Shown: one piece after another, positions 1 to 64,000 of the stretch | How positions within the stretch are numbered: position 1 is the stretch's first letter | Layout: the number at the start of each line of letters is the position of its first letter | Assembly (NCBI RefSeq): GCF_964194155.1 | Contig: NC_135897.1 | Coordinates: 83,948,001-84,012,000 of the forward strand | Direction: 5' to 3' | Source: Cetorhinus maximus | Lineage: Eukaryota | Length of the DNA stretch: 64,000 nt | Notes under the pieces: model-generated | What the model was told of the DNA's origin: nothing | Databases searched by the model: none | The model's input: only the letters and a program-made list of their open reading frames with translations | Position numbers and translations under genes: made by a program

Positions 1-3000
1 CCTGTTCTCATATGAGGGGTGGTTCTATAATGGAAAAGGAAACATGCTAATTTAATTGCTATAGAATCTCCAAATAATTTCTTCATACCAGATTTGAACA
101 TCTGTACTTCTCTCTCGGCCAGCCCGTTTAAAGAAGGGTGATATGGTGATGTTTTGACATGAATAATACCATTGAGGCTGATAAATCGGTTAAATTCAGC
201 ACTCGTAAATACTGTTCCATTACCTGAAGTGCTCGTATCAGACAGACAGTCTGTTGATTGCGAAACTTTGTCGTAGCTTGTCTATTGTAGCAGAAGACGT
301 CGGCGACCTCACTTCACATATGTCCATCCATTCTGAATGAGCGATAAGTAGAAGAAACATTGTTCCCATAAAAAGGTCCCACATAATCAATATGTGTACT
401 CGCACCCATGGCCTTCCTGGCCACTCCCAGGAGTGTAACGGAGCCGTTGCAGGTAACTTATGTACTTGCTGACACTGCATACAACTTCTCACTAAGTTTC
501 CTATTTCTCCGTCCATCCCAGGCCACCATAGATAGCTGCGTGCTATTGCCTTCATTTTGGAAATTCTGGGATGTGCACTTGAAGTTCAGATGACAATGGC
601 TTTTGTCCCTTTGGAGGAACAATCACTCGAGCTCCCCACAATAAGATACCTTCTTGGCTGGTTATCTATATCTTCTCTGGAAATACATTTCATCAGATTC
701 TTGCTTTTGTGACCAACCATGAAGAACTTGATTTCTTACTTTGGATAAAACTGGGTCTCAATTTGTCCAATCTTTAATTTGTCTTGCACATATCGGTGAT
801 GAGTCTAGGAGGTTCAATAATAAAACAAATTCTTGAGGAATTGGAACATCCTCATCTTTTTCTTGCAAGGGAAAAGGACTGAGTGCATATGCATTTGCAA
901 TTTGGCTTCCAGGTCTATGAACGAAAGTATACTGCCAAGATCAACACCCACCTTTGTACTCTTGCTGAGGCTATGGTGGGTATAGCCTTGCCTTCACCAA
1001 ATAGTCCTAATAATGGCTTGTGGTCTGTTATGTTAGTAAAATGACAACCGATTAACATATTGGTGAAACTTAACACCGAAAATGATTGCCAGGCCTTCTT
1101 TTTCAATTTGAGAGTACGCTTTCTCTGCAGTATTGAGCGTTCTTGACACATATCCTATAGATCGTTCTGATCCATCATCCATTCAATGGGAAAGCACTGC
1201 TCCCATTCCATAGGCAGATGCGACACACGTTAATATCAACTTTTTTGGGTCAAAACGTACTAGAAGTGTAGATGATCGTAACAACTGTTTCACTTTTGTG
1301 AAAGCTTCTTCCTGTGGTGTTTGCCAAGACCATCGCTGGTTTTTCTTGAGCGAGTAACACAGGGGGTGCCAGTTCTATGGACAAATTAGGCAAGAAGCAT
1401 CCATAGTAATTGATCATCCCCATGGATGATTTCAGTTCAGGTGTATTCTTTGGTGCTGGGGCTTCTCTAATGTCTTTCACTTTTTCTTCAACTGGATGTA
1501 GGCCTTATGAATCTACCTTGTGACCTAGGTAAGATGCCTCTTTCGCTTGGAATGTGCACTTTTCCTTTCTCAACCTCACTCCAACCTGCTGAAAATGTTT
1601 CAAAACGTCTTTCAAGTTCATCAAATGTTCATCGAGTCCAGTCACGAGAACGTCATCCAAATAAACTACAAGTGGGGCAGTCCCTGAGGTAAACTTTCCA
1701 TGGTTCTTTGGAATATGGCTCAAGCTGAAGATACGCCAAAAGGTATTGGTGCAACCCCTTGTGTGTATTTACGGTGACAAACCTCTGGGAGGCCTTCTCT
1801 AATTCCAACTGCCGGTAGGCATGACTCATAGCTAACTTGTGTAGACCATTCCACCTGCCAATTTAGCATATAAGTCTTCAATTTTTGGTGTGGGGTGTCT
1901 ATCCAATTTTGCCACTTTATTGACTGTTAATTTGTGGTCCCCACAAACTCGAATGCTTTGGTCAGGTTTGAGAACAGGTATGATTGGTGCTGCCCATTCT
2001 GAAAACTGCACTGGTTGTATCTCTCCCAGTTTTCCTAATCTGTCCAGTTCAGCATCTCATTGCATATAAGGTACTGATCTTGCCTTCCTGAATCTTGATG
2101 TTGCCTCTGAATCTACATGAATCTTGGTGTTGCCTCACAATTTTTCCAAGTTCATCCTTGAAAACTGAGGCATATTTTTGTAGTAGCTCTGATAGCCCAT
2201 TAGTTCTCAGTTGGAAGATTTCTGTCCATTCCAATTTAATTTCTTTCAGCCAGTTTTGTCCGAGGAGACTAGGTCCCTCGCCTGCTACTACCATCAAGGG
2301 TAATTTCACTGTTTGACCTCCGTAGTGTACTATGGTTTTACATATGCCTTCTCCTGTGTAAGTTTTCAATTTGGCATCAGTTCCTTCCAAATTTAGTTTA
2401 CGTTCCCCATGATTCAGGTATTTAAATGTATGCTCACCTATCCCCGTAGTGGCTGCACGGTATCCACCTCCATTCTGATAGGCTTCTCATTCACCCTCAT
2501 GGTTACATAGATAGGCTCTGTTCTTCCTACCTTTAAATTATATAACGAATAAATATCAGAATCTATTACTTCAGGCTTTTCAACACTGTTAATCTCATTG
2601 GGTTTTTGCTTTTGTCTGAAAGTCTGCCTGATTCTATCTTTACAATGCCTCATGGGGTGTTCGTTTCGATGACAGAAAAAATACTTGATCTTTTTAAATT
2701 GTGATTCATTACGAGGTTGTCTGCTTCCACCTCTTGTTACCATTATGCTGTGTTTTTGCTACTAAGTAATCTCTTTTAATTTGTTTGCTAGTGGTGGCTG
2801 CTTCCCGCTTCTGAGTAAAGCTTTACACTTTCACGCTCTTTTTGGCTGAGGCTCCCCGCCCGACATGGAGGACCGCGCCATTTTGCGCTCCCCGTATTGC
2901 TTTCGAGTCTCGCCACAGCGCCTTCCATTGCCAGATCGATTTCCAACGCCTTCTAAAAAAACCTAAAATTTGTTCCAGGCAGTAATCTCTTCTGAATCGC

Positions 3001-3552
3001 ATCTTCATTTGTACCGCACACCAAACGATCTCTTAATCATATCATTGATAAGTGTACCAAACTCGCAATATTCAGTTAATTGTTTCAGGCTCGCCACATA
3101 ACAAGAAACTGTCTCCCCCGCGGCTCTATTCCTGGAGTTGAATTTGAACCGTTGCATCGTCACCGACGGCTTGGGCTGGTAATGATTCTTTACAAGGTTC
3201 ATCAAAACTTTGAGTCTGGGTCACTAGGTGCCAACAGGTTTCGAATTAATCCATATGTCTCACTCCCACACGTGGACAAAAGGATCGCGCGCTTCCTCCA
3301 CCACAATGTTGTTCGTCTGGAAGGTGAATGTGAAGCGATCAACACAGTGAGACCGGTCGTCCAAGACTGGATCGAAAGGCTCCACTCTTCCAAATTGCGG
3401 CGTGCTCCGAGGGGATTACTCCGATGAAGAGGAAGGAAATTTTTCTTTACTTATAACTACCGTGCGAGGTACATCCCAATCTTGCTTCTTCTGATCGCCT
3501 TCATTCCTTCTCACTTTTTACCTCATCCTTTCGTGTCTTTTCTAGCTTTTTA

Positions 3553-3564
3553 CTCTCGTCGCCC
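3553..3564 (-). other. Primer-binding site (tRNA-Ser-like)
   Basis: Minus strand reads GGGCGACGAGAG just inside the LTR end; resembles the TGGCGACGAG PBS of Mag-type Gypsy elements. Confidence 0.6.
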
Positions 3565-3566
3565 GC

Positions 3567-3859
3567 TGTTGGATTCAGTGCCCTGGTTTGTTGGAGCTAA
3601 AGGATCCAGGTTGCACACTTGTTTCAGGGTGACCGAGTTGGTACCAAGACAGAGATGATCAGTAGACAGTTCTTAGAAGAAACACATTGCTTATTCACAA
3701 AAGGAACTTAGCAGCTACACTTTTGTGCTCAAAACTCTGTCTTTCCTCCTCAGACTCTAACTCAAGACTTCTCTACAGAGGTAGCCCATGCGACTCTGCT
3801 ATTGAGTGTCAAGATCATGCGATCTTACATTACAATATTTGTCTTAAAGGTATATTACA
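3567..3859 (-). repeat. 5' LTR of the Gypsy element
   Basis: On the minus strand it begins TGTAATATA (3859) and ends ...ATCCAACA (3567), directly followed by a PBS-like motif. Confidence 0.7.
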
Positions 3860-3889
3860 CATCAGATTACTACCCTCCCCTATCACCGT

Positions 3890-4085
3890 TCCAGACCCCA
3901 CAGCCTTCAGCTGCCTGGGACCCGGGCTCTGAAATTCTTTCCCTAAACCTCTCGGTCTCTCTACCCACCTTAAAACCTTCCCCCTTAACCAACCCAGCAT
4001 AATATCTCCTTATGTGGCTCTTTGCTGTGAAGCAGTTTGGGATGCTTTGATAAATTAAAAGTACAATATAAATGCAAATTGTTAC
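3890..4085 (+). mobile_element. L2-type LINE 3' tail fragment
   Basis: CAGCTGCCTGGG..CTCTGAAATTC..CCCTAAACCTCTC..GTGAAGCAGTTTGGGAT..ATATAAATGCAA; same tail at 6500-6875 and 47490-47910. Confidence 0.65.
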
Positions 4086-4148
4086 AAATCAAGGAGAACG
4101 CAGAAAGGCAACGCACAATGACTGCATTAACAGGGGATTGTTAATGGT

Positions 4149-4337
4149 GTTAATTATATTGTTACGATACACAGTTGAAGGGCACCCTTTAATTAAGTAC
4201 CTTGAGCACATATAAATAGGGGATAGCTGGGACATGGTGTGATGACAACTATGGGACTGAACAAACTCAATAAACTCTCAGTGAAGAAAAGTTCTATGTC
4301 TTGGTCTTGAGTTCACCAACCAGTTTGGATTCTACTA
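4149..4337 (+). repeat. Possible solo LTR
   Basis: TG start, TATAAATAG (~4212) and AATAAA (~4269); no clean CA end or TSD. Confidence 0.3.
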
Positions 4338-4844
4338 AAAGGGGGATGTCAGGGATGACTTTGGCCAGGGTCAGCTTAGTGCGATGGGCAAGAAGTAAAA
4401 GGGAGTGAAGGAAATGAACAAGGAGCGGTTGGAGAGGTAGGTACAGAGATTGGGGAGGTAAGGATAGAGTGACCTGATTGTGGATCATAGAGAGGAGAAA
4501 TAAGTTGGGAGACAAGGCAGTAGCTGAAGAAGCTGAGGGCTTCACGAGGGATGGTGAGTGCAGTTTTGAAGGAAGATACTTGAGGAAAGGAAGGCAACTG
4601 GATTCTGAAATTCTACAGCAACAAAATATCCAGACCAGAGGTTGACGATCATTGGGCCACAGTTGACACTAGTTGTCTGTCAAAATAATCATTAAAAATG
4701 GACTTACTGTTCCTGGTTTTACAAAACGTGGGAATACAGTACAGAATACACATGTCAGCACCGGATTAAATCTGACCTGTCAGAGCAGTCACAGTCAAAA
4801 GATATCTTAGTGTGGGCCAGCATTGATCTATCCAGCTCTACCTG

Positions 4845-5040
4845 TCCCACCCACCCCGCCTTAAACCAGCTTATATTTCACCTCTTTTCTATTTTTCCTT
4901 AGTTCTGTTGAAGAGTCATACGGACTCGAGACGTTAGCTGTTTTCCTCTCCGCAGATGCTGTCAGACCTGCTGAGTTTTTCCAGCTATTTTTATTTTTGT
5001 TTTGGATTTCCAGCATCCGCAGTTTTTTTGCTTTTATCTT
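4845..5040 (+). mobile_element. Penelope-like element 3' end with minimal hammerhead-like motif
   Basis: CTGTTGA-A-GAGTC atacg GACTC-GAGA-CGTT at 4905-4935, followed by CAGATGCTGTCAGACCTGCTGAGTTTTTCCAG..GATTTCCAGCATCCGCAG, shared with 7718, 11088 and 17545. Confidence 0.7.
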
Positions 5041-5282
5041 ACTGACTGAAGCATGCTGCAAGTAACAACTTGGGAACACACTCCGTCATTAACCAGGTGA
5101 AGTACTACCAAGGGGTTTATCATATAGTACAGAAGTACAATATGATCAGCAAACATCGGAGGGTACAGATGAGCAGCCGAGTTTTGGTGTCGGTGCAGTT
5201 TAAGGGTTCGAAGGCAAAATTCCAAAGCAAACTGAAACTTCTAACAATCAGTCCCACTTCCCATAGGCTAAAGAATTGAAAA

Positions 5283-5645
5283 AACAACTTGTATTCAGGT
5301 TGTCTCAAGGTGAGGTACAGCCAATGAAGTGCTATTGAAGCGTAGTTACTGCTGCAATCCAAGAAACAAGGCTGTCAAATTGTGCTCAGCAAGATTCCAC
5401 AAACAGCGATGAGATAATGGTCAGATAAACCTTTTTAGTGATCAGTATTGGCCAGGACACTGGTGGGAGGAAGAACTTCCTTGTTCTATTTTGAAATAGA
5501 GCTGTGGGATCTTTTATGTCCACCTGAGGACAGAGAGGGCTTTGGTTTAATGTCTCACCCCAAGTCCGGCACCTCCAACAGTGCAGCACGCCCTCAGAGC
5601 TGCACTGGGTGCGTCAATCTAAATCTTGTGCTCAAATCTTTTTGA
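5283..5645 (-). mobile_element. Deu-domain SINE (SacSINE1/AmnSINE1-like)
   Basis: Reverse complement of CAGTGCAG..GAGGG..TGCACTG..GGAGGTGCC..GAGACATTAAACC..AAAAGATCCCA..GTCCTGGCCAATA. Confidence 0.75.
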
Positions 5646-6499
5646 AGCCTGAAATTTCAAACCAATAAATACAGCAGCTGATCTTAAGAGGTGCTGAAAT
5701 GAATACTCTCCCCATTCCTCCTACACACAACTCCAGTCGCTTGCAGTTACGTCAGGTACTGTCCGGACTGTTACACTGAATAAGTTATATTGATAGCTTG
5801 CCCTCACGATTGTGCGCACGATACTTCAGCTCTTGATAATTAAGGACATTTAAACTCATACTGTGTTCTCAACGTCATATTTGTAGTGTAGAAAACCAGG
5901 AGTAAAAATCATTCAGAAACCACTCCCCCCACCTCTCAAAAAAACATTGTTATTTTCTCAACATTAAAACTCAAAAAAAGACAAGCACGAGATTTATAAA
6001 AAAAGGGTATGTTTAAATTATTCACGCTTTTTAGACCCCCACCCGGCAGGCTCTGTTTGCTTTCTTTAAATTGTTGCCTTGGCGCCTGCTACTAAGGCGA
6101 GGCAACATTGGAGGTAGTTAGTACGCAGGGGAGGTGTGGTTACGAGCTTGCTTTTGGTAAACGACGCCAAGATGGCTACTGGTTGATGACCTCAGGCGCC
6201 AGGTTTTGATCAGTACGGAAACCAGGCTGTGTCGGTGCTTTGCTCTCTTCGCTCCAGAGTGGATTAGGAACAAAACACTGAAGCTTCTGGAAATCTATCA
6301 TCGCTCATTGAAAAGTGTCATGCAGGCGATCCAACTCAGCCTCTTCCCGTGATTTTTACCATTACAGGAAGCATTGGCCAGACAACTTGGCTCACCCCAT
6401 ATAATGCCATTAAGTGTCAGGAGAGCACTGGACACAGTGAACATAATGAACATAATGGATCCTGACTATTCCAGCTGTAGTACTGAAGATCTGCTCCCA

Positions 6500-6875
6500 G
6501 AGTCAGGCTGTTCACCCATTAACCCCGTGTTTGCTGACTTAACCTCAAATTTTAAATTCCCATCCCCGTGTTCAAATCCCTCCATGGCCTCACCTATCCC
6601 TATCTGTGTAACCGCAACCAGCCCTACAAGCCTCCAAAAACTCCATGTTCCTCCAGTTCTGACCTCTTTTGCATCCTCCATCTCCTTATCCCTAATGCTG
6701 GCCGTGCCTACAGCGGCCTAAGCCCTTAGCTCTGGAATTCCCTTCCTAAACCTCTCTCTCTTCCTTTAAGGTGCTTCTTAATATCTACTTCTTCCACCAA
6801 GCACCTGTCCAAATAGCTCCTAATGTGGCTCTGCGTCAAATTGTGTTTGTTAATGCTCTTGTTAAGTGCCCTGAG
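6500..6875 (+). mobile_element. L2-type LINE 3' fragment
   Basis: CACCCATTAACCCCGTGTTTGCTGAC..AAGCTCTGGAATTCCC-like..TCCTTTAAG..GTGGCTC; same family as 3890 and 47490. Confidence 0.65.
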
Positions 6876-7717
6876 TGGGAGTAATTGGATGGGTCTTTCA
6901 AAGAACCATCACAGGCATAATGGGCCAAATGGCCTCCTTCTGTGCTGCATATGCGTTCATCCCCTGCTATTCATATGCATTGATTCATAAGCAGGAAAAT
7001 AAAAAATCCAAAACACAGACTGTCAAAAGCATCAAGGGCTATTGCAAACTGTTCTCAAGTGAACTTGTGCTCAAGATGAGAGATGTCAAGGGCCGGAAAC
7101 GGAGACACTTTCTCGCTAGGCACCTAGAGTCAGCATAAAGCGTTGCCAGGTCAGTGCAGCTCCCTCCACTCCTCCCCCTCAGCAGATCTCAGCTTCAAAC
7201 CCCAACCACGCCACCACACCCCCTCATTCCCTACAACTCATGCCAGCCTGCGAGACAGCCAAATTTATTTCACATCGAGCTTCCATGGGCAGGCGAGAGT
7301 TTCAGTCCATTAACTTGGTTTTGAGCATAGGTCTTCATGGACCTCCTTAACCCTGTGCAGTGCGACCCATCTCCACAAACCAGTTAAAAGGCGGAAGGGG
7401 AATTCTTCTCCCATAATAAATAGGGCAATGTTCTTGACAGGAACAATCGCCAAGAGTTCTAAAAACGGAGCGAGCTACAGGAAATGCACACAAGCCAACT
7501 CTTGTTACATGGATGTACTGTGAAAATGTACTTCCTGACAAAAATTGCATTAAGGTTTTCCTTAAAGACTTCAACTTTGTTGCTATTTGGCTCACAACAT
7601 TTACCCATCAGTATTTTCACCCAGCGCATAAAGTCACAGCAATGATCTGGCTAAGCTTAAATTATTTTTTACTCTCCTCTGGCAGGTAATGACACCGAAA
7701 CTCAAGTCACCCGTCCA

Positions 7718-7922
7718 AGTAAAAACAATAAGTGCTGGAAAGAGTCAGAAGCTCTGGCAGCATCTGTGGGGAGAGAAACAGAGTAAACATTTCGAGTCGA
7801 CTATGGCTTCTTTGGAACATATTGGACATCAGTCATATTGGATCCGAAACATTAATGCCACAGACGCTGCCAGACCTGTGCTTTTCCAGCATTTTCTTTT
7901 TTTATTTCAGATTTCCAGCATC
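7718..7922. mobile_element. Older fold-back Penelope-derived mini-element
   Basis: TGCTGGAAA..TCTGGCAGCATCTGTGG..TTTCGAGTC on the left is inverted relative to CGAAAC..CCACAGACGCTGCCAGAC..TTTCCAGCA on the right. Confidence 0.65.
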
Positions 7923-7962
7923 ATCATGGACCAGAAACAAGCTGGGGATGGCCTTAGGTGTC

Positions 7963-8345
7963 GGCGGTGGCTCAGTGAGAAGCTCTCTCGCCTCCGAGGG
8001 TTCAAGACCCCCCCCAGAGACTTGAGCACCTAACACTCCAGTGCAGCACTGAGGGAGTGCTGCACGGTTTGGGGGGGGGAGCTGTCTTTCAATGAGACGT
8101 TAAACTGAGGCCTCGTCTGCCTTTTCAGGTGGACGCGCAACACCCTTGGGGACCGCTGGAACAGAAACGGTCCAACACCTAAATCAGACCTAAATCATTA
8201 TCTCTGCAGTGCACGGGAGCTTGCAATATACAAATTAGCTGCCACGTTCGATACATTAAAAAGAGTGACTACAGTTCTAAAGTACTTCACCAGATGCAAA
8301 GCACTTTGAGATATCCTGAGGCCATGAGAGGTGCAGGCATTTCAC
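7963..8345 (+). mobile_element. Deu-domain SINE
   Basis: tRNA-like head (GTGGCTCAGTG, GGTTCAAGACCC), ACACTCCAGTGCAGCACTGAGGGAGTGCTGCAC core and L2-like tail. Confidence 0.75.
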
Positions 8346-8789
8346 TCTTAATTTGAATAGTTCAGTATATAATTTACTGAGCTACCAGGACACCGGATTA
8401 GGCCTGTTTCTTGGAAACATAGCAGGATACTGGCCTGCAACATGTTACCACTTTAAACTAAACTCACTGACCTCATCAGAATCCTGTGATAATCCTTGCT
8501 TGCCAAAGCAGGTTTAAAAAGTAACGCAGTGTGCATTTTTGTGTGAAGGTTGCCTGGGCTGCTGCCCCCATCAGCTGCTCCTTTTTGTGTGTGATGGAGT
8601 CGCATTCACTTCTTACAGAATGAGAGAACTTTACAACACAATCAGGCCATTCAGCCCTGTGCTGGTCCTCTTACTCTGATTCTCAATAGCCCTCGAGAAG
8701 ATTTATTTTTCCAAACATTTGTCCACTTCTCTTTTAAAGCTATTGGGGATTTCTGCTACCACTACTGCTTCCGGTGTGTTCATGGCACA

Positions 8790-9375
8790 CAGACCAGGCC
8801 AGCATCAAATTGCCCACCCCTAATCACCCTTCAGAGGGTGGCAATGAGCCGCCTTCTTGAACCGCTGCAGTCCACGTGGTGTTGACACGCCCAGCGCTGT
8901 TAGGGATTGAGCTCCAGCCATGATAAAGGAATGGCGATATATTTCCTAGTCAGGGTGGTGATTTTGTTCAATTTATTCTGCCATGGGAGGCGGGCGTCGC
9001 TGGCAAGGCCAGTGTTTGTTGCCCATCCCTAATCACCCTTCAACTGAGCGGCTTACTAGGCTGTTTCAGAGGGCAGCTAAGAGTTAACCACATTGGTGTG
9101 GGTCTGGAGTCACATGTAGGCCAGACCGGGTAAGGATGGAGTCACATGTAGGCCAGACCGGGTAGGGATGGCAGATTTCCTTTACTAAAGGACATCAGTG
9201 AACCAGATGGATTTTTACAACAATCGATGATAGTTTCGTGGTCAACATTACTGAGACTAGCCTTTCATTCCAGATTTATTAATTACATTTAAATTCCACC
9301 AACTGTGATGGTTCTCCCAGAATATTACCCTGGGCCTATGGATTACTAGTCCAGTGACATTATCACTACTCCACG
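8790..9375 (-). mobile_element. LINE 3' tail plus tRNA-derived SINE sharing that tail; contains a 32-bp tandem duplication (9105-9168)
   Basis: Reverse complement of the 30598-30985 SINE; TGGAGTCACATGTAGGCCAGACCGGGTA(A/G)GGA occurs twice in tandem. Confidence 0.7.
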
Positions 9376-9399
9376 ATCTTCCCAGATGTATGGTGCATG

Positions 9400-9948
9400 A
9401 CTTGCAGAGTGGATTTATGAAATGGAGATCATGTTTGACAAACCTGCTGGAGTTCCTTTTGAGGACGTAACTAGCAGAATAGATAAGGGAGAACCAGTGG
9501 ATGTGGTGTATTTGGATTTTCAGAAAACTTTTGATAAAGTCCCACATAAGAGGTTATTGTGCAAAATTAAAGCACATGGGATTTGGGGGTAAAATATTGG
9601 TATGGATTGAGAATTGGTCAGCAGACAGGAAACAGAGTAGGTCTAGAACAAGGGGTCAGACTCAGGATACGGGGCAGGCCATTGAGGACTGAGATAAGGA
9701 GAACCTTCTTCACTCAGAGGACGGTGAACCTATGGAATTCTCTACCACGGAAGGCTGTGGAGACAAAGTCTTGAATATATTTAAAAAGGAAATAGATAGA
9801 TTTCTGGACTCTAAAGGTGACAAGGGGTGTGGGGAGAGAGCGGGAGTAGGGCGTTGAGATAGAGGATCAGCCATGATCATGTTGAATGGTGGAGCAGGCT
9901 CGGAGGGCCAAATGGCCTACTCCTGCTCCTATTTTCTATGTTTCTATG
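9400..9948 (+). mobile_element. CR1 LINE fragment, internally deleted
   Basis: RT segment (D.VYLDFQK.FDKVPH) joined at ~9637 directly to the C-terminus (SRTRG..FFTQRTVNLWNSLP) and the 3' UTR ending TTCTATGTTTCTATG. Confidence 0.85.
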
Positions 9949-10845
9949 AATGGTGACACTCTCGTGCGCCTCCTGTCCTTGTCATTCTAGGTGGTCGAGA
10001 TCGCAGGTTTAGAAGGTACAGTCGAAGAGGCCTTGGCAAGTTGCTGCATTGCATCCTGTAGATGATACACGCTGCAGTCATGGTGCTCTGGTAGCGGAGA
10101 GAGTGAATGTTTAAGGTGGTGGATGGGGTGCCGATCAAGCGGGCTGGTTTGGCCTGGATGGTGTCAAGCCTCATGAACGGTGATGAAGCTGTATGCGTCC
10201 AGGCAAATCGAGAGTATTCCATTACACTCCTGACTTGTGCCTTATAAATGGTGGACATGCTTTGGAAAGCCAGATGATGAGTAAATCGCCACAGAATTCC
10301 CAGCCACTGCTCTGCTCTTGCAGCCACAGTATTTATTTGGTTTGTCCAGTTAAATTTCTGGTCAATGGTGACTGCCCCCGAGGATGTTGATGGTGGGGGA
10401 TTCGACAACAGTAATACCACTGAATATCAAGGGACGATGGTTAGATCCTCTCTTGTTGGAGATGGTTATTGCCTGGCACTTGTGTGGCACAAATGTTATG
10501 TGGCCCTTGTTAGCCCAAGCCTGAATGTTGTCCAGGTCTTGCTATATGTGCGCACGGACTGCTTCATTATCTGACGAGTTGCAAACTTAATGTGCAATCA
10601 TCAGCGAACAGTCCCACTTCTGACATGTTGGTGAGAAGGTTATTGGTGAAGCAAGTGAAGGTGGCTGGACCTAGGATACTTCCCGGAGGAGCTCCTGCAG
10701 CGATGTCCTGATACTGAGATGATTGGCCTCCAGCAACCACACACATCTATCTTTGTGCTAGGCTAGACTCCAACCAATGGAGAGCACCCCCCACCCCCAT
10801 CCCCGATTTCCACTGACTTCAGTTTCACTAGGGCTCCTTGATGCG
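9945..10845 (-). mobile_element. Non-LTR retrotransposon (second L2/CR1-group family), RT C-terminal fragment
   Basis: ORF 9944-10420: VTIDQKFNWTNQIN..LGILWR..IYKAQVRSVMEYS..W..LDTIQAKPARLI. Confidence 0.85.
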
Positions 10846-11087
10846 TAAAAGAGCAAGAGCAGCAATGTTATGGAAACACAATCAACTCCAACTCCCACAT
10901 CACCCTGCCAAGGATATACATAGTCATTCCTTCACCACTTGAGCAAAACCCCAGAATTGCCTACCCAATATCACAGTGGGAGCCACTGAAGCTCTTGGGT
11001 TGGAGCGGTTCAAGGAGGACGCCCTCAGGGCAAGTGGTGATGGTCAACAAACACAGCATCCCTAGAATAGAAAAGAATTCCACAATA

Positions 11088-11296
11088 AACACAGGGGATA
11101 CTGGGAACACTCAGGAGGCCTGGCAGCATCTGTGATAAGAGAAAGAGAGAGAACATTTCAGGTTTGCGACTTTTCATTGTCCTGTTAACGTTAACTCCGT
11201 TTTTCTCTCTCCACAGATGCTGCTGAACCTGTTGAGTATTTCCAGCATTTCCTTTATTTATTTCAGATTTGCAGCATCTGGAGTGTTTTTGCTTTT
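11088..11296. mobile_element. Older fold-back Penelope-derived mini-element
   Basis: CTGGGAACACTCAG..GGCAGCATCTGTG..AGAGAAA inverted relative to TTTCTCTCTCCACAGATGCTGC..TGAGTATTTCCAG. Confidence 0.65.
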
Positions 11297-11544
11297 GGAA
11301 AACAATCCCCCAACTTTGTCCCTTGCTGTCTTAGTTTCAAGCTTGAATTCATTCTCTTCACCAAATCAGCCCCATCCTTGCAGACGCTTCACCAAAGGGT
11401 AGTATTCACACACTTACAGTCCGGGGAGGGACTTGTTGGCATCGGGAGCAGGTATGTACAAGTGCACAATACCGGCCTGTACTGGAAGGCTAAGAAATCA
11501 GCCTGTCCTCCGCCAAAACACAAAAGTGGACGACCAGTATCGAA

Positions 11545-11740
11545 GGGCAAAAAATAGCAGTGCACGTAGGCCTTACAGTCCCCCCCGGGCCTGCTCCGCC
11601 ATTCAACATGACCACAGTTGATCTTTGACATCACTCCACTTTCCCAGCCTATCTCCATATTCCGTGATTCCCTTAGCATTCAAAAATCTTTTGATCTCAG
11701 TCTCCCATATACTCATTGGATGAGTATCCACAGCTCTCTG
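11545..11740 (-). mobile_element. CR1 3' UTR fragment
   Basis: GTAGGCC..GCCTGCTCCGCCATTCAA..ACTCCACTTTCC..ATCTCAGTCT, reverse complement of the CR1 tail seen elsewhere in the window. Confidence 0.6.
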
Positions 11741-13116
11741 AGCTACGCTGAACGTGAGCTGTTCACTGTTGGTGTAACTTTCATTTGGAAGTGTTCAATT
11801 ATGTAAGTACAGCCGCAGATGTAATAGCCCTGGGATCCTTCATCTTCTAACTGGAAAGTCAGTGTTCTGTAGACCAAACAACCAAATCACAACGTCAATC
11901 TGCCACGAAAACTTTACAGAAAGAGACAGCACAACCCCGTTTCAACTGAGCATGGGCTACAACTTTTCAAATATACATCTGCACAGGAATGCAAGTTTTG
12001 ACTTTAATTCTGATTGATCCTGGCACATGGCCAGAGTAGACTCTGAGTTCACCCCCACAGTCACTCTTCAAGCAGCACAAACGCTCACTAAAAATAAATA
12101 ATTGTATTCATGCTTCACACATCAAAAAAATGGCTTTGGCGTGCCACATCGGAGTTAAGAATTTATAAAGAACCACATTTTTTTTTTAAAAAAGGAACAA
12201 TTCTAGTTAAAAGCAAAAGGACATCTAAATTATAAAACTGTAAGGAAAGCCACACAGTCAATACCAGCTTGTGTAGCTATACTAAACTGCAGATCCACAT
12301 GTAGCAAAACACTGCACTTTCTGACTTCTTCAATAACTTCCATCTGCTACTCCAAGCAGACCGTACCGCACTCTGTCTGCTACAGTCCTACACTTCTCCC
12401 CTGCTTTCAACTCAGGGCAGCCATTACCCAATCACGGTTTATTCTGAAGTAGTTTTTCTTCCAGGTTTGCCCCTCAACACTGTTCATTACCTTCCATACT
12501 CAATCAGGCCCTCCAGTCTCTCTTCACAACTCCACTTCCTGCTCTGATACCAGGAATCAGTCTCTTCTTGGCACCACTTCCAGGGTTCAACAGTCTCCCT
12601 TTGGCAATATTCATACCACCATGATCTGCCAGCTCACAACCTTCTCACAGCCCAGTGCCAACCCCGAAAGTAATAACACTGCCAGGTTTGGCAACAACAG
12701 TCTTCCCTCTTGCCTGCTATAGCTAATCCAACCATATGATACGTGGTGGTGGTGGGGAAAGGTGGGGTGAAGGTTTCTGCTGTCCATTCAGCAGACCCAT
12801 AGGCCAGGAGCCAGCCGCAGTCACCAGAATCATTCTGCTAGAAACAAATTCCAAAGGGCAAGAGACAGATGGGTCTTGGCAGAGTAGGCCTACCATCCGA
12901 TGGTACCTGACTCTTTATAGGCAAAAAAAACATGTGAAAGGGGGCTTCCACAATTGACCCTGGGAACGCATACAAAGGCTTTTCCTTGAACCATGTCACC
13001 CAGCAACAGGGAAGAGTCACAGTCAACAGTTTTTTTTTGTGAACGAAGCACAGTTGCTTCCATCTCCTACAGCCTCAGAGGTACTTACAGTATTCACAAC
13101 TTCCTATTTCCCCCAT

Positions 13117-13230
13117 GCCCAGGGTTATTGAGGGGAGGGAGGGAGGGATCCAGGGTTATGGGGGGGGAGAGGGATCCAGAGTTATGGGGGGAGGGAGGGA
13201 TCCAGGGTTATGGGGGGGGGGGGGGTAGGG
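13117..13230 (+). repeat. G-rich tandem repeat (~25-bp unit, ~4 copies) at the start of SIAH2 intron 1
   Basis: GAGGGATCCAG(G/A)GTTATGGGGG repeated. Confidence 0.85.
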
Positions 13231-13371
13231 GAGAGAGGGAAGGTAGTGAGGGCTGGCTGTGAAATGTGAAGCCTCCTGCAGACAATAGTGATGCAAAGGG
13301 TTATATCCAAGGGAGGAAGACACAATGAAAACATGTCACCGCAGACCCTGCTAGAGGCGGAAGGGGCTTAC

Positions 13372-13875
13372 CTTGCAGGGGAAGAGCACAGCCGAAGCCA
13401 CTTTCTCCATGGCCAGGTTGCGAATGCTGGGGGTGAGGGAGCCCCTGCAGGTCGGGCAACAGGTCAACTTCTGCCGGCAGGTGTTGCACACCAAATGCCC
13501 GGCCTGGCATTGCAGGATCGGCGGCAGGACGTAGTCGAAGCAGACGGGGCACTCGAAGAGCGAGGTCAGTTCCTGAGCGGCGGCGGCGGCGGCAGCAGCG
13601 GCGGCGGCTGCCGCTGCCGCCACGGCCGCCGCCTGGTGATGGTGGAGCGGCGGAGGGGGAGAAGCGACACCGGCACCGATGATCGCCGCCGTCCCGCAGC
13701 CGCCCACGGCCCCGGCGGCGGTCCCGGCGGCGGCAACAGGGACGGCGGAAGAAGATGAAGAGGAAGCCGCTGCTGCGACCGCCGCCGACAGGCCGCTGGG
13801 GGCCGGGGACGGTGCCGTGTGCTTGCCGGTTTTGCCCCCGCCGCTGCCCGCTCCGGCCGGTGGAGGGTGGCTCAT
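13372..13875 (-). CDS. SIAH2: E3 ubiquitin-protein ligase SIAH2, coding exon 1 (168 codons; low-complexity N-terminus plus RING finger)
   Basis: cagccATG at 13875; [67 protein letters not shown] nearly identical to vertebrate SIAH2 as recalled; phase-0 donor AAG|GTAAG at 13371, the known SIAH2 intron position; exon 2 (YATTGC...) not found in the window. Confidence 0.97.
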
Positions 13876-13910
13876 GGCTGGCAAGCAGGAGGAGAGGCGG
13901 CCGAGGGCAT
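13872..13910 (-). promoter_or_regulatory. uORF ([12 protein letters not shown]) whose stop overlaps the SIAH2 start codon
   Basis: ATG CCC TCG GCC GCC TCT CCT CCT GCT TGC CAG CCA TGA; the TGA (13874-13872) shares bases with the main ATG (13875-13873). Confidence 0.6.
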
Positions 13911-13918
13911 GGGTTTCC

Positions 13919-13960
13919 CTCCTCTTCTTCTTCTTCTTCTTCTTCCTCCTCCTCCTCCCC
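13919..13960 (-). repeat. (GAG)n(GAA)n purine microsatellite in the probable SIAH2 5' UTR
   Basis: Plus strand CTCCT(CTT)7 followed by (CCT)4. Confidence 0.85.
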
Positions 13961-14040
13961 TCTCGCTCTCCCTCCAGCCCCGGCTCCGCTTCCAGCCGCC
14001 GCCGAATGTTTAGAAACAAAAAAAAAATCGCAACACCGCG

Positions 14041-14105
14041 TTCTAGAACCTTGCAACACCGGCGCCGTGACGTCACCCAGGCGGGGAAGCCCCTGCGTCA
14101 CGTGA
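14041..14105. promoter_or_regulatory. SIAH2 proximal promoter motif cluster: HSE-like, full CRE, GC box, half-CRE and E-box
   Basis: TTCTAGAACCTTG (14041-14053), palindromic GTGACGTCAC (14067-14076), GGCGGGG (~14080), TGCGTCA overlapping TCACGTGA (14094-14105). Confidence 0.65.
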
Positions 14106-14599
14106 GTCCCTCCCCTCCACCATCACCATCACCACCATTCATTCATTCATCCATCCATCCCATCCAGAATTGTCACAGCGCTGCAAGGAAGCCATTCAGC
14201 CCATCGTGTCTGCACCTGTTCCCCAGATGAGCCATTCCCTTCGCTCCATCCTCCCCGTAACCCCGCACATTCTCCCTTTTCAGACAACAGCCTGGTTTCC
14301 CCCCCCTTTGAATGCCTCCATTGAACCTGCCTCCAACCCACTCTCCGGCAGTTGCATTCCAGACCCCCAACCACTCGCTGTGTGAAAAATGTTTTTCCTC
14401 ACATGGTCGATTAGTTTAGTTTAAACCCGTGCCCACCCCACCCCGGCCCTGAATCCTTTAACCAGTAGGAAAAGTTTCCCCCCATCTACTCTATCCAGAT
14501 GGAGTGACCGATTTTCACAGAGAAAATTAAGGGACGGCCTGCCATGGGGGTCCATTGGTCCATTCGGGGTGGGCGGGTGGGGGTTGGTAGGGGGTACTG

Positions 14600-15010
14600 C
14601 TGGAGCTGTGGGAACAGAATGGGTGTTGGCTGGCTGAGCTGTCGGGGGTGGGGGAGGTAGGGGGTGGGAGTGCTACGAGAGCTGTTGGGGGGAGAGGGGT
14701 GCTGTCAGAGTTATGGGAGGGGAGGGGGTGCTGTCAGAGTTATGGGAGGGGAGGGGAGGGGAGGGGGCGCTGTCAGGGCTGTGGGAGCAGAGGGAGGGGG
14801 TGCTGTCAGAGTTGTTGGAGTGGAGGGTAGGGGGTGCTGTCAGCTGTGGGAGGGGAGGGGAGGGGGTGCTGTCAGATTTATGGGAGGGGAGGGGGCGCTG
14901 TCAGATATATGGGAGGGGAGAGGAGGGGGTGCTGTCAGAGTTATGGGATGGGAGGGGGCGCTGTCAGAGTTATGGGAGTGACGGGGAGGTGGGGGGTGCA
15001 GCTGCCTGAG
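14600..15010 (+). repeat. G-rich minisatellite (~27-33-bp unit, ~12 copies)
   Basis: GGGGGTGCTGTCAGAGTTATGGGAGGGGA repeated with variation. Confidence 0.9.
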
Positions 15011-15164
15011 CCGTGGGAGTGCACAGACAGGAGGAGAGCAGGCACTGTGCATGCGTGAAATTTGAAGGTATAAATTGTGGAACAAACAGCATCCCGGCAC
15101 CATGCACCATCCACAGGACATGGACTCAGATACAGGGCAATCCCATAAAATAAGGAAAGGTTGG

Positions 15165-15340
15165 TCACCTTGTGTGCAGACCCCTCATGATTTTGAATTC
15201 CTCTATCAAATCTCTCTCAGCCAAGGAAAACAGATCTAACTTCTCCAATCTATCTTCATAACTGAAGTTCCTCAACCCTGGAACCATTCTCATGAATTGT
15301 TCCTGCACTCTCTCCAATGCCTTCATGTCCTTCCTAACAA
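15165..15340 (-). mobile_element. CR1 fragment
   Basis: ORF 15165-15356 KDMKALERVQ..PGLRNFSYEDRLEKLDLFSL. Confidence 0.75.
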
Positions 15341-15479
15341 CCAAACACATTCGCACAGAAGCAACAATTTGCCACTCCCTGCCAAAGGAACATACTGCCG
15401 GAAACCTGTTTACAACATCTTGGCTTTTTTAGGCTTTTTCACAAGAAAGGAAGAGACGGATGTTGGCAGAACAGGAGTT

Positions 15480-16600
15480 TTAGACCATAAGATGTAGGAG
15501 CAGAAGTAGGCCATTCGGCCCATCGAGTCTGCTCTGCCATTTGGTGAGATTATGGCTGATCTGATAATCCTCAACTCCACTTTCCTGCCTTTTCCCCATA
15601 ACCATTGATTCCCTTACTGATTAAAAATCTGCCTATCTCAGCCTTGAATATACTTAACCACCCAACCTCCACAGCCCCCTGCGGTAAAGAATTCCACGGA
15701 TTCACTACCCTCTGAGGGAAGAAATACCTCCCCATCTCTGTCTTAAATGGGCAACCCCTCACTGTGAGATTATGTCCTCTGGTCCTAGACTCTCCCACAA
15801 GGGGAAACAACCTCTCAGCATCTACCCTGTAAAGCCCCCTAAAAATCTTATATGTTTCAATAAGGTCGCCTCTCATTCTTCTAAACTCCAATGAGTACAG
15901 GCCCAACATACTCAACCTCTCCTCATAAGAAAGCCCCTCCGTACCTGGGATCAACCTAGTGAACCTTCTCTGGACTGCCTCCAATGCCAGTGTATCTTTC
16001 CTTAGATAAGGGGACCAAAATTGTTCACAGTATCCTAGGTGTGGTCTAACTAGTGCCTTGTATAGTTTTAGCAAGACTTCCCTATTTTGGTACTCTGTTC
16101 CTTTTGAAATAAAATCCAACATTCCATTTGCCTTCCCTATTACCTGCTGAACTTGTATGTTAGCTTTTTGGGATTCATGCACGAGGACTCCCAAATCCCT
16201 TTGTGCTGCAGCTTTTTGCAATCTTTCTCCATTTAAATAATATTCAGTTCCTCTATTCTTCCCGCCAAAATGCATAACCTCGTATTTTCCCACATTATAT
16301 TCCATCTGCCAAGTTTTTGCCCACTCATTTAACCTGTTTATATCCCTCTGTAGACTCTTTGTGTCATCCTCACCACTTGCCTTCCCACCTATTTCTGTGT
16401 CATCCGCAAACTTAGCAATAGTACATTCACTTCCCTCATCTAAGTCATTAATATATATTGTAAATAATTGTGGCCCTAGCACTGATCCCTGTGGCACTCC
16501 AGGTTGCCATCCTGAAAATGCCCCCTTATCCCAACTCTCTGTCTTTTATTAGTTAGCCAATCCTCTATCCATGCTAATATACTACTTCCAACACCATGCG
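15480..16600 (-). mobile_element. Young 5'-truncated CR1 LINE
   Basis: Uninterrupted 308-aa ORF (15571-16497): [43 protein letters not shown], plus intact 3' UTR. Confidence 0.95.
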
Positions 16601-17012
16601 CTTTGCCCCATGTTCAAGCCATTCAACACAATCCTGGGTTCTCCTAACTCCACCTTTGCCTCATGTCCCTTTTTGTTAACAAAAATCTATCAAATTCAGA
16701 TTTAAAATTAACAATTGATCCAGCATCAATGCTATTTGTGGAAGAATTCCAAACTTCTATTCTACTTTGTGCATAGAAATGTTTCCTAATTTAACTTCTG
16801 AAAAGTCTGGCTCTTATTTTTAGACTTTGCCTCCCTCCCCTTGCCTTGGACTCCCCAACCAGTGGAAATAGTTTCTCCCTATCTTCCTTATCTTTTCCCC
16901 TAAACATCTTGAAAACTTCATTCAAATTACCCCTTAACCTGGGAGACTCTTGCACAGAAATTGCGAGGAGACTAAAGACCCAAGGTTCATTTAGTTCACC
17001 TTCTGCCATACT
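16367..17012 (+). repeat. Copy 1 of a ~640-bp local direct duplication
   Basis: Colinear with 20053-20683 across two CR1 junctions and adjacent sequence. Confidence 0.9.
16605..16935 (-). mobile_element. Older CR1 3' fragment
   Basis: RLRGNLNEVFKMFRG..REKLFPLVGES..SLKIRARLFRS. Confidence 0.75.
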
Positions 17013-17504
17013 CGATGGGGTGTGATAGAACAATAAAAGAGTTGTTGAATAATCAAGGGAATCAATCTCTATAAATTAGACCCAGGCATAAAGTGAGGAA
17101 AACACTAGTGATGGAGAACTTTAACCATAGATTCAAAGTCAACTTTTACTCCCAAATATTGTACACTTATCTCATGTCACATCTCAAATTGCTCAGAAAC
17201 TCTTCTCAAATTTTTATTTTCTGACAGAAACACATCCAATTTACATCTGAATGGGTCAATACCAATTGCTGCCATTGTCTCCGAAGGGAATCTGTTTCAT
17301 AAATGGGCCAAACAGTGAAACCATGTTTCTGCAGATTAGCTTTAAATTTAAGTGCAGGGTGCAAATTTTGATTCTTCTGTTCTGGATATAATGAACTAGT
17401 GAACAGTCTACATCATATCGTCCCTTTGGAATTCTAAGAACACATATCATATCATGTCTCAACTTTCTACTTTCCAGAGATTTTCTATTCTTCAGGGCTT
17501 CAAC

Positions 17505-18063
17505 TCAAAAATCAAGGCTGACACTCCAGGGCAGCACTAAGAGAGAAACATAAATACCTGGAAAAACTCAGCAGGTCTGGCAGCATCGGCGGAGAAGAAA
17601 AGAGTTGACGTTTCGAGTCCTCATGACCCTTCAACAGAAACGTCAACTCTTTTCTTCTCTGCCGATGCTGCCAGACCTGCTGAGTTTTTCCAGGTATTTC
17701 TGTTTTTGTTTTGGATTTCCAGCATCCGCAGTTTTTTGTTTTTATCAGCACTAAGAGACTGCTGCACTGTTGGAGGTGCCGTCTTTCAGATGAGACGTTC
17801 AACTGATGCAAAAGATCCAATGACACTATTTTGAAGAAGTTATCCCGGTGTCCTGACCAATATTTGTCCCTTAATCAACATCACTAATACAGTTCATCTG
17901 GTCATTATCACGTTGCTGTTTGTGGGCATTTGCTGAGAACAAATTAGCTGCCAAGCTTCTGACGTTACAACAGTGACTTCCCTTCAAAGAGTACTTCATT
18001 GTCTATAAAGCACTTCGCAATGTCTGGTGGTCATGCAAAGCGCTATATAAATGCAAGTCTTTC
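17505..18063 (+). mobile_element. Deu-domain SINE interrupted by a fold-back element
   Basis: AATCAAGGCTGACACTCCAG..[insert]..GCTGCACTGTTGGAGGTGCCGTCTTTCAGATGAGACG..GCGCTATATAAATGCAAG. Confidence 0.8.
17545..17745. mobile_element. Young fold-back Penelope-derived mini-element with hammerhead-like loop and 13-bp TSD
   Basis: 69-bp inverted arms (17546-17614 and 17637-17705, 67/69 match); TSD CAGCACTAAGAGA at 17532-17544 and 17746-17758. Confidence 0.85.
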
Positions 18064-18509
18064 TTGACAACATGCCCATGTAGGTGGGGAGATTTGAGGG
18101 GATGGAGGTTAGGAGAAGTAGCTCCAGGGATGTGATAGATCCCACCAATGGGAGAAATGAGGAAACACAATATTCCAGAATTGGAACAACTGCACAGTAA
18201 GCCAGAGCTGGTCCGAGTTGGATCATAGTTACTGGAGCAGGTGAAAGTGCAAGGGTGAGTTATAAATAAGGACATTGATTTTGAAAACAATATACAGGAG
18301 GATAGAGAGTTAGTGGAAATCCATAAGAACAGAAGTGATAGGCAGATGTGGATTTTATACAGGATGGAGCTTAGGTGGTTGATGAGGTGAGTGCCCGGAG
18401 GTGTCAATGACGTTTGTAGGACAGGTAAGGCAAGGACGAAGGCAGGGGATATTAGGGAAACAGAAGAAAGCCATCCTAATTGTGGAGCAGACATGGAATT
18501 TGGAACTGT

Positions 18510-18815
18510 ACCTGGTCAAATGAACCAGGGGACACAGTCTCAGGATAAGGGGCTGGCCATTTAGGAGTGAGATGAGGAGGAATTTCTTCACTCAGAGGGT
18601 AGTGAATCTTTGGAATTCTCTACCCCAGAGGGCTGTGGAAGCTCAATCATTGAACATGCTTAAGCCAGAGATCAATCGATTTCTGGATACTAACGACATT
18701 AAGGGATATGGGGATAGCGTGGGAAAATGGCGTTGAGGTAGATGATCAGCCATAACCAAGTTGAATGGCGGAGCAGGCTCAAGGGGCTGAATGGCCTAAT
18801 CCTGCTTCTATGTTC
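18510..18815 (+). mobile_element. CR1 3' end, inserted among older L2-like fragments (18075-18490, 18850-19280)
   Basis: AACCAGGGGACACAGTCTCAGGATAAGGGG..GAATCTTTGGAATTCTCTACCCCAG..GGGCTGAATGGCCTAATCCTGCT. Confidence 0.8.
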
Positions 18816-19299
18816 CTTTGACACTGAGGTCATGTATTGCTGTCGAGTTCAGTTGCTTGATTAGCTGGGAAGGATGATAGTCAGACTTAAGATGCCACAG
18901 AGTGAGAACACAGGCTTGTGCCTTCCCAGTGTAAAGCTGGAGAAAGATCTGGCCAGCCACAACTTGATGCTGGATAAGTAGCTGGACAGTGGTAGTGGTG
19001 GAATCGAGGGCAGTGGTGGAGGGGTTAAGCTGGCTGTCATCAGCAAGAGGTCAGCAACAGAGGGTTTGGAAAGGAACATAAGGCTTGAGAGGTTGAGTGG
19101 GCTGAGCCTGTGGAGCGATTTGCCGATGAAGATTTTAGGATTTTAATGAGATTCCTTGGGAGGAGGAAGCCAGTGTATTTCAGTTACCCAGAGTTGTGTT
19201 GAATGATCAAAGGTCAGGTGGTGAGGAAACTAAAGGGGCAAGAAATGGATTTTAAAGAAAGATTATGCTTGGAGACAATGAGAGGAAGATGGAAGAGAG

Positions 19300-20050
19300 G
19301 CTGCAGTGGCTCGGTGGATGGCACTCTTACCTCTGAGTCAGAACGGCATGGGTTAAAGTCACCAGAAACTTGAGCACAAAATCTAGGCTGATGCTCCAGT
19401 GCAGCACTGAGGGAGTGCTGCACTGTCAGAGGTGCAGTCTTTCAGATGCAATGTTAAACCAAAACCCTATCTGGTCTTTCAGGTGGATCTAAAAGATCCT
19501 ACGGAACTCTTTCAAGGCAGAACAAGAGGATTCTTCCTAATGCCCTGGCTAATATCTATCCCTCAACTGTCATCACTAAAAACAAGTCATTCTTCTTCTC
19601 ATACCTAATGGCGTATAAGGCAGGCAAAGTACCTGTTTATGTCTGTTTCCATAGCTAGTATTTCCTGGAACAGTTCACTTGCCTTCACCAGAGGCTATAG
19701 CTTGAGGGGAACCACTCCACATCAAGCATGGCTGACTAAGAGACTCTCCTGCTCTTGCCACCTACCATAGCTGTATTGGAAGGATTTACAGGTTGATAAT
19801 TAACCTGTTTGGTTACATTATGAACATACCCCCCCATGGAAAATTAAATCATGGAGTGGGTCTTGAACCCAGAGCTTCTAGTTCAGGGGCAGAGACACTA
19901 CCCACTGCACCATAAGACCTCCTATCTGGTTATTATTACGTTGCAAATTGGCCGCTGCATTTCTTACACCTCACTTCAAAGCCACTTCATTGACTATAAA
20001 GTAATTTGGGAAGTCTTGAGGTTGTTAAGGGCGTAATGTAAATGCAAGTT
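19300..20050 (+). mobile_element. Deu-domain SINE split by an antisense tRNA-derived SINE (~19590-19920)
   Basis: Head and core 19300-19585; resumes ATCTGGTTATTA..AAATTGGCCGCTGC..AAATGCAAG at 19923-20050; the insert ends in reverse-complement A/B boxes (CTTGAACCC, ACTACCCACTGCACC). Confidence 0.7.
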
Positions 20051-20052
20051 GT

Positions 20053-20683
20053 TCCTCACCACTTGCCTTCCCACTTATTGCTGTGTCATCCGCAAACTTG
20101 GCGATAGTACATTCACTTCCCTCATCTAAGTCATTAATATATATTGTAAATAATTGTGGCCCTAGCACTGATCCCTGTGGCACTCTAGGTTGCCATCCTG
20201 AAAATGCCCCCTTATCCCAACTCTCTGTCTTTTATTAGTTAGCCAATCCTCTATCCATGCTAATATACTACTCCCAACACCATGCACTTTGCCCCATGTT
20301 CAAGCCATTCAACGCAATCCTGGCTCTCCTAACTCCACCTTTGCCCCATGTCCCTTTTTGTTAACAAAAATCTATCAAATCCAGATTTAAAATTAACAAT
20401 TGATCCAGCATCAATGCTATTTGTGGAAAAATTCCAAACTTCTATTCTACTTTGTGCATGGAAATGTTTCTTAATTTAACTTCTGAAAAGTCTGGCTCTT
20501 ATTTTTAGACTTTGCCTCCCTCCCCTAGCCTTGGACTCCCCAACCAGTGGAAATAGTTTCTCTCTATCTACCTTATCTTTTCTCCTTAACATCTTGAAAA
20601 CTTCACTCAACTTACCCATCTTGCACAGAAATTGCTAGGAGACTAAAGACCCAAGGTTCATTTAGTTCACCTTCCGCCATACT
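20053..20683 (+). repeat. Copy 2 of the ~640-bp local direct duplication
   Basis: Colinear with 16367-17012, with scattered substitutions and a short indel near 20617. Confidence 0.9.
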
Positions 20684-21567
20684 GGGTGGTTGGCCAGTTT
20701 GAAGGATGCTGGGAGCCTGTGTACAGACTGTGTCCAGGCTTATCATAGCCAAAGAAGAAATAGTTGTTGTGACCTCCCCATAAAGTAACCGGAGCACATG
20801 AGCAGTCCTATAGCTACCCTGTGTAGGCAAAGGAGCAAATGCCTCTTTAGTTAGATCTGTCAATTGGCCATGATTAAAGACCATGGTGTAAACTATTACA
20901 TAAAATGCTAATGAGCATCTTCTGGTTTCTGAGGGCCTGCCATTCAACGTATTGATCACATACAATTTAACTACCTCCTAAATAAAGCCCTCAAATCCTA
21001 ACTAACTTTCTAGATCAATTAGCCTGGCTTAGTCCCATGGACAATTCATTTCCAAACTTCATTTTGGTAGAAAACACATCTTTCATTTTGACACTTCTCC
21101 CCCCACCAGGGGAGATGGCTATTCACTGTTGCTACTTGTAAAAACCTTCCTCTTGCTCAGGTGATCTGCTCTGTAAATGTTGTTTTTTATTTGTCCATGG
21201 GATGGGGGCGTCACTGGCCAGGCCAGCATTTATTAGCCATCCCTACTTGCCCTAGTTCAGAGGGCGTTTGAGAGTTAGCCACATTGTTAGCAGGCCTTTC
21301 CTGTTAAGCTACTCTCAAAGGGTACCCATGGCAGCTGTGCTGGCACTCCTGTTTCTGATCAGATGGTTATGGTTTTAAGCCACATACCAGATGCCTAAGT
21401 ACTAAATCTAGGCTAGCATCTCCAGTTCAGAGTTCAAAGGTGCTGACTTTGAGATGTTAAAGAAAGGTCCTATTTGCAAAAGACCCTCTTAGTGCTATTT
21501 TGAAGAAGACCATGGGAGTCTTGACTGATATTTATCCCTTGTCAGCTATCAGTTGTCAGTGCCAGTT

Positions 21568-21998
21568 GTGGTTCAGTTGGTGGCACTCTGGCCTCTGATT
21601 CAGGTCCCACTCCAGGGCTTGAGCACAGAAATCAAGGCTGACACTCTAGTGTGGTACAGAGGGGATTATACACTGTCAGAGGTGCTGTCTTTCAGATGCA
21701 ATGTTAAACTGGGGCCCCATCTGCCTGCTTGGGTGGATGCAGAAGATCCAATGGCACTATTTTGTGGAAGAGCCAGGGAGTTATCCCCAGTGCCCTGATC
21801 GATATTTATCCCTCAACCGACATCATAAAAATCAGATTTTCTGGTCATTATCACATTGCTGTTTGTGGAGTTTGCTGTGTGCCAATAAGCTGCCACATTT
21901 CCACGTTATGATGCTGTCTACCCTTCAAAGAGTATTTTATTGGCTGTGAAGCATCTAGTGGTCATGAAAAGCACTATAAAAATGTAAGTCTTTTTTTC
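21568..21998 (+). mobile_element. Near full-length Deu-domain SINE, preceded by an older partial copy (~21350-21540)
   Basis: GTGGTTCAGTTGG head, GAGGTGCTGTCTTTCAGATG core, AGATCCAATGGCACTATTT, CTGGTCATTATCACATTGCTGTTTGTGG, tail CACTATAAAAATGTAAG. Confidence 0.8.
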
Positions 21999-22029
21999 TT
22001 TTAACCAACATCTTTGAAACAGATTATCC

Positions 22030-22385
22030 CAACATAAGAAATACGAACAGATGCAGGTCAATCTGTCTATGAGCCTGCTCCACCATTCAACTAAGATCAT
22101 GGTTGTCATTCTATCTCAGCTACACCTTCTCTTGGGATCCCCATTTCCCTTTTTATCCAAAAATCTATTGATCTCTGTCATGAATATACTTAAGAACTGA
22201 GCACCCACAATTCCAAAATTTTACAACCCTTTGAATGAAGAAATTTCTCCTCATCTCAATCCTAAATGGCTGAGAATATGACCTCTAGTTGTAGACTTCC
22301 CACACAATGCCAGCATCTGCCCTATCAGACTCCTTAGGAATTTTATATGTTTCAAACTGATCACCACACATTCTTCTTAACTCTA
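22030..22385 (-). mobile_element. CR1 3' fragment
   Basis: GAGCCTGCTCCACCATTCAA..GAAATTTCTCCTCATCTC..TTTATATGTTTCAA. Confidence 0.65.
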
Positions 22386-22649
22386 GTCATCATCCAATCA
22401 TTATCACATTGCTCTTTTCATACTGCTGTTTGTAGGATTTTGCTCCATGTAAAATTCGTACATTACAATTGTCACAAAGAGTTTACAATTGCCTGTAAAT
22501 TGCTTTGGGAAATCCTGAGGCTGTGAAAGGTGCTATATAAGTTTAAGTTACATATGTGTTTTCTATTCAACGACTGTATTACCTTCAGCATTTAATTTTA
22601 CTCACTGCCCTGGCATGGGATGTGGGTGATTTTTTTTAATATATTCATT

Positions 22650-23695
22650 CATGGGTGTGGGTGTCACTGACTAGGCCAGCATTTATTGCCCATCCCTAAT
22701 TGCCCTTGAGGAGGTGATGGTGAGCTGCCTTCTTGAACCGCTGCAGTCCATGTGGTGTAGGTACACCCACAGTGCTGTTAGGGAGGGAGATCCAGGATTT
22801 TGACCCAGTGACAGTGAAAGAACGGCAATATATTTCCAAGTCAGGATGGTGAGTGGTTTGCAGGGGAATTTCCAGGTGGTGGTGTTCCCATGTGTCTACT
22901 GCCCCTGCCCTTCTAGATGGTAACGGACCTGGGTTTTGAAGGTGCTGCCTAAGGTGAGTTCCTGCAATGCATCTTGTAGATGGTACACACTGGTGCCACT
23001 GTATGTCAGTGATGAAGGGAGTGAATATGTGTGGATGTGCACTTCATATAAAATGCTTGCATAACCAGCACCCATATCTCTGTTTAGTTAGAGCAACTGC
23101 CCCACTGAGCAACTTCCCTTACTGTCAGCTAGCATATCAATTTTTAAATTTTTTTTCATGGGATGTGAGCGTCACTGGTCAAGCAAACATTTGTTGCTCA
23201 TTCCTAATTGCCCTTGAGAATGTGGTGGTGAGCCGCTTCAGTCCATCTGAAGTAGATAGACCCACAGTGCAGCTAGGAAGGGAGTTCCTGAATTTTGACC
23301 CAGTGACAGTGAAGGAATAGTGATATAGTTCCAAGTCAGCATGCTGAGTGACTTGGAGGGGAACTTGCAGGTGATCGTGTCCCCATGCATCTGCTGCCCT
23401 TGCCCTTCTAGGTGGTGGAGGTCGCAGGTTTGGAAGGTGCTGTCAAAGGATCCTTGGTGAGTTGCTGCAGTGCATCTTGTATATGGTACATGCTGCTGTC
23501 ACTGTGCACAGGTAGTGGAGGCAGTGAATCATTAAGCGGTGGATGAGGTGTTGACCACTTTGTCCTGGATGGTGTAGAGCTTCTTGAGTGTTATTGGAGC
23601 TGCACTCATTGAGGAAGGTGGAGTGTATTTCATTACACTTCTGACTTGTGCCTTGTAAATGTTGGACTTCTTAGGGAGTCTGGAGATGAGTTACT
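22650..23695 (-). mobile_element. Two adjacent 3' ends of the second LINE family
   Basis: GTCACTG..GGCCAGCATTTATTGCCCATCCCTAATTGCCCTTGAG..GATTTTGACCCAGTGACAGTGAA at ~22650 and again at ~23155; continues into the coding sequence seen at 9945-10845. Confidence 0.8.
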
Positions 23696-23699
23696 CATA

Positions 23700-24213
23700 C
23701 GAACATATAAACTAGGAGCAGGAGTAGCCCAGTCAGCCCTTCAAGCCTGCACCACCATTCAATAAGGACATGATCTGATTGTAACCTCCCGCCTACCCCC
23801 AATAACCTGTCACCCCTTGTTAATCAAGAATCTACCTAGCTCTGCCTTAAAAATATTCAAAGACTCTGCTTCCACTGCTTTTTGAGGAAGAGAGTTCCTA
23901 AGACTCACGACCAACTGAGAGAAAAAAATTCTCCTCATCTCTGTCTTAAATGAGCGACCCCTTATTTTTAAACAGTGACCCCTAGTTCTCGATTCTCCCA
24001 CAAGAGGAAACATCCTTTCCACATCCACCCTCAGGACCTTAAAGGTTTTGATCAAGTCACCTCTTAGTCTTCTACACTCCAGTAGATACACGCCTAACCT
24101 GTCCACCCTTTCCTCATAAGACACCTCGCCCATTCCTGGTATTGGCCTGGTAAACCTTCTCTGAACTGCTTCTAACGCATTTACATCTTTCCTTAAATAA
24201 GGAGACCAATACT
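23700..24213 (-). mobile_element. CR1 3' fragment
   Basis: ORF 23810-24133 SYEERVDRLG..RRLRGDLIKTFK..FPLVGESRTRGH..NSLPQKAVEA. Confidence 0.9.
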
Positions 24214-26510
24214 GGATATTCTCAGATCAAAATGGAAGGTCTGTCGATTATTTTTGGTGTAAAAAATTTCCACCAATACATGCATGGGCAACATTTCACG
24301 ATAGTATCAGACCACAAACCACTTTTGGGTCTGATAAGCGAGGAAAAGGCTATACCTCCCATTTCTTCTGCACAAATTCAAAGATGGGCCCTAATTTTAG
24401 TGGCATATGAATACACCTTTGTGCAGAGACCGGGGATTTACATGGCCAATGCTGATGCCTGAGGTTGCCTTCCTTTGCAAGAGAATAATGACCATGTCCC
24501 AATTCCCCGAGAGCTCGTAATGGTAATGAATTTCTTGGATTCCTCACCAGTCTGTGCAAGGCAGATAAGAAACTGGAGGAATTGTGGTCCAGTCCTGTCT
24601 CGAGTGAGAGACCAAGTGTTACATGGATGGTCCCAGGAACCAGTCTCTGATGAATTGAAGCCATTTTTCAACCGAAGACATGAGATGAGTATCAAGATGG
24701 TATTCTATTATGGGCTGCACGAGTAGTAGTTCCTTCACAAGGAAGGAAACCACTCTTAGCAGAGCTACACAGTGCCCATCCAGGAATTTCAAGAATGAAG
24801 ATGATCGCGCGAAGTTATCTTTGGTGGCCGGGGATGGACGGCGATATTGAGAAGGTGGTTAAACACTGTGTACAATGTCAACAGCTACAAAAGTTGCTGG
24901 TGGCAGCCCTGTTACGACCATAGGAGTGGCCTGGTAGACCCTGGGTGCGATTGCACATTGATTATGTTGGTCCTTTCCTTGAAACCATGTTTCTATTGAT
25001 TATAGATGCTCATTCAAGTGGTTAGACATTTATAAGATTAAGTTGCCAATGTCAGGTGTGACGATAGAAAAACTACGCCAAAGCTTCGCTATCCATGGAT
25101 TGCCAGAGGTAATTGTCTTCGATAATGATACTGTGTTTACGAGTGCTGAATTTCAACAGTTTGGCAGCCTAAATGGTATCAACACCGTGAAGAACTTTCT
25201 CATTTTTTTTTTTAGCCTTTTTTTTGTTTTCCTAAAGCGTCATTAATGCATTTGTTTTTATAACTTGTTCTCCTTCATTCTTGCTTTCACCTTGTATTTC
25301 TATTTCCAGCTTTCACTAAATAAACTCATTAATTTTTGAAAGCCGGTTTGCCGCATTTCTTAAGGCTGTCCCAGTTTTGAATTCCCCATTTTCCTCTCTC
25401 TCCCATTGCTATTATTTCCTTTCATCCTCACACTGCCTCACTCTGCTCCTTCTCCTACGGATGATATGCTAGAACTGGGAAGTTCAGCCGTGTACCATCC
25501 GTCATCTAACGGACTGGCGGAAAGAGTAGGACAAACGTTTAAGTTGAGAATGAAAAAGTTAACAGGTGAATTGCTGGAAACTAGACTTGCTCGTTTCCTA
25601 TTTCACTACAGGACAACTCCTCTACACAATGACAAGTGCAACACCTGCAAAATTACTGATAGGCCTGGTAGCCCCTGGGTGAGATAGCACATAAATTACG
25701 TTGGTCCTTTTTTTAGAACCATGTTTCTACTGATTATAGATGTTCATTCCAAGTGGCTAGACATTTATGAGGTAAAGTCGCCAACGTCTTCGAACAAGAC
25801 TAAGCCTGATACTTCTCAATTTGGAGGGGAAGTTGGAGAAAAGTCAAGGGAATCAAAAAGCGACTCATGATTTGCACAGTCGTGAGTGACAATTTACTGT
25901 CGGAGAAGCAGTATAGGTAAGGAATTTCGGTGGAGGACTGAAGGGGTTACCTGGTAAAGTAAGCTGAGTGACTGGACCATTGTCGTACCACGTGGAAGTA
26001 GAGGGCCAGATCACCTGTAAGCATGTGGATTATTTAAGAAGAAGGGAGATACCCCAACAAAATGATGTTCCACCTGTAACCATTGCTGAACCTGTGGTTC
26101 CTTTTGAAGTTGCACAACCAAGGATAAACATGCCCAATGTCTCTGTCGGAGTGGAAGACACTGAGCTGCCTGTGCCTAATGAGGTACCTGATGTTAATAC
26201 GGTTCCAGAGAATGTGTTCCTGTCAAAGAATCGGAAGCCGTGGAGCTGCGACATTCCACATAGATCAGGAAACCACCTGAAAGACTGAACTTGTAATTTC
26301 ATGACCTGTGTAAATATTGTAATGTCATGAGATAAATATCCTTGTAAATAGAAAATGTACTGTAAAGTCAAAGGGGGAGGAATGTAGTAATCATAGTTTT
26401 GATAAACGTAGGACTGTAGCTTTAAGAATAATCCTGTATTGTAAAATCACATGATATGTGTAAACCAATGAGTTAGCAGCCCGGGGAACCTCTAGGAGGG
26501 AGTTCTTCTT
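24214..26510 (+). mobile_element. Second decayed Gypsy element (RNase H, integrase, PPT, partial 3' LTR), related to 1-3859
   Basis: SDHKPLLGL..IQRWAL, HPG..ARSYLWWPG..C..C, YHPSSNGLAER, RLARFLFHYRTTP, GPLSYHVEV; PPT AAAGGGGGAGGAA (26370-26382) followed by TGTAGT (26383). Confidence 0.92.
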
Positions 26511-26518
26511 TAATTATA

Positions 26519-26900
26519 GGCCTGGATTTTTCCTATGGCGGGCGGGCTGGGCGGGTGCGGGCGGCAGCAGGCAGGTCGCCGCCCGCAATCGGCTGCACGC
26601 CGCCATTTTATGCAGGCAGGCCAATTAAGGCCCACCCAGCATAACTCGCAGCCGATGGTGCTCAGCGTTATCTGTGCGGGCTGGTGGAGGAGGGAGAGTT
26701 GGGGCCTCGGGGAGATTGAATAGAGAATAAAACATTTTAATAAATGATGTAAAAATTGATTTAAACAAGTCCCCTCATTTGACAGTGTCATATGAGTTGG
26801 GACATGTTTGTGAAGATGGGTAATTTAATTTATTGATTTTATAAAAGCTTCAGGAAACCTCACCCCGCCCGTGGATGAGGTTTCCTGAAAAAACGCGAAC
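26519..26900 (+). mobile_element. Truncated non-autonomous DNA transposon (Harbinger/PIF-like)
   Basis: Starts GGCCTGGATTTT; GGCCAATTAAGGCCC and GCTCAGCG.TATCTGTGCGGGC motifs shared with 39382-40047 and 55657-56060; cut off at (TA)n. Confidence 0.6.
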
Positions 26901-26901
26901 C

Positions 26902-27162
26902 ATATATATATATATATATATATATATATTGCCATTCCTTCACTGTCACTGGGTCAAAATCCTGAAACTCCCATCCGAACAGCTCTAGTTGTAGGGGTAT
27001 ACCTACACCACATGAACTGTAGAGGTTCAAGAAGTTGGCTCACGACCACTTTCTCAAGGGCAGTTAAAGATGGGCAACATTTATATTGCATCTTTCATGA
27101 CCTCAGAATATCCTAAAATGCTTTACGACCAATTAAAAACTTTTTGACATTATCATGTAGGA
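26902..27162 (+). repeat. Left arm of a long inverted repeat, including (TA)n
   Basis: Reverse complement of 28767-29020 with about 6 mismatches outside the TA run. Confidence 0.92.
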
Positions 27163-28449
27163 TGATAGTAATTTTCCTGAGCTCCCCCCTCCCTTCTATT
27201 TCGTGATTTACAGCTATTCCTGGGATGTTACTCATATCCTCTACGACCTTCAATATTTACATGGCTGGTCCAATTCAGTTCCTGGCCAATGATAACCCCC
27301 AGGATGTTGATATTGGGGGATTCAGCGATGGTAATGCCACTGAATGTCAAGGGGAGGTGGTTGGATTCTGTCTAGTTGGAGATGGTCATTGCCTGCCAAT
27401 TGTGTCGCGCGAATGTTATTTGCCACTTATTCAAGCCTGAATGTTATCTAGGTCTTGCTGCATATGGACACGCACTGCTTCAGCATCTGAGGAGTTGTCA
27501 ATTAGAACTGCGGACTTCAGCTTCATAGGCGCAGTTGGACTCCAGCTCATGCCAGGCAGGATTGGTTAGTTGGCTGGCAAGCAACAGCAAGATATGAGGT
27601 GGCAGGAAGCTACTGCCATCTGCGACCTGAAGGAATGGTCCGCAGGACCCAGGGAAATGGTTTGAGGATGCTGTCTCTCTCATCCTGGCAGATTCCCATC
27701 TCCTCCTCTTTCCCCTGAAATGCCTGACTCATTTCTTCTTCAGACGCAATGATAGGATTCATTGTCCAAAGACATTGGGGTGTAAATAACTCACTCATTC
27801 TTTTGAAGACCACTTCTTTTTCTCAGGTTTGAGGAATGAAGACATCAGAGGATATACTGATAATTTACTGACATGTTAAAATATGAAAGGCATTGTGACA
27901 TTGGCATTGGTGTTGCTTTAACCTACATAACAAGTATTTGGTAATGTTAAACTCCATATATGTTTGAAAAATTAACTTACTAGAGGAGCAGTCAATTCTT
28001 TTTTTAGTTTTCACCCTATCTCAGGTACCATGTTTTGCTTCACCCAGTTTTTACTTATCGGCCTAGGGTGTGAATGTTGGAAGGTCATTTGAACCTTGGA
28101 GGAGAGACGAAACCACAGCTAAATCTGGTGCCACCTTCATCGAACATTCACCCTGGAGCTTTTTCCTGGAGGAGTGACTGGATAATGATTAGGAAAGGGA
28201 CTGTGGCATTGTTTTCACTTGCACAGCCTAAGGGAGCTAAAGATAAATCAATCACTTTAACTATTGTGCTGGCTAACGTCAGCTAACTCAGTAGACAGAG
28301 TGTGAATGTGAGATGTTCCTGTTCTGAATGGTTCAGAACCACGCCATTTACTCACTAAACCATCATGTGTCCAAGATGGACAATCTATGCCTAAGAATTT
28401 ATTTAGGGCTCAGTGCTTTGAGGCTGAGCTGAGAACTCAAGATGTCAGA

Positions 28450-28855
28450 CTTGGCTTCAGTAGTAGCCACTCTCCTCTCTGCAGTCTGAAGTTTGTGGGT
28501 TCAAGACTTGTTTCGGTGACCTGAGCACATAATCGAGGGACACTACAGTTCAATATAAAGGGAATGCTGCACTGGCTGAGGCGCCATCTTTCAGATGTGA
28601 TGTGAAACCAAAGCCCTGCCTTTACTCTCAGCTATGTGACATTATTTGAAAAAGGGCAGGGGCAACATTTACCTCTCAACAAATATCATTAAAGAAGAAA
28701 AACAGTCATTATCTGATTGTTGATTTGGGGGTGGGGGGGGTGGGGTTTGCTCTGTATAAATTGGCTTCCTACATGATAATGTCAAAAAGTTTTTAATCGG
28801 TCGTAAAGCATTTTAGGATATTCTGAGGTCATGAAAGATGCAATATAAATGTTGC
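28450..28855 (+). mobile_element. Deu-domain SINE
   Basis: TGGCTTCAGTAGTAG / GGGTTCAAGAC head, GCCATCTTTCAGATGTG core, GTAAAGCATTTTAGGA..CAATATAAATG tail. Confidence 0.7.
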
Positions 28856-29020
28856 CCATCTTTAACTGCCCTTGAGAAAGTGGCCGTGAGCCAACTTTTT
28901 GAACCTCTACAGTTTATGTGGTGTAGGTATACCCCTACAACTAGTGCTGTTCAGATGGGAGTTTCAGGATTTTGACCCAGTGACAGTGAAGGAATGGCAA
29001 TATATATATATATATATATA
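28767..29020 (-). repeat. Right arm of the long inverted repeat
   Basis: See 26902-27162; spans a SINE-tail/LINE-tail junction and ends in (TA)n. Confidence 0.92.
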
Positions 29021-30597
29021 GTTCCAAGTCAGGATGGTGCTTGGAACTAGTTACAGCCTACTAACCTGATAATGCCTCATTCTTTCTCACAGTCTGCTTT
29101 CTGCCCATTAATCAATCCTTAGATGGAGCTAATATATTACCCCCAACCTCCGAGTCGTTCTCTTGAATAATAACCTTTTGTGTAGCACGTTGTTGAATGC
29201 CTTTTTGGAAATATGTATATGTTTGTAAAAAAAAATAATTTTAATTTGTCCAAAAGTAGCACAATCTTAACAATAATAACATACTTTTGTCCCACCCAGC
29301 ACTGCATTATTTGGTAGACACTGGTGCAGTATTGCCATAGGAAGATTTATTGTTAACACTGCAGCAACTGCTTAGCAAGGCTTTACACAATGGCTGTTTA
29401 CTGCCATCTATGGGAGAAGCAAAGATTTCCAGAATTCAAAAGGATAAGGATAAGGATCATACAAACCAAGTGCTCAAAATCTCGGCCTGCAATCTCTACT
29501 AATCAAGGCTTAGCCAAAACTCTAGTTTCAAGACGCGCCAGGGCTTAGCGCTTTGGCTGATAAAGTTTGACCAACCTGGATTGAAATTGGATTTAGCAGA
29601 CATTGTGCTGATAATCCAAATGGCTTTTAGATCCCCTTGTGCTGCATCTGTTACCTCAGGTTCTGCCATAGCTTTGTACAATTAAAAGCATCTGACAAGG
29701 TTGAATGCCAGTTTTTATTTCCCACATTAAGCAATCAAGTTTGGAGCAGATACAGGTGATATATCAGAGTTCCAAAGGGCGTCCAGTTGGGAGGATACAT
29801 GGTTTGGGGCAAATTGTGCCAAGGCCTATTCGACATTCAATTCTTTTGACAGCAATAAAACTAATACTGCCAGTGTGAGCGGTAAATAGGGTGCGGGGGA
29901 GTTTCCGTTCAAACACTTAGCATGTTAGCATGGGAACACCCAGACTCCTGGATCAAGGCCTGAAGCACAAAAATGAGCACAAACCTCAAGGAGTAAGTTA
30001 ATGTATCAAAATTAATATACAGCAGAACAACCTCCTTAGCTTAGAATTATTGGCCTCTTCCTTTCTGCATTTGTCTTACTTGACTGAAAATCAGGCATGT
30101 CTTTTCATTCGGAGAGTTATTAAAGCCATTACCATTGCACATCAAGGAACAGCTAAAGACACATTCCCACACCCATGCAAGTCAAAAGGTTTCGCCAGGC
30201 AGCGTTGACCCCTATGAAGGGGCTGATCAAGTTTAATACCTTGGGGAGCTGGAGGTGTATTTACCAGTGCTTTTCCTAAATTTGCCTCAGGTGTTTTTGT
30301 TTTTAAAACCTGTTGCCAAAAGATGGTACGAGGAGGACCAGGTGAGTTGGAGGTTGGAGTGGAAGTCAATGGTGGATGCCCCTACCCCGGAAGAAGATCG
30401 TAACATCCTGTTGTCCTATCTTACCATGTGCAGCAGGGTTTAATTCTCGCTAAGTGTACCGTCTAGCTTTCTGCATTAACGTTAACATGCAGCATGTCTT
30501 TAAGGTGTTGCAAGCAAAAGGAAAAATCATTTTGTCTGCTTCTATAATGAATAAACTAAACATATCCCAAAATATCATTTGGGGGGGTGGGTGGGGT

Positions 30598-30985
30598 GTT
30601 GGTGTAGAGGTAATGTCACTGGACTAGTAATCCAGAAACCCAGGCTAATGATCTGGGAGTATGAGTTCAAATCCCAACTTGGCAGCTGGTGGATATTTTA
30701 TTCAAATAATAAACCTGGAACATAAAGCTAGGTTAAAGAATTATGACCATGAAACCATCATCGATTGTTGTAAAAATCTATCTGCTTCACTAATGTCTTT
30801 TAGGGAAGGAAATCTGCCGTCCTTACCTGGTCTGGCTTACATGTGACTCCAGACCCACAGTAATGTGATTGACTCTTAACTGCCCTCTGAAATGGCCTAG
30901 CAAGCCACTCAGTTCAAGGGCACTTAGGGATGGACAATAAATGCTGACCTTCTCAGCAATGCCCACATCCCATGAAAGAATATAT
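30598..30985 (+). mobile_element. tRNA-derived SINE with a 3' tail shared with the second LINE family
   Basis: GGTGTAGAGGTAATG / GAGTTCAAATCCC boxes; ends AAGGGCACTTAGGGATGGACAATAAATGCTG..GCCCACATCCCATGAAAGAAT. Confidence 0.8.
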
Positions 30986-31313
30986 TTTTTTAAAAACCCA
31001 CTTATAACAAATAGGAACCACCAGCTGCTTTAGGCGTCAATGCCTGTTGTTCTGAAAATGATGTTTCATTTTGTGGGAAAATTGCGATTTGAAAAATGTT
31101 AATGGTTTAAATTTTTCATCCTGATTGAAACAGTTGATTAGAATTCGTTTTCTGGCCTGAACTTTGGTAATGTTTCTCAACTGGATGAAATCTTATTTGG
31201 AGCTAATATTTAATAAAGCGTTTTCCTGTGGTTTTTGTACGTCATTTTTTTTTTACACAGTTTTCACCAACTCAGTGTTTACTCTGTTGAACTGTGTTCT
31301 TTGAAAATTCAGT

Positions 31314-32787
31314 GGCCCAGGTTTTCGCGCCCCCCCCACCCCCAGTCGGGCACAAAGAGACGGGAGGATTCCCGGCTCCACAAACCCAATCTTTAAAAGT
31401 TGCTGCCCAGGCGTTGGATTTTCAAAACGATGTGGGTGGGAAGGGCTAGTTCAAAGGTCAGGGCGGGCCGACCCGGGAAGAACTGAGGAGGATGCTGGGT
31501 GCAGAGGTGCACTGGGCGGAAGGCCTGCCTCGGGGATCCAGCACTGTGTCCATAGTTCAAAACTAAACATTAAAACATGAAACTTTCCTCCAGCTCTCAC
31601 CCCTCGCTCACCCACATACTCCCTGTGCCCCATCCATGCCTACCCGTGCCACCTCATGCCCTTCCACTCAACCCCCTTGGCCCCCTCATATTCTCTATCC
31701 CAATCTATGCCCACCTATGCACCCCTCCCATGGCCCTTTCTAGCCCCTAGGCCAACCTAGTGCCAACTCATGCCAACCAATGCCCCCACCCACCACCCTT
31801 ATCCTTTACACCTACCATGCCAACTCACCTGGTATCCATCATGGGCAGACCTCAGGACCCATGCAGAGGAGAGATAAAATATAGTTCTTTAAAATAAAGT
31901 TCTAAGTGTCTATTGCAGACTTCACTATATTGAAAAAAACGCTATCATTCATAAAAACCTATTTACTACATTTACATTCCTTCAACTAAATAAAGCCTTC
32001 TAATAACAAACATTTCATTCAAATGCACAATCTCTTATACCAACAAGCCTTGGAATTCATAGTCCCACATCAAAGGATCTATAACCCCTTGTACCTGTCA
32101 ATCGAACTGTGAAATGGCAGGAACGCCGCTGTGATAATGGATGGTTGTGAAATTAATCATGCAGCACGAATCCAGAAATGGAAACTCTCAGGATTACGTT
32201 AGCAGACAGAGTGAAATAGCAAGCAATAATTTTTTTTAACACTCCAGATGTTTTTTCAAAGATTTAAAGGGCAGGGCTTTTAAATGCCTTGACAGCTTGA
32301 CAGTTTTGACAGTTGATTTTGACAGGTGTGTTGACAGCTCCAATGAGCTTGACAGTAATGAGTTTATGCACTTTTTACGCACATTTACGCCTACTTTTAA
32401 CAAATTAAAAAGTGCTTAACCTACCCCTAAGGGCGCCTTACCTCCCCCAAAGATGTCCTGGACCCATATCCAAAGGGATACCTTACCTCTCCTAAAGGGG
32501 CACCCTGGCTATCCAAATGCATCCACAAAGTTCAGATTTTCTTTTACTTGGTCTAATCTGCACACTTGGTTTTGCATTCCTGGCCTACCAAAATCCCACT
32601 TCAATGGAGGCAGCTGATGAATTTAATGGCCAGCTACCCCCATAAATTGCACATGTGCTAAATGTGCCCTACTCCCATGAACATGGGAAGTGCCATTTTT
32701 GGGGTCGGGAATTTTGGTCAATTCTGGGTCAGTATTTGGGTTACCCTATGATTTCTATGTTCAGTTGCAATGGAGGACAGTCAGGCC
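31314..32787. mobile_element. Probable ~1.5-kb non-autonomous DNA transposon with internal (ATGCCC/A)-like degenerate repeats
   Basis: GGCCCAGGTTTT start and ..TCAGGCCC end resemble the Harbinger-like termini; C-rich degenerate repeats at 31600-31850. Confidence 0.4.
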
Positions 32788-33039
32788 CAATTACAGTAGC
32801 TACCATTAAAAAACACAGGTTAGAATTTGCTATAAAAATAACAGTTTCACAAACAGCATCTTGCTCTTAACCTGTCCATTTTTTTTAGGAAATTGTCGTG
32901 CTTGCTTATTAAACCTGCCACAGAAAGTTGTGTCTTATAATTGCAAATCTGATGCTACGTTGGCTTTTGGGATGGGCAATAAATGCTGGCCCAGCCAGTG
33001 AAACCCACATCCTGTGAACAAATAAAAAAAAACTGCAAC

Positions 33040-33650
33040 AAGTGGTGTGTTGGCCTTTATTACAAAAGGGTTTGGACTATAAAAGTGCAGGGCTTTGGTC
33101 AGATCCTATCTAGAGTACTGTGCACAGCTTTGCCCTTCCTATCTAAGGATGGGTGCACTTGCCTTGGAGGGGCTGCAAGGAAGGTTCACTAGACTGATTC
33201 CTGGGCTGAGAGGGTTGTCCTATGAGAAGAGATTGAGTTGAATGGATCTAGGCTTTCTGGAGTTTAGAGGAATTAAAGGAGATCTCAATGAAACATAAGA
33301 TTCTGAGAGAGCAGAACTGCGTAGATGCTGAGAGGCTATTCCCACTGGTTGGAGAGTCTAGAACTAGGGGCCATGTTCTCAGGATAAGGGGTCAGCCATT
33401 TAGAACAGCAAAGAGGAGAAACGCCCGCACTCAGAGGGTTGTGAATCTTTGGAATTCTGTACCCCAGAGGGCAATGGGTACTCTGTTCTTGAACAATTTA
33501 AGACTAATGTAGATAGATTTTGGACTCCAAGGAAAATCAAGGGATATGGAGATCAGATGGGAAAATGGAGTTGAGGTTGAAGATGAGCCATGATTTTATT
33601 GAATGGTGGAGCTGGCTCAAGGGACAGGCTGGCCTGTTCCTATTTCTTAT
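33040..33650 (+). mobile_element. CR1 3' fragment
   Basis: ORF 33288-33512 VDAERLFPLVGESRTRGH..QRVVNLWNS plus 3' UTR. Confidence 0.85.
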
Positions 33651-34456
33651 CTTTATATGGTTTTAAGTAACCTTTCAACAGCTTGGTAAGTGTTTATTAT
33701 TGCCAGTCAATCTCTCTGGCTCTGAAAATTAGCTATTACAAGTGTTGAATCTCATTCCTTCAGGTTTTGAATTTTTGGGGGAAATCTAAAAGATGCCAAA
33801 TTTTAAGTGTCATCTGTTTACTTTTCCTTTATCTTTTTCTCTCTCTTGTACTTCAATCTTTCTATTATTATTTCTCTTTCTGTAACTGATTTGACATTGA
33901 AATCATTTCCTTTATTTAACCCCCTTTCTCAGTCCTTCCTGTATTTATTTCCCAAACCTTCTGTCTGACTAGTTAAGGAGATACCCTCTTGACTGCCTTG
34001 TTCACTCAAGTCCTTTTGCCCTCGTTGTGCCTTTATCCGGGCAAACGTTCAGCAAACCTGTGGGCAAAATATTTTTTGAGCTGAAGGGTGCAAAGGCAAG
34101 TCTAACTAATGGCAGACACAGCTAGATGCTCTTCTACCCAAGATCTGGCCCTCTTGTACAAACCATGGGAGGTCAACCAATCAAATCCTTTGTTAGGTTA
34201 GCAGCAACAGAGAATTCTCCATTGTGTTTTTAACTGGAACAGCTGCAAAGGATGTGAAAGACTAAGGAATGGCTCAAATGCTAGTGGAAACTGTGATTGA
34301 ACAGTATTGTGACTCTGCCTGTGCAGTACCAAGGAACTGAGGGTAGACAGACAATGAAGGACTTGAACTGCCGGTCCTCAGTCTCCCGATACAACACGGT
34401 TGGTCGGTCATATGTTGTTGTTTAACAATCTTCTGTCAAACCCCTGCTATTTCCCT

Positions 34457-34615
<159 letters not shown>

Positions 34616-35179
34616 TTAAAATTAACATTCTGTGGATAGTGGGAGGGAAGGAAGACTGATGGACGCCAGGTCTAAATGGTGAATGATTAGCACAAACACT
34701 GGAAGGTGAAATGCAGGTGTTCTTGAAGCAGAGAGCTCGGGAGAAGAGAAACAGAAAGAACTGAAGCGACACAGAAATAACACGGCAGAATCAATGAAGC
34801 TGAGAAAGCAATGTAATATTCGGGAATGTTAAGATAAAACAATGACGTGGAATTGCCCTGGCAGTTCCTTGCTGGGAAATCATTGGAAGCTCCCCTATGT
34901 ACTCAGAGCAACAGTGTCTCAATCCCTTTGTGTGGTTTCTTCAGCATTTTGTCAGTTGCCTGATAAAGTTACAATGGGAGAGCACACGGAAATTCTCCCC
35001 CTGGTGTTGTCAAGGTATTTTCTCCCCGTCCTCTCACTTGGATTCCCTGGCTAAGCGGGACTGGCCATTCAGGTTACCACCTGTTATGCTTTTGGCAGTG
35101 GTTGTATGGGATTTCACAAGCTAGACATTGTGTACGAATGAGGAAGAAACTGACACGCTGTATTCACAACTAATAAGAA

Positions 35180-35851
<672 letters not shown>

Positions 35852-36177
35852 TCACGTTGAAGATTAAAGGTAACATCTTTTCTTGTTGTACCAGCTTTCA
35901 CTAGATTCTCTGACCTCTGTAGCAGCGATCGCTGAGACAGCTAAAGAACAAACAGCCACTGGGTCCCTGTCAGTGTTAAAAGAAACCTAAGGTTGACGGC
36001 GGGGGATAGTTGGACATGTCCCAGGGTTCCACTGTCTCCGGGGCACATGACATTGTGACGCAGGCAAAGCAAATGGGAGATGCATTCGTGCGCTCATCTG
36101 GCGGGCAAGGAGACCATTCGACCCATCCTGCCAGTGCCAGCTCTTTGCAAGAGCTATCCAATTAGTCCCACACCCCT

Positions 36178-36860
36178 GAGCAGAATTTAACAGCTGGTAG
36201 GGTTTCTTGCCCTGGCACTGAAAAAGTCAGCAGCAATCTCACCACCACACCCGTTGGCTGCCCTTCAGCCAGTTAATGCTCGGAAGAGTGTTAATTGGCT
36301 GGAGGGATGCCTTCTCCCCCCCACCTGGAGAGGAAGCCATGCCTTCGAGAGCTGCCTGCCAATCAGATTGGCCAGCAGCTCGCTGGCCCAAGCAACGCCA
36401 CTGGAAACAGTGACCACTGCCGGGACTGCATCCAGTCCCATTGAAAAAGAGCCAGGAACCAGATGCAAGGCAACTCTGGGGAGCTCTTGGCAGGGCCGGA
36501 ACAGGAGGCAATGGGCTGAGAGGGGCGGGCAAAGTAGGGTTTGGGTGATGGGTTGCAAAAGGAGAGAGGGGGCACCTCAAAGGAGGGCGCACATGAGGGA
36601 GGTGGCCTCAAAAGGAGCCGCTGATTGCAAAAGAGGGCCGGTGAAGGAGGCACTCCTCCCTTTCTTGCTCAAGTCCAAAGCAGGTTACCCTCCTGGCCAT
36701 TTCCCTCCTGTACCTGACCTTCTCCTGCCAGCTGAAAAATTGTGGTGGGGGCTGGAAGAGGCCCTGAAGTTGCCATTAATTCCTGCTTAGAAAGGTCAAC
36801 AGTGAAGTTTGCATGTTTATAGCCCTGTATGAAGAAACCTCCGTTCAGGATCTTACCAGG
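36178..36860. mobile_element. GC-rich non-autonomous DNA-transposon-like insert
   Basis: GAGCAGAATTT start; TTAATTGGC, CCAATCAG and GGCCCT.AAGT.GCCATTAAT motifs also seen at 51158-51810 and 59040-59510. Confidence 0.35.
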
Positions 36861-37465
36861 GCCGCCAGGGCACATTTTCAGTAACTGTGTTTGCCCATGC
36901 TTCAGTATTGTGATTGTGACCTTTGATAAACTGTGTGCATGGTATCTTTACAGCTCACAGCTGAAATATGCCATTAACCACATTCAAGGAGTCTCCAGCG
37001 GTACTGGAACTGATCCACGAGGGAATGCGGTACAACATTAAGCACAGATCTCTAAAACCTCTTTACCTAATTAACTTCAATGAATAATTTAAGAAGTTGG
37101 TCCCTAATGTGTGGCGTCATAAACAGAATATCCTTTGATATGGTTTGATATTTGATTTGGTCATTTATGTGTGCTAATGTCAGAGTGACCGCAGGGCTCA
37201 GATAGGTTAGAAATTGTATTCCAAAGGCCTTTTTGATGAATATATAAGGAATTCAGGAGAAGCATTTTTTACCCAGAGAGTGGCTAGAATGTGGTACTCA
37301 CCACCATAAGGAGTAATTGAGGTGAAAAGCATAGATGGACTTAAGGGGATGTAGAATAAGTGTATGAAAGAGAAAGGACTAGCCTCTCACTGGTTCAAAA
37401 TCCTGGAACTCCCTTCCTAACAGCACTGTGGGTGTACCTGCACCACATGGAGTGGCTCACCACTC

Positions 37466-37707
37466 TGTTATTGTTGTTTTTAGGCTGCTATGTGGTAGTT
37501 ATGATCCTGGACTTTCAGATAAAGCTGGAGGTGATATTGTTAACAAACTCTATTTTTTATTGAATATTACACTAACTATTTACAAGAAAGTCTCTACATG
37601 AGGCTCTACATAGAACTATCTCTCCATGTTCTGTTATCATATGATCTTATATCATTTATGATGCAGGCTATATATTTACATATTTAACATTAATCCTTTA
37701 TACTACA
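37466..37707 (-). repeat. Possible solo LTR nested in a LINE tail that itself interrupts a CR1 tail
   Basis: TG...CA termini and minus-strand AATAAA (~37556); host LINE tail resumes ..TCACCATCTTCTCAAGGGCAATTAGGG; CR1 tail halves at ~37250-37375 and ~37795-37900. Confidence 0.45.
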
Positions 37708-38128
37708 ATCACCATCTTCTCAAGGGCAATTAGGGATGGGTAACAAATGCTGGCCTTGCCAGCGATGCTTATATCCTGTAAAAGAATGAGTAAAAAGAAT
37801 ATGCTGATAGGGTTAGATGAAGTAGGATGGGAAGAGGCTTGTGTGGAGCATAAACACCAGCACAGACTGAAAGGCCTGTGTCCATGCTGTAATTCTATGA
37901 ATCTTATAAAAAGAGGTCTGAAAGAAGACTTCGTATCTTGGTTGCACAGACTGTAACTGGTCATGACCCAGCAGTAATCATGGTGATGTGCAATCTTTGA
38001 AAAATCCTGCCCAATGTTGTTGGATTTCATTGGAAAGCCCAATATAGTGGTCCTGTATTGGAATAAAAATCTCCCCTTCAACACAAATTACACACAGTCC
38101 CAGCTTTACAGCATCAGAGAATATTTTA

Positions 38129-38314
<186 letters not shown>

Positions 38315-38539
38315 CTATGAAGATGATACAAAACCAAAAGACATTTACCCATTTATGATTACAGGAATCATGATGAACCAGCATATTCCCAAGGTATTGG
38401 TTTAAAAAAAAGGTGATTTTTTTTTGAAGGACTGGATAGCATTGTGAGTTGGACACTAGGCTTTTATTTCCAGGACTGAATTCAAACACCCATAAGGTGA
38501 AACTTCCTATGTCTGTTGACTGTAAGGTCATATGCTGAA

Positions 38540-38940
38540 TCCATTCTTGCCTCTGACTCAGAAGACCATGGTTTCAAGCCCCACTTTTGAGATTAGAGAA
38601 CATAATCCAGGCTGATACTCCATCCCATGACTGAGGGGGTGCTGCACTGGCAGAGGTACTGTCTCACACAGGAGATGTTAAACCAAGGTCCCATCTACTC
38701 TCCCAGGTAGCAATAAAAAAAACTCCAATGCAGTGTTTTGAAGAAGAGTAGGGGAGGTCTGCCTTAAACAGCATCAATAAAAGCAAATTATCTGGTCATT
38801 ATTTCATGGCTTCATGTGGGATCTTGCTGATTGACTGCATCGTTACAAGTGACTAGACTTCAAAAGTACTTTATTGGCTGTAAAGCGCCTAGGGATGACC
38901 TGAGGCCACAGCAGGTGTTATGCTAATAAAAGTTTTTCTT
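38540..38940 (+). mobile_element. Deu-domain SINE
   Basis: GCCTCTGACTCAGAAG..GTTTCAAGCCC..GCTGCACTGGCAGAGG..TTCAAAAGTACTTTATTGGCTGTAAAGCG. Confidence 0.75.
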
Positions 38941-39381
38941 TTCTCTTCCTTCTTTCTTTCCCTTGGTTGCCCCATAACTGTAAAAGCATCGTGAGAGATC
39001 TTCAGTGAAGAATCACAGCACGTTATATTTCAATTTTACCCCCAATTTCATCAGCGTGACATCTGCATTTCAGACAGGCCTTTCGAAATGATCATTCCGA
39101 AGAATTTTCCTTTGGTATGAGGCATGTCTTATACTGTTGATGGTGACTGGCCAAACTAATTTCAGTTAGAACCTGGACCAATAGGACACTATTACCTTTA
39201 CTGCCTTGGCTAAATATGAGTTTAGAATCGAGAGGTAGACAGTCTTCAGTCTCTGACACACTATCCCACTCAGTATCCTAAAGCAGGAATGTCCAAACTT
39301 TTGGAGCTGAAGACTTGACCTTTATGTCAAACTCAATGAGTAGGCCAGCTGATTTTGCAGAAACGCACGCCCCAAAACACA

Positions 39382-40047
39382 GGGGGAAGAAATTTCTCCC
39401 CGTCGTGCGGGCTGGGTGGGAGTGGGCACGGTCGGACGCACAGCCTATCGCTACCTGCGGTTGGCTGTGCGCCACCATTTTATGTGGGCGGTTCAACTAA
39501 GGCCCACTGGGAAGCGCTCAGCGCTATCTGTGCGGGCAGGGGGAGGAGGGAGAGTCAGGGCCTGCGCTCTTTGCAGAAATGTCCCTGAGGCACGGAGCCA
39601 CCTCAGGGAGTTTAATTTCATTGTGAAAACCTGAAAAAAAATTTGAAAAAATTATTCGGACATGTCCCCTCATGTGACAGTGTCACATGAGCTGTGACAT
39701 GTCTATGAATTTTATTTAAATTTTTATTAAGGTTATAAAACCTTCATGAAACCTCATCCCACCCATGGATGAAGTTCCATGAAAAATGCAAAGGCCGCCT
39801 GGGCTCTTCGCCTGCTCCTCCGCCGACCTTAAGGTTGGATGGACAGCCCTGAGAATCAGTTTAATTAGTTAATTAATGGCCTTAATAGGCCTTTGACAGG
39901 TCAGCAGGTGCACAGCCGACTCCGCTGCATGCCTGCCGAACTGTGGATTGGAATGATGAATGGTGATGTTGGGATGCACACCCGACATCACCGCGCGTCA
40001 TTATACATGCAGGCCCGTCCCCACACACTGACCAGAAGATTCAGGCC
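39382..40047 (+). mobile_element. ~670-bp non-autonomous Harbinger-like element with internal hairpins
   Basis: Homologous to 26519-26900; right end AAGATTCAGGCC is the inverse of the GGCCTG(G/A)AT-type left terminus. Confidence 0.6.
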
Positions 40048-40671
40048 AGGAAATCCAAACCACTCCATGCAAAAAAATTTAAATGCAAAAATTCAAAAAT
40101 TGCAAGGCCACATGCACAGTAATGCGATGCTGCGCACACGAAAATCACCACTTCCATACAAATAACAATCCAGAACACTCTACAGCCAAAAACATATGAG
40201 CCACATGTGCAAATGTTCTAATCTGCAAAACACGAGAAATCAAACCCCACACCCCCATCCCATCTTCCCATCATCCTCAGGCCTCTCCTTCACTTTTCCT
40301 ATCCTTCCCCCGTCTCAAAACTCAAACAACTGGTAAGATTCAGCCTCAGCTCTTTAAACTCCCTGGGTTGGAGGACCACTGGTTGCCAAAAAGCTACTTC
40401 CTGATTGGCCTATGTCTGCCAATCAGGGAGCAGCCTTTCCTCATCCTGCAATGACTCAGGAGTTTGAGGGGCTGCAACAGAAACAGTTATCTAGTTTGAG
40501 TTTCATCTCAATAATGTACAAAAAGCTAATATGTATTATGGTGAATTTCAACTCCAAACTGCAATCCTACTTGTAAAGTGACATTGTGCATTTCATTTGA
40601 GAAGTATTAGATGGGGGTTGGATGTAAAGACACTCATAGGTGAAATTTTGGACACTGCTAATCTAGCTTTT

Positions 40672-40975
40672 GGAGCTCTTGTGGCACAATGGGTAGTGTC
40701 CCTACCTCTGAGCTGGAAGCCCTGGGTTTGAGTCTCACCCCAGGACATGATGGCCATGGAAGGTGTATTCATAGTGCAGTCAAACAGGTTGAGTATTAAC
40801 CAACACACACCAATGACTGGCGGTAAGAGTGGGAGAGATTCCTGCTCAGCCATGTGATGGAAAGAAGGTTGGAGCCTCTACCGTCACTATCCATAGCTCC
40901 AGACAATAACATGCATGTATAAAGTGCATGATGCCACAGCAACATGGACTCCCTGAGTGACTTGCAACACACCAG
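40672..40975 (+). mobile_element. tRNA-derived SINE (third family)
   Basis: GTGGCACAATGGGTAG / GGGTTTGAGTCTC boxes; colinear with 49042-49353. Confidence 0.75.
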
Positions 40976-41279
40976 CACTTATCTAGATGTCAACTTTTCC
41001 AATTCAAACTTTCTCCCCCTCTCAGTCCTGAAAGTGTTCACTTCTTCTTGGATATTGTTATGTGGGTGCCAGGCACCCTCAGGTATCTCACCCAAGAAGG
41101 TATTCGTGATGCCTGGACGTAGAAAATTGTTGTCAACAAGCTATTCAACCGTTGATAACACCACAGTTATTCTAACAATTGGATGAAGTTCAGGATAAGG
41201 AGCCCCTGGGTAATTTGTCCTCCCTCCAGCTCTGGAGTGCTCATGGTCAATTGTTGCACCTCTGCTGCCATTACAACCA

Positions 41280-41745
41280 CCAACCAGAAGAACAATGGCT
41301 TGCGTTTGTACAGCTCTTAACATTGTAAAATGCCCCAAGGTGCCTTACAGGAGTGTTGTCAAACAAAATTTGACATAAGTAGTTTTTAGGACAAGTCAAA
41401 GAGGTAGGCTTTATGGAGTGTCTGAAAGTAAGAAAAAGAGATGGAGAGGTGGAGAGTTTTCAGGAAGGAATTCCAGAACTAATCGCCTAGGCAGTTGAAG
41501 GCACGGCTGCCAATGGTGTAGCGATGGAATTCAGGTATGTGCAAGGGGTCAGAAATGGAGGAGAGCAGAGTTCTCAGAGTGTTGTAAGGCTGATGGAGGT
41601 TACAGAGGTGGGGAAGGGTGAGACCACAGGGAGGAATTTGAACACAAGGTTGAGAGTTTTAAAGCTGAAATGTTGCCAGACTATCGAGCCAATATTGGTA
41701 AGTGAGCACAGAGATGATGGATAAACAGGACTTGGTGCGAGTCAG
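41280..41745 (-). mobile_element. L2-type LINE 3' end
   Basis: Reverse complement of the tail at 3890/6500/47490 (GGAAGGAATTCCAGA..CCTAGGCAGTTGAAGGC..GAATTTGAACACAAGG). Confidence 0.7.
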
Positions 41746-41808
41746 GATGGTGACCCCCACCAGATTTTTCACTTTAAGCAACATGTAGTTTAAGATATTA
41801 ATATTTAC

Positions 41809-41881
41809 TTGTCTGCAAATGAAATTTCCCAGGCTTAACTGCAAGAGATGAGGGGTTGTGTTGTCCATATCGTTATGGAGC
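41809..41881 (-). CDS. MINDY4B: MINDY4B internal exon (73 nt, phase 2 to 0)
   Basis: cttacag|G: (R)LHNDMDNTTPHLLQLSLGNFICRQ|gtaaat; compare human LQMDLDVTTTQLLQ....FLCRQ. Confidence 0.9.
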
Positions 41882-42279
41882 CTGTAAGAAAGGACAATAC
41901 ATCAGAAATAACCCCAAAACCCCTTCAAAGCAAGTCAAACAGATTCACATGCAGCTTTCACTTTTGAGAAATTGACAGAAATGCATCAGAACAATAGGGT
42001 GTGTTGAGACTGGGACACAGTTAATGCTGCAATGAGCTGTGCTATCATTCATTACTTCATAAATCTTATGAGGGAAGCACTTAGTAGAGACCTGATGCAT
42101 CTTACAGGGAGAGGGGAAGGGTTAAAGAAAAACTCCGAAGTATAAAAGGGCAAATAGGGTAACTTAAATATAATTTTTTCTTCTTCCACTGCTCCCAATC
42201 AATGCATGGCTCCAAAGCATCTGGAATCTTATGAGGATGAACCCTTAGTTCTAAAACTCTGTGTCATGGTACTTCAAAC

Positions 42280-42577
42280 ATGGGCATCACTGGCTAGGCC
42301 AGCAGTTATTTGCCATCCCTAACTGCCCTTGTTCATTGGGCATTTAAGAGTCAGCAGGTCTGGAGTCACATGAAGGTAAGGATGGCAGATTTCCTTCCCT
42401 AAACACATTAATGAACTAGATGGGTTTTTAATGATAATGGCAATAGTTTCATGGTTATCCAGATTTTTATTAGATTCAAATCTGCCATCTTGGGGTTTGA
42501 ACCCAGGTCCTCAGAGCATTACCCTTAGTTTCAGGAATACTTGTCCAGTGATAATACCACTATGCCACCATCTCCCC
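42280..42577 (-). mobile_element. tRNA-derived SINE (30598 family), internally deleted
   Basis: GGTCTGGAGTCACATG..GGCAGATTTCCTTCCCTAA..GTTTGAACCC..ATACCACTATGCCAC. Confidence 0.75.
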
Positions 42578-42632
42578 ATGTTGCAAGTAAAACAGCTGCA
42601 AGGTTCCAGGACTAGGCTTAGGCCCAATAACT

Positions 42633-43680
42633 TGTAGTATTGTAAATATGTAGCCATCTTTGGCTCTGTAAGCTTAGAGTTAATTTCTGTAATCAGTTTT
42701 CGTAGCTATGTAGTTCTTGTGACTTTTATTTTTTATGAACGCTTAATGTATTAGGCTGTATCTTGTATCTGTATCCTGTTACCTTAAGTTTGACACACCA
42801 GTCATCTCTATGCACTGAGTTTTATATGTACTTATGTTGACATTATGTAACATCTGTAACTTTGTAATCTCTGTAAGGCTATACACCACTCTGTACTCTT
42901 TTACATATTTTAATTAACTTATACCAAGCACAGGCAGATAGATAATAATTCTATGAGACACCTAGACATCAATTAAACATTTGGGTTGATGAGTCTAAAT
43001 GTTAATCAGTAGTGCTAGATACCATACTCTCATATCTCAAATAAGCAAACACTAAAACTACAAGCAGACACCAAAACTACTTTAAGGCCTGTTATACTAG
43101 TGGGAAGTCACAAAATGTAATAAGACAACAGGGAAGGCTGTAATGAGGGAGATGGTCTTATGAGTAATTAACATAATAGATGATCATGTATCACCTAAAC
43201 CAACCAGAAACTTATCTTGCACCCCCTAAACCAATCAGAAACTCACAATGCACCACCCAAACCAATCAGAGATTGATCATGCACTGACTGAGCCATTCAG
43301 AATCCAAAAAACAAGACTAATTATGCACATGGATTATAGTTTGGAAAGAGTTAAAAAGCACCAACTTTGAGCTATCAGGTGCACTGAGTTTGAAGACTGA
43401 ACTGAAGATTGCTTTTAAGCTGGGTGCAGAAGACCATAGAACTCGTGAGAGAGAGAGAGGGAAAAAAGCATGTGTCCTAGGCCGAAACGGGCATCAAGAA
43501 TTGTGTTAAGCCAGTAAAGTCACTGCCTTGTTTGTTAAGTATTACTTTTGTTGCTTCATAAATGTTCCTGAGTTACATCACTGGATTCTCTCCTATTGCC
43601 TGAGTGGTTAAAGCCTCAAAAGAACAAATTAATATTGAGTGAGTGGATTTGGAAGTTAAACACCCTCTGAAAAACTTACA
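42633..43680 (+). repeat. Probable ~1-kb solo LTR
   Basis: TGTAG...TTACA termini; tandem CCAATCAG-type units (43190-43300) followed by TTAAAAAG and AGTAAA; no TSD seen. Confidence 0.5.
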
Positions 43681-44325
43681 TCCTCCCTTGGTCATCCTCC
43701 ATGCAACTTGCATTGCCACCGCCTGGTCTCAAGCATAGGCTGGCATTTACAGATGCTCCCCAAAGAGGGCAATACAGCGAAAACTCACCGTTAATCTTGG
43801 AAGAAGCCTACCTCACCAGGTGCACACCACTTATATGCGGTCGTAAATGTGAATGTTCTAATTTCTCACTGGCAGGGAATTTAATTTGGAGAGGGAAATT
43901 AATTTTGGCGAGCTGGCCTTTTAATGAGCGTGCATGACTCGCTAATGCATAGCTTTGCGGCATCGTTTGTTGGGAAACTCAACCCGCCTTTAAACTCCCG
44001 AGAACGGGATTGCAAATGTTCATCCCGTCATCAGGGAGCTGATTTTTGGCCTCACACCAAATTAAGTTCCCCCGCTGGCCAAGCTTCCCGTTGCAGGTGG
44101 GCCCGGAAGATTCCACCCATCATTTTACACATTTAACTCGTACTGCACATTAAATTGCTATTGTACATCAGGTTTTCTCTTCTCTCCGTGAACAATTCTT
44201 AGCTTGCAATGATCTCCTGTGCAACTCCTGATAAATTAAACGCTCCCAAACTTTTCTGCAGAAACGGTATCGTACTTTCGAAAGATTTAGATCCCACACT
44301 AGTATCAGCTCCTCAACTCTCTTAC

Positions 44326-44396
44326 CTTTCCAGAGTCCTTGACAAGAGTAAACTGTACAGGAATAGAATGACCGCATGACTTCCTTCACCTTTAAA
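44326..44396 (-). CDS. MINDY4B: MINDY4B internal exon (71 nt, phase 0 to 2)
   Basis: ctaatcag|FKGEGSHAVILFLYSLLLSRTLE AG|gtaaga. Confidence 0.93.
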
Positions 44397-44714
44397 CTGA
44401 TTAGAGAGGAAATGGAAGTTTAGAGTGTTTATTAATTAACACCACAGTTTCATACAAGCGGAATATAATAATGCTGTTGCACCTGTCTTGAAATCAGGCT
44501 GCGTGGTAGCAAATGTTTTGATGTGTTCATATAGAATTCCTTTGCCTGCTATTTTAACTGAGGTTTAAATGGATTTTAAGTGGAATGCTGCCTCTTAAAG
44601 TAACAAACTAGGAATCTAGGAGCCCATTACCTGGCTTTGCTACTCATATTTTACAACCTGGATTTCAACTTCTAAAAAAATACTGGATACACCGAATGGC
44701 TCAGATCTCATTTA

Positions 44715-45135
44715 TACTACTTGTTTCACAATCCCAAAGCGCTTTACAAGCAATTATGTATTTTATTTGAATCGTAGTCACTGTCATAAGGTAGAAAACA
44801 AAGCAGCCAATTTGCGCACAACAAGCTCCAACAAACAGCAATGTCATGGTGACCATAATCTGTTATTGCGGTTGTTGGGATGTTGGTCGAGGGATAAATG
44901 AGGCAATGAGGAGAACTTTCTTTCCCTTCTTTAAAATAATGGTGTGGGATCTTTATGCCTGGAGGGCAGGCAGAGACTCGGTTTAGTGTTATATACAAAA
45001 GAGAAAACCTGCAATGCTCCAGCACTCTGTCAGTGTACAGCGCCGGAGTTTCAGCCTAGATTTTATGCTCAAATCTCTGGGATGGAATTTAAACCCACAA
45101 TCTCCTGACTCAGAGGTGAGAGTGCAATCCACAGC
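44715..45135 (-). mobile_element. Deu-domain SINE
   Basis: CCCAAAGCGCTTTACA..GCAGCCAATTTGCGCACA..CAAACAGCAATG..CAGCCTAGATTTTATGCTCAA. Confidence 0.75.
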
Positions 45136-45679
45136 TAAAACCTTAATGAGCAGTTCATAAATATGGAATGAACATTAAATTACATTATCTCATGAGATTA
45201 CACTTTGAGCTTTAAGGACAACTTAGATCCACCTTTGGTTTGTTCTTTCTTTGCTAACAGCATTCAACCAATAAATATTGCACTCCACCTTACTGCACAG
45301 TGAAGATTAATGACTTTAAGTATTTGCAGCGATGGTGCCACAAAGAGTTAATAATTAGCAAATCACAGTTTACATTAGCTTCCTTGACCTGGTTCTGTAG
45401 ACCTTCCATTTCTGTCCTGTCCTACCCTCAGAAATGCCGAATCAGAAGAATGCGATACAAATTCAACTGTTCCTTCGTCGTCACTGGGACAGAAATCCTG
45501 GAACATCCCTGTGGGAGCTTTTTCACCATGCTGACTGCAGTGGTTCAAGAAGAAGGCGCACCCTCACTTCCTCAAGGGCAATTTGAACAGGTAATCAAAG
45601 CTGACCTCCCAGCGACCTCCATATCCCAAGAAGGAATGAATTAAAAATAAATCTGCACTGACAATTCCATCAATGCTGA

Positions 45680-46620
45680 GTTTAGACCATAGACCAGAAG
45701 ATATAGGAGCAGAAATAGCCATCAAGTCTGCTCAAGTCTACTCTGCCATTCAATGAGATCATGGCTGACCTGATAATCCTCAAATCCACTTTCCTGCCTT
45801 TTCCCCATAACCCTTGATTTCCTTACTGATTAAAAATCTGTCTATCTCAGCCTTGAATATACTTAACAACCCAGACTCCACAGCCCTCTGTGGTAAAGAA
45901 TTCCTCAGATTCACTACCCTCTGAGAGAAGAAATTCCTCCTAATCTCTGTCTTAAATGGACAGCTCCCTTACTCTGAGATTATGCCCTCTGGTCCTAGAC
46001 TCTCCCACAAGGGGAAGCAACCTCTCAGCATCTACCCTATCAAGCCCCCTAAGAATCATATATGTTTCAATAAGGTCACCTCTCATTCTTCTAAACTCCA
46101 ATGAGTACAGGTCCAACCTACTCAACCTACCCTCATAAGAAAATCCCTCCATATCTGGAGTCAACCTAGTGAGCCTTCTCTGGACTGCCTCCAAAGCCAA
46201 TATATCATTCCTTAGATAAGGGGACCAAAACTGTTCACAGTATTCTAGGTGTGTTTAGCAAGACTTCACCATTTTTATACTCCATTCCCTTTGAAACAAA
46301 GGCCAACATTCCATTTGCTTTACTATTACCTGCTGAATTTATATGCCAGCTTTTTGTGATTTCATGCACGAGGACACCCAAATCTCTCTGTGTTGCAGCT
46401 TTCTGTAGTCTTTCTCCATTTAAATAATATTCAGCTCCTCTATTCTTCCCGCCAAAGTGCGTAACCTCACATTTTCCCACATTATATTCCATCTGCCAAG
46501 TTTTTGCCCACTCACTTAACCTGTCTATATTCCTTTGTAGACTCTTGTTTCATCCTCACCACTTGCCTTCCCACCTATTTCTGTGTCATCCGCAAACTTG
46601 GCAATAGTACATTCACTTCA
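45680..46620 (-). mobile_element. 5'-truncated CR1, same subfamily as 15480-16600
   Basis: ORFs 45952-46200 and 46235-46492 nearly identical in protein to 15571-16497. Confidence 0.93.
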
Positions 46621-46801
46621 TTAATATTAATATTAATGGTTTCTTGGTTTCAAATACGACACCCGTGGGTGGTTACCAGTTAGAGGTCAGGCATTTTGTA
46701 AATGGAGGAACAAACGTTACAGAACTAACAGTGTTGTAGAAACTTTGGACTCTACATGGCTTTGTCAGAACTCTTTTCCTTGTGCTAAGGAAGCATGAAT
46801 C

Positions 46802-47105
46802 TGTGGCTCATTTGGTAGCACTGTTGCCTGAGTCAAAACGTTGTGTGTTCAAGTCCCAAGAAGAGCAGAGGCATTAACACCAGTGTCCTGGCCAATATTT
46901 ATCCCTCAATCAATATCACGAAAACAGATTATCTGGCTATTATTGCTTTGCTGTTTGTGGGAGCTTGCTGTGCAAAAACTGACGGCTGCATTTCCTGCAT
47001 TACAACAGTCGCTACACTGCAAAAGTACATCATAGCCTCAAAAACACTTTGGGTTGTCCAGTGGTGTTGAGAGGCGCAATATAAATGCAAGTTTTTCTTT
47101 CTTTC
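46802..47105 (+). mobile_element. Deu-domain SINE with central deletion
   Basis: GTGGCTCATTTGGTAG..GTTCAAGTCCC joined directly to AAGAAGAGCAG..GTCCTGGCCAATATTTATCCCTCAA. Confidence 0.75.
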
Positions 47106-47489
47106 ATCATGCTATTTTTATTACTCTTACTTTTCTAAATCCTCTTACTTGTCAGAGAGAGAAAGAGGGGTGACAGCACAGCACCCCAGTTACAACAGGG
47201 TAGATGCAGCATGTGCTCGTCTAAGGATCAGAGATGTGGCACCAGGCATTATTGTGAACAATAATAATACATTTTATAAAACCTGATGACATAAACAGAA
47301 TTATAATTTTGTAAAATCCTTTCTTGTCCACTGACTTCATCACAGGCGAAGTAGTTTTATTAACTTTTTGTTAACATCTGTTGCTGCTTTAACTGTCATT
47401 TAAATGTGACCTCAACAGCTTTATTTTTTCACTTCTGAAAATGCTGCCCGCTAAAACATCAAAGTTCCCTTTTTATTCCATCGCTTCTC

Positions 47490-47910
47490 CAGAGTTGCGT
47501 TGCTGAACTGCATTGGCCCCCAGCTAAGCAATGTCTCGAATTTAAAATTCTCACCCTTGTTTCCATGGCCTCACCTCTCCCCAAGCCCCACAGCCTCCCG
47601 AGATCTTTGTGCAGCTCCAAATTCTAACCTCTTGCGTGTCCTCGATTTTAAATGCTCCACTTTTGGTTGCAGAGCCTTTAGCTACCTCAGCCCCAAGCTC
47701 TGGAATTCCCTCCCTAAACTTCTCCACCTCTCTATCTCTCTCTCTCTTCCTCTAAGATGCTCTTTACAACCTAAATCTTTACTAAACTTTTGGCCACCTC
47801 TCCTAACATCAACTTAACTGGCTCAGTGTCAGACTTGTTTGATTATACTCCTGGGAAGCGCCTTGGGATGTCTTGCTACATTAAGGACGCTATAGAAATA
47901 CAATTTGTAG
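47490..47910 (+). mobile_element. L2-type LINE 3' end
   Basis: RAFSYLSPKLWNSLP motif; tail GAAGCGCCTTGGGATG..GCTATAGAAAT. Confidence 0.75.
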
Positions 47911-48037
47911 ACATTCAATGGCTTCCATCTAATTGTAGCAACCCTTCTAAAGTCTCGTTCTTGCATTAAACTGAACTAATATACCACTGCATAGTTTCAT
48001 TTTCTAACAGCAATTAAGTGCCCGTTTCAGTACTTAC

Positions 48038-48103
48038 ACAGTAGATATGTTCAGAAATGAAATTCTGCAGTTTTTCCTTTTCTGTGAATTTGAAGAGCTG
48101 GAG
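48038..48103 (-). CDS. MINDY4B: MINDY4B internal exon (66 nt, phase 0 to 0)
   Basis: tttctttag|LQLFKFTEKEKLQNFISEHIYC|gtaagt; compare human [22 protein letters not shown]. Confidence 0.92.
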
Positions 48104-49041
48104 CTAAAGAAAAATGAGAACAATGTGAGGCAGCAGCATAGGCCACTCCAAAGAGATCTGACTGATTACGATTTCCCATCAGAGATTTAGGGTAAGTTTT
48201 CAGAAACATCTGGGAGTAGACTCTCACAATGGCTCTGCTGTAGTCCCTAGAAACTTTGTCAAGAGGTCAGTAAGAACCCTGAAGAAATGGGGTCTGTAAT
48301 CAAGGGGACTCTTTTCAAGTGGTATCAACTATTCCCTTAATCAGCCTGAGCATCTTACTTTCACGGGAACTATCTCTCACACTGCCCTACATCTACCCTA
48401 TATCCGGCTATTTGAATCCACCTAGCCTATCACTTCAGGAGTGAAAATGTCTTCCTCAATGGGCCTGCAACATGCTTCTTCTTAAGACAAGCCAACACAT
48501 GACTTACAAGCTGTTTCTTTGTTTGTAATTGGTAAAAGTGCACTATCTTCTTGAACTGTATCTTTCGTACATGTATGTGTTTGAGTGATGTAGCGTTTCG
48601 ACTTTCAGAGCGAATGCGTGAATAAACAATCCTCTTTATTTAAACCCACAAAAGCTTGCTGCTGGTTTCTCCACTTGATCACACACTCAGGGGTTAAGAA
48701 GCATACACATCTTCCTTTTCAAAAAAACACACTGATTACGGACTGTAAGGGAAGGGTATTGGGATTCCAGTCTCTCTCTCATCTCTGTCCATTACAATCG
48801 TTAATAGATTCCAGAAAGCTAAGAAACCTTGCCTGAAACCTAATCACAGCTCTATTGTCCTGTGAATTTATCCTCTTGAGTGTTCGGCTTAGTTCAATCA
48901 TACCACGTTTCACTCACATAACACTGCAGCTTAGTGAATGGGAGATCTTTCACAAGTCAAATCATAAGAAAGCTGTTATATTTTTAATATTTAAAAGATG
49001 CGCCTGGTCACTTTAAATTTGGTTACTGCCATCTGGCTTTT

Positions 49042-49353
49042 TGGTTTTGTGCCGCGGTGGGTAGCATCCCTGCCTCTGAGCCAGAAGCTCTCAGATTGAG
49101 TTCCACCCCAGGACTTGATGGCCAAGGAAGGTATGTTCATAACATGGCCTAACAGGTTGAATATCAACTTGCAAATCATTCTGACACATTCCCAAGGACA
49201 GGCGGTAAGAGTCGGGGAGATTCCTAATCAGCCATATGATGGAAAGAACATTGGAACTTCTACCATCACTATCCATAGCTCCAGGCTACAACATGCTTGT
49301 AAAAGTGCTTGTTGCCACGGCAACTCAACTCCCTGAGTGATCTGTAACGCACC
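49042..49353 (+). mobile_element. tRNA-derived SINE (third family) with flanking 17-bp direct repeat
   Basis: Colinear with 40672-40975; ACTGCCATCT(G/T)GCTTTT at 49025-49041 and 49354-49370. Confidence 0.75.
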
Positions 49354-50114
49354 ACTGCCATCTTGCTTTTCAGAGATTAAAGAGGATACACATTACAGTC
49401 TGATAAGCAAACCATGACTTCCCAGATACTATTCTAGTTCAAATACATTTTGATTGCAGAACAGTCAGAAACAGCTTAAGCCATACTTCATTCTTTGTCC
49501 TGAAATCTATCAAAGTAAGGCGCTATAGGCAACACATGCAAATACCCTGGGGTCTTGCGCCAGTTGTGGGCATGGGTAGTGGTGGTGTGGGCAGTGTTTC
49601 TGCAACTATCACGTTAATTTGATTAAAATTGATTCATCTACGGGACAGAGCTATTGTCTTCCTGTAGCCCAATTGTTTAACTTTTAATGGTTTGAGAGGT
49701 AAATATCAGTCGCTGTGCTCCTAGTTTGTCAGTTTTATTCTGCATTGCTATACTGTAACCCAATTGCAGGATGTGTCTCAAGATTCTCTAATTGGTAGCT
49801 GAGAGTTATTTAAGCTTATAAGAAGCGAAGTGCCCTATAGTTTATGTATATATATACGAACAAACAATGTAGTTCAAATAAAAAAAATTACAAGCTGCTG
49901 CACTGTCTCTTGTTACTGGTTATCTGTTACTTTTAATAAACTTCTTTCAAATTTTATGGCCAACATATGTCCTGACAGTGTTTTCCCTTCTGCTCATTAA
50001 AAGATCATGAAAGGGTTTTGCATCCAGCTAAACAGAGAAACAAGTGTCCAACCCCTAGGCAACACTACACTAAATATATGGTATATAAGTATATTTATTT
50101 TAGTAAAATTGCAC

Positions 50115-50475
50115 ATTGTGGCTCGGGTGTGCACCATTTACAAGATACACTGCAGCAACCCGCAAGGGTCCTTTGACAGCACCTTCCAAACTTGCAACCT
50201 TTAATACCTAGAAGATCAAAGGGCAACAGACGCATGGGAACATCACCGCCTGCAAGTTCCCCTCCAAATCACAAATCATCCTGACTTGGAAATATATCTC
50301 CATTTCTTCACTGTTGCTGGGCTAAAATCCTGGAACTCCCTCCCAAGCAGAACTGTGGATCTACCACACGGACTGCAGTGGTTCAAGAAGATGGCTGACC
50401 GCCATCTTCTCAAGGGCAATTAAAGATATGTAATAAATGTTGACCTTGCTAGTGATGTTCACATCTGTGAATGAG
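50115..50475 (+). mobile_element. 3' end of the second LINE family
   Basis: VCTIYKIHCSN motif, then CCTGACTTGGAAATATATC..AAATCCTGGAACTCCC..CTCAAGGGCAATTA. Confidence 0.8.
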
Positions 50476-50822
50476 TTAAACAAGATCCCTAGGCAATGCT
50501 ACAATAAATATAGGAACAATTGTTTAACTGTGTTGTATACCAGATATTGTGCATGTAAAGTAATATTCCTATCATCGGGCAAAACAGGTTGCAATGGGAG
50601 TGATCTTTGATGCAGAGCTAAGGGAGATAATTCCTTACACTCCTTCGACAGTGCTACTCAGGCCTAATGGCCACCCAAACAGGAAAACTGGATCTTGGAT
50701 TTGGTATCTCATTTAAAGAATAGGAAACTTTGCAAAATTTACAATATATAAATTATACACAATTCAAATAAAATAACGTTTCAACTTCACAATTGTCGTG
50801 TAGGTGTGGGAATGGGTCTTAC

Positions 50823-50988
50823 TCTTTCTGTGTAGCTGTCCATTTTGTAGTCAATTGTAGGAGCGAAGTAACAGTCAGTGGTCACCAAACAAACAAAGCT
50901 CTTAACTCCTTCCCCTGCTATCCACAGAATGTCAGAAAGCGCTGCTGCCAATGCATTTTCTTGCTCCTTATGGCTCACTCCAAGCAGG
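50823..50988 (-). CDS. MINDY4B: MINDY4B internal exon (166 nt, phase 2 to 0)
   Basis: ctcttgcag|C LLGVSHKEQENALAAALSDILWIAGEGVKSFVCLVTTDCYFAPTIDYKMDSYTER|gtaaga. Confidence 0.95.
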
Positions 50989-51969
50989 CTGCAAGAGAAT
51001 GCAGAAAATGTGAGGCACCGGTTGTAGATTCTTTCCATCCGTGACCAACTTCAGAGCCAAATGGTGGATGGCAACTGAGGGCTTACCGCTATGTGGATGC
51101 TTTAGCATCTCCAATACAGATAAGGCCAATCACTATCTGGCCTGATGTTACCTACACTGGGGTGGATCTTACCAGCCCTCTGGAGATGGGCTGGAAGATG
51201 GGAGGCCTCAGAACATGCTGGCGGAAGGGGTCAGGAGGAAAGTCCAATAATTTCTCACAGTCATGGGATACTCTTGATGGCAGGAACCTCAGCAGTGTGG
51301 TCAGTCACCAATCAGAGATGGGCGACCAATTAAACCAATTTATTGGCCAATTAACAGCCACTTTCTCCCCAGTCAGGAGGGGCCACTGCTGCGTGGGGAA
51401 ACCGGCAGACTGAGTAGGTTCCCGGGGGGAGGGTTATGTAAGAGAGTAGGGGGAGGTGGGGGGTGGGGGTGGGGGGGGGGGGGGGGAGTGGTGTTGGGGG
51501 GAAGGGACGGGTGCCTTCCTTAAGGCCCTCCATGGCCCATGGAGGGCCCCGCCTTGGCAAAGGCCACTCCCTCCTGGCTTTGAAATGATGCTGGACAAAT
51601 TAGGGCCTGCCTGCCCTCGACACATTAAAATGAAACTTATCCTGGCATTTGAGGGCACCTCAACATGGAGGCACCTTCTTCCTCTCCCTGCAGGCTCAAG
51701 ATTCATCCAACTATCTCCTGCTCTAATTCTAACCTGGTGGCCAACTTTGGTTGAACGCGTTCCTCGAGGTTTCATCACATGACCTCCGACCTCCAACTGC
51801 CCCGCCCCTTAAAACACCTTTTTCGCATCTGCAATATTTTTACAACCAATAAACCAAAGTGATCAAAGAAAATTAAGAAAAGGAAACATTCACTGCTATG
51901 GTTTTTCCTGTGTTGCTCACAATAGTGTCCAAATGATTAATCTTTAATTCTTGGTCCAAGTTGCAAGTT

Positions 51970-52505
51970 GTGGGGGGTGAAGGAGGGGGAGATGGGGAAG
52001 TGATGGAGCGGGAGATGGAGGGTAAAGGATGGGGAAATGGGGATGAAGGAAGGGGAGATGGGAGTGAAGGAGGGGGGATGGGGAGGTGATGGAGTGGGAG
52101 TTGGGAGGCTGAAGGAGGGGGTGATGGGGAATGAAGAAGGGGGAGAATGGGGGTGAAGGAGGGGGAGATGGGATGAAGGAGGGAGGGATGGGGTGAAGGG
52201 GGGAGATGGGTGAAGAGGGGGAGTTGGGAGGTGAAGGAAGGGTAGGTGGGGGATGTAGGAGTAGGAATGGGGGGGGTAGGAGTGGGGATAGGGGGTGATG
52301 GAGGGGGAGATGGGGTGTGAAGGAGGGTAGATGGGGGTGAAGGAAAGGAGATGGTGGGTGAAGTAGGGGCAGATAGGGGTTAAGAGGAGGGGATGGGGGT
52401 GAAGGAAGGGGAAATGAGGGGTGTAAGAGGGGAGATGGGGGTGAAGAAGAATTTATGGAGGTGAAAGAGGAGGGGTATGGGGGTGAATGATGTAAATATG
52501 GTGTG
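51970..52505 (+). repeat. G/A-rich minisatellite (~20-bp unit GGGGAGATGGGGGTGAAGGA); resumes at 53820-54003
   Basis: Direct reading of the repeated unit on both sides of a CR1 insertion. Confidence 0.88.
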
Positions 52506-52509
52506 ACGG

Positions 52510-53810
52510 ATGTAGATAGATTCTTAATAAGCAGTGGGGTGAAAGGTTATCAGGGATAGGCAGGAATACCAGGTTAAAATCAGGCCAGCCATGATCTTAT
52601 TGAATGGCAGAACAGGCACGAGGGGCTGAGTGGCCTATTCCTGCTCCCAATTCAGAAAATAAAAACTCATGGCATAGGGGATAACATATTAGCCTGGTTA
52701 GAGGATTGGCTGGCTGGCACAAAACAGAGAGTATGCATAAATGGGTCTTTGTCTACTTGGCAGGATGTGACTAGTGGGGCCCCGCAGGGGTCTGTGCTGC
52801 GGCCTCAACTTAAAACAATTTACATAAATGACTTAGATGAGAGGAATGAAGGTAAGGTAGCTAAATTTGCAGACGACACAAAGATAGGTAGGAAAGTATG
52901 TTATGAGGAAGACATGAGGAATTTGCAGACAGGTACATTTAAGTTGAATGAGTGGGCATTAATCTGATAGATGGAATGTATTATAGGAAAATGTGAAGTT
53001 GTTCACTTTGGCAGGAAGAATAAAAGAGCAGATTATTACTTAAACGGACAATGACTGCAGAATTCAGAGATGCAGAGGGATCTAGGTACATTGTTCTTGT
53101 GCATGAGTCACAAAAAGTTAGTATGCAGGTACAGCAAGCAATCAAGAAGGCTAACGAAATGTTATTCTTTATTACGAGAGGAATTGAACATAGAAGTAAG
53201 GATGCTATGCTTCAGTTATACAGGGCATTGGTGAGATGGCTTCTCAAATACAGTGTGCAGTTTTTGTCTCCTTATTTAAAGAAGGATGTAAATGCATTGG
53301 CGGCAGTTCAGAGGAGGTTTACTAGATTGATGCCTGGAATGAACGGATTGTCTTATGAGGAAAGGCTGGTCAAGCTGGGCTTCTTTCCGCTGGAGTTTAG
53401 AAGAGTGAGGGGTGACTTAATTGAAGTATATAAGGTCCTGAATGGTCTTGACAAGATGGACATGGAAATTGACATGTTTCCTCTTGTGGGGGAGTCCAGA
53501 ACTAGGACGCACTATTTTAAAATTAAGTGGTCACCCTTATAGGACAGAGATGAGGAGAAACTTTTCTTTCAGAGGGTTGTGCGACTTTGGAATTCTCTGC
53601 CTCAGAAGGCGGTGGAAGTGGGGTCACTGAATATTTTTAGGGCTGAGGTAGATAGATTCTTGTTAGGCAAGGGAATCAAAGGTTGTCTGGGATAAATGGG
53701 AATGTAGAACTCAAAACACAAACAGACCAGCCATGATCTTATTGAATGGTGGAGGAGGCACGAAGGGCTGAATGGCCTACTTCTGCTCCGATTTCGTATG
53801 TTCGTATGTT
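52510..53810 (+). mobile_element. CR1 insertions (short tail 52510-52655, then RT to 3' UTR) inside the minisatellite
   Basis: PQGSVL..KFADDTK (52749-52967), ORF 53051-53542, tail TCGTATGTTCGTATGTT. Confidence 0.9.
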
Positions 53811-54431
53811 TGTATATTTAGATGGAGGGGGTGAAGGATGGGATGATGTGGGGGTGAAGGATGGGAAGATGGGGCGACTGAGGGGGAGATGGGGGCTGAA
53901 GGAGGCGGGATGGGGGATGAAGGAGGGGGAGATGAGGGGAGGAAGGGGAGGGGATGGGAGTGAAGGAGGGAGAAATGGGGGTGTGAGGGTGGTAGAGATG
54001 GGGCACGCTCAACTCCTTTCCACCCTGCCCCGCTCCCCCCTCCACCCACTCAACAACTCTCGTTTCCTCCAAAGTTGCAACCCAGGGTCACATGACATCT
54101 GTGGCATCAAAATAGGGTCACACCAGGTAAACATTTGGGAGGCACTATTCTTGGAGATTCCAGGACAGTTCTGGAGGGTTGATAATGTTAATTCTAAGAT
54201 GTGTAAATAAGGAACTAGCTTGTTTAAGATGTATTCCCCTCTGGCTTCAAGGCAGATGCAAGCCTGTTAGTAGCCTTTCCAATGCTTCTCACGTTCTTCC
54301 CTTGGGACTTAACCAAAGGCTTTGCCCCAGGTAGGGTGGAATCATCTAAAAACTCATTAAACCAATCAATAACATCTCACAACTATTCTCAAACGTTTAC
54401 TAAATAAGTCAAGGTGAGAGTATTGTTTTAC

Positions 54432-54529
54432 CATTTAATGTTGTGGCTTTCCACTTCACTATTTCTGGTGAACAGTAAGTACTTGAGAACATGTGCTTGC
54501 ACAGCCATCTGAATGGACCTTGTACCACC
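54432..54529 (-). CDS. MINDY4B: MINDY4B internal exon (98 nt, phase 0 to 2), degenerate catalytic Cys loop
   Basis: ttttttaag|GGTRSIQMAVQAHVLKYLLFTRNSEVESHNIK TG|gtaaaa. Confidence 0.93.
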
Positions 54530-55656
54530 CTTAAAAAAGAATGAATCATTTTTAAAACAAAATAGTGTTGATATTCTTTATTACAATCCTATTAATCTGC
54601 TATGACACACTGAGCATAAAATAGTTAAATGGGTGTGTTTAGACAATGTATCATAAAACCACAACCTCTACCGCCTAGTAGAAGAAATTTAATAGGGAAT
54701 TCAGTAGAAACCTCTTTACTGAAAGAATGGTCAGAATGGGGAATGTGCTACTGCAGGGAGTGGTTGAAGTGAGTTGTATTGAGGGGGATAAAGGGAAGCT
54801 AGACAAGCATTTGAGGGAAGAAGGAAAAGATGGTTACAATGATAAAATGACAAAAGAGGCTTGAGTGGAGCTTAAACACAAGCATGGACTGGTTGGGCCG
54901 AATGGCCTGTTTCTGTGCTGTATGTTAAGGACAATGGCTCCAGGTTTATCACTTCCAGGTTCCCCTCCAAGTCACACACCATCCCGACTTGGACACAAAT
55001 CGATTGTCTCTTCATTGTCGCAGTGCCAAAATCCTACAACTCCCGACCCAACTGCATGGTGGGAATAACTTCACCACATTAACTGGCGATGTTCGAGGTG
55101 AAGGTACTACCAACTTCTCAGGGGGAATTAGGGATGGGCAATAAATGCTGGCCTTACCAGCAACACCCATATCCTAAGAATGAATATAAAAAGAAAAAGA
55201 ATCATATTTAATTGGTCTTCCTCAATTTCAAAAGTAAGTTATTGTGTGAAACGCGTTGAGGCATTTCATTGTGACAGAGTTCTTTACAAATAGAAATATT
55301 ACCTATTGTGGTAAATGTTATGTCTTTGCAAAATCTTCTAGTTTACTGATTCATTATTCTTGTTGTCTGTATAGTTGCGCAATTTAAGTTGGTTAATCTG
55401 AGATGAACTCCTTTTATGTCAGCTTGAGAGGGCAGATAGGGTTTGGGCTTAATGTTTCATCCAAAAGACAGCACCTCTGACAGTGCAACACTGCCTCAGT
55501 ACTGCACTGGAGTGGCAACCTAGATTTTTGTGCTAGATTTCAGGACTTAAGTATAGAAGACTGAAGGGTGACCCTTTCGAGGTGCTTAACATGATACAAT
55601 GACTTGACAGGGTAGATGCAGAGGAACCATTTAAAGGATAAGGGTACATACACTTA

Positions 55657-56060
55657 GGCTTGAATTTTACCCTTGGTGACGCGGGCGATTGGCGAGCACC
55701 TGACTGGCCAGGAAACGGGCCACAGCACGCGATCAGCCCCCGACCATGATTTCACGCTGGCTGGCCAATTAAGGCCCGCCCAGCATGAAATGTGTCTTCC
55801 CAATGGTCGGGAAGGGCTGGGCGGGGGTGGGGGCCTGTAGGCCGCTGGGTCCAATGCTGACCCGGCAGATGGTTTAAAAACGGTACAGGGAAGAACATAT
55901 TTGCAGCATTGTGAACACCGAAGCCATGGCTTAGAGTGCCAGCATGGAGACACCAGGTGGGAAGGCAGGTCAGGTGGGCACTTGGCCCCTCCGGTTTTTG
56001 GATGAGCGACCTGCGGTGTTCCTGGGCAAGGTGGCCGCCAGGAGGGACATCCTGAATGGC
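55657..56060 (+). mobile_element. Left end of a Harbinger/PIF-like transposon with a Myb/SANT-like ORF remnant
   Basis: TTA|GGCTTGAATTTT terminus; frameshifted AP/RFLDERPAVFLGKVAARRDIL at 55985-56054. Confidence 0.55.
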
Positions 56061-56296
56061 CCATCGCTGTTCGTGTGAATTAAGTAAATTGGGAGTTGCC
56101 CTTATGGGGACGGAGGGACATATTTTTAACTAACTAGCTGGGTGTAAAACTGGCATTGTGAATCAATTGAAATGACAATCAGATGAGTTTCCATAATGAG
56201 TGGCCAATCCAAGATAACAGTTAATGCTCAGGCAGCAAGTTGAAAGTTTACCCCAGAGCTTGGAGTGCATATGAGGAAACATCTGTGGATTTCTCA

Positions 56297-56488
<192 letters not shown>

Positions 56489-57374
56489 CTACATTGAAAA
56501 GGAATCATAAATCATTACAGAGCAATTGTAGAGACACAAATGGCATACATTTTAAACCTAGTTTCCAATCCTAAACTGCACGATGGACGGAATGGCAGTC
56601 ATGAAAGGTTCTGTTCATCGCAAAGCCTAATTGTCAATCCAACGTGCTTGACGCAATTGGATAGCAAACCCTCCTGGTGCTTTGAGGCGGGTGTGTGGGG
56701 ATAAGAACCTGTTGTTATTATAACATTTCTAATTGACTGCAATTTACTCAATAATAGCTGCAGTCAGTTCAAGATGACTGTACCGTACGCAGGTGATAGA
56801 AATAGCTACACTAACAGCATTGAGTTATCTTGCGAGGTTTCCATTCTCCACATGCCCTCCAACACAAAAGGGCTCTTGAAATTATAATAAATATTCCGGT
56901 CTGTACCTCAATGGGAGGGGGTTCCATAGACGTACAACTGAATAAACGGAATAGAACCTCTGAGATAGACTGAACATTGGCTCAGTCAGAGAAAGTAACA
57001 AGTGGTTGTGAATGAAGGCGTGCCAAAATGGCAAAGAACCATGAATGGATGCCAGGGATCAGAGCTGGGCACACTGCTATTTACACTGGAGATAAAGTAC
57101 TTGTAACTGCGGATAGAAAAGCCTCCTAAGCTGTCTACTTTTGCAAATGACCTGAAAGCTTGGAAATTCCCCTTCGGGATTCTTTTGGTCACTTTCTGTA
57201 GCTTTAGCCTAAGTTCAGCTGCGTAGTCTCTGTTGGTAGGACTCTTCCCAAAGTCAGAAGGTTGTGGGTTCAATTCCTATTCCTGAGACAAAACTTAGTC
57301 TGAGCTTCCAGTGCAGCGCCGAGGGAGAGCTGCACTTTTAGAGTTGCTGCCTTTCAGATGAGATGTTAAGACCT

Positions 57375-58735
57375 GTGCAAATAGATGTAAATGGGTACAA
57401 TAGGATTGCGATTACGAGGACATGGCTGCAGGGTGACCAAGGCTGGGAACTGAATATCCAAGGGTACTCAATATAGAGGAGGGACAGACAAAATGGAATA
57501 GTAGATGGCGTGGCGTTGTTAGTTAAGGATGAAATCAGTGCAATAGTGAGAGAGGATATTGTAGAATCAGAATGAGTGGAGCTAAGAAGCAACAGTAGTG
57601 GAAAACATTAGTGGGAGTTATCTATAGGCCTCCAAACAGTAGTGATAAAGTAGGGGATGGCATTAAACAGGAAATTAGAGATGCATGTAACAAGGGTGCT
57701 ACAGTAATCATGGGTGACTTTAATCTACATATAGATTGGGCAAAGCAAATTAGCAATAATGCGATGGCGAATGAATTCCTGGAGTGTGTACGAGATGGTT
57801 TTTTGAGAAATCGACTAGAGAACAAGCTATCCTAGATTTAGTATTGTGCAATGAGAATGGGTTAATTAATAATCTTCTTGTGTGGGGTCCTTTAGAGAAC
57901 AGTGACCATAACATGATAGGATCCTTCATTAGGATGGAAAGTGAAATAGTCCGATCTGAAACTAGGGTCCTAAATCTAAACAAAGGAAACTACGAAGGTA
58001 TGAGGCATGAGTTAGCTAAGGTAGGTTGGGGGTTTTCATTAAAAGACATGATGGTGGCCAGGCAATGGCTAATATTTAAGGAACGAATATATCCATTACA
58101 ACAGTTATACATTCCTTTCTGGCACAAAACACAAGAAAAGTGGCCCAACCATGGCTAACAAAAGAAATTAAGGATAGTATTAGATTCAAAGAGGAGTCAT
58201 ATAAAGTTGCTAGAAAAGGTAGCAAGCCTGAGAATTGGGAGCAGTTTAGAATTCAGCAAAATACCAAGAGATTGAATAAGAGGGGAAAAATAGAGTATGA
58301 GAGTAAACTTGAAAGGAACATAAAAATGGACTGTACAAGCTTCCATAAGTATGTAAAAAGAAAAAAAAAGTGAAGACAGATGTAGGTCCCTTACAGCCTG
58401 AAACAGGAGAATTTATAATAGAGAACAAGGAAATGGCAAAGCAGCTAAACAATTACTTTAGCTCTGTCTTCATGGAGGAAGACACTAATAACTTCCCTGA
58501 AATGCTAGGAAACCAAGAGTCTGGTCAGAAGGAGGAATTGAAGGAAATTAGTATGACTAAAACAATACTGCTGGAGAAATTAATGGGACTGAAAGCCGAT
58601 ATATCCTCAGGGCCCGATAATCTACATCCCAGGGCACTAAAGGAGGTGGCCATGGAAATAGTGGATGCATTGGTTGTCATCTTCCAAAATTCTATAAAGT
58701 CTGGAGTAGTCCCAGTAGATTGGAGGGTGGCAATT
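57375..58735 (+). mobile_element. CR1 ORF2 endonuclease-region fragment, preceded by a partial Deu-SINE head (~57215-57375)
   Basis: I.ITRTWL, GVIYRPPN, IMGDFN..IDW, LDLVL..SDHN, SGPDNLHPRALKE..VPVDWRVA. Confidence 0.92.
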
Positions 58736-59407
58736 GAAGATCAATCTCCAGGACACTGCTGTGAGCAATCCTGGAGAAAAATCATGGGCATTAAAAAAGA
58801 TTGATTTTGTTGTCATTTTCTTTGAATGTTTCTCTTTACCAGATATAAAAATATCGAAAATAGGAAAAAAAAAGGCTATTTGGCTGATAGGTAAGCATCA
58901 TCCAATTGGGTAATGAGGCTTTTTGCTTTCCAATTATCGTAGGAAGGCAGCATGTCACAAGGATGGATGTGTTGGCTGACTAATAGCAAGATCGTGGGGG
59001 CAAGTCATGTTGAAACCTCCAGGAATATATTTAATCATAGTTTGGCAATCTTACAGGTGAATGATAGTGGGAGGAGGATCATGGGGTGGGGTTTGCCAGA
59101 GAGGGGAAGGAGTGGGGATCGGCAGCAGGGGCTGGGGGTGGGGTAGTAGCTCTCAGCAGGCCTCCCTCTTCCCGATGCCGGTTCCTCCGATCAGATACTG
59201 AGTCCCCTTCAACAAGGAGCCCCCTCTGGAAGCCCACAAGCAAATGGGATGTGTGTTCCCTGCATGGTGAGTCCCCTGCCTGCCGCTGGGTGAATAACAG
59301 TGGAGGATGAGACCCTTAAGTGGTCATTAAGTACCCACTTGAGGGCCTCAATTAGCAGGGGGGCATGGGAAGGTTGTCCACGAGCCTTCCTGCCACGGAC
59401 TTAATTG

Positions 59408-59923
59408 GGTTGAGGTGGGATGATGGCGGTGTCCCCACCCTGCACCTTCCCGTCCTACTAAATTCCTCCCTGCTACCACGCTCGCCAAGGGGCATTAAAT
59501 TCCACCCAGTATTTATTGTGAAGAAACTTGGAGTCATGAGGACAGTGAAGGGAACATAAAATGAATGGTTCCAGACTGCAAATCACGGCCTCAGAGAGGG
59601 ATCAGGGGTGCTGGTTGTAACCACCTGGCAGTCCATTGTAGTTCAATCACACGCCCAACAATTAATTGTGCCCTTCAATTTTCCCCTTTTCCAGAAACAA
59701 ACTTAATTCTCTTTCAAACCTATATTTATTGTCCACTTCCATGTAACTTATCCTACTAATCTGTCACCCAACTAATTTAGCCAATCCCTTTCATAATCTT
59801 GGAACCTTTAAGTTAGTTTACTTTGTCAGCTGAAATGATAGGCTTTAAGAACGGTTCTCAGGGAGGAATTTAATAGGACGGGAAGGTGCAGGGTGGGGAC
59901 ACCGCCATCTTCCCACCTCAACC
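59408..59923. repeat. 65-bp inverted repeat pair (59408-59472 and 59859-59923)
   Basis: 63/65 match by manual reverse-complement comparison. Confidence 0.88.
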
Positions 59924-59939
59924 TTTCGCTAGCTGTCAA

Positions 59940-60392
59940 AAGAAAAGAACAACTTGCATTTATATAGCACCTTTCATGACCACTGGACCTCTAAAAGTGC
60001 TTTACAGCCAATGAAGTACTTTTTTGAAGTGTAATCACTGTAAGAAACATGGCAACCAATTTGCACACAGCAAACTCCCACAAACAGCAATGTGATGATT
60101 ACCAGATAATCTGTTTCTGTGAGGTTGACTGAGGGATAAATATTTGTCAGCACATCAGGGATAACTCCCCGGCACTTCCACAAAATAGTCTTTGTGGCAT
60201 CTCTTACATCCACCCGAGCAGTTGGAGCCTTGCTTTAAACAGTCTCGCCCAAAAGACTGTACCACCAACTGTGTAGCACTCCCTCAGTGTTGCACTGGCA
60301 TGTCAGTTGTGATTTTTGTGCTCAAGCCCTGGAGTGGGATTATAAACCCAGAACCTTGGGACTCAAAGATGCGAGTGCTACCAACTGAGCCA
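59940..60392 (-). mobile_element. Near full-length Deu-domain SINE
   Basis: CTTGCATTTATATAGCACCTTTCATGACC..CAAACAGCAATGTGATG..GCACTCCCTCAGTG..GAGTGCTACCAACTGAGCC. Confidence 0.82.
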
Positions 60393-61214
60393 TGCCTGCC
60401 ATCACAGTTGCCTGTTAGGAGGTGAGCAGGGATGACATATGACAATTCCCATTCTGCTTTTCTCTCCCTCCCTGTGGCAATGTGCTTGGGAATTTTGCCC
60501 CGGTAGCCGAGATAGGTCACTTACCTTCATTTACTCTCAACCCACCCTTCTGTTTCAGTGGGAATAAACTAGACTGCCTTCAACCACTCCCGAAATTAGG
60601 TGAAAAATTTGAAACATGTTGGTCCATCTCCATCCCTACTTAGCCCCACTTGTGTTATTTTCTGATACATTTAAGTATATCCAGTCCTGTGCCCAAGCTG
60701 CCACTTTCATTTCCCAGGAACATTAATAGCTTCCCACTGCTGTGACTCCCAGAGGTATAAATGGAAGCAGTAAAGCAGGTAAGGCACTCCTACAAAGAAA
60801 GTTAGGATTCATGAGGTTAAAGAGTACACAGGAACATAAGTAACATAGGAACATAGAAGCAGGAGTAGGCCATTCGGATTGTCGGGCCTGCTCCACCAGC
60901 CATTCAATCAGATCATGGCTCATCATCTACCTCGACGCCCCTTTCCCGTGCTATCTCCGTGTCACTTGATCTCATTAGTATCCAGAAATCTATCGATTTC
61001 TGTCTGGAACATGATTGGACCGGCAGCTCTGGGACACAGGTCCTCATCCTCAATTGGAGGTGGTCCCAGTGACGGCCCAGTAATTGTCGCTCACGGTCCT
61101 GCCACCTGCCTGCCTGCACATGCGGGCTTTGGTCCTGCTTTCACTCCCAGTGGCGCGACATCCTGCTCATTGCTAACATTCTGGTCTTGGCATTTTTGAA
61201 CAGTTCTGGCCTTC

Positions 61215-62450
61215 AAATTATAATCAGGATATGGAGGCACTGACGAAGGCACAAAAAAAAACCCCAGAACTGAGAGGTTTTAGCTATCAAGAAAGATTGA
61301 ACAGGCTGGGGCTCTTTTCTCTAGAAAAGAGAAGATTGAGAGGTGACCTGATAGAGGTTTTTACGATTATGAATTGAGTTGATGGGGTAGATATAGAGAA
61401 GATGTTTCCACTTGTAGGTGAGGCAAGAACTAGAGGCCATAAACATAAGATAGTCAAATAGAGAATGCAGGAGAAACATCTTTAGCCAGAGAGTGGTTAG
61501 AATGTGGAACTGGCTACCACAAGGGGTTGTTGAAGTGAATAGCATAGGTGCATTTAAAGTGAAGCTAGATCAGCATGTGAGGGAGAAAGAGATTGCAGGA
61601 TATGTTGATGGGGTTAGAAAAGGGTAGGAGGAGGCTTGAATGCAGCATAAACACCAGCATTAACCTAATGGCCCGCGTAGCCCACTGCTGTGCTCTTAAT
61701 ACTTTGTACCTTGCAATATTATGTTGGGGAGTTGCTGCTCTTTCCTGGCTGTGGACAGCATGTGTTAAATCAGATAGACACAGCAGTAAAAGGGATAGTT
61801 GGAAAAGACAATGATGTGACGCAGTCTGACAGCAAAAGAGAATGGCACAATAACTTCATGTTTAAGCCAAGTTTGAAGACCCACTATTGTTCTTTATTTT
61901 ATGTTGTATCTTGAAGGTAAGTCCTGCAGTTTGACTTAAGTGAGTCCAATCATAATAAAACAGCTTATCAATATGAATTTGGATTTAGGAATCAAAAACA
62001 CTTTCTAAATTTGCGGATGGCAGCAGATTAGGGGGATAGTCAACACCGAAGAGGAATGCAACAAACTACAGGAAGACATCAATAACCTTGTAGAATGGGC
62101 AAATAAATTGACAAATGAAGTTCAACACAGGTAAATGTAAAGTAGTACAGTTTGTTAGGAAGAATAGGGAGGCTACATATTACTTGGAAGGTGCAAATCT
62201 AGGTGGGGTAGAGGAACAAAGGGATCTCGGAGTACAAATACATCAATCACTAAAAGTTGAGCCACAGGTTAGCAAGGTTACAAATAAGCAAACAAAGCAC
62301 TAGGCTTTATAATACAATTGAAAAGTAGGGAAGTTATGCTAAACCTGCTTAATGCGCGCAGTTCTGGTCACCATATTATAAAAGGATATTGAACCGCTGG
62401 AGAGGGTGCAAAGAAGATTTACAAGGATGATACCAGAAATAAGTGGGTAT
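61215..62450 (+). mobile_element. Two older CR1 fragments (61215-61700, 61995-62450)
   Basis: LFSLEKRRLRGDLIEVF; KFAD..LQEDI..MKFNTGKCKV..RDLGVQI. Confidence 0.8.
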
Positions 62451-62454
62451 ACAA

Positions 62455-64000
62455 ACATACACACTTGGAGCAGGACTAGGCCACTCAGCCTGCTTTGCCG
62501 TTCATGGCTGATCTGGTTGTAATCTCAACTCCACATTCCCGCCTACCCCTGATGGGTGACCCTTATTTTTAAACAGTATCCCACAATAGGAAACGTGCTT
62601 CTACATCCACCCTATCAAGACCCCTCAGGATCTTATATGTTTCAATCAAGTCGCCTCTTACTCTTTTAAACTCCAGCAAATACAAGCCTGGCCTGTGCAG
62701 TCTTTCCTCATAAGACAACCTGCCCATTCCAGGTAGCAGTTTAGTAAACCTTCTCTGAACAGCTTCCAATACTCCTTCCTTAAATAAGGAGACCAATACT
62801 GTACAAAGTACTCTGTATGAAGTCTCACCAATGCCCTATATAACTGAAGCATAACCTCCCTACTTTTGTATTCAATTCTCCTTGCAATAAATGATAACAT
62901 TCTATTAACTTTCCTAATTACTTGCTGTACCTGCTTAGTAGGCTTTTGCAATTGATGCCCTAAGACATCCAGACCCCTCTGCATCCCAGAGCTCTGCAAT
63001 CTCTCACATTTAGATAATATGCTTCTTTTTTTATTTTTCCTGCCAAAATTGACTATCCCACATTATCCCACATAATATTCCATTTGCCAGATCTTTGCCA
63101 ACTCACCTAACCTATCTATATCCTTTTGTAGCTTCCTTGTGTCCTCTTCACATCTTGCTATCCTACCTAATGATATGCCATCAGCAAATTTAGCAACCAT
63201 ACCTTCAGTCCCTTCATCCAAGTAATTTATATAGATTGTAAAATTTTGAGACCTCAGCACTGACCCCCGTGGCACACCACTCATTATATCTTGCCAGCCA
63301 GAAAAAGACCAATTTATGCCTACACTTTGTTTTCTGTTAGCTAGCCAATCTTTTTTCCATGCCAATATGTTACCCCCTAAACCATGAGCAATAACCTTTG
63401 ATGTGGCACCTTATCAAATGGCTTCTGGAAATCTAAATACAGTACATCCCCTAGTTCCCCTTTATCCACAGCATATGTTACATCTTCAAAGAACTCCAAT
63501 AAATTGATTAAACATGATTTCCCTTTCACAAAACCATGTTGACTCTGCCTGATTACCCTGAGCTTTTCCATATAACGTCCTTAATCATAGCTTCCAACAT
63601 TTTCCTTCTCACAGACGTTAAGCTAATTGGCCTGTAGTTTCCTGCTTTCTGTCTCCCTCCCTTTTTGAATAAGGGAGTTACATTCGCTATTTGCTAACCT
63701 AATGGAACCTTCCCTGAATCAGGGGAATTTTGGAAAATTAAAACCATTGCATCAACTATCTCACTAGACACTTCTTTTTAGACCCTAGGATGAAGTCCAT
63801 CAGGACCCAGGGACTTGTCGGCTCACATCTCCAACTATTTGTTCAGTGCCACTTCCCTGGTGATTGTAATTTTCTCGAGTTCCTCCCTCCCTTCCATTTC
63901 CTGATTTACAACTATTTCTGGGATGTTTCTTGTATCCGCTAGAGTAGAGACTGTTGCAAAATACCTGTTTATTTCATCTGTCATCTCTTTATTTTCCATT
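62455..64000 (-). mobile_element. CR1 RT region to 3' end, running off the right edge
   Basis: QSQHGFVKGKSCLINLLEFF..YLDFQKPFDKVPH, GVPRGSVL..KFAD, EFKRVRGDLIETYK. Confidence 0.93.

What the first reader, a model, noticed from the sequence alone, without database searches (positions are those of the whole stretch)
17532..17758. Fold-back Penelope-derived mini-element with a variant minimal hammerhead ribozyme in its loop and a 13-bp TSD
Seen: a ~200-bp insert splits a Deu-SINE, is flanked by a perfect CAGCACTAAGAGA duplication and has 69-bp inverted arms (67/69). The minus strand through the loop reads CUGUUGA-A-GGGUC augag GACUC-GAAA-CG-UC-AACU. Established: Penelope-like elements carry minimal type I hammerheads (CUGANGA/stem II/GAAA/palindromic short stem III/NUH) thought to act as dimers. 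Inference: this is a recently mobile non-autonomous PLE derivative, and its arms would sequester the GAAACGUC cleavage site in a long hairpin, possibly switching the ribozyme off. This is the best candidate here for an under-described system.
Basis: partly seen in the sequence, partly recalled or inferred. Interest (0 to 1): 0.7.

Follow-up and report, generated by a model that had tools for sequence, protein, structure and literature searches.

The report
Mirror-image Penelope retroelement stump
This 200-base hairpin is one of thousands of mirror-image stumps left by a Penelope-type jumping gene, likely built afresh as it landed by copying the same RNA end twice; it is ordinary in itself, but the family's copies show a strict one-tail rule and a changed ribozyme letter that would help test how these elements insert.

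Summary
The anatomy is real: a 200-bp insert (17546-17745), 67/69 arms, 22-nt loop, 40-nt one-sided tail, a 14-bp target duplication (13 perfect), inside a SINE-like repeat; a relative's orthologous site is empty. It is not a non-autonomous mini-family. Its exact junction occurs at 17 sites, against 12,432 exact ribozyme-core matches, in several subfamily backgrounds, either arm order, and once on an ORF-bearing copy. The parent is an autonomous RT+GIY-YIG Penelope-like element with a Neptune-type linker. Of 141 sampled insertions, 74 are resolved head-to-head inversions with 66 distinct breakpoint pairs among 67 simple ones; 70 of 74 have the tail on exactly one arm. Inverted copy plus one-sided tail is a published PLE structure. 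Likely mechanism: two primings, one per cut strand, at two start sites of the same RNA. The hammerhead has U instead of A6, a family-wide trait (31 A6 versus 12,432 U/C6), and is buried in the hairpin in silico: a by-product, not a switch. Cleavage untested. This scan noted both points earlier on other shark DNA.

The parts
17532..17545 (+). left copy of target-site duplication (13 bp perfect, 14 bp with the ancestral G at 17545)
17546..17639 (-). tail-less 5'-truncated pLTR copy (from 2 nt before hammerhead C3 to +91); holds the loop and one arm
   Evidence: 96.8% over 94 nt to full-length element L151
17603..17641 (-). minimal type I hammerhead motif, A6U core, extra A before stem II, 5-bp stem II, ACGU palindrome; C3 at 17637, C17 at 17607; stem I broken by the junction
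   Evidence: cleavage untested
17637..17639 (.). 3-nt microhomology (GAA/TTC) at the head-to-head junction
   Evidence: both copies cover these bases
17637..17745 (+). tail-bearing 5'-truncated pLTR copy (from hammerhead G12, +23, to the tail end, about +132); holds only the 3' half of the ribozyme
   Evidence: 95.5% over 110 nt to L151
17706..17745 (+). one-sided PLE tail (40 nt without partner arm)
   Evidence: tail concept PMC8557442, PMC11167929
17746..17759 (+). right copy of target-site duplication (last base changed)
17490..17545 (+). left part of the interrupted older SINE-like repeat (Deu/SacSINE1 name recalled)
17746..18060 (+). right part of the interrupted SINE-like repeat, 72-83% to other copies

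Best explanation
The insert is the smallest size class of head-to-head insertions of an autonomous Penelope-like retroelement, and it was likely built at this site in one event: the element's protein likely cut both target strands 14 bases apart and copied the same RNA end twice, once from each cut. Shown: two truncated pLTR copies back to back, one ending at about +91 and one at about +132 (the tail), joined on 3 nt of microhomology, with a duplication and an empty orthologous site. Inferred: the two outer ends are the two reverse-transcription start sites; a protein dimer uses one site per strand, coupled; both cDNAs run toward the RNA 5' end near the ribozyme's start and their 3' ends anneal. 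The copy encodes nothing and is likely dead. Its hammerhead is inherited cargo: A6U core, broken stem I, predicted locked in the hairpin, and likely uncut on the RNA that was copied. Confidence 0.9 for 'one-off inverted PLE stump', about 0.55 for the coupled two-priming mechanism.
For: Parent: L151 is pLTR-958 aa frame-pLTR with Pfam RVT_1 (E 1e-5) and GIY-YIG (E 7e-4), both just under the curated cut-offs. Copy numbers: 12,432 core, 41,421 downstream-motif matches; exact junction 7 strict, 20 relaxed = 17 sites. Census: 74 resolved inversions of 141 insertions, 136-2,499 bp for the 67 simple ones, 66 distinct breakpoint pairs; duplications of 13-17 bp in 66 of 74 (one 20 bp, 7 none) versus 1 of 74 in a shifted control. 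Tail on exactly one arm in 70 of 74 (Fisher p 9e-16), while single-orientation copies end at the tail in 28 of 61. The arm reaching further 5' is the tail arm in 24, the tail-less arm in 30, equal in 13 of 67. Arms differ at 4.7% of family-polymorphic positions within an insertion versus 42.6% between insertions, and share 34 rare variants (100 are on one arm only). 57 of 68 arms cross the cleavage site intact; 3 end at it. In vitro, a PLE protein nicks and extends both strands, starts at two sites bounding the tail, is predicted dimeric and does not need ribozyme cleavage (PMC11167929).
Against: No biochemical test. PMC11167929 saw no difference in start site between strands and did not show coupling; it studied a Poseidon, not a Neptune-type element. 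4 of 74 break the one-tail rule. The junction recurs at 17 sites, so a small amount of re-mobilisation is not excluded. Arm identity could partly come from later gene conversion. Boundaries are BLAST ends (up to about 10 nt overshoot); the sample is the first matches along contig C1, not random. The empty-site contig gives only 20 letters beyond the site, under the tool's 31-letter bridging rule.
Confidence: 0.8

Rival explanations
1. Same element, but the mirror arm arises by self-priming (fold-back) of one strand, possibly an antisense template as proposed in PMC3846280, and the tail is left by endonuclease resolution.
For: Arms come from the same template lineage; inner ends are correlated (rho 0.49) and equal within 3 nt in 13 of 67; published model and resolution idea (PMC8557442).
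Against: A single fold-back ties the loop to one arm type; the loop lies on the tail arm in 24 and on the tail-less arm in 30 (p 0.5 against 50:50), and in the window on the tail-less arm, which cannot template the 40 extra bases. It would need resolution cuts of both polarities.
Confidence: 0.25
2. A non-autonomous fold-back mini-element that is transcribed and moved as a unit, its arms silencing the ribozyme.
For: 17 sites share the junction, most of them about 190-225 bp with duplications; core and cleavage site are paired with probability near 1 and freeing them costs about 17 kcal/mol.
Against: Those 17 carry four different subfamily 8-mers, matched on both arms in most, three position 6/7 states, outer ends from +20 to +431, reversed tail order in one, an ORF in one; they are about 0.1% of core matches; the junction joins a 5'-end hot spot to a 3-nt microhomology.
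Confidence: 0.06
3. Two independent insertions, or a later inversion or recombination between two copies, made the palindrome.
For: One sampled case (L040) has two tails and two haplotypes.
Against: One duplication frames both arms here and in 67 of 74 sampled inversions; arms share haplotypes; the orthologue is empty.
Confidence: 0.03

Closest known systems
EN+ Penelope-like insertions with inverted 5'-truncated copy, one-sided tail and TSD (PMC8557442 passages; Pen2a_Av in PMC3846280 passages; D. virilis Penelope, PMC2377424 passages)
   Same: Head-to-head inverted pLTR, 30-40 bp tail on one end, target duplication, hammerhead in the pLTR, RT plus C-terminal GIY-YIG parent.
   Different: Here only pLTR remains (200 bp, no ORF); duplications 13-17 bp against 8-10 bp in the rotifer examples; parent has the Neptune-type CX4CX2C linker.
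Minimal type I hammerheads of metazoan PLEs (PMC4209133, parts 1-2 of 4 read)
   Same: Extra base between 9 and 10.1, G10.1-C11.1, 4-bp stem I in the parent, palindromic 15-16 region; that paper also notes paired motifs on opposite strands 100-700 bp apart.
   Different: Position 6 is U or C instead of A throughout this subfamily; in the window copy stem I is broken.
Poseidon PAc in vitro system (PMC11167929, parts 1-2 of 4 read)
   Same: Two RT start sites bounding the tail; both strands extended; uncleaved RNA is the template.
   Different: Coupled use of one site per strand is inferred here from genomic copies and was not reported there.
L1 twin priming (5' inversion; passages of bioRxiv 10.1101/2024.12.14.628481)
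   Same: Two cDNAs primed from opposite target strands and joined.
   Different: L1's two pieces cover adjacent parts of the RNA; here they overlap, which gives a palindrome.
Non-LTR retrozymes (bioRxiv 10.64898/2026.07.22.740005, part 1 of 5 read)
   Same: PLE-derived, hammerhead-bearing, non-coding.
   Different: Retrozymes are head-to-tail tandem units; this is a dispersed head-to-head pair.

Membership tests
EN+ Penelope-like element | Single ORF with RT and C-terminal GIY-YIG between pLTRs (parent) | tested here: met
   L151 958 aa, RVT_1 and GIY-YIG hits slightly under curated cut-offs, ribozyme-bearing repeat on both sides; L123 likewise
EN+ Penelope-like element | Insert is pLTR sequence | tested here: met
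   95-97% to L151 pLTR
EN+ Penelope-like element | Inverted truncated copy, one-sided 30-40 bp tail, TSD | tested here: met
Neptune clade | CX2-5CxxC linker between RT and EN | tested here: met
   present in 12 of 20 ORF-bearing loci, the other 8 gave no pattern match; criterion from PMC8557442
Neptune clade | RT tree placement (Neptune versus Nematis) | not tested
   no reference RT set held
Minimal type I hammerhead | Core C3 U4 G5 A6 N7 G8 A9 | tested here: not met
   U6; family 12,432 Y6Y7 versus 31 A6 and 7 G6
Minimal type I hammerhead | G12 A13 A14, A15-U16, H17, G10.1-C11.1, palindromic stem III | tested here: met
Minimal type I hammerhead | Stem II kept by covariation | tested here: met
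   G-U to A-U in the sister subfamily and U-A to C-G in 6 motifs; counts are of copies, not events
Minimal type I hammerhead | Stem I | tested here: not met
   4 bp in parent; third pair broken in the window copy
Minimal type I hammerhead | Self-cleavage (monomer or dimer) | not testable with these tools
   needs assay
Non-autonomous mini-element family | Many copies with fixed ends and fixed internal junction from one master | tested here: not met
Non-LTR retrozyme | Tandem units each with a hammerhead | tested here: not met
   single head-to-head insert
Deu-SINE (SacSINE1) host repeat | Match to Deu domain consensus | not tested
   repeat and its interruption shown; name recalled; PMC5499810 passages gave no sequence

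The most novel reading that the evidence does not exclude
Penelope-like elements insert by overlapping twin priming: a protein dimer on one RNA primes one target strand at the inner start site and the other at the tail site, the second enzyme displacing the first cDNA, which explains inverted repeats, the one-sided tail and the duplication in one stroke; and this lineage made over 12,000 copies after losing the invariant A6 of its hammerhead while keeping the stems, so the motif now serves as a fold or a metal-tuned slow ribozyme rather than a required cutter.
Probability: 0.45. Interest if true: 0.62.

Novelty: new member of a known kind. Interest (0 to 1): 0.3.

Why it matters
The locus itself is an ordinary dead stump 3.7 kb upstream of a SIAH-type gene start. 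Its family is useful: how PLEs make inverted repeats and tails is still open in the papers read, and thousands of young copies give sharp constraints (70 of 74 one-tail, either arm longer, same template) that can be tested in the existing in vitro system. The fixed A6U/C core gives a natural test of whether PLE hammerheads must cut at all.

Tried and rejected
Rfam: no hammerhead family; MIR8643 and others are hairpin look-alikes below gathering score. PDB sequence search of the parent protein: 0 hits. Empty allele within the same species: not seen, contigs of runs X1 and X3 enter the insert with no differences; absence is not proven. Cleavage-site pile-up of 5' ends: not seen (3 of 68). Cofold of two parent motifs did not return the hammerhead dimer as the lowest-energy fold; not informative for tertiary structure. 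Lunse et al. (RNA Biol 14:1499) on PLE hammerhead variants is not held and may list U6 cores; supplements of the papers were not opened and may do so too. Searches for an A6U core and for a two-cDNA model of PLE inversion found none in the held library; one search listed 15 of 29 hits. Sequence look-up in earlier scan notes was blank.

Full report
Observation. The window (G000:C20, 3.99 Gb genome; shark-like by recalled repeat content) holds a 13-bp direct repeat at 17532 and 17746 and an inverted repeat between them. Arms 17546-17614 and 17637-17705 match at 67 of 69; a 22-nt loop lies between; 17706-17745 has no partner. The minus strand folds at -130 kcal/mol, z -21. The flanks join into an older abundant repeat: 13 of 19 relatives align across the site (9,991 first-look candidates). 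In a related organism (run X5, with the same 676-nt contig in X10 and X15) the orthologous flank differs at 15 of 296 letters, passes one copy of the duplication plus G, and goes on with 20 letters equal to window 17760-17779. That is an empty site, though 20 letters are under the tool's bridging rule. It also shows that the duplication is likely 14 bp and the insert 200 bp.

Parent element. A 36-nt ribozyme-core pattern has 12,432 exact matches and a 33-nt downstream pattern 41,421 (reversed controls 0). Upstream of long copies lies an ORF with RVT_1 and GIY-YIG matches. Twenty copies with the ORF 5' end (97-98% to the query) include L151: pLTR, 958-aa open frame, pLTR, 12-bp duplication. A CX4CX2C linker precedes the endonuclease in 12 of 20, the Neptune/Nematis mark named in PMC8557442 (passages). 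The insert is two pieces of this pLTR: one from 2 nt before hammerhead C3 to +91 on the minus strand, one from G12 (+23) to the tail end (about +132) on the plus strand, overlapping on 3 nt.

Is it a mini-family? The first search returned look-alikes because it ranks by likeness. Counting says otherwise: the strict junction occurs 7 times and a relaxed one 20 times, 4 of them one duplicated segment on C4, so 17 sites. These carry different subfamily letters, usually the same on both arms of a copy; outer ends vary; L265 has the tail on the other arm; L081/L249 runs on into 1.5 kb of ORF and ends in a pLTR with one duplication. A master mini-element cannot easily give this; recurrent joining at a 3-nt microhomology next to a 5'-end hot spot can.

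Census. I mapped 141 insertions: 86 from the 100 places listed (10 were second arms, 4 not fetched) and 55 from the 100 listed (70 held; 7 second arms and 8 duplicates dropped; 30 not fetched). All lie in the first 27 Mb of contig C1. Result: 74 resolved inversions, 57 single-orientation, 10 unresolved or off the edge. The 67 two-piece inversions span 136-2,499 bp, 31 of them 260 bp or less, with 66 distinct inner breakpoint pairs. Outer ends fall in two peaks, about +90 to +104 and +125 to +139. In 70 of 74 exactly one arm has the tail (1 both, 3 neither; p 9e-16), while single-orientation copies end at the tail in 28 of 61, so independent choice would give about half. Duplications of 10 bp or more frame 67 of 74 (13-17 bp in 66), against 1 of 74 in a shifted control. 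The arm reaching further 5' is the tail arm in 24, the other in 30, equal in 13; inner ends correlate (rho 0.49). Arms of one insertion differ at 18 of 383 family-polymorphic positions (4.7%) against 42.6% between insertions and 2.2% at invariant positions; 34 rare variants are shared by both arms and 100 are not. Inner ends pile up at -12 to +1 (35 of 120 in set A, which is biased to reach -2; 12 of 68 in set B, with 3 in the bin upstream and 9 downstream), at a TCAGTT that resembles an initiator (recalled consensus; untested).

Mechanism. Published: PLE insertions often carry an inverted truncated copy and a 30-40 bp tail at one end (PMC8557442; PMC3846280; PMC2377424; passages). PMC3846280 proposes self-priming on an antisense template. 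PMC11167929 shows both strands nicked and extended, two start sites bounding the tail, a predicted dimer, and insertion without ribozyme cleavage. My inference: each cut strand primes at one of the two sites on the same RNA or sibling RNAs; both cDNAs run 5'-ward, stop, and anneal. This explains the single duplication, the one-tail rule, shared haplotypes and either arm being longer. One fold-back does not explain the 30 cases, the window among them, where the tail arm is not the loop arm. None of this was tested biochemically, and 4 of 74 cases break the rule.

Ribozyme. The parent motif has a 4-bp stem I, the extra base before stem II, a 5-bp stem II, GAAA and an ACGU palindrome, all as in PMC4209133. 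Position 6 is the exception: with the rest of the pattern fixed, 12,432 matches have pyrimidines at 6 and 7, 31 have A6 and 7 have G6; all motifs found in the 20 young ORF-bearing loci that belong to this subfamily read U6 or C6. A sister pattern with GUU at the cut site has 20,191 matches, 4,888 with A6, so A6 was likely lost inside this lineage while stem II was kept. A6C lowers activity in Mg2+ and favours Mn2+ (PMC7151607; PMC3088659; passages); I found no A6U data, and Lunse et al. was not available. In the window copy the junction breaks stem I, C3 pairs with G12, and G12 to the cut site are paired with probability near 1; freeing the core costs about 17 kcal/mol. 57 of 68 arms cross the cut site intact, so the copied RNA was mostly uncut or re-ligated.

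Context. A Sina RING exon lies at 13351-13875 on the minus strand in a GC-rich stretch; the insert is about 3.7 kb upstream. Transcription of the insert was not tested.

Verdict. Real, young, ordinary: a minimal inverted insertion of a Neptune-type PLE. The family-level regularities are the interesting part. After my tests were done, the scan's notes showed the same readings on other shark DNA (525 notes hold the search words); they are unchecked AI notes and add no support.

Noticed in passing
window 13351-13875 (-): Coding exon with Sina RING (E 1e-16) and long poly-Ala N-terminus in a 73% GC stretch; looks like SIAH2 exon 1 (paralogue name recalled).
   Followed up: partly
window 15571-16545 (-): 324-aa frame with an RVT_1 match (E 1.5e-10), likely a LINE fragment.
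   Followed up: no
window 4846-5039 and 7738-7798: Older remnants of the same PLE pLTR family (86% and 81% to L151).
   Followed up: no
L151, 5' end of the element; census: Full-length copy begins about 10 nt before hammerhead C3, at a TCAGTT initiator-like word where many arms end; a second cluster of ends lies at -27 to -40.
   Followed up: partly
L081 (G000:C3:26.687 Mb): Same junction as the window at the 5' end of an internally deleted ORF copy closed by a pLTR and a 14-bp duplication.
   Followed up: yes
L012-L015 (G000:C4:90.2-90.6 Mb): Four identical copies with identical flanks 125-140 kb apart: a recent segmental array or an assembly repeat.
   Followed up: no
L040 (G000:C1:2.68 Mb): Only sampled inversion with two tails; its arms are of different subfamilies and no duplication was found.
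   Followed up: partly
genome-wide: Sister subfamily with GUU at the cut site (20,191 matches), 24% with canonical A6: a series for dating the loss of A6.
   Followed up: partly
window 17553-17698: Scores E 1.7e-13 against a microRNA precursor model (below gathering score); such stumps could be mis-annotated as microRNA hairpins or feed small-RNA pathways if transcribed.
   Followed up: no
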